Part shown: piece by piece, positions 1 to 64,000 of the stretch
How positions within the stretch are numbered: position 1 is the stretch's first letter
Layout: each line of letters opens with the position of its first letter
Assembly: GCA_965235115.1 (NCBI GenBank)
Contig: OZ249441.1
Coordinates: 12,772,001-12,836,000, forward strand
DNA length: 64,000 bases
Source of the DNA: Laetmonice hystrix
Taxonomy: Eukaryota
Direction: 5' to 3'
Translations under genes and position numbers: made by a program
Notes under the pieces: model-generated
The model's database searches: none
Seen by the model: the letters and a program-made list of their open reading frames with translations, nothing else
Told to the model about the DNA's origin: nothing

Positions 1-2
1 AT

Positions 3-1751
3 GAGCCAAGTGTTACTGTGGTGGACAGCGATGAGGGGCAGCAAATTCTCCCTTCAGGGGAGTCTGATGCAGACCAGGAGTCTGCCCCACATACCGCAGC
101 CAAACTCGAGAGTACCGAACGCACAGGGGACTGCCAGGACATAGAAAACAACACCATTGGCACAGATGTGGTCAACACTGACGTACCTGACAGTGGTGAA
201 CCTGTAATTATGAAGGATGGGCCGGAACAGATAGAACCAAGCTGTGATCAGAGTGCCCACGTTATTATTGATGGTGGACAGGCAGACGATACAAGTACTG
301 AACAACAAGTGAACAGTGCCGACACCAACCAGCAGGGGCCAGTCAGTCAACAGGAATCAGTCAGTCAACAAGCTTCAACCAGCACTGAAGAAAGTGCAGA
401 TCTATCAGCCGATGGCTCTGTTTTACAGATGCAACCGCAGTTTGTGATACAACCTCTGCGCAAAAAGTACAGCCCATCAGACTATTCAGCCCGTGAGAAG
501 GTCTTCAGCTGCATCCACTGCACGATGAAATTTGCCAAGCTGATTAATCTCTACAAGCATCTACAGGTTCAACATAAGGTGAAAAGCAACCTAAGTAAAA
601 GTGAATGAATTCCAACCCAAGGCGTTGGGTGTGCTCTAATCCATGCCCCTCAGAGGATTTACAATGATACGGGTGGGGGATTGATTGTCACTTTAGAGAG
701 AGGGATGGGCTCAGAAGATTTTGGCTAGACAGAAGGGCTTTAATGCAGGTAAAGGGTGTAACGTTGGATTTTGGCCATTCTCATGATCTTCAGTCATCCA
801 ATACAAATAATTAGGCTGTGCAGAAAATTTTGGGTAGAAATACCACTAGTCTTATATATGATAAGGAAGAATAATACAGGTTTAAATCTCGATTTTTGTT
901 TCCATATTATTTATAAGAGGAATCTTATATTTCAGGACATACAGGTGAATGGACCAGATGACATGCACAGCTGCGTGTGGTGTGACTACCAGACTAACAA
1001 GAAGAAGAACTTGCTGATCCACATGCGCAAGCACAATTACAAAGAGGGAGAGTTCATGCCATCTCAGCAGGTGTACAGCTGTGTTGTTTGCAACTATTGC
1101 AGCAACCGTCGCAAGGCTCTGTATGCTCACATGAAGAAGAAACATAAAGTTCAGATTTATATGAAGGCCGACGGCACTGCAAGCTGTACGATAGATGATA
1201 ACCTTCCCAGCATGTTTGTACCAGGTAGCAGTACTAACACCACCAAATTGGTCGTTGGCCAGCAGCAAGGTTCTGTGGTCGTGAACTCAAACCAGACTGC
1301 AAACCAACCAATCAAAACGCTGACGAAGACCAATGCATCCGGCCTTGAGACCCAGATGGTGATGCTTGAACTGGAACCTGGTATGCCGCCGACTGCTGTG
1401 GAGATTGCAGTGCCCCCTAGAGGGGAAGGGATGGACCATGAAGCCGCTGATGCCATTGAAGGGTTACAGGCTCTGGCAGAACAGGTGCTGGCTACTGAAA
1501 TACATCCTGGTCAGTCTGATCAGACCGACCAACAGCAGCCAGAGCTAGAACAGGCCCAACAAACTGGGCCTGAGGTTGAGGGTGCCCCTCAGCTAGATGA
1601 AGATCAGTTGACATGTGAAGTGGCTGAGAAAGACATCCCATCTAACATTCAACTGTCAGAGGAGCAAGTGCTGCAGCTTTCCTCGGGAGATTTAATTGAG
1701 GTGAATGGGGAGATGTACAAAGTGGAGTTCACAACAGAAGAGACGTCCTAG
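3..1751 (+). CDS. 3' end of a C2H2 zinc-finger protein gene (last two coding exons; 5' part lies outside the window)
   Basis: The exon is open from the window edge to donor AAG|GTGAAA at 578. A phase-0 acceptor TTTCAG|GAC at 936 runs to TAG at 1749-1751. Three C2H2 fingers: CIHC..HLQVQH, CVWC..HMRKH, CVVC..HMKKKH. Flanking regions are acidic/Q-rich. Orthologue not recognised. Confidence 0.85.
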
Positions 1752-2899
1752 GATAAGGGGTTTCAGGTTCCTTGTGGAGTAGGTATACGGTAGTTGGGAT
1801 GAATGGATGGGCAGTGTCTCCTTCAAACCTGATTCTTGACTTACATGGCGAAAAGTAGAAGAAAACGCAACACATTTGCCTCGGTCCACATCGCTGTTGA
1901 GGGTCTTCATTCCCTTTTATTGAAATTTGATGGCCTATCTGCCACTTGCTGTAAAACCAGTCCACATTAGAGTAGACTGCGTGACCTATTATCACTATAT
2001 AATGTTATCGAGTTATGCTGTCGATTCAATCTATTTATTCACTGCACAGTACATTGTAATACCACAGTGCCCATGAGGATGCTCGCAATATTTATAGCCA
2101 ATATGTTCAGACCCTGTGGTTTATCCCTTCAAGCCTTACCGTTGATTTGTTTCCACGCAGTTTCTGATATTGGTCGCCCAAACATGACAGATTGAGAAGA
2201 CAATGAATTAAGACTCGTTCTTAGTCATGCATTAAAGTTATATTTGCCAGTCATTATTTTCTTCTGCATCCATACTCTTAATAGCAGATGAATTAGATCG
2301 CATTATTTATCAAATTCGTTTCATTGTGTGGACTGATTTATCACATATATGACTAATAAGGCATTATGATTGTCGTTTTGGATTGTAAACTTGTTGAATA
2401 TCCAAGGAAAAAGTGGTTCATTATTAATTGTTATTTCACCAATAACGATCCATCAAGTTACCAATTTTCACATTAATGTTACCATGGGTCCTTAAGTAGA
2501 TTGGTAACTTTTATGAAGAAAATTAATGGAGAATTAATGAATCCAAGTCATTAAATCGTGAGGAGGGCTCTATTAGCAAGGTATTATTAATTTGGATTAT
2601 TACACACTGAATAATATAAAGATGATGTATATTTTACATGTTCTGGAATAAACGGTGTCCTGCAAGAGAAACATGTCAACGTTCTTTGTCTTTAATTTAT
2701 AAACCAGTGACAGTGTAGGCTTACGAATAGGCTGATACATTTTGTATAGGGGCGGATGAAAAAGGGGGCACCGAGCTAAGATGGGGGTCGACCTAAAAGA
2801 AAAGGGGAGAGGAGAAACGGGGAATAGAAAATTAGGAAAAAGTAATCGAAAATAGCAAAAGTGAGGTCTTCTATCCTTATTCTGCACACGTATGTACCG

Positions 2900-3102
2900 A
2901 TATCGGATTGGGTGGGGCGGTACCAGTCCACGAGGAATGGGGGACACCAAATCTGTTTTCCCGGCCCCTTGCTCTCGCGTCGACCACAGAGCTACCAAGC
3001 GGAGGAGCCGGGAAACGGCTTACTAGAGGCGACATCTAGCGACTCTGCGTAGAAACATTCGAACTCTTCTTCCAGGAGACGCCGTTCGCGAATTGTTTCA
3101 AA
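2900..3102 (+). promoter_or_regulatory. CpG-rich promoter/5' UTR region of DNAJC8
   Basis: Sharp rise in CpG immediately upstream of ATG 3103. GGGTGGGGCGG GC-box, TCTCGCG and TTCGCGAA motifs. TSS not determinable. Confidence 0.55.
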
Positions 3103-6100
3103 ATGGCTGCTTCCGGTGAAAGTAGTGGGATACCAAATAATTCTCCAAGTCAAGAAATTCCAAACTCGTCAGAATCTGTTTTTGAGGATTTTTACACAGA
3201 TGTATGTATAAACTATATATCGCTCTTTTAAGGTATAGGCCTACATGGATTTCAGAAGTGCCTGACCTTTTGTAGAATACAACCACATGCGTTCACAATC
3301 ACAGTCATGGACATGGCATTCCCGGCAGTCATGCTCGCTAACGAGTAACGTTAGTTCAACGACAACGTTGAACCCGCTATGCCAGTCAATCAGTGGCAGT
3401 GCCAGTGGTGAGCTGGTTGCCGTTAGTCAGTGAGTGGCGCCATTTTGACGGTTCCCTAGGACTAAGTATGACAAGCACAGTGACAGCATGTCAGTCGACA
3501 ATAACTGAGTGCCCGTTAGTTCTGTGACAATAATAAGAAAGGTTTTGTTTTCTCAGCGCAATAATATTTCCCTGCAGATATAGATTGGTTTGACTTATAG
3601 CGAGCATAGTTCAGTTTCTAAATGGTGCCATCCAGAACACTGTTTCAGGGCTTGTCTTTTGTAGACGGAGTATCGTCCCCAAGTGTAGGGACGGACAGCG
3701 TTAACGCAAAAAACCCTACCTCCTATGTCAATCACTCGCTGTGCAAAATCCATCGTAACTACTGCCAGTTGAGGTGTCAATTCTAATGCAGCCCATCTTC
3801 TGTTCCTCTGCTGCACACTTTTCCGAGGATTTTTGCCCAAAGTTTTAATAAATCAGACTTTCGAAATTCCGAATCGCGCTGGTTCACTGCCGTTAGCGGC
3901 CATACTGTTTGTTCTAAGTACTGCGCATGTTCAAAACATGCACACTGGCGACCAGCAGGGGAGCATTTATAATTCTAGACCAAACAGCAATTCCTCCAGT
4001 ATGGTGCCAAACTAATAGCCAACGTCTGAAATGACTGCTCCATTCGTGAGCTTGACCCCGGATGTGGGTTTACAGAAATGGCGCCGGTTGTAAGACTATG
4101 GAAAGTGGTCGCTTGGTTTGGAAAATTGGCCGAATCTGTTGCTTAGAGGAACACCAAGTAAGTTCATTGGGCTCAGTAGCTGAACGTAAAGGCAATCTTT
4201 TATTTGAAGTGATGGAAGAGGTGCGGGCGCACATTCATTTTGCGGGTTGAACGTTTGGTCTCGTAGCCCGTTCGCTAGAGGATAGGCCGTGTATACACAC
4301 GGCCTATGTTAGAGGCTAGTCTTTTGAGGCGTACCATAGGCATAGCGCGCCTAAAATTGTTCCAAGGCGCGCAAAAGACTCCGCGCTACCTATAAGATTA
4401 GTTAAAACTTTGCGTGCCTAGCCAACTTCCTATGGAATGACCATATTCTCTCAAGCAGAGGTCTGTCCGATTTTCTGACTGACTTATATGCTAAAAATGC
4501 TTATATGAAAAATGAATTCTGTGAGCATGGCGAGCACCGGAGGTGCGAAGCCATACAGTGGGTCTGGGGGCATGCTCCCCCAGAAAAAATTGAAATCTTA
4601 AAAATTAAAAATGGTGCATTCTGTGCATTTTGGGGGGTTATATTTGAAAAAAAATTTGCCATTTGCCCAAAATTCCGAGAGATATTGAGTATCACCTGTA
4701 AGCCGTGAGTTTATGGGCTCTGCCCATCAAAATCCGTGACGGTCTCGGAGATTCTGTGAGAGTTGGCAACACTGCGAGTAATTATTTGCTCACCTGGCCT
4801 TTTCAAAGGACAAGGCCTGCTGTTTAGTTGTCGAGTTACCCCGGCCCAGCGATTCATGGCTGCTCTGTGAAGAGGTCCATTATCACAACTTTGCAGCCTT
4901 CATTTTGCTACTAAACTTCTTCCAGTTCCATTAAACATGAAAAGTAGAAAAGAACAAAATTGGAAAAATCACTTTTTTATTCCCGGCGAACTTCCCGATG
5001 TGCCAGTCAGAACATACAGAAAATAAATCGATGGTTTTTTATTTCTGCCCACATCAGCTGGTGTAAATATCCGCATGTTAGACTTTACTTACTTTTACTT
5101 TTTACAAATTGGAACAAAATCTGTTTCCAGCTCGTTCGATATTCCCCGGTCTCTGTACGGGAGGAAGTTTATTATTATTTTTATTTCGCCGTCCGTACTT
5201 TGGGTTAATTTGGAGGGTGCCCATAAACCAAACAATAAAAAAAGTGTGGCCCAAATAATTATAAACAATGTAATCTTAATATCCTGATTGAATAATTATC
5301 GATTCCTTATGCCTGCGTCTATTTCAGGTGAAAGCGATTGAAACCAGAGACTCGGTGCTGACATCCAAGCAGCAGATAGACAGGCTCCTGAGGCCAGGAG
5401 CTACATACTTCAACCTTAATCCTTTTGATGTGAGTTCTCCAACTATTTCAAGATTCTACCTCCGGACTACAGACATTTTTAAACTAGAAACTGATGGAAA
5501 TATACAGAATCATCTTGTTGTTTCAGTACCAGGTATACCGTTGCATTATGTTTTGTTACAGGTCCTACAAGTTGATCCAGACACTCTCCTTAATGATGTG
5601 AAGCAAAAGTACCGCAGGGTGAGTAAAATATAGTGTTGCTGATAACTGTTCTGAAGTTAATTAAGTAATGAACCTATGAATCAAATGTAGTTTAATACTA
5701 GAAATCAAAGCCAACAAAGGTCTTGGACAGACTAAATCTGTGAATAATGCTGATCCTCCAGCATTATTCACTATTATTGGATTTCTGGCAGGGAGCATGT
5801 TGTAGTCTCTGAAAATGATGATCTGAACAGTATGTAAATAAAGTTTGTTGCTATTGTAGATGTCCATATTGGTGCATCCTGACAAGAACCAAGACGATGC
5901 AGAGAGAGCACAGATTGCATTTGAAGGTATGTGACTACCATCACACTGAGTTGGTGATGGAACGAGGGGAAAGGAGGTTAATGGCATACGTTGACATTTT
6001 GTCTTGCTGTACAGTTTTTAAAAAATAATTGGTGATGGTGCATTTCAGTATTTCAGTTTATGGCATGTGGAAGTGTTTTTTTTAAGCTGTGAACAAAGCC

Positions 6101-7418
6101 TACAAGACCTTGGAAAATGAGGAGGGCTACAAGAGGTGTCAAGAGATTATTGAGGAAGCTCGCAGCCGTACAGATGAGATGTTAAAAACCAAGCGCAAAC
6201 AGTTGAAAAAAGAAGGGAAACCAATTGTTGTTCCTGAGGATGAAAAAGAACAGGTAAAGAACTGTGATAATGTGTGTGTCAGACCCAGAAAAAGCTAGAG
6301 ATTCGGGTTTTGACAGTGGTGCCATGTTTTACTAGTAGAAGTAGTAGGTCTTCTATTCGTAGCTTGATAGTTCAAACATCTCATTGAAAAACCTGGTTTT
6401 TCATAGTTACTGAAATCAGGGTTCATTTTGTTTCAGTATAAACATGCAGTGTATGTCCAAACATGCAAACTCTTTGCTGATCTTGAAAGACTGCGGCAAG
6501 AAAGAGAAGCCAAAGACATGCATGAAAGGTAAAGTAGTCACTCACTCCCACTAACTATTTTAAGGTATAGAGCTAAGAAAAGTTGTTACATCTTTAACAC
6601 AAAATAAGATATCATTCACCATTAAATACCGGTACACTTGTTCAGACCAGTTTTGTGTAGTCATGTCAAGGCTACAAAAGGAATTTTTTGTTCCCAAGTA
6701 CGTGTTTTGGAGGCTTTTAAAATGTACCATCTTGTGCCCATGAAGAAAGAGAAAGGCAGAGGAGGAAGCTCTCGAGGAGGAAAGGAAGAAGATGCAGGCT
6801 GAGTGGGATAAAAATTTTGAGGTAGATATCACTGGAATGACATTTGTCAACATTATCTTAAACAGTTGTTTAGGCAGACTCCCCTTCTAGATTCTTATTT
6901 GACACTTTGGGTCTTTAATTGTTGGAAGAAGACCTAATCGATCGTCCTAGTGCTAGGTAACTATGTATTAAGTAGTGCTATGCCTGACCATCCTAAGGTC
7001 CTTGTATTACACAATTAACTTCTGACTCAGTTTTCCCACATCCCTTGTTAATGTTGTAAAAATGTGACATTTTTAGCACATGGATACATTTATATGTCCC
7101 TTCCTACATCGTGATTGATCACTTTATATGGTGTGTTTTTAAGGAATAAGAGACCTGACATCATAAACGATGAGGGGTATACACCTTACAGTTCCGTCAA
7201 ACAAATTGTACTGCCTAAATAGGCCTTAAAGGAATTCGAATAAAATATAAGGTTTAAAATATTATGGAAATAAATGATATATCTTCTTTATATAGGAAAG
7301 TCGTATGGATCGGGTTAGCAGTTGGCGAACATTTACTGGCAAAGTCAAGAAAAGTTCTAAGGGCAAGACATCTAAAGGTGCGTTCCGTCCTCCTAAACAC
7401 AAGATGGAGCAGAGGTAA
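3103..7418 (+). CDS. DNAJC8: DnaJ homolog subfamily C member 8 (8 coding exons)
   Basis: Exons 3103-3201, 5328-5429, 5562-5618, 5860-5926, 6087-6253, 6437-6528, 6746-6821, 7296-7418; all GT-AG with consistent phase. Protein MAASGES...VKAIETRDSVLTSKQQIDRLLRPGATYFNLNPFDV...SILVHPDKNQDD (J-domain HPD motif)...FRPPKHKMEQR* matches recalled human DNAJC8 closely. Confidence 0.96.
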
Positions 7419-10400
7419 TGGTATGACACTGGAACCCCATGGAGGGGTACAGTCACGACAGATTCAGACGAACCCATCTCTTGGACATTACACACATCTT
7501 ATCACAGGACTTCGACTCACTGGCATTATCAACCGACAGCTTGAAGTCAACATCAATTCATCAGGAGACAGTGGAATAGATCCAGAGGATGTAGATAGTG
7601 TGGGCAACTTGCAGGAATTGGATTAACACAACCAATGGATTTGGTTTGTTGGGGTTATGGTCATCAGATGCTGGCTTGTAACACAAACATTTATGCTGAA
7701 GTCTCCCTCATGCTGCATAGTCATAGATGCAGGCAGTTGTGAGCTATTTTCTGAGTGCCTGGGGCTGTTGGTTGCCAGCATTCAAACTGATTCTCACCCT
7801 ATGACTTTAAGAGGACTTTATACGACAGTTTTACGCATACGGAAAACACTGTTTCAAGGATTGACCAGAACCAATTTAGAAACCTTTTGCAGTGTTATAA
7901 ATCTATTATCCCTGGTAACTGGGCTGGTGTAATTGTTTCACAAAAGTGGCAAATTTAGGATGAATGCCACTCCATGAGGTTGGTTACCTCAAGGGTCAGG
8001 ATTGAGTAGTGGAGCTCTTCTCCAAAATATCTTGTGATATTTTCTCTGGGAGAAGTAGTTACCGGTACATGTCTTGCATGTAGATTGTATAGGATTGGTT
8101 CAAGGTAGGGGTTTGACAGAGCTGCATGCTATCCTGAAAGAAAACTTGCAGATGTCACTGTCCCTGTGTCATTTTTCCATCCACCCATCCTAAGTACATA
8201 GGTGAACACATGCCTCTTTGTAGAAACAAATTTTTCCTGAAGCCCCATGGATAAATCCCATTTCCATCCAAGCTGAAAGTCATCATGGACAAGGACAGTT
8301 TAAGCCTCTCTGCCAGTCTCCAGTGTTAACTTTTAATTTAAGCTGACAGGACAATCTGGTACTAACTAGTGTATCAGACAATTTTATAATATAAATTGAG
8401 GGGGGGGGGGGGGTTCTTCATTGGGTTTCTCTTAGCCCAGTTGTTGCACGACCAAGCAAACATTTTCTGAATTGATTAATAATTAATGCATAAGTTTTTG
8501 AAGGGACTACATGACCAAGACTTTAGAAAAGGTATGTTAACATATCATTGGACGTAGCAAAGTTGTCTTTGGATGACAAGGAAAGATCTTGAGGTGATTT
8601 ATATTGGATGTACCTCTAGAGAATGTATATAGGCCTACGTGTAGCACGTATTGCATTGAAATATGTGCCCATTTCTGGTACACCCTATATAGATGTATAC
8701 CTTAAGATAGTTTTGATGCATTGTATGTATTTAGGAATTGAGATGCAGCAAGGTCCTTTGGTACAATAGAGCTTTTGTCCATGTCCTTTCTACCCATGAG
8801 ACTTTTGGCTTTTTTGTGGGGTGGTATGGAAAAAAGGCAGCAGATATTATAACCATGGACAACTCGTAAAGTGTAGGGTAGAACGTTGACCTGAATGAAA
8901 AGTCGGTCTGAAGCATTGGTAAGGTTTTCATCCAGAAACATATTTAGCATCACCCTCGGAAAGAATATAGAATAAGTATGAATGAGATGGTGAAGATGTT
9001 GTCATTTGGTACACACGTTAGTGACCAAAGATCTTAAAAATATTTTGTGTGGATTTAAAAAAAAGTGCGGGTTTAACAGAATTAGTACAAAACAAAGAAT
9101 AAATGGAGAACCTGACGGGTTGCTTGTGGTTACAAGTTTATGTATACTTGTACAAGTTGTCCAGCTGTACTGTCTATCCTGCCTACCGTAGTTCCAAACT
9201 GTGTATTTGTGGCGATTTAGTTGTTTTGTGATAAGTGTTGTTGTTCAGCGAAAACTAACTGTACGAGGATATTTCCTTTTTGTATAAGATACAGGATCAA
9301 ACGACATGGTTAGCCATGGCCATGTCTCAGCGTGTTATAATGGGTGGAGAGTCATTCATGTACGTTGTACGGAAAAATGTATATGCTTTACACTGGTAGA
9401 ATTTTACACATTCATACCAGGAGCAGTTGAAAGACCCTCCACCTTGCGGAAGAAATGTTAAACTTGTAACAGATCATCAGATGTATGCGTGGCGGAATAA
9501 ATGAGAGTTGTATTCCCACAAGACTACTTTGAGTGAATTGTCTTTATTCTCTTTGAAAAAGTAAGGGACTTGGGGGTGGGGGTGCATCATTAAAAACAAC
9601 CGATGTTTAAATTGTTCCAGGGGCGGAACCAGAGTAGTCGGAACAGTGAACTCGGAAAAGGGGAATGTTACTCAAGGGAAATGCATTGGTAGTCCTTGGG
9701 TGACCGGCGGCTAGGTCGGGCGCATGCCAACAGAGGGCGTGATGATCACACTGTGTAGGCACTGCCAAGGGGCGTGAGATTGAGGCTAAACGCTCAATGT
9801 GTGAGAGTTGGTAGGTCTACGATCCCCAGGATCAAGGCTTGATTCCCCCCCCCCCCCCCCCCCCCCCCGGACGTTTTATATGTGTTGAGGCCCACCAACA
9901 GTAGGGCTCTGCTTAAACCCCTCCATGAAGGTTTGCAACCTTTAAGTGGGCGATAAAATCCTATTGTCTCAACAGAAACCATAGAAAAGGTATAAAATCT
10001 TTGATTCTATAAATTTTGCCGGGATTAAGCTTATGTTTTCATACATGAAACTTTGAAAAGTAATTACATGATTATTTAAAATGTTTTCATTTTTGAGTTC
10101 GTGGAATGAAGGCTCACCATTGGCATAGTGAATGAGGTTACCGGAACCTGTCAAAATACCGCAGGTTAAGGCACTTCAAAGGGAAGAATGTTAATTTGGA
10201 ATGCTCTGACCGTGAAAGCCCGTCTGATTGCCTTGGTTCCTATGGTAACACACCTCTACGAAACTTGGTGGCATGAACGGAAACTATTCCTGGTCCCAAA
10301 CCTGGCCCTACCCCTAAAGTTACTCGATTCCCATATTAAAAACAAATATACATGCATCCCTAGTCCTCCCTATACCCCTGACACCCTCCTCCCAATCTCT

Positions 10401-12194
10401 TTAGGAATATCAATAAACCTGAATTCGTTGCAACATAGTAAATAGTTCAAGTGACCCATACCCGTTTCATGGCTTTTTGGGGGCCTTTGTGGTAGACGTT
10501 ACCTGATAAAGTTATATTTTCATAAATGTTTCAAGCGGTAAGTGCAATGTATCGCTTTATACACAGGCCACAAGGTTGTTACTATTTTAGAAAACGTTTT
10601 ATTGCGCTAGTCTATAGATCTAATCACCTTATTCAATGCCTAAAATATCTACATTTTATCTACAACACAAGCAGAAATATCTCCAACCACTTTTTCAGCA
10701 GGAGAATGCAGGGAGTTCCTTGCCATACGAGGGGGTTTCAATTTCCTTGGTCCTACATGGAAGGTGGTGGCATCTAACAAAGTTTAATTTCTGATAGGAA
10801 AATATTTTTGTAACCCTGCCTTCAAGGTGAACAATTAGGTGGAATGTAGAGTCAAGGGAAATTTCCATACAAGTTCATTTTGAAAAAGTTTCCAAATTGA
10901 TGCCACCAGCCTCGTAATACATAATTCTCTGGCAACAACTAACACATCCGAATGACATCCAACAATATTTCTAAAAATGAAGATATCCATCAGTTACTGA
11001 AGTTCTAAGCAGTTCTGTTCATCCCCCCAGGGTCTAGTTTCTCCTTAAACATCGGTTTTTTTAATGTTGTATAAAAATTTGTACAGGAAGGTCCCATCTC
11101 TCTACACGAGAGCTTCATATTCAATACTCGCTTCTTAGCCTTCACCGAGAGCAGTTTAAAAAATATCTTTTTGAAGCGTAAAAATGGTACATAATAAAGA
11201 TAAATCACCTTATTGACAAGGAAAGGAAAATATGAATCTTATGTCAAACATGAAGAAAGGCAATCATCAAGACCAACAACAAATAATAACAGTAATCGAT
11301 TTCAGGTTCTATTTTGATCTGGTCGGTCGTCCCTGCAGTTTTTTTAAAAACATAAACACAACTTGTTTTTTAATCTCCTTTAATACTAATAAGACTCCTT
11401 CCATGGTGGTTTCGCCCTCACAATAATCATTTAAAAATACATGAGGACACATGAACCCACCTAACGTACTTTCAATTTCCCTTTATTCAGACCATGCTTA
11501 ATCTTAAGAGTTATCAAAGAGTTACACAAGTTTCTTTGTCGTAGTAATGGGGAGGTAATTGTATCCAATTATTTTCATATACAACAAGACCAATCGAGGC
11601 CTCACACTGCGGTCACTGACAACATATTTTACATAAATAGACTAATGGTTTTCCATTCATCCATAGTCGTCATGCACACTTTCACAATCTCTTTCACCTG
11701 AAGCTTTTTGTAACATTTACAACATACATGTACCTGTATTATTACCATACCATTTCAATGACACACAATTCATTGCCACCACATTTACAAAGACTATCCA
11801 TTTTTTCCTCCCTACCGTGATCCATCCAGTCATAAGCATAAATTATTGTTTGTCCCCAGCAAGATCTGAGCCTTAAAATGCATCACAGGTTGAACTTGTC
11901 ACTGTACGTCTAGCACGTCACTCAATTACTTCTCTGAACAAACCATGCTGTACGGGCACACATTGTGCATTTCGAACAACGGCAATGTTTTTGTTTATTC
12001 AGTAGCTGCATCTTTATCACTTCACAAGCTGACCATGATTCTCAGAATTACAAGATGGACACTATGTATCCTCTATCTTAACAACTCTCCACTGACTGCA
12101 GACTGGGTCATTAACTTTATCATATTTCTCTGCCTTCACAAACTATTTGCAGTGGTTAAGTTTGAAATCTTTTACCACTAAAAGATCATTATCT

Positions 12195-15100
12195 TCAGGT
12201 ACCTGTATTCTTGACATTCAAATCAACATTGGGATTATGTTTGCGCATAAGCCCAAGAATGAGCTCTCTCAGTTCTTCACGCTTGCCCCGCACACGTTCA
12301 TACGGAAACCAGTCTGCCAGTGCCTTCATTGGAATGCTATAGTCCCTGATTGGGTCCTGGAAAACACGAGATATATTTAAGAGTTAGTGACATACTTTTT
12401 TTGCTATTACAAAATATTCATCAAAACATTAGCCTTCTCCATCTATGTAATTATACCATCATAAAACTCGTTTCAACATTCCCAGGGGTGAACTTGATGA
12501 GGTAACTTTGATTTGGAAAATTTACTGCCGTGACACTAATACCGACACTAATACACATTCTGGTATTCCAAGTCTGGAATTCCAGATGAAAATAAATCCA
12601 GCCCTGGTTCAAAATAAACAAGAAATATAACAAATTGATGCGACTCTGAGATAAACACATGAACAGGTCCCCATAGTTAAACGTTGCACAAAATGATGAG
12701 CACAAAACAATGAGGCATAACAAGATCTCTTGATAGAATAGAAATAAAAGATTTACCTCAAAGAACGTTTCCACATATTGTAGCACAAAGATGCCACAAT
12801 CACTGAAATTAGTCTGCTGTGGACATTTGGGGTTCCCACCCTTAATGGCATCTTTGTCAAAGATTCTTTCTCCCTCCTTCTCTTTCTTGCGTACATCCCA
12901 TTCAACTTGTAGGTAGCTTCAAGAAGTAGAAAAAATTAATACTTTCTTTATATGACACAATAGCAAATGTTCAGATTAATAAATAACACAAAAAAAATAT
13001 GTGGCACACAGCACGAAACTTCTACTGCAGTGTTAACAATATGTGTACTAGCACACCTTTACTCTTGTTATAATAGATCGCTTACAAACATTTAGACTGA
13101 TAGAGCAAACTTCAAATGTCTTTCATAGTCTTTCAACTGCATATACAAGGAAGGAATGCTACTCACTCTCGAAGAGTCCGAATTACACTACCACGAGTAG
13201 GCCCAGCCAAGGAATCAAAAATGAGAATGCAGGGTCTGTAACAGAAAAATAAGTTGGTCAAACAGAGCATTAACCTCGACTCTGCCTCATCAGGCCAGTA
13301 CATGTACAACAAAAACATTGACCCCAAGCCCCTTCACTTTATTTTGCACATGTTCACACACAGTTTACGTACTGTTTCATTGTTATCACTGCATGCTTGG
13401 TTTTTGACCTGGCCCTGCTGGTGTTGGTGTCTGAGGCCTGTGAGCCTTTGCTGTCCTCAGTGTTTTCAGCTTGACTCCCAGCAGCCTCTCCATCACTTTT
13501 TTCCACAGCCTCAGAGCCCTGTAAACAAATATTTGTTTCAGAACATTTTGTGAGTGCAACATTGACTTCCATGATTTCTATTGACTGTCATAACACTTGT
13601 TTAAAAGATTTAAATGCAGCACTCATGCTTGTAAAAAAAAATTCTTAGAAGGATAGGTTGCTGCCATACATCTGCATTCATATTTTTCTTCATTTTTACT
13701 GCTGTATATCATGCTACACGGAATAAACCCTAGTAGCTTTCTTTGCCCACCAGTTCTGACAAACCTGTGAATTTGATGGTGACTTTGTCGAGTTTTGACT
13801 GTTTTCCTCTGTCTGGTGATCGCTGCTGGCCTCGGAGTTGCCTTCTGCGATAGTGGGTTCACCTGCCTCCTGGCCGTTGGTGCTTGGGACATCTGGGAGG
13901 TTCACAGGTTGTCTCAACCCAGGAAAGCATATCACAGCCAGGTACCAGTGGGCACTGTAAGGACATGACCAATAAATCACATAGCTAATCTAGACAAACA
14001 CTGACCAACTCGGGTCTAATCAAGTGAACAGCTGAAAATGAAGGGAGAAACAGCCTTAGTTAGGAACTAGCAGAACAGGTATAACTAGCCCGACTGATTG
14101 CTAAAGCAATACAGGGATCCCTTCCCCTGACGAGGAACAATTAAGCAATAATAAAAATAATGATAACGAGGCAATAGGTGTTGCTAGGCAAAACCAGATC
14201 CCATTTCCTATTTATGTACATGACGTGCACCTAGCCATGACGTGTACAACTACGTGACGTGTACCTAGCCATGACGTGTACCTACCCAAAACCAGACATG
14301 GCGATTAGTATGGCTATAATGTTCAATGGCACAACAGGCATTGGTGTATTATGACGTCATTTTGACGTTATACGTCAGGGGTCCCTGATATTTTGCCGAC
14401 ATATTGATATGTGACCATCCCTGGCCCAGATATTCTCAATTCAATACAATACAATATGTTTATTCACAACCTCGATGGAGGCAAAGGAACAGGGTCAGGG
14501 ATTGTATAGTATAGTAGCACTGCTCACTCCATCTGCCGCCGCCAGGGCCCTGCCCCCTAGCATGAGGACAGTGTGTAGTCGAGACGTGCTGCTACCTGGT
14601 GTCAAACTTCGCCCCCCCCCCCCCCCACGGTTGATTGTGTGCTAACGATATATATATGCTAACGATATGGGATTTCATTTCTCACTAGCCATTTCCTTAG
14701 CCAAAACGCAGCCATACTTTTTCAAACGTTACACACAAGGAGCCATAAATGTTTAATCTATACATCGACTTTCAAAGGAAAAGTCTACATTAAATATTTA
14801 CAAAGACAGGCATCAGTAGCAATTCAAAGTAGTACCAGCAGGCAGAACGTAATAGATCTTGAGAAGAGTCTATGCTTGATGTGCGACAGGTCTGGCGTTC
14901 GTTTCCCCATCAAGTCATTTGCTGTTTTCGTTTTGATGTTTTTTTTCCGGCTGAATTTGAAAAATATTATGTTTCTCCCCGTGACAATTGCCAGTCGTTC
15001 GGCTACAGATTATTTACAGCTATATATCACGTTTAATGACGAAATATACAGCATAATATAGGCCTATGCCACTGTCCGCAGTGTGGACTTAGTATGGAGA

Positions 15101-18100
15101 ACGCCATTGGATTTAACTGAGATTTGTTAGTAAATAGCTTCGGTCTTCACATGGCGAGTTCCCTTCCGAGACTTGGCATCTTCTCTTCAAAGTTGCCTGA
15201 CATTGAGCTAAATATGTCCCCGAAGTACTCCCCTATTTATAGATAGAAACATTAGATACTTATTTCTACAGACTAACAGAGGCCGGTCGGCTCAGTGTCT
15301 GCAGTCGGCCCCTTCCAGCGGACAACGAGCGGTGACCCGACGTCACTCACGAAAGAGGTTTCTGGGTCACTCGATCAGTGGTCAAATTGCCTGTCTCTCT
15401 TCACGACCTTCTCTTATATAAGTGATCTCCGTTTTGTTAATTATATATTTTGCCAATTGAAATTTATAATATCTTAAAGTAGACAGTTTAAAGTCCACAC
15501 CGTGTAAATATTAAAACGCTGAGCTTATTGTCCCGTAGTTGAGACGTGCCCCAAATTAAGAAAGAGATGACGCTGTAGATGACGTTGTAGATGATGTCAC
15601 AAGTCACGTGGCACAAAAAATACGGTACCTAATTAAAGTAGACATAAAACTTTCTAAGGTTCATTAAAAATTATGGCTCTGTCTCAAATCATTCAAGAGT
15701 TACAGCAAGGAATCTTCCAAATGACCCAAGTCAAGCACAACACTCAACACTTTCAGGTCACGTGGTTCAGCGAAAATAGGTCAAATCGCTTAGTGGCCCA
15801 GGAATCTAAAGGAGCTCTCCCTAGAGAGTGCTTCTGCCAAATATGGTCAAATTTTATCAAGAAATGGGGAAGGAGATACGACCGAGTTGTGAGTAAGGAC
15901 CCAGGTCTCCCTAAGTTCAAAGGTCAAAGGTCAAATGAAGGGTCAGAATTATGCAACAGCCTTGCCTGACTATAAAGCAATAACAGGTTTGGGAAATTCC
16001 CCAAATGAGGTTTTAAAAATGGCTTAAATGCACAAAACACGTTTTACATCATGACGTCATGACGTAACGTCACGTGACGTCATCACGCACCATGAGATCA
16101 GAGTTTGTCATCGTCAAGCTGTATCCCAAGTTTCATTGAGATATCTTGAAAAATGACTGAGATATAGGTATAGGTTAACTACTACTACGACCACGACTAC
16201 TACAGGCATAAAAATAAGGAAGACGAAACCACACAATTTCAAGATCCCTTCCCCTATCGGGGGAAGGGATAATTAACAACTTAGACAGTCACCTTTCGTT
16301 TATAGGAACAATCACAAAGTTCTTCTTGAACAGGTCCACATGGCGGGTCCATGTCCGTACACGCTGATGTCTACGTTGTTGAAGGCTGTGGAATGAATAC
16401 AAAACTGTATTTAGTCAGACCACCTTGATGCCTGGTAATATGTTCAGATTGTAAAACATACTGATACAGATTCAGTTTAAAACAGAAAATAGCAGAACAG
16501 GTTACTGAGAAGGGTGTTTGGATGGCAAGGTACACAGATTAAAGAAACTGCTTAATAAGGTCTTGCTGTATACAAATGGAATTCACACCAAGCCAATCAC
16601 TTCCAAAATACAGGCTTCTTACTACAGCCCTGACTAAAAACAACCAGTAACCACAGGATGGGTTTCACTTCAGTCCTTTACTTGTGCTTAAAAAAGTTAA
16701 ATATGACGACTCTGAAATATACTGCAGATTTTGAACCCTCCACTCTTAAGGCTATCACGCACTGGACAAAATTGGGGCGTGATCGGGTGCCAGTGGGTCA
16801 TAGGCAGTCGGGATCCAGTCGGCCTGAAGCATTTCCGATCGCCCGCCGATCGCCCCCCGATTCATTATCAAAAAAGTTTGATAACTGATATCAGTGCGTC
16901 ATAGCCATAAGATACGGAGAGGAGTGGCATTCACCTGAGTGTGAGGTCTTCATCATTTCGTTTGGCTCTCTGTGTTAGTCTACGGTAGAAAAATGAGCTG
17001 AATATGTGGGTACAAGCTTTCTCTTCCTCAGTCAGCACCTCAAAGAACAGATACCTATAAAAACAGAAGTTAGGCAATTATCAACCAAGAAGGGGGACAT
17101 CTACGTCAGTATATACGTTGTCATGTTCAATGAAACAGTAAATATTTAGTTTAATACTAGATATTGAATTCCCACATTTTATAGTGAAATGGGCCAGGGA
17201 GGGAGGGCTAGGGGGATTGTACCGTTTATGGTAAAATTGAATGCAGTTTATAAATAACAGGTCTAATGAGTGAAAGTACTAGCATGGCATCTGAACTCAC
17301 TTAAGATAGAAATCTATGATGACATCATTTAAAAACTCTCCCTCATTCAGACAGAACAGGTCCTCGTTGGTGATAGTAATTCCTCCTGTGGCAGGGGGTG
17401 GTGGGTAGGTGAGCAATCTGTGAACACAAATAAGATTCTGTTAATATGTTCTCTATACTACATGCTATACATCATCTGATTACTACATTTCATATCATTT
17501 TTTTGTTATCCATTTAAATACTATCCTCATAAAGCCTGACATGTGCAATGATAAATCTCTGGACAGCCGTATGACGTGAAGTTGTTAATAATATATAAAG
17601 ATAACCAAGAACTTACTTAGTGATGGGCCCCTCAAACATGGGCCTAGGTGGGGATGGTGAACGACTCCGATCAAATGGTTCTTCATCTTCATCCCAATCC
17701 TCATCATCCATATCTTTGTTTGGGCCCCCCAGGATCAGTTGATCCATAGACGCCCCGAGGTGAGGGGTACTTTTCACCAGGATCTGGTTTGCATGGTCAT
17801 TGTCAATTTCGTTAAGTAGGATGCCAGATGATACTGATGGGTTGTCAAGTTGTATCTGGTGGAAGATTTTCCGCAGTCTGTCTATAGATGCTACACTGAA
17901 CTTGTTGACAAGCAGGGTAATCCGCTTGTGAGACTCTTCTGCAAAAGTGAAATAATTTCTTTTTATACAAGATCAAAACATCTGAGAGCCATGACTTAAT
18001 GATATTCTTACAAGACTAGTTTTACAAATTCTAAAACATATAGGATGCAATTCTCTGAAAAGCCCTTAGTGACACATTTATAGGGGAAAATACACAGTTA

Positions 18101-21100
18101 CCCCAAGCACATTACCAACCTTTGCTTGCTGGGTCAAAGTATGGTCCTGCTTTTGTATTCATGTGGCATAGTGTACGTATGCGTTTGGCACATTCTGGCG
18201 TGGCCAGGATGAACAAAACTGGCATGTTGTTACTGAGGTGAGCCATGACCTTGATAATCTCAGAAGCCTTCACCGTCACATGGAGAGCATCATTCTCAGC
18301 TGAAACATTCACAACACATACCGTATATATACCCCCCTACTCTGAATCAGCAACCAGTCATAATGTACTGACTGAATCAGCAACCAGTCATAATGTACAA
18401 ATATCATGACTGAATCAGCAACCAGTTATAATGTACTGACTGAATCAGTAACCAGTCATAATGTACTGACTGAATCAGCAACCAGTCATAATGTACTGAC
18501 TGAATCAGCAACCAGTCATAATGTACTGACTGAATCAGCAACCAGTCATAATGTACTGACTGAATCAGCAACCAGTCATAATGTACAAATATCATGACTG
18601 AATCAGCAACCAGTCATAATGTACAAATATCATGACTGAATCAGCAACCAGTCATAATGTACTGACTGAATCAGCAACCAGTCATAAATATCATGACTGA
18701 AACTCCTACCCAGCATGTTGATCGTAATTCCGTCTGTGCTGACAAGGACATCCTCAAGTGGTGTCCCTTTCAGCGATCCAAGTCGGCAGCTTCTGACAGA
18801 CACTGGTGTGGACATTGCCCCTGTAGGTGCCATAGCTGCCAATGCTCGCTGCACGGCTGCAGTATGATGTATGCGGGACGACATGACTGGGTTGCCGCTC
18901 TGTAAGCATGAGATGTCACTCCTTAAGGCACACTTTACTACAGATTCGAAGTGGGGAGACGAGGTATATATGGAGTGGCACTATTTATCTTAATTTAGTG
19001 CATTACATATCGTAAAATTACTAATTAGTCCAAAACAGGATCATGCTTAAAAAAAAGAAGAGCATCTGAGATACCACGGGGTAACTTACAGCATCTTCCA
19101 TTTTTTGTCTGCGGTTAGGAAAGGTGAGGGGTGGAGTTGGCGTAGATGTGCGGGATCCAGCGGGTGATGTGTTCTCTAGGGGTGGATCAACCTCCATCTC
19201 TGCAACCCCCATCATGGTAGTTGGTGACATAACATTTCCTCCTGGGCCCTCGTCATCTGATGACAGGATGGTGACGGTCTCTGAAAGTAGTAAAACCATG
19301 CTCACTAACCTCTTCACTCTGAACATGTTTTCTGAACTCTTCTAAAACGGAATAGCTTTACAATACCAAAAACACAATACCAAAAGACAAATCATAAAAA
19401 TTGGTATTTTTTTCAAATAACAATATTGATCACCTTTCCTGACTATTTAGCCATAATAATAATATATATTATAACCTGCTGCCTCACTTTTGCTACTCTA
19501 CAATTGTAGATTATTGGAAATGGAATAAAGTGTCACTACAGGGCCAACACCTGTCCCAAGTTGGGGACTAGTTACCTGGCTCTGGGCGGGCCTTGCGCTG
19601 CCGTTTCCCACCTCTTGCTGCCACACTTGCTGGCAAGGCTCGGACAATCTTCTTACCAACTGCAGCAGTTTTGGTGACTGGTACAATTTTACGACCTTGA
19701 TACATATAGACAACGTTGCCTGCTCCATCATCTCCATAAAGTGCCATTGTTTGTGCAAGCTGCCAATAAGGAAGTAAACATATCTGTAATCATGTCATGA
19801 CCAAGATTAAAGAAATACTTATACTTAATGACTTGAAAATAACCCAGTCAAAAGAAAGTTGGCAAATTCTTTTTAACAAGCAGAGCTTGACCATGTGTTT
19901 CCTGGTGTCCCAGTAAGGAAATGAGGTTATCAATGCTCCAGTCCTTCTTTGTAGGCCGATCTTTAAAGTTACCTACCTTCTCACCATAGAACTTCTTTTT
20001 GTCGAGTTGGTAGATGAGGGTGTTGGGTTGTGAGGGGACAACTGTTTGTGTAACAGTTGTAGGAACACCTCTGTCAAGTTTGGCTGCTTTATTAGGACCG
20101 TCTGGACAGTAAAACTTGGGCTGTTCAGGCATCATCTTGTGGCACCTTACACACTCATTGTAATCTTGGCTCATTTGGCCACAGTGGTCACATACTGCAA
20201 ATTTGCCTTCCTCGGTCTGCAACAGAATACATAATTACTAGAACTCTTTGTCTTCCCAGGTTCTATCTTCTTTCAAATAAACTGGCATTGTTGGTTCCTC
20301 AATCTACCTGACCCTACTAACATTTTCCATCATAACAAATTTCGAAATCAAAGCCTATGGAATACATTTCGTACTTTAATCAAATGTATGTGTACTCATG
20401 ACATGAGTTATATCATAGCATACATACAGGTTTTAAAGGTCTTTTCTTCACCTCTGCAGTCCTCATTTTAAAACTGACATCCTGATCAACTTGCTGCTGC
20501 ATATCTGAAACAAGAAGAAAATGTGTTCAGGGGTCTGAACAATAAGTCACCCCTGATCTGGAAATTTTTCAACCCTGTCACAAGGAAAATAAACCATATG
20601 ATTATTAAATTGTAAGCATCTAACATGAAAATATTTAAAACACCATAGATTCTGCTGTTCCAAATATGGTATTCCATATAATTCTGGAAATCCTGCACCC
20701 CCTGATGAATGTTACTACGAACAATGAACTACTGGTTCCAACATTTTAAGACCATATATGAGAACCTGTGCTTTGAACTGTTCTTCTTATTAACAAATTA
20801 ACAAAAATACCACTCACTTGGACCTTCAGCACCATTATCTCCAGCAATTTGGGGGTCAGGATCCTTATCAGGGTGAAGTGCTCTCCTACAAAAATAAATA
20901 AATAATATTTGGAAATCACATGATCATGAACTAAAAAGGTATGCTTACCAGAAAAATGCATGCAGAATGCACTTGGCATTAAATATGGAAATACTTCAGG
21001 GCGAAGGCCTGCCCCACTCCACCACCAACAGGCAGTAGTCCTTCCACCAATGGCTTTGGCCACTGGGTACAAAGTATTGTCGAGTAGCACCTATCTTTGT

Positions 21101-24100
21101 TTAAAATGCAGCAACACTCATTTTACTCTAATTCTCAGCCTAAACCCTATGCTTGCAGGACAGCTGACAATTTAATTCTTCAAAGAAAGTGTTCATTCTG
21201 TTGAGGGGTGTTCCATATTTTTAGGCGATTTGACCTTGTTTGTATCCCAAAGCAACCTACAGTCTGGAAATCAAGTCAGATCATTATGTGGTTCCAATAA
21301 AGTCCTGCATATTTTAAGTATCTGCATGTTGTGGAAATCGGATGAGTTTGTCTGGTGGGGGAGGTCTGAATTGGGAGATAATTAATGCAGACCTTGACAG
21401 TTGTTCCTTGCCAACGGTTGAGTGGAGCCACCTCCGTCCACCTACCAGAGTGGCAGGCCCAGGCTGGAACACCACTTCTGTCTTCACAGGCATCCTGTTA
21501 CGACAGCAACAGTCCTTTTGACACACACAACACTCGACCTCACACAACAACTCCTGCTACTTTACAAATGAATATTTATTCGACAATTTAGTTGTGCAAC
21601 TTTCATTCAGAGCTAAGCTTTACCTTTCGCTACAAGTTTTGTACATCCTGCTTCCTATGCAGACACTCCTAGTAACCACAGAGCATATATTCACGCACTA
21701 AATCTACAATGTATACTTGTATACAATGGGACAAGCAGTGTCCATAAATTTCCCATGAGTATGCTGCATCTAGGCTTCCTCCTCTTAAAATAAAATCTGA
21801 TATTTTGGTGCATGCACATGGTTTCCCCTTGTGGACTGCTGCTTAGGGGACAAGGAAAATGGGTGATCCCCAATACATTCCTCAGCCTTCCAACTTAAAA
21901 CAGCCTTCTTTATTTCACTAGTTAAGTGCCTGGGAGCCTAAAAGGGTCATTAACTCAAAGCCAGTACTACGGCCTCAGGTCACGAAAAGAATCAACATCA
22001 TTGGCCGATTCAGGCACTGGCTCATTACAATGTTTCGGTTACAACTCGGCCTAGTTCTTAACAATTTAAAGTGCTACAGACATCGCATAGGCACCTTTAA
22101 TGATCTTTTGTAGACGTGTCCGAATTTTTCTGATAAATTCCCTCAGAAAGTAACATTTGTAAAAATATTGACAATTTGAATCATGTGCTGCTAGTGATGA
22201 CGTAAGCACGGGCAGGCAGGTGGGCCCTGGAGGGAAGGCGACTGGCAGACAGATTGCCGGGAGAACTGGTCATTTTGATCACAGATTACAGGCAGTTCAC
22301 GTTGTTGTACGACAACCGTTCCTTTACAGAACAATGACAAATTACAAGTACTATCGGGATCTGGTACAAAATTTCATGTTAATTATGATGTCTGTACCAC
22401 TTTGAGATCTTGCTTAAGCCTAAGGCTTCTGATTTGCTGGTCTCAGCAGACCAGTCAATCAGAAGCGTGAAGCTTAAGCTTAAGCAAGATCTAAGGATTT
22501 TACGAACTAGGCCCTAGTTCTTTGGTTAGAAGTATGCCCTAGAAATCTTGTCCAACCTTGGACCTTTTCCAACCTTCACAACAAAAACTGTTTTTCTCAC
22601 CCTTTGGTTGCTGTGTTACGCAGTGGCGACATACCGACAGTTGAACTCTTTATCACTTGTTGCTGGGCCTGTTTGGCCCCACCTCCTCCTCCGCGCACTT
22701 GCCCTGAACCTTCTGGGGCCACTGAAATATGAACCTCAACGTCACACTTCACCGAGGGCTACGGCAGTGGAAGAAGACATCATTTTTCAAAGGGATTGTA
22801 CCGGTAAATATACCGAGTCATGACCACTGACAGCATTACAATCACAGCCCAATATGGTACAGGTTTTACAATCACTAACACACAATCCCTTACCTGTAGA
22901 TTTAAGCTTGAAATGTTTCCCATCCCACATGGTTATAACTCTTGTTCCATTAGGATAATCCAACTGATATTCCATTCCTTCTACCAAATTCACTTGTTCA
23001 ACATTTATCGGTCCAGGAAGGGCTCCTTCTGTGCTTTCCAATGACGAAGACGATGAGGAGGAAGAAACGTCCATTTCATCCATTTGAAGATTCGAACTTG
23101 TTACTGTCGATTGCTGCACTTGAGCATTTAGGGCAGGCTGCTGTTGTTTTGGCTGCTGCTTTATTTGGTTAGCAAGGGTAGTTACAGATCTCTGTGAAGT
23201 GTTTCCTGGGGACAGGAAAATCATATTGCCTAACATATATGCCTGTTGTTGTTGTTGCTGTTGTTGAGTATTTTGCAAAACAGATTTTATGGTTGTGGGT
23301 TTTGGATTTTGCACCCTGGATGTAACTACTGAATCCCGAGCTATAGTTTGATGCACCCCCACCATCTGGGAATTACCATGTGGTTGCTGCAATGACTGTG
23401 CCTTTTCTAACAAGGTACCAACGTCCGATACATTTGGGTTACTGGCAGCAGCAGGCAGCTGAGGACGGAGGGCCTGAGCTGTCCTCTGCTGTGTGTTTAT
23501 GACATTAGAGTTCACACAGGACACTGGCTGAGCCATGCTCAGCCTCTGCTGCAGCTGCTGTGATGTCCTAACATAGTGAACCATCCGTGTTTGGTTTATA
23601 CTCCTTGGTGTTGCTGAAACTGATGCTACTGGTTTAGTTGATGAACTCATGTGAACCTGCCCGGTCCCCATGGCCCCCTGTGGTCGTGTCATGACAAAAG
23701 TTTTATATGTAATTCCTTGGGGCGACTGGTGGAGAACCGGATTGCTATACATGTCTTTTGAGGGTGCTGCTGGAGGTGCGAGAATGTTCCGTAGGCGGTT
23801 TATTCCCACCTGCATCTGGGCAGGGGTCATGACCATGTTGTTTGTGGTGAGGACTGGCCCGACTGTGCTCAAGCTCTGGACTTGTTTCCCTGGCTGACTC
23901 AAGCTACAACCAGTAGTTGAAACTACAGTGGCACTAGAGGTTGGATTGTTGTCACTTTTACTTGGGCTGTTTACACTTGCCATGGTTGTACCTGGCAAGT
24001 AACTTTGGCCATCGGGAGACCCAACACTACTGGCATCATCTGGAGAATTTCCTTTCTTTCCTCTACCTCTGGGTTTAGCAGGCTTTGACTGGGGAGTCTT

Positions 24101-27100
24101 TGTTTTCGGCTTCATCTGAGGAGATGCATCAGGTGGCTGAGGCTGAAAATACCATGAAGAATGAGAAATCAATTATTTTCATTGAGTTGATGGAGCTAGC
24201 CTTATAAAAGACCTGGTTCTGCAGGAGGTTCTTTGATGAAGTCAGTACTGAAACTTTCGACAGTGCCATAGACAGACACCATCTCTGATCACTAAACTTC
24301 AGAAAAAAAATCTCTCCCAACACTTATTGTTTATAAAGGTATTCCATCCCCCTTCTTCCACCTTTATGGCAGCTAATGATGTTATCTTTTAGGGGTTAGG
24401 GTGACCCCACTTCAATCATCTTTTTTTGTATATTCAGTGTTCTCCACCAGATGAAAATTCACATCGGTGGTGAGCTGGGGGTCTGGAGGCCGCAGGCCTG
24501 GCAGATCCTGGATTATAAGGATTTTTTTTTTCTTTGGGGGGGAGGGTGTGAAAGATTCACAAAGTCATCCTCATCAGCTCAATTATGATAGTTGTTCAGG
24601 TTTAAATCATAGCACAGCATACCGGCGGCCACGTTGGGCACTCAGTACACCGGCGGGAGACAAAAGTACACCGGCAGGCCGCCAGTGTACTGTGTGGAGA
24701 ACACTGACATTTCAACTTGTTGCAGGGTTGCCAGGCTCCGACCTCAATCATAATGACATAAAGATTTTTTCTTCTAACATGACCATGTGGCCTCTCCTAG
24801 TTCAATAATGTGTTTTATTACTTGTAACACTAACAGGGTCATAATTAGGTATTGTTTGACAGGTCCTCAGAAAACCACTCTCATGTTTCTTAGTAAAGAT
24901 CTACAGAAGAAAACATGACAGCTGCATGCACGGATAAAAAAGGTATTAATACGCTTAATAATATGGTGATACTGTAGGATTAGTAAACAATTCTCACTGG
25001 CTATCTAAGAGTCAAAAGAAATAAACTAAGTAACCTATACTTGCACAATATTGGCAACAACTTAAGTTTATGCAGAAAGTCATCATGTGCTTACTGCACA
25101 GGATTTACATTAATGTTTTGATATAAATGTCATAATAGCTCAACTTAAACAAGTCACATGCAAAGGTTTTGAACACAATAGGCATACCTATAGCACGAAA
25201 GTCAATCCTGGTAGATGACAACGTACAGAATGATCCATTATAATTACCTTATACTGGCATGTCTTGGGTAGACAAGTCCCATCACATCCCCCTAGCTTGA
25301 CACACTTGCATTGCAAACACTTGGACTTGCGTTTACATTCACAACACTTAGGATTATCCTGAAAGCACCAAGCAGTGCATGTTCAGTTACCATTGAATAA
25401 CTGGTCAGTTTTAAATATCAACTGTATACACATGACATATGCATAAACTAGCATTGTGATGTTTCAGACAATAAGACATATTAAAATTTTTTTTTTAAAT
25501 GTCTTTAAAATTCTGCCCTTTCATCCACAGGCAACTTTTGTGTAAATCAGCGTTTGCAACACCACTCACAGTTTTAGTATTAATGCCACAATATCATTTA
25601 AAATTAATGATAACTCAAAAGGATGGAAAAACCTTTTTTTCTCTTGGAAATCAGCATTTTTCCACAAGGTCTTTGATACAGACTGTACCACACCCTTTTT
25701 CAAGCTTGTGCATGATAAAAGATAGAGAACTCATATGCACACTCGCTTGACCTTTTTACAGTTGGTTGCGAGAGCAAAGCTAATGTATGTTCGTAGTTTT
25801 CAATTATTTCAGTGTTTAGATTCAAGAAATTGAACTCAACGCAGTCTGTCTGGGGGATCACTTGTCATGTATTTGATGCAGCAAAGCAATGAACACTAAC
25901 GGTGTTTCTCAATGTATCCCTTTCAGGCAGCATTAAATGGTCAATCAAGCTGCTCAAACACTACATCACTGTAAACCTAACAGGAATGTCTTTTTAATTA
26001 AAGACACAGACAAAGGCACCCTTTTTAGAATGACCGTATAGTATGGTATGTTAATTTGTTAAGACTTGCTCATGTTGAGCTTCTTGGCATTGAACAATAG
26101 GGAGCTGAAGTAGGTCACGAGATGTTGCACTCCAATGCAATAAAAGTCGGTTTTGGTGACACTTCATTATCGCTTAAGCTTGTTTAGCATTGTGCCGGCC
26201 ATAGGGAACAGCGACTGTCAACTTCGACCTGTGATTTCTCTGTACTTATGCTGCTCTTAGTAATGAGCCTTCCCAGGTGGAAAATGGTGAGGCCCTTAGG
26301 ATATCAAGGGGCAAAGCCCCTGTAAGCTGAGCAAACAAAATCAGGTACCTTAGAGTTTTCACAAAACACAGTTTGCATCGAGACTTTATGCCAGGATGAC
26401 GCAATGTTGCAATGTTTGCTGGCAAGTTTTGATGAATTCGAACAGGTTTTACCCCCCCCCCCCCATCATAATGCATTTTGAGATCTCAACAGATTTGCAT
26501 CGATCTCGATGACCACAAATTTAGATGTAAAAATAATCGGAATTCCGAGAATAATCGGAACACTCTCCTGCCTGTATATCTCCAGTGGGAAAATTTGTGA
26601 CATAACAATTGTTTGTCAACAGCGCTGCAGTTTTGACGCTCCATTTGTACTAAGAAACAATGATCACTGCGCTTCGTCCGTGCTACACCGTATTTGAATG
26701 AACAAACTGAGAATTTCACCTACTAAGGTAACATCCAATGAATGCACTGATGTATCTGTTTAGGTAACATCTTTTGTGCCTTCTCAGCAGGTTTTAGAGA
26801 CAATGATAAACGATAGGACCTAAATGGAACCTCAGCAGAATAACAGTTGCTTCTGTGATTTGAACATGGCTGTAGAGTACCAAGGAGGCAGAATGTCAAC
26901 AATCTGGGAAAAAGTTGGGTTGCATGTTAATGGAAAGTGGTGTCATCGTGTTTGCTAGTTTGCTGAGCAGTGTGGTAAATTATTGTAATATTACAATGTT
27001 TCTGTGCAATTAAGATCAAACAGAAGCAGTTTGGGAAGGGTTAGTGGTGAAATATTTGATGTCATATTGGATTACTTTAATAACTTAACAGTCTAACATA

Positions 27101-28334
27101 ATAAGTATTATTCATCTGACTCTTACATTACTAAAATTATGAATTATTAGTAGTCGCCTACAGTATTAGCCAGAATATCTGAACATCATCTCCATATCAT
27201 GAATAGTTTTAGTGTCATAGACCATCATAATATTTCACAAGTGGACAGACTTAACTAGTCAGCAGGATAAAATGCTGACCCATTGGTTAATGTCACACTT
27301 ATTACAGTGTTCGCGAAAAGTTTTGAGAGACATCAGACATTTTGTCTGACGTTGAGCAGCTGAACGTCAGACATTTTTGGTCCACGTCAGACATCACAAT
27401 CAACCATCACATAAATGACAATATTTCTTTAACCAGTTACCATTCACATATTTTCACTATCATGGCGTTAGCTGCCAGGGTAGCTGTCACAAAGAGAAAA
27501 CCTATGGCAAAGCTCTGCTGAGCATACAACTACCTTAAATCTGAAGTTCAGAACATTGATTTTGGTCTCAAAATCAAGACCCACACAGGCAGTGAATGTT
27601 TGCCGGACAAAGTGATTGGCTTAACTGCAACAAATGTGGCTGGCATGACCGAATGTCTGACGTATTTCAGGAACACTGTTATTATTCTACAAACCCCACC
27701 TTAAAATTATACATAATTCACAAACAGAGATGGTAACTACCGGTACCTTGGTTTCAGTAGAGGTTGGGGTGTTGCTGACAGCGATTTGATCCCCATGTGT
27801 AGAGGTACTAACTGGTGCTCCAGGGCAAGGAGACCCTCCAGAGCCTGCATGTGGGCCTTGACTGGTAATCTCCGGAACCAACAGGACCTCACTGAAAAAT
27901 TAAATAAAATAGCTCCTACAAGTACAATACCTTACTTAATTTGTTAACTTCCAGAGCCCTTGATACATACAGAACTCAGCTATCATCTTTGGGCCAAGTC
28001 AACATTGAGCCCTGATATAAAAGAATGCTGCCTGATAGGATTAGCACTTAAAACAGTTTCTTCACTTTTCTTGAAGACTTCGGGGGTTGAGACTGGGTTC
28101 ATCATGCAATTCTATTGAACACATAGAAGGTTGGCCATCAATATTTTTTTTTCAAGCTAGTTGGAGTGATTTAAAAAGTTCAAAGACTCACTCTATGTTG
28201 TCAACCTCCATGGGAACTGGAGAAGCCTGGCTTGCTGATGTCTCCAAATCAGTACCTTCACCCTGATTGAAACTGATCTGCCCCGTTTCTTGGATAGGAT
28301 GTTGTTGCTGCTGCTTCAGCTGTTGGTGTTGAAT

Positions 28335-28389
<55 letters not shown>

Positions 28390-30858
28390 AAGTTCTGGTG
28401 CTGTAAACTTTGAAGTTGCAGTTTTGATTGCTTAATTAAAGTCTGTTGACTGATATTTTCCTGTTGCAGTATCTGTCGTTGCTGTGGATTTTGCGGGTCT
28501 ATGTTCTGCTGACTCAAATTCTGTTGCTGGAGTGAATCTTTTTGGTCAATATGTTCATAACTGGAGCATTGCTGTTCCAGAACCTGCTGCTGAGCATTCA
28601 GCTGACAAAAGTTTTGTTGTTGCAGAATCTGATGAGGAGTATTCTGCTGGCATAAGTTTTGTTGTTGCAGCATCTGGTGCTGCAAATTCTGCGGAACGAA
28701 ACTCTGCTGCTGCAGTACTCTTTGCTGAGAATTCTGCTGATGCAGATTTTGTTGTTGTAGCATCTGTTGCTGAACGTTCTGCTGATTTATATTTTGTTGC
28801 AGCCTCTGCTGTTGAGCATTCTGCTGACTAACCAGTTGTTGATGCAACAACTGTTGGGCCTCTTGCTGACTTAAATTTTGCTGCTGAAGCATTTGTTGCT
28901 GTGTGTTATGAGTTGTTGCATTCTGCTGATTTAGATTCTGGCTGTACATTTGATGGCATTGGTTGTTTACATTTTGTTGACCTAAGTTTTGTTGTTGCAA
29001 CATCTGCTGTTGGTCAGCACTTTGCTGATTCACCTTCTGTTGGTGCAGCATCTGTTGCTGTGCAGCTTGTTGCATGACAGCCTGCTGTACGGCTTGGTTT
29101 GCAACTTGTTGGGCAGCGGACTGTGTTACTTTGTGCTGTGTCACCTGCTGTACCCCCTGCTGTCCTGCAGAATTCTGAGCTGCCTGTACTGGATGCAATG
29201 GTGCTGACTGTTGGATGTGGCTGGTAGTTGGAGTTGGACTGCTGCTGTATGGCATTACATTGTCATGCTGAAGTTGTTGCAAGCCCTGCTGTGGGGCTGC
29301 CATAGTTTGCTGCTGCTGTAACTGCTGTTGAGTTGCAATAGGTTGAAGACTGCAGTTAGGGTTGGCAGTATGCTGCAGCTGTATATGATGATGCTGAGCC
29401 TGGGCCTGGTGTAGAAACTGTGGCGTTTCATTCAGTGGCTGCTGGGGCATTTGTTCCACGGTCTGCATTAGGTGATGAATGGCCCCACTCTCACTCGTCA
29501 TCTCTTCAGTTTTTGAGTATCCATGATCAAAACTTGATGATGGAGATTCATCATGCCCTGAAATAAAGTATGGTAGTACCCAAAATATAACTGTACTAAC
29601 TGAATCATGAAATCTCACCACATAAATATAGTTAAAGAACAGAAGATAGAGAACTTTATTTTTTGCAATAGCCAAAATGTAGAACTCGACAAAGGATGAA
29701 TACAAGATGAGATTGAGAAGCTTGGTGTGACTGGAAATGATTATGTGTTGTACACCGACAGATTCTATACAATTTAGGTGACAGGTGTCAATATCTTCTG
29801 GAAAACTGTGATATCTGGCGAACTGGCACAGCACAGGAGACAATCAAGGATTTTCCCCTTCTCTCGGTTTTTCTTGACTGTCTTCTCTTTTTCACCTATT
29901 CTGTCAATAAAAGGGCAGTAGAGTGTGCCCATTACAGACCATGAGCCAGAAGTTTAATTAAGGATCAAGATTCAATGACCCATTTAACTTTTTGATAAAC
30001 AGCAAATTAGCCTACTTTTAATACTGATAGTCAAATGATAGTGATACTGGGGCCAATTTATGTGGGGTGTCTATGAGCAGCGATAATCCCATTCTGGGTT
30101 ACATCCTGGCGACATTTCCTCATCAACGTTCCAGTGGGGGCGGTACGCTAGGAGAAGGCCACCGCTGGGCTGCCTGCCCTGAGGTGTGAGTTGACCAGGA
30201 CCCGAGGTGCGAATTGACCAGGGTGAGTCGCCTGGGTGCAGGTTGACCTGTTACCATTTCATCAATGCCAATGCAAAGTTTTCTTGACTACTTTAGCTGT
30301 GCCTTTTAGGGTAATGACTTGTGGCTAACATAACACTTTATTAACACTTTGGGAGTTGAAACACAAAGTTCAGTAGGCCTGTCGTATTAAAAAAATAAGA
30401 AAGAAGTCTAGGCCTAGAAACACGGTTCATTTTCTATTATTATTAAATAATTATATGTATGGCCATGCCATTGCATTGCCTAGATCATAGATAGTTAACA
30501 ATGACACTGACAGCTGACAGTGACACAGTGATAATTATCATAAGAGTACTAGGAAACAGTCGACCATCGAACAACTTTCAGTTCTCGGGGGTTAGGCCCA
30601 CTTGCAGTACTCAGAGCCGCTGCTTCATTCTAATCCGCTTGCCGAGGGAACGTTACTCGTTATAGGACCCCGCTCGGTCTCGCCCGCCCTGGCTCGGGCT
30701 CGGCCTGTGGACCGCTGTACCTGCCTTGTCGAACAATGCGTAGAGATCCACATGTCGGCATTCGTTTTAAATAAATATCCGTTTGTAGAACCAGACGATT
30801 TACTTATGGATCTGATGGTATACTTACCCTGCAGAAGATTGGCCGACATTCTGCTCAT
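12195..30858 (-). CDS. SENP6: Sentrin/SUMO-specific protease, SENP6/SENP7 type (poly-SUMO chain editor) with long Q-rich N-terminus
   Basis: Minus-strand exons, 5' to 3': 30858-30828 (tentative start [10 protein letters not shown]), 29557-28192, 27891-27747, 24142-22894, 22721-22635, 20504-20479 (or to 20452), 20216-19977, 19759-19576, 19280-19090, 18899-18710, 18299-18120, 17938-17617, 17417-17301, 17054-16935, 16385-16293, 13954-13765, 13518-13373, 13235-13167, 12916-12757, 12356-12195. C48 catalytic motifs: [100 protein letters not shown]. The split catalytic domain is typical of SENP6/7. N-terminal exon choices are less certain, and SENP6 versus SENP7 cannot be resolved. Confidence 0.9.
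14221..14286. repeat. Four-copy 17-bp tandem repeat (TGACGTGTACCTAGCCA-like)
   Basis: Units start at 14221, 14238, 14255 and 14272, each beginning TGACGTG. Confidence 0.8.
15510..16273 (+). mobile_element. Helentron/DINE-1-like non-autonomous element (5' boundary approximate)
   Basis: 3' stem-loop ATCCCTTCCCC-TATCG-GGGGAAGGGAT at 16244-16270, preceded by an (ACT/ACG)n microsatellite and a CCCAAGTTTCATTGAGAT core. TGACGTCA cluster at 16052-16082. The architecture resembles DINE-1/HINE elements; family assignment is inference. Confidence 0.5.
18342..18700. repeat. Minisatellite of 11 copies, 30-bp unit TGACTGAATCAGCAACCAGTCATAATGTAC with a 38-bp variant (+AAATATCA), filling most of a SENP intron
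   Basis: The AATCAGCAACC core occurs at 18345, 18375, 18413, 18443, 18473, 18503, 18533, 18563, 18601, 18639, 18669. Confidence 0.95.
24435..24706. mobile_element. Non-autonomous element with CAGTGTTCTCCAC TIRs, SENP intron
   Basis: Perfect 13-bp TIR CAGTGTTCTCCAC / GTGGAGAACACTG. Internal AGTACACCGGC repeats. Flanks ATATT / ACATT. Confidence 0.75.
27305..27678. mobile_element. Non-autonomous CAGTGTTC-terminated DNA element (hAT-like) with GTCAGACAT subterminal repeats, SENP intron
   Basis: CAGTGTTCGCGAAA at 27305 and TTTCAGGAACACTG ending 27678. Repeated GTCAGACAT/ATGTCTGAC motifs near both ends. TTATTA flanks both sides. Confidence 0.7.
28338..28388 (-). repeat. Pure (CAG)17 trinucleotide repeat in a coding exon, encoding part of an 18-Q tract
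   Basis: Uninterrupted CTG run on the + strand. The minus frame reads NL-Q18-IQH within exon 29557-28192. Confidence 0.95.
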
Positions 30859-31010
30859 GAAGCAGTTTTTCCGGGCAAATCAGATTCATTTAAACAAGGC
30901 CGTAATTTCCCTTCTCCGCCATGTTCTTAGGCCTAGATCTACTCGAGTTAGTGTCATGTCCGAGTTATTTTGCGACACTCGCATGCCGGCTCCGCTGAAT
31001 TTATTGATAA
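30859..31010 (-). promoter_or_regulatory. CpG-rich promoter/5' region of the SENP gene with a YY1-like AACATGGCGG motif
   Basis: The minus strand reads AAGAACATGGCGGAG near 30915-30928. That ATG opens only a 10-codon ORF, so it is a YY1-like site or a uORF rather than the main start. Confidence 0.4.
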
Positions 31011-32725
31011 TTAATTCTATTTTTCCCTAGAATTTTAATTTTTAAATGAGCATAAATTCTGTTCCAAGTGTTAACATCAATATATTTAAGGCATTTTTAC
31101 GAAAAACACGAAACGTACTCAACCTGATTGTCGTAAATGGCCGGGTGACTTGTACCATGCTGCCACCTATTGTCATAACTTTCAACCATTGTAAAGACCG
31201 CCAAGAGTTGGGAGATCTTGGGAGCAGTAGCCTAGCATGCCAGGGCACGGTACAACACTGTATGGCGCAGGAGTCTGATGTGCATGTTGTGCAATTGTTA
31301 GCAGAACAACATTAGATCTACTGTAAACATATTTTAAGTAGTCCTGCAAGATTTCTCGTATATAGCTATTTTCTTGGTAGTGACATCTGGCGGCAAAGAC
31401 AAAGTTGCTCGGTGGGGGTCGAGTGCGGTGCCACCTACCAAGTAGGCCTACCAATACCATGCATGTCCTGATATGAATGATGTAGGCCTTAGCCAACTCG
31501 ACCATCAAATCCCCCCCCCCCTCCTTTTTTCAAGTGAATCATGTTTTCTAAAAGAAAAATGGGGCTGATGTATGGAAATGCTGCAAAGGTTTGGGGGGGG
31601 GGGGGGGAGTAGGCCCCTAATAGGCCTAGCATGGAAACCGGGGGGGGGGGGGGGGGGTAGCGTGAACTGTGCGCTGCCCAATGTACGGGCGCAAGCCATT
31701 TTTTCAGTGAAATGGGCCCCGTCCCCCACGACCCCTGGATCCGCCCCTGCTATTGGGGTTATTGTGCCTGTGGAGGGTAGACTTGTACATATATAGCCTA
31801 GCTATGTAAGGGTAAGTTTTAATAAATTTACATTTTTTTAAAGAGACAAAATAAACTAAATATTTCTGAAGTAATGAAAACACCAAAAAATGACACCTGT
31901 TACCACAGAAAACTCTCACTTCATAAATCAGCTTATAAACTTTTCTTTATTTTGGTGCATTCCTGTACAAATTTGTTGTGAATGTCTTTGTGATTCCATT
32001 TCTAAATTATTTTTATCTCTACCTTCGTCCTCACTGTCCATTGCTTCGAGCTTCTAGGCCAATAAATATTTCTTCTTTAACAGCTAGTGAAAACACATGT
32101 GCACAACCTTAAATGTGGACAAGAACAACTAGCTATGGATGTGGCAGACAAATCTAAATATTTCCCATCATACTAACAACTTTTGTATAGGGGTAAATAG
32201 GTTAAGGTCAACCTATTTCCCCAATGATTCTACAAGACCAGGATATCAAGTCAAACAGACGGTTGACGAACTCTTCAATCAGTGATTATGGAAAGGTACA
32301 AATTGTTCCACATAAGGTCTGTTAATGTTATCCAATATGTCCAGAGTGATTACTTCATGCACAGGTAGGTTTTTTCTCGTGTCGTAGGACTAGTGCGTAA
32401 AAGCAGTCTTTCCTTCACCTGTGTTAGAGCGCCATGAAATTGTTATGGCAACGTTATTTCTGAATAAATTAAGTTTAATTTTGGGGTACTGTAAAACTTG
32501 GATTGACCTGGTTTTTTTTTTGTTTTTTTTTGTTTTTTGTTTTGGGGGGGGGGGGGGGCTTATTCTATCCTCCTGGGAATGGTAAATCACTAAAAGTGTC
32601 TTCAAATTTGATTCACATTCTAGTTCTTTGTACATTTCTATGTTCAGACCTTAACTTTTCAAACCTAAATGGTTCACTTTTACTATTCTACATTCTTCTG
32701 TTTTCATTGTTGATTCCTCAATAGT

Positions 32726-35700
32726 TTATTTAGGTGGGTGGTATGAAAAGGCATCACAGCCTCGAACTTCAAAGTTCTCTGGTATCTGCCGATAAATATC
32801 TTTGTACAGATGACTTATGTCAATCTCTGGGTCAGTCTTGGCACGCTGTACTACTTCATCGATCTCTTTCCTGATATCCTGATCGAATTTCTGTTGGCAA
32901 AGTACAAATTATTAGGAATGAAGCATTCTTAAAATATAGGAGAGTTCAACAAGTTTCAAATATTCATCATCTTGCTTAATACACCTCTTTCACATTTATT
33001 AATATTTTATGCATTAGGTTATGTATTAGGAAAAACAGGCTTTCTAAATTTCTCCTGGCACATGAAATAATACGATACTGCACAAACGGTATCAAAATAC
33101 CTTGAGCTCTTCAGCTGTAGCAAGGTTAAGATCAATTATTCTTTCTTTGAAGCCTGTGATCGGATCACGTTTAGACCTCACATCCTGGATTTCATCTCTT
33201 GTCCGGTAGCTGCAAATATAGATTTGTAATTTCTATAAGGGGAGGGTTCAAAAAGGGGGGGGGGGAGGAGTGCATTATCAAAGTAAAGTGATAATGGTTT
33301 CATTCTTGTCTGAAGAACAAAAACCAAGACAAAAGACTAGTTTTACATGATTTTGAAAAACAGATTTGAAAGCTATCATATATTGACCTGGTGCCTGGGT
33401 CACTCATGCTATGTCCATGGTAACGGTAGGTGGCTGCCTCCATCATCATTGGTCCTTTCCCAGAGCGGCAGTATTCAGCTGCATAGCGTGTGGCTTCCCG
33501 CACAGCAAGGATGTCCATACCATCAACCTAAATTAAAGGTATTGTCAAATGTTTATGGCTACAAGCCAATATAACACTTGGCTGATCCGAGAAAAACGAT
33601 GGTACATCATAGATTTCAGAACGGAGGTCAGCTGGTAACACTGATATTGATTTAAGTTAAAGATACTAAACCATGATCAGTGACTGAACCATCTGCAAGA
33701 TTCCCACTACAGCTGTGCCTGAGCTCACCCATATTCCTGGAATGTAGTCTCCACGGGTGAAGTATTCTGTGCTTGCTGCAGCACGATCCACTGACGTTCC
33801 CATTCCATACCCATTGTTTTCACAGATGAAGATTACTGGCAGGTCCCATAGCTTGGCAATATTAAAAGTTTCAAACAACTGGCCCTGGTTCGCTGCTCCA
33901 TCACCATACAAAGCCAAGCAAATGTTGTCTGTTCCTTGATACTTCAGTGCAAAGGCAATGCCAGCTCCAAGGGGAACCTTTCACATACAAGAGCATGATG
34001 CTGTAAAACATTCTGAAATCTGTGTCCAGAAATAAAGTGTTTACAAACATAAGACGGTATCATCCCGGTAGCCCCCCGCCCGCTAGCCCCCCGTTTAGAC
34101 AGGGCCGAAGGTGTGAGAAATCTGTGCCGCTAGCCCCCCGCTCGGCTGTTCCACTATCAGACACTATCCCCTTATGAGATTTGGGGTGGTCAGCGGTCAG
34201 GAATGGTAAGGAAGGGCAAAGAACTTGCATTGTAATGTATAGTTCTTTGTTAAGAGATAACTGAAAGGCAAGCGACAAATAATTAGGGGGTGTTACTAGA
34301 TATATAAATGACTGATTACGGGTGTCACGGGACTGAATCTGTATTATGGTGTTAGTTAGAATTACAGTAATAAATCTACACTCAACCACTGCCTTACTTA
34401 GTACCAGTAGTATTGTCCATCATATGACCAACCGCCTTCATATAGGACTCCATCATTCTGTGGCATATCGTAGTTTAAGCTATAACTGGTGCAATCGGGA
34501 GTCAATACTTTTTCTTTCTTTTGGGGGCTGGCTGACCTGCCTGCATCGGCAGCATATGAATCGCCAAGTCCCGCCGTTGACCCCCCCCCAACTCCGTCCA
34601 CGCCTCAGTGGTGTGGGGTGTGTGTGTGTGTGTGGGGGGGGGGGGGGGTAGTGTCAGGGAGTGGAACAGCCGAGCGGGGGGCTACCGGCACAGATTTCTC
34701 ACACCTTCGGCCTTGTCTAAACGGGGGGCTAGCGGGCGGGGGGCTAGCGGGGGCAATCCCATAAGACACACTTTCACATTCCACAAACTTTCAAGATGGA
34801 ACCTATCTCTTACTGTGGTTTAACACAAACAAAAATAACACAGTAAAGTAAAGGTGCCAGTCCTGAGTAGAGGATTTTATGTTCTTGCCAGCCTTACCTG
34901 AGCACCAACAATACCATTTCCACCATAGAAGTTACTGTTATACATGTGCATGGAACCACCTTTTCCTTTGGCACAACCAGTAGATCGCCCTAAAAATTAC
35001 AACAGGTCTTCTAAAGAAGGCATACAAAATACACAATGAAAACCCCTTCAACCCCTTTTTCTGGATTCTTGTTTGTTTTCATCATTCATAATACTGCTTA
35101 AATAGAAATCATGCAAAACATTCACTGTAGTTACCCGTCAGTTCTGCCAATACTCCAAGTATTGAAACCCCACGGGTATAGGCCCAACCGTGAGCTCGAT
35201 AAGCTGTGATGACAGCATCATCACTGCGTATAGCAGCTTCCATACCAATGCAGCATGCTTCCTATAAGAAATAAAATTTCTTGAGATAATCAAACTCAAA
35301 CAGTTTGAGGTGAAAAAAAACCTTTTTCAACAGAGGTGGAGCCATGTTTCGTAAAAACTTCTTTTTCAAATTTTTAATCTAAACCCACTAGTTTAACATT
35401 TGATCTTTTGCATGTTATTTATTACTTAAAGGAAGAGTTTTCTCAAGTATATCAAGCGATCAGATATTTACACACATGTCATCCAGGGACAACAACTAAC
35501 AGGTTTAATAGGCGAATACCACTCTGGCAAAGATATACCTGGGCTTGAATTAACCGGATTTGCATTGCAATATGCATGCCAAACTCAGTCTATTGCAAAT
35601 CAAATTAAGAGATGAGTCAGAAAATATTGCCTATTACTGCTTCTACAAACCAGATAACTCAGTAATTATTGCGAATCAAAAATTTTTGACATATTTCAAG

Positions 35701-37197
35701 CCCTGCACACTTGTTAGATTCAAGGAGTTCATTAAGTCAGTACTTGTCCTGAGTAAAGGTGGCAGAATCCACGAATGGCTTTTTCCTTGTACAGGTTTCC
35801 AGCTGATGTTTCCATCCGACGTACAACTTGCATCTCACGGTAGTATTTTAAGGCATCCTCCCGTGTGAGTGTCACCGTAGTAGCAGGGCCATCATCAATT
35901 TTATGAAGCTTATAGGGCTGAAAACAAATGAGATGAATTATCATTACCATACTTTTAGGTGTACAAGATGCTACTTTTTGACCTAAGACGGCCACTGCCA
36001 GCTATGGATTGTGTCTGGCAAGATAGGCCATGTGTCCTATTATAAAAATACTCCAGAGTGTGGTAGGCCTAGAGTTCACGAAGTATGTACATCACTGTCC
36101 ATGAATTCAAGGACTAAAACTTGAGTTTGTCCAGAGTGTAGAAAAAACAAATCATATTGCAATTTATTGGTAACTTACTGTGAGCACTTCTGTAGTGGCT
36201 TCATTTATTACTGAGCTATAGTTTTTTGATGCCAAGACTCCTGCCAGACCCTGAAAAGATAAAGATGAACTTTTACCTGTAGATCTATTACAAATTGGAT
36301 AGAATGGTTCCTGGGACCTGCAGTGGGCCCAGCATATCGGGCCTATACGCCAAAACTGCAAAAGGCCTAGCTAGATCCCTGGTTGAGGGGCGAGAGGTGG
36401 TGTAGGTTTGATATATTATAGTAGGCCCTATAGGCTAAGGGAATCAGTCATGTGCGCTCACAGAGATTCAAACTAGGGCACACAATGGTATCCTACTTAC
36501 CAAAAATTCGGTTTCCGCGTCGGACTACAGCGACGGCCCAGCGTCACGCACCCGTTCTAAAAATTGAACGCTCCGTTTCCCGAGCAAGCACACAGTGACC
36601 GGGGGGCTCACCGCTGTACCGTGGGCTGCGACAGGTCGTGGGAACGGGGTCTTCAATTTTTAGAACGGGTACGTGACGTGGCCATCGCTGCAGTCCGACG
36701 CGGAAACCAAATTCAATAGAGCGTTTAAGATATCTAGTAATACATGATTTTTGTCACCATGCTGAGATCTACATTTTGGTTATAAGCCCAAGTTTATGGG
36801 AAATAATGCCTTTGCAAAGCCTTGGCCTTGGGTTTACCCTGGTGGTAGCCCCCAGATTGGTGTTAGGTGCACTCAAATTAACAGTAACGTGCATTTTCTA
36901 CAGACAGCTCACACAAAAGTGAGCATGGTGACATAGGCTATATGTTTACCTTTTTAAAATCAGAAACACTTGTTCTTTCTATCAAAATACACAACATAGC
37001 ATAGGCATAGCCATAGCCTAGCCCTAGGCTAGGGATAGATCATAGGTAGATCTAATGGGTAACACTACAGACAGTTAGGCCTATGTAAGGTGTAATGGGT
37101 TTGACTTAGTTTAGCATATAGAGACGTTCCCTTTGCCCCCTGTTACCTGGCGTGTATGAGATAGGCCACGCAGCAGAAGTGAAGTTTTGGACATCAT
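32726..37197 (-). CDS. PDHA1: Pyruvate dehydrogenase E1 component subunit alpha, mitochondrial (9 coding exons)
   Basis: Exons 37197-37147, 36250-36179, 35917-35744, 35261-35135, 34989-34898, 33977-33729, 33527-33388, 33209-33101, 32890-32726. Motifs [25 protein letters not shown]-binding [13 protein letters not shown], phospho-loop [16 protein letters not shown]. Basic/Ser-rich transit peptide [17 protein letters not shown]. Confidence 0.97.
34056..34759. mobile_element. 704-bp non-autonomous TIR element with ~110-bp TIRs and 8-bp TSD (Merlin- or Mutator-like), in a PDHA1 intron
   Basis: Direct repeat CATAAGAC at 34048-34055 and 34760-34767. GG...CC termini. 34062-34166 is the inverted copy of ~34649-34755, with internal GCTAGCCCCCC subrepeats. 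Confidence 0.85.
36505..36713. mobile_element. ~210-bp MITE with ~70-bp TIRs in PDHA1 intron 1
   Basis: GGTTTCCGCGTCGGACTACAGCGA...GTCACGCACCCGTTCTAAAAATTGAA is inverted at the right end (TTCAATTTTTAGAACGGGTACGTGAC...CAGTCCGACGCGGAAACC). AATT flanks both sides (TSD or part of the TIR). Confidence 0.85.
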
Positions 37198-37423
37198 TTT
37201 TAGGCTAATTGATGACCCAACCGTGGGTAGGCCTACGCGAAGAGCTCAAAACCGAGACAGACACCTTCCTTGACCCACCTATACTACTCTCGGTGAAGAG
37301 AGCGCCTTCTGGGAGGTGCCGAGCGCCCGTTGAGAGGTGCCAGTACAGCGGTTAGAGGAGCAGACCATTATTAATATTTGGGGGGTAGGCCTACTATACC
37401 GTATACGTTGACTCTGGTCGCTC

Positions 37424-39753
37424 GAGAGTCAGGCTACCCCCAGGGGCCCCCTATGGGAGGGAACCAAACCAAAACCATCCCATCATCTCCCCCTTGACCT
37501 AGGCTAGGCCTAGACCTAAGATTGTCCCCATCTAATCATTTCTAGGTAGGCGGACTCGTACCTAAAGTCGACCTCTCAAGTGGCACCAAGAGAGTCAGGC
37601 TGCTCCCAGGGGCCCCCTATGGGAGTGAACCAAACCAAAACCATATCCCATCATCTCCCCCTTGACCTAGGCTAGGCCTAGACCTAAGATTGTCCCCATC
37701 TAATCATTTCTAGGTAGGCGGACTCGTACTTAAAAGTCGACCTCTCAAGTGGCACCAAGAGAGTCAGCCTGCCCCCAGGGGCCCCCTATGGGAGGGAACC
37801 AAACCAAAACCATCCCATCACCTCCCCCTTGACCTAGGCTAGGCCTAGACCTAAGATTGTCCCCATCTAATCATTTCTAGGTAGGCGGACTCGTACTTAA
37901 AAGTCGACCTCTCAAGTGGCACCAGGAGAGTCAGGCTACCCCCCAGGGCCCCCCTATGGGAGGGAACCAAACCAAAACCATACCATCACCTCCCCCTTGA
38001 CCTAGGCTAGGCCTAGACCTAAGATTGTCCCCATCTAATCATTTCTAGGTAGGCGGACTCGTACTTAAAAGTCGACCTCTCAAGTGGCACCAAGTGAGTC
38101 AGGCTGCCCCAGGGGCCCCCTATGGGAGGGAACCAAACCAAAACCATCCCATCATCTCCCCCTTGACCTAGGCTAGGCCTAGACCTAAGATTGTCCCTCT
38201 AATCATTTCTAGGTAGGCGGACTCGTACCTAAAGTCGACCTCTCAAGTGGCACCAAGAGAGTCAGGCTGCTCCCAGGGGCCCCCTATGGGAGTGAACAAA
38301 ACCAAAACCATCCCATCATCTCCCCCTTGACCTAGGCTAGGCCTAGACCTAAGATTGTCCCCATCTAATCATTTCTAGGTAGGCGGACTCGTACTTAAAA
38401 GTCGACCTCTCAAGTGGCACCAGGAGAGTCAGGCTACCCCCAGGGGCCCCCTATGGGAGGGAACCAAACCAAAACCATACCATCACTTCCCCCTTGACCT
38501 AGGCTAGGCCTAGACCTAAGATTGTCCCCATCTAATCATTTCTAGGTAGGCGGACTCGTACTTAAAAGTCGACCTCTCAAGTGGCACCAAGAGAGTCAGG
38601 CTGCCCCCAGGGGCCCCCTATGGGAGGGAACCAAACCAAAACCATCCCATCACCTCCCCCTTGACCTAGGCTAGGCCTAGACCTAAGATTGTCCCCATCT
38701 AATCATTCCTAGGTAGGCGGACTCGTACTTAAAATCGACCTCTCAAGTGGCACCAGGAGAGTCAGGCTGCCCCCAGGGGCCCCCTATGGGAGGGAACCAA
38801 ACCAAAACCATCCCATCACCTCCCCCTTGACCTAGGCTAGGCCTAGACCTAAGATTGTCCCCATCTAATCATTTCTAGGTAGGCGGACTCGTACTTAAAA
38901 GTCGACCTCTCAAGTGGCACCAAGTGAGTCAGGCTGCCCCAGGGGCCCCCTATGGGAGGGAACCAAACCAAAACCATCCCATCATCTCCCCCTTGACCTA
39001 GGCTAGGCCTAGACCTAAGATTGTCCCTCTAATCATTTCTAGGTAGGCGGACTCGTACCTAAAGTCGACCTCTCAAGTGGCACCAAGAGAGTCAGGCTGC
39101 TCCCAGGGGCCCCCTATGGGAGTGAACAAAACCAAAACCATCCCATCACCTCCCCCTTGACCTAGGCTAGGCCTAGACCTAAGATTGTCCCCATCTAATC
39201 ATTTCTAGGTAGGCGGACTCGTACCTAAAGTCGACCTCTCAAGTGGCACCAAGAAAGTCAGGCTGCCCCCAGGGCCCCCTATGGGAGGGAATTAACCAAA
39301 CCCAAACCATCCCATCACCTCCCCGTGACCTAGGCTGGGCCTAGACCTAAGATTGTCCCCATCTAATCATTTCTAGGTAGGCGAACTCGTACCTAAAGTC
39401 GACCTCTCAAGTGGCACCAAGAAAGTCAGGCTGCCCCCAGGGCCCCCTATGGGAGGGAACCAAACCCAAACCATCCCATCACCTCCCCGTGACCTAGGCT
39501 GGGCCTAGACCTAAGATTGTCCCCATCTAATCATTTCTAGGTAGGCGGACTCGTACCTAAAGTCGACCTCTCAAGTGGCACCAAGAAAGTCAGGCTGCCC
39601 CCAGGGCCCCCTATGGGAGGGAACCAAACCCAAACCATCCCATCACCTCCCCGTGACCTAGGCTGGGCCTGGACCTAAGATTGACCCGGGCATCTAATCA
39701 TTTCTAGATAGGCGGACTCGTACTTAAAAATCGACCTCCCAAGTGGCCGTCTC
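37424..39753 (+). repeat. Tandem array of 14 copies of a 163-169-bp unit (left arm of the foldback element)
   Basis: Unit starts (GAGAGTC/GTGAGTC/GAAAGTC) at 37424, 37590, 37759, 37926, 38094, 38257, 38424, 38591, 38757, 38924, 39087, 39253, 39421, 39585. The unit contains GGGGCCCC, AACCAAACCAAAACC, CTAGGCCTAG and GTCGAC. Confidence 0.97.
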
Positions 39754-40520
39754 GAGAGTCAAGCCTCGAGAGTCAAGCCACCCTGCTTTTCGCCCGCCTA
39801 CTTAACGTGTCCCATTATGTAACAGGGTCGCATGAAGCCTAGATCTGCATAAAATATCAGCATCACTAACAATGAGGGCAGGTAGGGCGGAGGTCTGCGC
39901 TCTCGGAGTGCCCAATTTCCAGTTTATGGATGAATCTTGACCAATGTATAGATCACAAAATGGGAAATGAGTGATTCAAAAAACACAAAATACGTTAATA
40001 CTTGTTCTCTTTATTGAGCAGGAAAAAATCAAGCTGTTGTTTTTTATAAGGTCAAGTGTATGAAATCGAAATACATCTTGTTATAACTGATTTCCTAATA
40101 ATTTGAAAATTTAAATATGTCTAAATCAAGTATACACCTGCACGGTTTTCTTCTGTACAGTGATATAAGAATTGTTTTAGAGGAAATCGAAGAGAGCGAC
40201 ATTTCAATGAAATCATCTACCAGTCAAAGCAAAAAATACTGAGAGTATTACAAAGTTTAAAAGTGTAAAAAAAGATGGTACCGGTATGTATGCTCTTACT
40301 GTATTTGAGTGTGTGTCTAAGTGGCGAAAAAAATCAAACATTATGCGTATCGACGCAGATTACACATCTAGGCGAAAAAGCTCAAATAACCAGAAAAGTG
40401 TAAAGAAAAATAGTTACATTGCAACATAAAACAAAAAATAAGAAAGACCTGAGCTACATGTCAAATATCCATACCTCACTTATTGCCAGAGGGATTAACT
40501 GCACCGGTTATAGAATCAAC

Positions 40521-40934
40521 AGAAATGATTAGATGGGGACAATCTTACGTCTAGGCATATAGCCTAGGTCAAGGGGGCCCCTGGGGTCAGCCTGACTCTC
40601 CTGGTGCCACTTGAGAGGTCGATTTTTAAGTACGAGTCCGCCTACCTAGAAATCATTAGATGGAGACAATCTTAGGTCTAGGCCTAGCCTAGGTCAAGGG
40701 GGAGGTGATGGTATGGTTTTGGTTTGGTTCCCTCCAATAGGGGGCCCCTGGGGGCAGCCTGACTCTTTTGGTGCCACTTGAGAGGTCGACTTTTAAGTAC
40801 GAGTCCGCCTACCTAGAAATGATTAGATGGGGACAATCTTAGGTCTAGGCCTAGCCTAGGTCAAGGGGGAGGTGATGGTATGGTTTTGGTTTGGTTCCCT
40901 CCCATAGGGGGCTCCTGGGGGTAGCCTGACTCTC
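40521..40934 (-). repeat. Inverted copies (~2.5 units) of the same 167-bp repeat (right arm)
   Basis: Reverse-complement units end at 40934, ~40767 and 40600. The innermost partial unit has an internal deletion joining two G-runs (AAGGGGGCCCCTGGGG). Confidence 0.95.
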
Positions 40935-41300
40935 GAGCGACCAGAGCCAATGTATACGGTATAGTAGGCTACCCCCGAAATATTAATAATGGTCTGCTCC
41001 TCTAACCGCTGTACTGGCACCTCCCAGAAGGCGCTCTCGCACGCGCGAGAAGGGCCAGTCCCTTGACCTTCACTTCACTGTCGCTCCCACAAGACAGGTG
41101 CTGCTCCTGGCGGGAATGTCGCGCGAATCACCTTCCACCCTAGTCTAGCCCGTTTATCGTCTCCGAAATCCCATAGGCCCTAATCTAAAACGCAGACAAA
41201 TAATTTTGATAATTGTTATTATTATCAACAAAGTACTTGCATTATCAATTGTTCTTTTCATTTTGCACATTGTGTAGCAGGCGGGGGCCGCAGCCTTGAT

Positions 41301-41346
41301 CATCACGCCCTCTGTTGTTGGCATATTAACCCAATAGAGGGCGCTG
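41301..41346. promoter_or_regulatory. Pair of divergent CTCF-like motifs
   Basis: CCAATAGAGGGCGCTG (+, 41331-41346) and ACAACAGAGGGCGTG (-, ~41304-41318) both resemble the CTCF core CCASYAGRKGGCRS. Motif match only. Confidence 0.35.
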
Positions 41347-42054
41347 TGACAAATATATTCTCCAATCAAAGAGGCCTAAAATCTGTCTTTAAAGCGCAAC
41401 TTCCGCTATTGATGGTGGAGGAATGGTCTTGTCTGCAAAGGATTTTTGAAGCTAATTTTGTTCATAAATCCCTTCAGTATTGCGTGTAAGTATGACACAT
41501 ATCTTGTTTTATTAACTTGGCTTACTTTCATCCTATATTAATGAGAAGAAAGTTTAGGCACCATAGACAAATACCAATCAGACTCCCGCCCTTTTTTCTG
41601 AAATTGAATAAAATTATTCAGTCACCGAGTGACTGACGACGGTGAACTTAAGAACGTGTTCTTTGATTCAGATCTATCACGGGCGGAATTGACTGGAACT
41701 TTTTTTCACTTAGTCTTAGGCCTACCTGAGTTTTTGAAAAGGGAGTCGCTGAAGCTGTCATCTACATTACTGTCCTGCCAAGTCTACCGCACTTGATTGA
41801 CACCTCTGGCACTGCAAGCATGATAGATCTACTTGATAATGACATTGATACTGAGTGATACTGATAGGTACTAAGTGATAGGGTACCAAGCATAGGTGGC
41901 ATGAATCTCCTGTGGTGTATTGCGGAAATTTCTCCAGTGCATTGCCGATTTTTGCTTTGTCTGCAAGTTAGAGTATCCCACATTGAGTATTTCATGCCTC
42001 ATATATACCTCGTTGACGTTGTCCTTGATACCTCCTTTGCAATGTCAATGATGT

Positions 42055-42346
42055 CAGTGGCGGATCCAGCGGGGGGGGGGGGGGGATGTGCCCCCTCCCT
42101 CGGCAAAACTGAGAACTCCCTTCATTTTTCCCAGGAAATTAGACACCCGGGGCTCGCCCAGTCCCGCAGTGGTCCCCCCCCCGGCAACACCATTTCACTA
42201 AGCCCCATATTAGGTAATATGTTGCCCGTTCTGGTGACGTGCCCTATTGCTTTAACGTTGGTGACATTTTGACGGGCGACGTTGCCAGCTTAGTGAAACG
42301 GGGCCCCAGTGCCCACTCGGCAATGACCCCTCTGGATCTGCCCCTG
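42055..42346. mobile_element. CAG(T/G)GGCGGATCCAG-type MITE upstream of the first SMARCAD1 coding exon
   Basis: CAGTGGCGGATCCAG ... CTGGATCTGCCCCTG, with GATGT on both flanks. A related right end CTGGATCCGCCCCTG ends at 31749. Confidence 0.75.
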
Positions 42347-42569
42347 GATGTCAGTAATTTTACAGAGTTTTCTGTAATTTTGCCTGTTTTAGTGCATGAC
42401 ATAGGTACACGGTCACAGAGCCCTACTTATTGGAGACTCTTAATTTGCATGCCCCATTGTGAGAACTAGACCCTACGTGTAATCATGGTCATGTGATAAA
42501 TAAAAATTGCGCTCCAGCATGCCTCGTGAAACCCCGTGAGCCTATTTACTTTTTTCTCCAGCAAATAAA

Positions 42570-51288
<8,719 letters not shown>

Positions 51289-53778
51289 AGAAAACCATAG
51301 TGCAATTAAGACAGTTAAATCTGGCCAGTCTTTTGGAATGGAGTGATTCATGGTATAGACGGTGTGATTGTACATTTCATTCGGGAATAATGTGGTGCAT
51401 ACAGCTTCTATTAAACGAACTATAAGAGCCCAGAACAAAGACGCATTCCAATTCGGCAACTAGAGGTTTACTTCCCACTGCTGTACGAGAGGGTCGCTCA
51501 TATAAAATGATATGTAGGCAGACAGCAGACAGACCAGACCTCTGTTTTAGGCGAAGTAAGGACCAGAATGTTGGAACTTCAGGTTTTGGCTTTCATGTGC
51601 ATTTAAAACAGACAAGATGTGCTTGAGACAGTCATGAAGTAGGTCCAGTTAATACGTACTGGCCTTTATGGATTGGTACTAATAAATCAAATCATTCAGC
51701 TTCAACAGAAGGCCAACAAAGTATTTATAACTGAAGTGCTTGTATGATAAAAATAAGTTGGAAGTGTAAAGTGGGATGCTCATATGTCGAAATGGTGTAA
51801 ATATTGAGAGTAGTAATTGGAAAGCAGCATGATTTATTTCTGGAATGTATGGCACGTTTTTTTCGTTGGGAAGGGGAAGTTGGTTGGTCTTATGCTATCA
51901 GTCCTGGTAAAGATCTCATTTAGTAGGCCCCTATACACAACCGAGGGGTTATAAAAACATTTACTTACAGCTTAATTTCTTAGGAATATGGCGACTGTAC
52001 CCATCCAGAGAGGGGTGTGCTGTTGCCGTCCCTGCATGGGAAGCTATTTTGAAATGTCTTGATTAGTCCTTGTTGCACATACACATAGGCCTACTATGCT
52101 AATATAATTCCTGTGAATGAATGCGTAAGACATATATTCTAAGAAATAGAGGTACGGTATGCATGACAATTATAAATTACGGTTAAAAAGGTATTTATCA
52201 GTGTGGTAGGTGCTCTACACATGAAGCCAGTGAGATTCTTTTTGATATCATTATTATTATTATTATTAAGATGTGCTGAAGTGTGCCAATTGTCAGGAGC
52301 AAAGGAGTATGAATGATCTTTATTCTGTTTTTGAGTTGTCAGCTCAGAGCAGTTTATGAACAAAAAGGAAAATTGGCCGGGTTGCTAACTGGGGGTGTTA
52401 AACCTCTACCCCCCACCCTCCCCCCCCCCCCCCAGCCGTGGATCCGTGCCTGTGCACCCCTAGCTGCTGGAAGTAACCCCCGTGCGTCCACTGCCTCTCT
52501 CTCTCACTTTGTCATGTGGAGGCACATATATATGTGCAAAGTGAGCACTCATTAAAGCGTAGTTATAAACAATTTTTCATTGTATGTTTCTTGAGCACAT
52601 TCACCACTGGAAGGAATTAAAAGATTTTGAGAAGACTACCCGGTATTTTGTGACATGATATTCATGGTCCGACCCCTCCATCCAAGCCTTGGTCTGGATA
52701 TGTCACTGTCAATCACCCTATCCCATCTTTGGTAGCCTTATTATAAGTTATAAGGCTTATTTAATATTTAATAAACTATAAAGGATCCTTTGTTTTTTTT
52801 TCAGTGAAAAAAAAAGTATAGGGGCCTAATCATAATGATTTTAAGAAATTGACGGGCACCATTACGCAGTTACTACGCATAATTATCCCATGAAAAAGAC
52901 ATGGGCACAGATGTACCCCTTGATCCTCTTGGATCAGGGGTTAGTGCCAACCAGTGCCAACAACCAAGGCACCGATCCGTTTTCCCGCATGTTGCGTTGT
53001 AACGGGTATCGGCAAGAAACCAATCCTCAAAGGTCAAGGCCGTTCGTCCATTGTAAACAATTCCGATGTCTGAAGCGGGGGAATTTAGTGTGATGTAAAA
53101 TTTTCTCCAAGTTACACTTCTATCTGTTGATTCTTGGATCACCTTTCCCAGGTAATATTTTAGATGGATCACTTATGTGCATTTATGTGGTATCACAGTA
53201 TGTGATTGTTCCTTCGGAACAGAATAATACCTAGATTTCGTGGAGAAGTCGTACTCTCCCAATCCACCGTAACGCAAAGTGGAGTCAGCATAACGGCCAC
53301 ATCATATTAGACCACATTTTAAATTTTCCTCACGAGTTTCGAAGAGCACGTAAACTGTTTCTGGAGTTACATGGCCTAGTTAATCTGGAAACGACGCAGG
53401 ACTCAGTGGTAGTAGTACAATTCGTTAGGTACAGTCTAGGGCGACCAAAACCGTTGGGCCTACGCTGTGTGTAGACGCCTCTCGCAGTGCCTTCTAACGG
53501 TGATTCCACACATTAAAACGTTTGCCTAGATCTCGACCTCGGTCCTCGGGACAACGATTAAAAAGGGCTCATTTAGATTTTGCAACACTCACTGGTCGTG
53601 ATGATGAACTGAAGCATGACGGACGTAAACAACTTTAGCAGTCCTGACTCTGAGTCTGACCGAGTTGTTGCCTGGCTGACCCGTGGCCGTGACCTCATTT
53701 CTAATTCTATGCACAATCAGCTGTGAGCGTATGGGCATGGCGCGCGTTTGTTATTGTTGCATCCCTTATAGTTACCCT

Positions 53779-53806
53779 CATAGACATATAGAATTTTATG
53801 TCTATG
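53779..53806. mobile_element. 28-bp CATAG...CTATG micro-hairpin flanked by a 7-bp direct repeat (minimal transposon derivative)
   Basis: TTACCCT|CATAGACATA-TAGAATTT-TATGTCTATG|TTACCCT. Confidence 0.6.
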
Positions 53807-53984
53807 TTACCCTTTTAGTTTTACGGATTTAACAATAGATAATAGTTGGCAGCACCATGGACCGTGTACTCCTAGCCAATATATCGACCCACTCACTGCG
53901 TTACACTACAGTTCTCCACGCGTAGCATTAGAAGGATGACTACATCTAGTGTACTCCCAGCTCCAGATTATGCTGAACTGATAA

Positions 53985-54436
53985 AGTTGAAATTAATTTC
54001 TTGTTTTACATGACTCATTTTTTAAAATATTTTGGGGGAGGGTATTTTATATTTTGTATTTTTTCCACATGAAATATTGGGGAGCATGAGGCTTTGAGGG
54101 TATTTTATATTTTAAATCTTTTTCGCATGAAATAATTCTTAAGGACGGATAAGGTTGGGTAGAAGAATGAACCTAAAACTTTTATTCAGGCCTTCCACAT
54201 TACAATGAAGAAAGATATCTTTGTACCTAAACAGCCAATATTAATCAATCTGTCTTGCATGTTCAGTGTTGCCAGGAGCGTGGGGAACTGGATTGGGATT
54301 AATAGACTGAAGTGGGCGTGCGCTTGTTTTGAGGTCAAAAAAGTGGCTTTTGAAAAAATATAAAATATAAAAAAAATCAAGGTGGCGTTGAAAATCGAGG
54401 CGGGCGGTAATGAAAAACAAGAAATTAATTTTAACT
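53985..54436. mobile_element. MITE-like element upstream of the FBXL6 large exon
   Basis: AGTTGAAATTAATTTCTTGTTTT (53985) is inverted at AAAACAAGAAATTAATTTTAACT (ending 54436). Internal ~40-bp direct duplication GAGGGTATTTTATATTTT. Confidence 0.55.
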
Positions 54437-54743
54437 GGCCTTAGTCCACCTTGATTATTTGCAACAAAATCTTTTTTGGGGGTGGGGGACGGGAGCTAAT
54501 AAAAAATATTTTCCAGGATCCAGGAGGCCTGTGATTATTTTAAAAATTAATTTTCATTGTGTAGACCTGTGTATGTAGCTTGTAAACCTCATTCTGACGA
54601 TTGGGAAGCGTTGTGGATTTTTTGTGGTAATTAATGTAACATGCTTTTTAAAACCGTTTTTAGGGCAAGATATCGGCGGTGAATATCAGAGGGGATGTGA
54701 ACTTGTCAGTGTTGCTTTCCATGGAAGCGTGTTACAAACAACG

Positions 54744-57700
54744 ATGAAGGCTGTTCACCATGACCATTGTTATTTTGGTCCGCCTGGGACTGTAGCATCC
54801 ACATCGGTGGCTTGGACAGCTCCGTCAGGCCTTCAGGACCTGTGCCACCTGGATGAAGGAAAAGGAGAGAAGTCTTCCAGGCAAGGGGCAACGTCTTTAC
54901 TTTTCCCACTTGCATCAGACCTTGATCCTCCTGCAGCTCTGTCAACCAGTATTCAGGGTGGCAAGGTTATAGTTGTCACTTCACAGGGTCTCCTGACATC
55001 ACAGACTGCTGGTCTTAACAAAGATGCTGATTTAAGTGGAGGAGTCGCACATGACCATGGACACTATTTTTCACCTCAGCGCTCTGATGCTAACAGTGAA
55101 AATGAATCCTCTGGAGGTCAAGCAAACATTTCCTTAGATCTCTCAACAGGCCATAAGCCTGACCAGCAGGATGTGTATCTTGAGTCTACCTCTTCAAACA
55201 TCTCTTTTCCTCAGTGTGAGTTCACTGCTCTGCCTGCGATCATATTTGCTCAAGATGATGAGGAACCTGGAGCAAATGAGACTGATTTAGATCGCAGTGT
55301 AAAGGCCAGCGACAACGCTGAATCTAAGGACATAACCAATCTGGGTACCAAATCTAAAAAAGGACAAGAAGCTGGGATTTTGAAAAGGTCTAATTCCCGC
55401 CAAAAAGGTGCACAGAAACCAAAACTGGATGCCAAATCTACAAAAACAGTTCCAGAAACTGGCCAGAAAAAGGTCAATACACGAAGAAAACAGAAGCTGA
55501 AAGATGTTGGAGACCACAGTGTGCCTACTACTAATGTCAATGAGCCTATTGTAAAGCCAGAACCAGTTCCTGATCCAGTTGGTGAAAATAAAGGGAAACG
55601 TCCAGCTTCCAGACGAAGGGCTACAACATCTCCTCCACAAAAGCCATCCCCCAAGAAGAAACGGAAAACAAACAGTGAAGAGGGGGAAGAGAAGCAGACA
55701 AAGCCCGCAAAGCCAGTGAAAGGCAAGAAAGACTCTAAGGTCAGCAAGGAAAAGGTTGAGGTTCCCACTGTGCAAAAAGCAAAGGACACTGCAACGGTCA
55801 ACCAAACCCATCATGGTAGATCCATTGGTACACGATCTCGTCAGGCTTTAATCACCGAAACATCAACAGAAGTACCTGTACCAATTCTGCAATCAGGTCG
55901 GCGAACACGAAGTAAGGCATTGGAAGTTGAAGCTGAGCTGCAAAACTTGAAAAAAGAACTGGTAGAAAGAAAACCGAAAGAGAATGAATCTGACAGCAAT
56001 AAACTACCTATAACACGAAAGAAAAGAGGAAAGACAACAATTGTCTTGCAAACTAAAGCGAAAAAGGCCAGGCTTAATGAAAAACAGCCAGATGTTTCAA
56101 ACAAAGTTGAAGAGCTCAAAACAGATAAAGACCAAGAAAAGGACAAGGAAGCTAAACTGGATGAGGCACTTCTAAAAGAGGAGGCATCCAGCCAGGAAGT
56201 ATCTGTTGAAGTTGGTTTGAAGGATGAGGCATTTTTGACAGTGAATAAGGAAATACAGGAAGAGAAAGAGGATCAACAAGAAGAAAAAATAGCAGAGAAA
56301 GAAGTGTCAAAACCTTCTCCTCGAAAAAGGAAGAATTCAGGTGGGAAGATGGAAGAAGAGGAGGAGTATATGATTCGCTTTATTCCTGATGGTGATGTTT
56401 CCTCCTCTGGCAATCACTGGGGTCAATCGGCTCCTTCTGACGTCCTGCTGAGAATTTTTCAGTATGTTGTGGCTGCAGAGGGTCGATTTCCTTTCCTGTC
56501 CAGGTCAGTACATAAGTTTTATTGAAAACAGACAGTTGTTACAATTTATTCCATATCATACCAGAATAAAAGTCAACATAATCAAGTGGTCCCATTACTT
56601 CTATTATTAAGAAGCAATTGAAAATATCAGATGTATTGAGACTTAAGTGAATACCTGGCTGTATGCTTTACTAGTTAGATAATAATGTTCTTAGCCTGTA
56701 TGAAAGGGTTTAGGCTTTTTTCATTCATATTTCATATGAGAGGCAACATGCATGCCAATTTGTTTCATGTTCAGATGAATTATGGCAACATGGCAGCATA
56801 TCCCTAGAACTGTTCAGGAGAACCACATCAAGTTACTACAATTGTTAATAGATAGGATGTCATATGATGTTTCAGTGGGATGTATCTGCATAAGTGTTCC
56901 AGATTTACCGTACCATATAATATTGGCCGGATGCAACATTTTGTGAAGTTAATGCAAAAAACTTGCTAGCTAGCCTAGTTTTAAGATTGCACACATATGA
57001 AGCAATTGGGTTATAAATATCACAATATATAAATTTTTCAAACTGTATTGTTACCATGCCATGCTTTCCATTTTAAATATTTCTATCATTACAGGGCATC
57101 TAAGGTATGCCGCCTTTGGTATGAGGTTGGCCGTCACCCATCACTGTGGACAAGTGTTGATCTATCAGGATCAAGTCTCCGTAAATACAAGAAGTCTTTA
57201 ACCTGGCTGTGTAAACGACGTCTAGGTGATGCCTGCAAGTACCTGAGTTTGGCAGGCTGGAACACCCTAACTGATGCTGACATACAGGTATAGAGTCACA
57301 AACGGAAGTCAGTAATAGTGTTAGAACATCCACATTTATGTATGGATCTCTGTAATTGTCACATGTATCCAAGAAAAATTTGTGACAATTAGATATAGTT
57401 TACTGTTAACTTCCCTGCTCATGTTGGGGATAAAGTGTCCATGTTGTCTCCTCATCTCAATCTTTCTTGCCACTATTTTATAGATCTTGACAAAACATTG
57501 CACAAATTTAGAGGGCATCAATCTTGCAAAGTGCAACAAATTGACAGCCGCCTCAGTACACAACCTGGTCACCAGATGCAACCATTTAAGAGACATCGAC
57601 TTATCAAGTGCCTGGGTAAGACTAAGAGTATCTTTCTCTTTAAAAATTATGGCGATCTGTAAATTGACATATCTTTTTAACTTAGTTTAAGTCAACAGGC

Positions 57701-60196
57701 AGTGGATGGTCTGTGAATCCACCAAAATCTTTACCCAGTAAAGCAATGGGGTAGTAACAAAAAGTGCCTTTACTACAAAGTAGACTGGAAAGTAGATGTT
57801 GGATGTTTATCAAAGTTACCCTATTGGTCTGTTGCATTGCTGCAATCCCATGGAACCTATGGAAGGTTGAACCAGTTAAACGGGTATGCCCATATCCATA
57901 TGTGCCTGTCTTTTATATCTTTTCAGTTGAGCCAAAAATATCAGGTTTGATCCCAGAATACATAGTAAATTGGGATCTATATTGAGGGTGGTTTTGCTTG
58001 AGGGCTGTGTTACAAGTTACCGTATTCTTTACCTGCAGACATATGCCGTGACACCAAAGACCTTGATGTTCCTGATTGAGACGATGGGAGCCAACTTGGA
58101 GCGTTTATGTCTGGCCATGAATGCATTGGTTCGTCCTGATTCCGTCATTACAGCTATAATGGTGAGTTAAATAAATTGCAGATAATCATTGATAATCTCC
58201 TTGAGTTTCTTGATGTGGTCTGAGGTGCATGTCCCCTTCTGTCCTCCTGCTTGGTTTTCAAATCTGTATTTACTCGAGCCTACTTTGTCTAGAGTTGTAG
58301 ATAAGCAAGGATAACATGCTTGGACAATGACTAGAAACTTAGAAAGTGAAAGAAAATCTCATCAAGCCTATCTAAGAGTGTACTAAATATTAAAAAGTCA
58401 AATAAAAATAGGAATCGGCTTTTCCTTTATCAATGTGAACGTATACATACAAGATATATTAAAAGTGCAATGTAAGAGTGGAAGTTGATAGTCAAAGGAA
58501 TGTACTTCACAAGGCAATTGAATATATTATATTGATGTGCACCCTTGGATTTTTGATAATCCATTTTATATGTTGATCACAGACTCACTGCCCCAACCTG
58601 AGCCACCTGGATATGTCCAACTGCTACTTCTCATCCTATCTCATGTGTCTACCGATTGAGCGACTACAGATAGCATGCCCCAAACTGCAGTCTCTTCTCT
58701 TTGCTAACTCGCTGTTTCAAGTAAAGTCTCCAGTTGCCAAAGAACAGGTATGTTTTAAAAGACATAGTAACATTTGTTACTGTGAAAATATTTCCTTGCT
58801 GTGGTACTGATATTTCACTGGAATAATGGGACATATGAATATATTATAACGTTTTTCATAATTAATTTGTAATTTCAGGCTGCAAGTGAAGGGTTCCCTT
58901 GTCTTGAACACCTTGATGTATCGCGGAGTCCGAGCAGAGTCAACAGGTTCCGTTATGTCACTGATGATGTCCTGAAAAGGTAAAATGGGTCAATTAAGCT
59001 AACATAAATTTACCTATGGTGTGCCTATGAAAATCATACACAACCTCAGACATGAGGTCTGCACTTATCTAAAAGGAAGGTGATCATGTATACTTTACTT
59101 ATGAACACAGAGCAAGCATCAAAACTTAACCAAACAAGTTAAGTCATCACTGCAAGAAATTCTGTCCAGTTTCCCTTTTTCCAGGTTGGTTGCTCATAGA
59201 CCTACAGGTGGATAAATGTGAAGTCTAGATTAAAACTTTATAGAAGATATTATTTTATAATTATACAGGCTACTAAAGAACTCCAATAACCTGAAGACAC
59301 TGGATGTCAGCGGTTGCCGGCATGTAACTGCCAACTGCCTCAAAACCCTGCCAACAGGAGGGTTGCAATCACTTGCCATGTCACAGTGCCGCGCAGTCAT
59401 GAGCCCAGATATTGCTGACACCATTCTTAAGGTATCTATCTTGTCAAACTGATGAGTGGAAGTAGACTGAAAGTAAAATGAGCTTGTAGTCAGTGCAAAG
59501 GAACCTGATGGAATTTAGTTAGAATAGTGTACAAAATGTGATGATGGCCAAAATATAGTAGTTTACGATAAGAAATTTGATGTGTACATAATATGATGTT
59601 GTAATGGATTGAAAAGAAAATTGGACACGACAGAACAAACCTGAGAGTTTATGATGGTGAAGTCATAATTGATTCATAATTTTTATGATGTTTCAGTGGC
59701 GGAATAGCCTTACAGATCTGGACCTCAGTGGCAACTCCATAGATGTGGCCCTTGTTCTGTAAGTTGATGCATTGCAGCTTTGTACAGTTTGTGGTTAGAG
59801 GAAATAAAGTAGAACTGATATGAGAGAATGTTAAATTTCCAGTGATCATTTCTGTAGTTACTGAATTCAAGCTTTGTTAAGTAAACATCATGGAATGAAG
59901 ATATTGGTATTTTACTTTTGAATCTAGATAGATGATAGGATTTATAAGCCATTGCCAACTTTTGTCATACTTCAGTGATAATAAAGGGTTTAAAGATTCC
60001 AAACTTCTTACTTTCTACTACTGACTGTTTTTAATAATATGATTGAAGGAGGCTGGTGACAGAGTGTGAGAGGCTGAGGCGGCTGGATGTGAGTGGCTGT
60101 CGGGGTCTGCCATGGGGAGCACGCAAGGACCACGTGGGGCAGGAGGCCCTTCAGCAGTTGGCCGTCACCCTTCAGCAGGGGGAGAAACCCTTGTAA
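54744..60196 (+). CDS. FBXL6: F-box/LRR-repeat protein 6 with long basic/acidic low-complexity N-terminal extension
   Basis: Exons 54744 (start tentative; acceptor at 54664)-56503, 57095-57287, 57484-57615, 58039-58161, 58583-58747, 58879-58979, 59269-59431, 59697-59758, 60049-60196. The F-box WGQSAPSDVLLRIFQYVVAAEGRFPFLSRASKVCRLW resembles recalled human FBXL6 [37 protein letters not shown]. It is followed by cysteine-containing LRRs (CPNLSHLDMSNC, LKTLDVSGC, LRRLDVSGC). Confidence 0.9.
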
Positions 60197-63100
60197 AGCA
60201 GTAATTACCAGCAGTGAGCATTATGAAATGACGAATGTTTGCAAGCACAGAAAGATTTTCCTGTGCTGGCGATGTTACACTGTACCAAAGTACTATGTGC
60301 TGAAATCATAGGACAACTGTAATTTGAGCCAGAGCATTAAGGTATTGTTGGGCTACCAAAGCAGAGAAAGTGCTCTAAGGGTACATGAAAAGTCTGGGTA
60401 TTTAGAAGCTGTACAGACGTATAGATTACTACACGTACTGGTATGTATGTTACATAGCATTTACATGGTAAATCTAGCTAGGCTGTATAGCCTCCACCTT
60501 ATGAGGGAAATCCCTACGTACAGCTTATGAGGGAATCACTACATACAGGCTTCAGTTGTAAAAAGGTGTACTTGCACTCTAGCCACACTCCCCTCTAACC
60601 TGCAGTTCAATTCCTGGAATTCTCAAAATTAGCAAGAAGTATGGGGATGCCCGACACCTGAATGTTTGTACCAATAGACCAAAATGGCTAATTGAAGTTC
60701 ATTCATATAAAATTTAAATTTACAGAGCTGTATATAAAAAGTTCCTTTGGCAGCTGCAAATGCTATTTTGAAAAAGGTAATGTAGAGACTCTTACATCTA
60801 ATAATGAACTGCTTCATGCACCTTTGTTATTGTAAGTATGTCAAGATTAAGATTACAAAGTCGGATCAGCAGTGATTAAAATAGAAATGGTGAGTAGATG
60901 CTGTTTGATCACATCTATAATAACAGAGTGATGCAGGGTACTTGGGTATAAAGCAGTTTTGTGACTGGTAGGCCGTTACAGTTCGTTAAAAAAATTAATT
61001 AAATCCCAAGGCGTCGTCAATGGCTGAAGACATTGATTTTGTAAATGATGATCCATCTCCTCGCAGGGGAAATCACAAGAAGAAGAAAGGAGGGGGGGGG
61101 TGATATCTTCTGGCATGTATTAAGGCCTCGGCTTAGATTTTTGTACCCAGTAAGTTGAGATACGATGTAAGTTGTCTCGCCCAAGTATCTTCGATTGGTA
61201 GATATTTGATGAAGTCGATAACTAAGGAATAATGCTTTTCACATACAAGTAAAGGGAATATGTAATATGGGATGTGTAAATACACAGCAGAGAGTTGGTT
61301 ATTTTATTGCAAGGGAAGGCAGCATATCGGCGTAGCACTCGTTAGGACAATCTTATTATGTTGTATCCGTATTTGTTGTATGTGTGTTCGCTATTCACCA
61401 TATAAACTGTTCAGTTTGCTGGAGAGTACTGTTGTCGACACATAAATGCGTGAAACCTTAGTGTGGTAGAGCGTTTATGATTGATTGAAGAATAGTCTTC
61501 ATATGTGTTACTACAAGGTACAGTGCCATTAGACTATAGCCACATTTTTCTGGTAGTTGGTAAGCTGAGCACGTCTTTGTCTTTGCTTGATTGGGTAGGT
61601 TTGAGTTGATAAAGGAAGTGCAATAAATATCCATCACGTGACTGTTGGGAAAATTCTGAGGCAGCGAATATGTTATTTAATCTAAATACAATTATATTAT
61701 GTACCTTACCTTATTGCCAACCACTGTCAGTGAAAGTGCATGATGTTTTTAACACTTCCTGGCAGCTGACCTGTGCATCAAAAGGAAATAATAAGAAAAA
61801 AAAAAGAAACTTTTGGCAGCAAATCCTGAAATGGAACATCTTCATGCATCACTTGGCAGCACACCGCTGTGCAATTACAACTATAGGTTTGAATAGTGTA
61901 ATCTTTTCACTATCTAACCATTCGAGAAAATATACACAAAATAGTAAGCGTATGGGCACATTCATCCATCAATATTTGTATGGAGGTCCATTTCTTCAAG
62001 TTATTGAAAATTACCAGATTAATTTGATTAGATTTGACAAGCAGAGGACAAATTAGCTAACACACAAAAATTAATTGACTAGCTAATATGATTTGACAAA
62101 CAAAACTTTCGTGTCCCGTAAAACGGTTTTGTCATCCACGAGGTATAATGTTCTGGAGATTAGAGGTGTTCAAGGCATTTTTGTTATCTGAACATCTGCA
62201 GAAAACCCATATCTTTTTTTTCTTTATTTTAATGAATGCACAACCATGCACATTTTATTATCAAATGGTGTTAGACTAAGAATTCTTGTCTAGAATAACA
62301 CTAGACTGCAAAAGTTGCCATAATACATTGTATTACAGTTTTCTTTTTGTTTTATCCTATGTTATTATTTCTACCGAAGGTGCTTTATTATGTATGTTTG
62401 ATTCCGTGTTTAGCAAATAGATTGATTTAGCATTTGTATTGCTTGTTGTTATAGGTCAAAGAATTGTTTTTAGCGATTGGTTGTTCCTTCTACTAAGAAG
62501 ATAGGAACATCCGATTGGTGAATGAACGGATGAAATCCTGCCAGTGTACTTTGTTGTACATAGACCTAATTAATCTAACTTTGATGGATCAGAACAATTC
62601 CAATCAAAGAGAAAAATTGTCTGTACAGAAAACTGCATATTCGCATTTTTTTAATTATGCAGATATAATCATTACTTAATATGCTGCCGTAGTCAACTGG
62701 CATATTGTTGATGATCTGAAGGAACTTATTTCCATTGCTTGGTCCCAACCAGTTGACTTGCAGTGTACGTTAAGATGAGCCTACACCTTCAAAATGAAAT
62801 CATGTGTCTTAGGTTTTAGGTCTACTGTGCATTCAGCTTTCTGAAATGGACATGCAAGTCTGTAAGATGTGTAACTGAATAAGAGACCTAGTATCTGTTG
62901 ATTTGTAGTAGATCGATGCGTACTATATATTATTATGCATGTTATATAGTTCAGTTGTGGAGAAGATAGGTTTACATTAGCTTCGACTTGCTGTGGCAGG
63001 ACGATTTGGCTTTTATGTCATTTGAACGAACACGGTGTTGACAGAGTCTTCCCCAGGAAGACACTTTCAAACGGTATACAGGTCTACGTTTATTTGATTA

Positions 63101-64000
63101 CCAGATGCCACATCATGTATCCGTTAAATTCATCAGTAATTCATTGAATCCATGGGTATCTCCCTTAAATCAACAACTGGGCTAATTAGTGAGCCAAATC
63201 CTACTTTTTCAAAAACTGCCATAACCCTAGTATTTGAATTGAAAAGGCCCGGTTAACAAGCAAAGTCAAGTCAATTCTAATGAACTTAAGTCAATTTTAG
63301 TCGAATCTGATTGGTTAAAATGGATTAATAACTTTGCTTGTGAATGTTAACCCGGCCCAGAACGTGAAGCTAGGTAATCTTAGTATGTGTATACTGTGTA
63401 AAATCTGTGGTATGTAAGAGTGTGCGATGAGCCGACTGTACTTTAATCTTCGTGTAGAGGCAATTCTTTCATACTGCGACTGCAGTTTTCTATAAAACGT
63501 TTGAACCTTCCTCTATTAGATTACCTGTTACCGTTTCTCCTATATAGATCATGATAGTAGATGTGTATTTCAGGGCATATGGGATTCACTCTAGATCGTA
63601 TACTATGACTATAAAGTGTTGCCAGTATGTATCTTTCTAATGTAGAATTTTTGTGACGATTGGAAATAAAAATACACCAACGGTGAAGAGTTGACTTGCA
63701 TCATAGACTGAGGGGCCCGCGTCTTGGGTCAAATTTAGACCCCCCTGAAAGATTTTTCATACTGCAGTAAGTTAGGAACTTTGGAGAATAGGGGGTGGCG
63801 AACAGCTGTAGATGGTATAGCACGATGACAACACGAGTTGGGAAAATCTCAGACAGTGACCACTGGGTGCTTTTCCGATTCCTCGTTACAGAATATTTCC
63901 TTTAATTTCTTTTAGTGTATGACAATGTACTCGGGGGAAATTGCACTTCTGCATTTCTTTGCAATTTGATACCCCTAGTAAGTTACAATAGCAACAATAA

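What the first reader, a model, noticed from the sequence alone, without database searches (positions are those of the whole stretch)
37298..41038. Foldback-like element with satellite-built, highly asymmetric inverted arms beside the PDHA1 start
Seen: the two ends are inverted copies of a ~126-bp outer domain. Each is followed inward by tandem ~167-bp units (14 left, ~2.5 right) around a ~740-bp non-coding AT-rich middle. No ORF, and no 4-9-bp TSD at the apparent termini (left flank CTCGGTGAA, right flank GCACGCGCG). Established: modular inverted arms built from subrepeats define foldback-type elements (Drosophila FB, sea-urchin TU). Inference: this may be an uncharacterised foldback family with unusually long, roughly chromatosome-sized subrepeats, captured as a transposon arm expands into a satellite. 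The missing TSD is atypical and may mean a different mobilisation mechanism or rearranged ends. It could form a large hairpin/cruciform or a phased-nucleosome block next to an essential metabolic gene.
Basis: partly seen in the sequence, partly recalled or inferred. Interest (0 to 1): 0.75.

Follow-up and report, generated by a model that had tools for sequence, protein, structure and literature searches.

The report
Young foldback transposon with satellite arms
This is a real, recently inserted and still polymorphic non-coding "foldback" jumping gene whose two inverted arms are built of 167-bp tandem repeats.

Summary
The element runs from 37276 to 41060 (3,785 bp) and is flanked by a perfect 8-bp target-site duplication, CCTTGACC.

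Contigs from public reads of one sample join 37267 directly to 41061 with one copy of that 8-mer. That is an exact empty-site allele, so the insertion is polymorphic.

The genome holds 32 A ends and 28 B ends, which pair into 27 complete elements of 0.8-9.7 kb. 22 of the 27 have perfect 8-bp duplications. None codes for a protein, and no autonomous partner shares the ends.

Arm sizes range from about 2 to about 30 units, are uncorrelated between the two arms, and change faster than point mutations accumulate. The 167-bp unit was seen only inside these elements.

The outermost 22 nt of the two ends are only weakly alike (9/22). A 104-nt inverted repeat follows.

The 8-bp duplication points to a DDE cut-and-paste transposase. 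The superfamily (Mutator-like, hAT, P or other) is unresolved.

One signature is unexplained: in four imperfect duplications, the A-side copy ends in letters of the element's own B tip.

An earlier agent of this scan reported another foldback family on other DNA of the same genome.

Verdict: new member of a known kind, moderate interest.

The parts
37268..37275 (.). Left copy of the 8-bp target-site duplication, CCTTGACC
   Evidence: Read directly from the sequence. The read joint 37267->41061 has 8 shared letters.
37276..37297 (+). A tip: the outermost 22 nt, CACCTATACTACTCTCGGTGAA. It matches the B tip at only 9 of 22 positions.
   Evidence: Conserved in 32 ends genome-wide, with 0 hits in the reversed-pattern control.
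37298..37423 (+). It contains two tandem copies of a 21-23-nt motif (...GGGAGGTGCC / ...GAGAGGTGCC).
   Evidence: TRF finds period 21 x 2.0 at 37300-37341. Other copies are 95-100% identical. The IR core occurs 67 times in the genome, all inside this family.
37424..39747 (+). A arm: 14 tandem units of about 167 bp. The innermost units are the most diverged, and units a5 and a10 are identical.
39748..40520 (+). Non-coding AT-rich middle, conserved at 96-100% in the other copies and found nowhere else in the genome
40521..40934 (-). B arm: about 2.5 units of the same 167-bp repeat in inverted orientation
40935..41038 (-). B-side subterminal inverted repeat (104 nt, a single copy of the 21-23-nt motif)
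41039..41060 (+). B tip: GCACGCGCGAGAAGGGCCAGTC. Together with the adjacent 27 nt it can fold into a terminal hairpin.
   Evidence: 28 B ends genome-wide, 0 in the control. DNA fold z = -3.3, against z = 0 for the A tip.
41061..41068 (.). Right copy of the 8-bp target-site duplication, CCTTGACC

Best explanation
The stretch 37276-41060 is one copy of a young, non-autonomous, foldback-type class II (cut-and-paste) DNA transposon.

Shown:
- Defined ends.
- A fixed 8-bp target-site duplication.
- About 30 dispersed copies, on average 98.5% alike.
- An exact empty-site allele at this locus.
- No coding capacity in any copy.

Inferred:
- A DDE-type transposase encoded elsewhere binds the repeated 21-23-nt motifs in the subterminal inverted repeats (two at the A end, one at the B end). 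That source may be absent from this assembled haplotype.
- It cuts at the two weakly similar tips and integrates with an 8-bp stagger.
- The 167-bp arrays in the arms are passenger sequence. They grow, shrink and reshuffle by unequal exchange or replication/repair slippage, independently in each arm and faster than point mutation. This produces the strong but copy-specific arm asymmetry.
- Recombination between the inverted arms occasionally flips the middle.

This copy sits about 1 kb upstream of the 5' exons of a PDHA1-like gene on the minus strand.
For: Ends:
- 30 aligned A ends lose similarity exactly before CACC.
- 7 aligned B ends lose similarity exactly after CAGTC.
- Exhaustive pattern searches find 32 A tips and 28 B tips, and 0 in the controls. 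They pair into 27 elements of 811-9,672 bp.

TSD: perfect 8/8 in 22 of 27 elements, with a different sequence at every locus.

Empty site: in all three runs of one sample a contig joins 37267 to 41061, skipping 3,793 nt with 8 shared letters. In run X3 a single 1,329-nt contig runs straight through.

Youth:
- The nearest copy (C3:17144568-17148343) differs at 3 of 1,047 non-array positions.
- Mean divergence of the A outer domain across the family is 1.5%.

Array dynamics:
- Arms are 1.8-28.8 units (A) and 2.5-30.3 units (B), with r = -0.16 and A longer than B in 11 of 23 copies.
- The two near-identical sister copies have 14/2.5 against 12/4.5 units, with reshuffled inner units.

Non-autonomy:
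- The longest ORF in the window copy is 54 aa.
- The 9.7-kb copy holds only foreign non-coding DNA.
- The middle and the IR core occur only in this family.

Inverted middle relative to the ends: two complete copies and one truncated copy.
Against: - No transposase source was found, so the superfamily and the catalytic mechanism are inferred from TSD length alone.
- The outermost 22 nt of the two ends are not a proper inverted repeat (9/22 identical). That is unusual for hAT or P elements.
- The filled allele was not verified by reads that cross the flank-element junctions. The runs are kept as short-read contigs, and no long reads were available.
- Five of 27 copies lack a perfect TSD.
Confidence: 0.88

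Rival explanations
1. The transposase is Mutator-like (MULE/Phantom-type, as for Drosophila FB and as proposed for Tetris). It may act on a donor in which a B tip lies directly 5' of an A tip, as in a circle or head-to-tail concatemer, like the circle junctions of the related bacterial IS256 family.
For: - The foldback architecture with an 8-bp TSD lies within the 8-10 bp reported for Tetris, whose authors argue for Mutator on that basis (PMC4079207).
- There is a long (104-nt) subterminal inverted repeat.
- In all four partly imperfect TSDs, the A-side copy keeps the first n target letters, and its last 8-n letters equal the B tip's last letters...CAGTC. The four copies come from both subfamilies, which argues against one master locus whose flank merely happens to end in CAGTC.
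- That MULEs are related to IS256, and that IS256 and maize Mu form circles, is from my own knowledge. It was not checked here.
Against: - MULE TSDs are usually 9-11 bp.
- No MULE gene is linked to these ends.
- The assembly contains no B|A junction.
- There are only four scarred copies.
- The flap model is my own construction.
Confidence: 0.3
2. The transposase belongs to the hAT or the P superfamily. Both typically give 8-bp TSDs, and P includes the foldback-like Galileo, which has tandem repeats in its arms.
For: - The TSD is exactly 8 bp in 22 copies.
- Galileo shows TIR extension by about 140-bp tandem repeats and 7-8-bp TSDs (PMC4168063).
- The two ends carry different numbers of subterminal motifs, as with hAT and P ends (own knowledge).
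Against: - The tips are CACCT... and (reverse complement) GACTG..., not the hAT YARNG (own knowledge of that consensus).
- The hAT target pattern nTnnnnAn is absent: T at position 2 in 4/22 and A at position 7 in 5/22.
- There is no perfect terminal inverted repeat of the kind P and Galileo have (9/22).
- No transposase is linked to the ends.
Confidence: 0.4
3. It is not a transposon insertion but an assembly artefact, or a local inverted duplication of a satellite array.
For: - The reads of the one available sample contain the empty junction.
- No contig listed there crosses the flank-element junctions.
- Arrays of 167-bp repeats are hard to assemble.
Against: - An artefact would not recreate an exact 8-bp duplication at exactly the ends shared by 27 copies on 14 contigs.
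- In two of three runs the right-flank contig stops exactly at 41061. That is what a branch between filled and empty alleles would give.
- The unit count within the array could still be mis-assembled.
Confidence: 0.04
4. It moves by a mechanism that leaves no TSD (Helitron/Helentron-like or another). Helentron-derived carriers of about 166-bp satellite-like repeats are known in oysters.
For: - The tips are asymmetric and not inverted.
- There is a hairpin at one end only.
- Tandem repeats are carried by a non-autonomous element (PMC7492417, listed).
Against: - Perfect 8-bp TSDs at 22 loci, and an empty site with a single copy of the 8-mer.
- The repeats lie in inverted arms, not in one direct array.
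Confidence: 0.02

Closest known systems
Tetris, a foldback transposon of Drosophila virilis (PMC4079207)
   Same: [quoted passage not shown]
- TSD of 8-10 bp.
- All copies non-autonomous, with no transposase source found.
   Different: - The sequences are unrelated.
- Tetris repeats also form kilobase-sized satellite arrays outside the element. Here the units are confined to the elements.
- Tetris repeats share a 37-bp stretch with the flanking domain. Here unit and outer domain show no significant similarity.
- This family has 27 complete copies with clean TSDs, against 3 for Tetris.
Galileo (P superfamily, Drosophila; PMC4168063)
   Same: - Foldback-like long inverted arms.
- Arms can be extended by direct tandem repeats of about 140 bp.
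- TSD of 7-8 bp.
- Great structural variation between copies.
   Different: - Galileo has proper TIRs and known transposase-coding copies.
- Tandem repeats occur in a few Galileo copies only.
- Galileo's target is AT-rich with a palindromic motif. No target motif was seen here.
Drosophila FB and sea-urchin TU elements
   Same: - Long inverted arms made of tandem subrepeats.
- Heterogeneous arm lengths.
- A variable middle.
   Different: - FB subrepeats are 10-31 bp, and TU outer-domain repeats are about 15 bp, reaching close to the tips.
- Here the units are 167 bp and lie behind a unique 126-148-nt terminal domain with non-identical tips.
- The FB TSD is 9 bp.
The 172/175-bp foldback family of the same genome (earlier finding s1-319923; locus L062)
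   Same: - Same genome and the same architecture: inverted arms of nucleosome-sized tandem units.
- TSD of 7 or 8 bp.
- Reported as recently mobile.
   Different: - Unrelated unit and unrelated, symmetric TIR (CAGCAGTGTGAAG...).
- That family has almost no middle in the copy I read.
- It has about 200 ends, against 60 here.
Tandem-repeat-carrying non-autonomous elements of bivalves (Helentron-derived carriers of Cg170-type repeats; PMC7492417)
   Same: Short arrays of satellite-like units of about 160-170 bp, spread through euchromatin by a non-autonomous mobile element.
   Different: - Those elements carry one direct array.
- They are rolling-circle elements without TSDs.
- This element has inverted arms and 8-bp TSDs.

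Membership tests
Foldback-type elements (structural class: FB, TU, Tetris) | Long inverted terminal arms | tested here: met
   Arms are 91-97% complementary over up to 363 nt per register. The outer domains are paired.
Foldback-type elements (structural class: FB, TU, Tetris) | Arms built of tandem subrepeats whose number varies between copies | tested here: met
   167-bp units: 14 and 2.5 here, and 1.8-30.3 per arm across 23 copies.
Foldback-type elements (structural class: FB, TU, Tetris) | Dispersed copies flanked by target-site duplications of fixed length | tested here: met
   27 complete copies on 14 contigs. Perfect 8-bp TSDs in 22. Empty-site allele.
Foldback-type elements (structural class: FB, TU, Tetris) | Non-coding or variable middle; most copies non-autonomous | tested here: met
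   No ORF over 54 aa. The middle is conserved but non-coding. One 811-bp copy has no middle.
hAT superfamily | 8-bp TSD | tested here: met
hAT superfamily | Short TIRs beginning YARNG, and target pattern nTnnnnAn (both consensus patterns from own knowledge) | tested here: not met
   The tips are CACCT and GACTG. T at TSD position 2 in 4/22 and A at position 7 in 5/22.
hAT superfamily | An autonomous relative with the same ends that encodes a hAT transposase | tested here: not met
   Tips, IR core and middle occur only in the non-coding family. Absence from one assembly is not proof.
P superfamily (P, 1360, Galileo) | 7-8-bp TSD | tested here: met
P superfamily (P, 1360, Galileo) | Matching terminal inverted repeats at the very tips | tested here: not met
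   The outermost 22 nt are identical at 9/22 positions. The inverted repeat starts at nt 23.
P superfamily (P, 1360, Galileo) | THAP9-type transposase partner | not tested
   No family search for P transposase was run, and no element shares the ends.
Mutator/MULE (including FB/Phantom) | TSD usually 9-11 bp, sometimes 8-9 | tested here: inconclusive
   The TSD is always 8 bp here, at the low edge of the range. Tetris, at 8-10 bp, was assigned to Mutator on this basis.
Mutator/MULE (including FB/Phantom) | MULE transposase partner sharing the long TIRs | not tested
   No linked transposase was found. The genome does hold MULEs according to earlier notes, which I did not check.
Helitron/Helentron carriers of satellite-like repeats | No TSD; insertion between fixed dinucleotides | tested here: not met
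   8-bp TSDs of varied sequence.

The most novel reading that the evidence does not exclude
The family is moved by a transposase that accepts two non-identical ends and acts, at least sometimes, on a donor in which a B tip abuts an A tip, such as an excised circle or a head-to-tail concatemer. The 5' strand at the A end would be cut 1-5 nt outside the tip. Letters of the B tip (...CAGTC) would then travel as a flap and overwrite the adjoining part of the new 8-bp duplication. That would be a circle- or concatemer-based DDE pathway in an animal, readable from genomic scars, and possibly an undescribed transposase lineage.
Probability: 0.12. Interest if true: 0.7.

Novelty: new member of a known kind. 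Interest (0 to 1): 0.4.

Why it matters
- The family is small, young and completely enumerable: 27 full copies with exact ends, exact TSDs, and a segregating empty site next to an essential metabolic gene.
- It is therefore a clean natural system for measuring how fast tandem arrays inside transposon arms expand, contract and flip relative to point mutation. This is the step at which transposon arms are thought to seed satellite DNA. Here near-identical sister copies already differ by several units in each arm.
- The polymorphic 3.8-kb insertion about 1 kb upstream of a PDHA1-like gene also allows a direct allele-specific test of whether such a hairpin-prone, nucleosome-sized array affects a neighbouring promoter.
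- The B-tip letters found in four A-side duplications may give a handle on the cleavage chemistry of an unidentified transposase.

Tried and rejected
1. Autonomous partner.
   - The tips (23-mers, up to 2 mismatches), the IR core (23-mer, up to 3 mismatches) and the 711-nt middle occur only in the non-coding family.
   - An 18-mer of the A tip at up to 3 mismatches gave no excess over the control beyond the family.
   - A four-copy look-alike was internal to another repeat. Another look-alike was a 43-bp minisatellite.
2. The longest copy (9.7 kb) as a possible coding copy. Its centre is foreign DNA with a 93-bp tandem repeat and no ORF over 139 aa.
3. Unit derived from the terminal domain, as in Tetris. 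The local alignment is no better than shuffles, 42 of 300.
4. Units moving from one arm to the other by double unequal inversion. This was suggested by equal totals (16.5 units) in the two sister copies. The extra B units of one copy are not the missing A units of the other, so the idea is unsupported. Inverted middles do exist in a few copies.
5. Target-site motif. None is clear in 22 sites, apart from an enrichment of GAC/GTC in the 8-mers counted by eye.
6. A chromosomal head-to-tail B|A junction. None found.
7. Rfam search of the element. Nothing.
8. Fetching all copies whole.
9. Organism. Names are coded. No taxon-specific literature or Repbase/Dfam check was possible.
Full report
**Observation**

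- Tandem Repeats Finder reports a 167-bp array of 14.0 copies at 37424-39747, with 95% matches. It reports 2.2 copies of the reverse complement at 40572-40934.
- The inverted-repeat search pairs the right arm with many registers of the left arm at 91-97% complementarity. It also pairs the outer domains, 37321-37388 with 40969-41036.
- The stretch between the arms is AT-rich, GC 0.30-0.40.
- The longest ORF inside is 54 aa, and Rfam finds nothing.

**True ends and the TSD**

- The own-genome search with the 126-nt outer domain returned 40 scored matches at 94-100% identity on many contigs.
It stops sharply before CACCTATACTACTCTCGGTGAA.
It stops sharply after ...GCACGCGCGAGAAGGGCCAGTC.
- In the window the element is therefore 37276-41060 (3,785 bp), and it is flanked by CCTTGACC on both sides (37268-37275 and 41061-41068).

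**The family**

- Exhaustive pattern searches of the 627-Mb assembly find 32 A tips and 28 B tips, and none for the reversed control patterns.
- They pair into 27 complete A...B elements of 811 to 9,672 bp.
- I fetched the missing flanks as 46-nt pieces and compared both sides. 22 of 27 elements have perfect 8/8 duplications, each of a different sequence.
- No target consensus stands out in the 22 sites. In particular the hAT-like nTnnnnAn pattern is absent.
- The AT-rich middle is part of the family. It is 96-100% identical in the other copies, with a few subfamily-specific indels, and occurs nowhere else in the genome.
- The 23-nt core of the inverted repeat occurs 67 times, always in this family.
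- A 28-mer of the unit occurs about 550 times. That number fits the summed arm lengths, and all listed places lie inside elements. The 167-bp repeat is thus an arm-confined array, not a free satellite.

**Recent mobility**

- Public runs from one sample, kept as contigs, were laid on 36300-41900.
- All three runs contain a contig that joins 37267 to 41061, skipping 3,793 nt with 8 letters that fit both sides. In run X3 a single 1,329-nt contig runs through the junction into both flanks.
- The skipped stretch is the element plus one copy of the 8-mer, so this is an exact empty site without a footprint. The simplest reading is the pre-insertion allele, which makes the insertion polymorphic.
- In the other two runs the right-flank contig ends exactly at 41061, as expected at a branch between two alleles.
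- The listed contigs do not cross the filled junctions, so the filled allele rests on the assembly and on the TSD logic.
- The nearest copy (C3:17144568-17148343) differs from the window copy at 3 of 1,047 positions outside the arrays.
- Mean divergence of the A outer domain across the family is 1.5%.

**Arm dynamics**

- From the coordinates of tips and middles, A arms hold 1.8-28.8 units and B arms 2.5-30.3.
- The two arms are uncorrelated (r = -0.16), and the A arm is the longer one in 11 of 23 copies.
- The window's 14-against-2.5 asymmetry is therefore a state of this copy, not a property of the family.
- The two near-identical sister copies have 14/2.5 and 12/4.5 units. Their five outermost A units, two innermost A units and outermost B unit are the same to within one difference (most are identical), while the inner units are reshuffled.
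- Within the window array, units a5 and a10 are identical, and the innermost units are the most diverged.
- Arrays thus change by multi-unit events faster than substitutions accumulate.
- Two complete copies and one truncated copy carry the middle inverted relative to the ends, as expected from exchange between inverted arms.
- One 811-bp copy has lost the middle and is a pure hairpin.
- I tested whether units pass between arms by double unequal inversion and found no support.

**Ends and mechanism**

- The outermost 22 nt of the two ends agree at only 9 positions. After that the ends are inverted repeats for 104 nt, at about 92-93% identity.
- The A end carries two tandem copies of a 21-23-nt motif and the B end one. 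This is the kind of unequal set of binding sites known from other DDE transposons (own knowledge).
- The B tip with its neighbouring 27 nt folds into a hairpin (z = -3.3). The A tip does not (z = 0.06).
- A fixed 8-bp duplication implies staggered DDE-type integration.
- No copy codes for a protein. No other element in the assembly shares tips, inverted-repeat core or middle.
- The transposase source is therefore unknown and may be absent from this haplotype.
- TSD length is compatible with hAT, P, some Mutator-like elements and a few rarer superfamilies. The tips and targets do not fit the hAT consensus, and the imperfect tips do not fit P or Galileo.
- The authors of Tetris used an 8-10-bp TSD and the foldback form to argue for Mutator.
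- I leave the superfamily open.

**An unexplained signature**

- Of the five elements without a perfect TSD, one has no match at all (C1:61.39 Mb).
- In the other four, the A-side 8-mer keeps the first n letters of the target, and its remaining letters equal the last letters of the element's own B tip (...CAGTC).

| Copy | A-side 8-mer | B-side 8-mer |
|---|---|---|
| C12 | TGTCAGTC | TGTAAACG |
| C5:8.86 Mb | GCTCAGTC | GCTCGGAC |
| C7:34.3 Mb | GGATAGTC | GGATAACC |
| C30:1.0 Mb | CCCCCTGC | CCCCCTGG |

- By my own rough product of the per-copy odds, chance agreement is of the order of 1e-8.
- The four copies belong to both subfamilies. That argues against one master locus whose flank merely happens to end in CAGTC.
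- My tentative reading is that a short 5' flap is carried over from a donor in which a B tip lay directly before the A tip. No such junction exists in the assembly.
- This reading is inference only.

**Context**

- Conserved PDHA1-type exons lie on the minus strand at about 33.4-36.0 kb, and a presequence-like exon lies near 36.2-36.3 kb.
- The A end of the element is therefore about 1 kb upstream of the gene's 5' end, in the spacer to a plus-strand gene that begins near 43.4 kb.
- Between the gene and the element lies a very high-copy short repeat, about 36490-37090.

**Comparison and novelty**

- The architecture matches foldback elements with tandem-repeat arms: Tetris, Galileo copies with repeat-extended arms, and FB/TU (own knowledge).
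- The same genome holds at least one other such family, with unrelated ends and 172/175-bp units. An earlier agent judged it a recently mobile new member of a known kind. I re-read that locus and confirmed its structure.
- I found no paper describing the present family.
- Repbase and Dfam could not be consulted, and the organism's name is coded.

**Verdict**

- It is a real, young, polymorphic, non-autonomous foldback transposon.
- It is a new member of a known kind, with a clean data set on array turnover and one curious scar.
- Interest is moderate.

Noticed in passing
A-side flanks of copies at G000 C12:14692964, C5:8861599, C7:34317090 and C30:1006350 (loci L012, L021, L019, L025): In four imperfect TSDs, the part of the A-side 8-mer next to the element reads as the last 1-5 letters of the element's own B tip (CAGTC). 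The total length stays 8. One further copy (C1:61388494-61395127) has no TSD at all.
   Followed up: partly
G000 C18:4201916-4204981, C8:11817799-11820675, C6:8728549-8731446, C13:11804267 (loci L006/L015, L007/L018, L008/L020, L016): A derived subfamily has an A-type arm on both sides and a shortened middle. On both sides it is embedded, in inverted orientation, in about 380 bp of another shared sequence that begins (G)TATGGAATACCGGTGACG and contains a 110-nt palindrome. This is a foldback nested inside another mobile-looking unit, present at four loci.
   Followed up: partly
window 36490-37090: A very high-copy short repeat lies between the PDHA1-like 5' exons and the element. Summed contig depth there is in the thousands to tens of thousands, against about 35-80 for unique flanks, and there are many variant joints at 36935-37092.
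   Followed up: no
G000 C13:24072488-24073021 (locus L094): A 43-bp minisatellite whose unit contains CCTATACTACTCTCGG, a 16-nt exact match to positions 3-18 of the A tip. It may be chance (about 0.3 expected genome-wide) or a hint to the origin of the tip.
   Followed up: partly
G000 C30:4621071-4630742 (loci L050, L061): The longest family member has about 4 kb of foreign DNA next to its middle, including a 93-bp tandem repeat of at least 13 copies. No long ORF.
   Followed up: partly
G000 C1:11966654-11968523 (locus L087): Two short hairpin-only derivatives of the element sit 1,342 bp apart in direct orientation. This is a local tandem duplication that includes the spacer.
   Followed up: partly
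window 43470-43730 (+): An 86-aa ORF rich in Ser at its start and ending ...[11 protein letters not shown].... It is probably the first coding exon of the divergently oriented neighbour gene.
   Followed up: no
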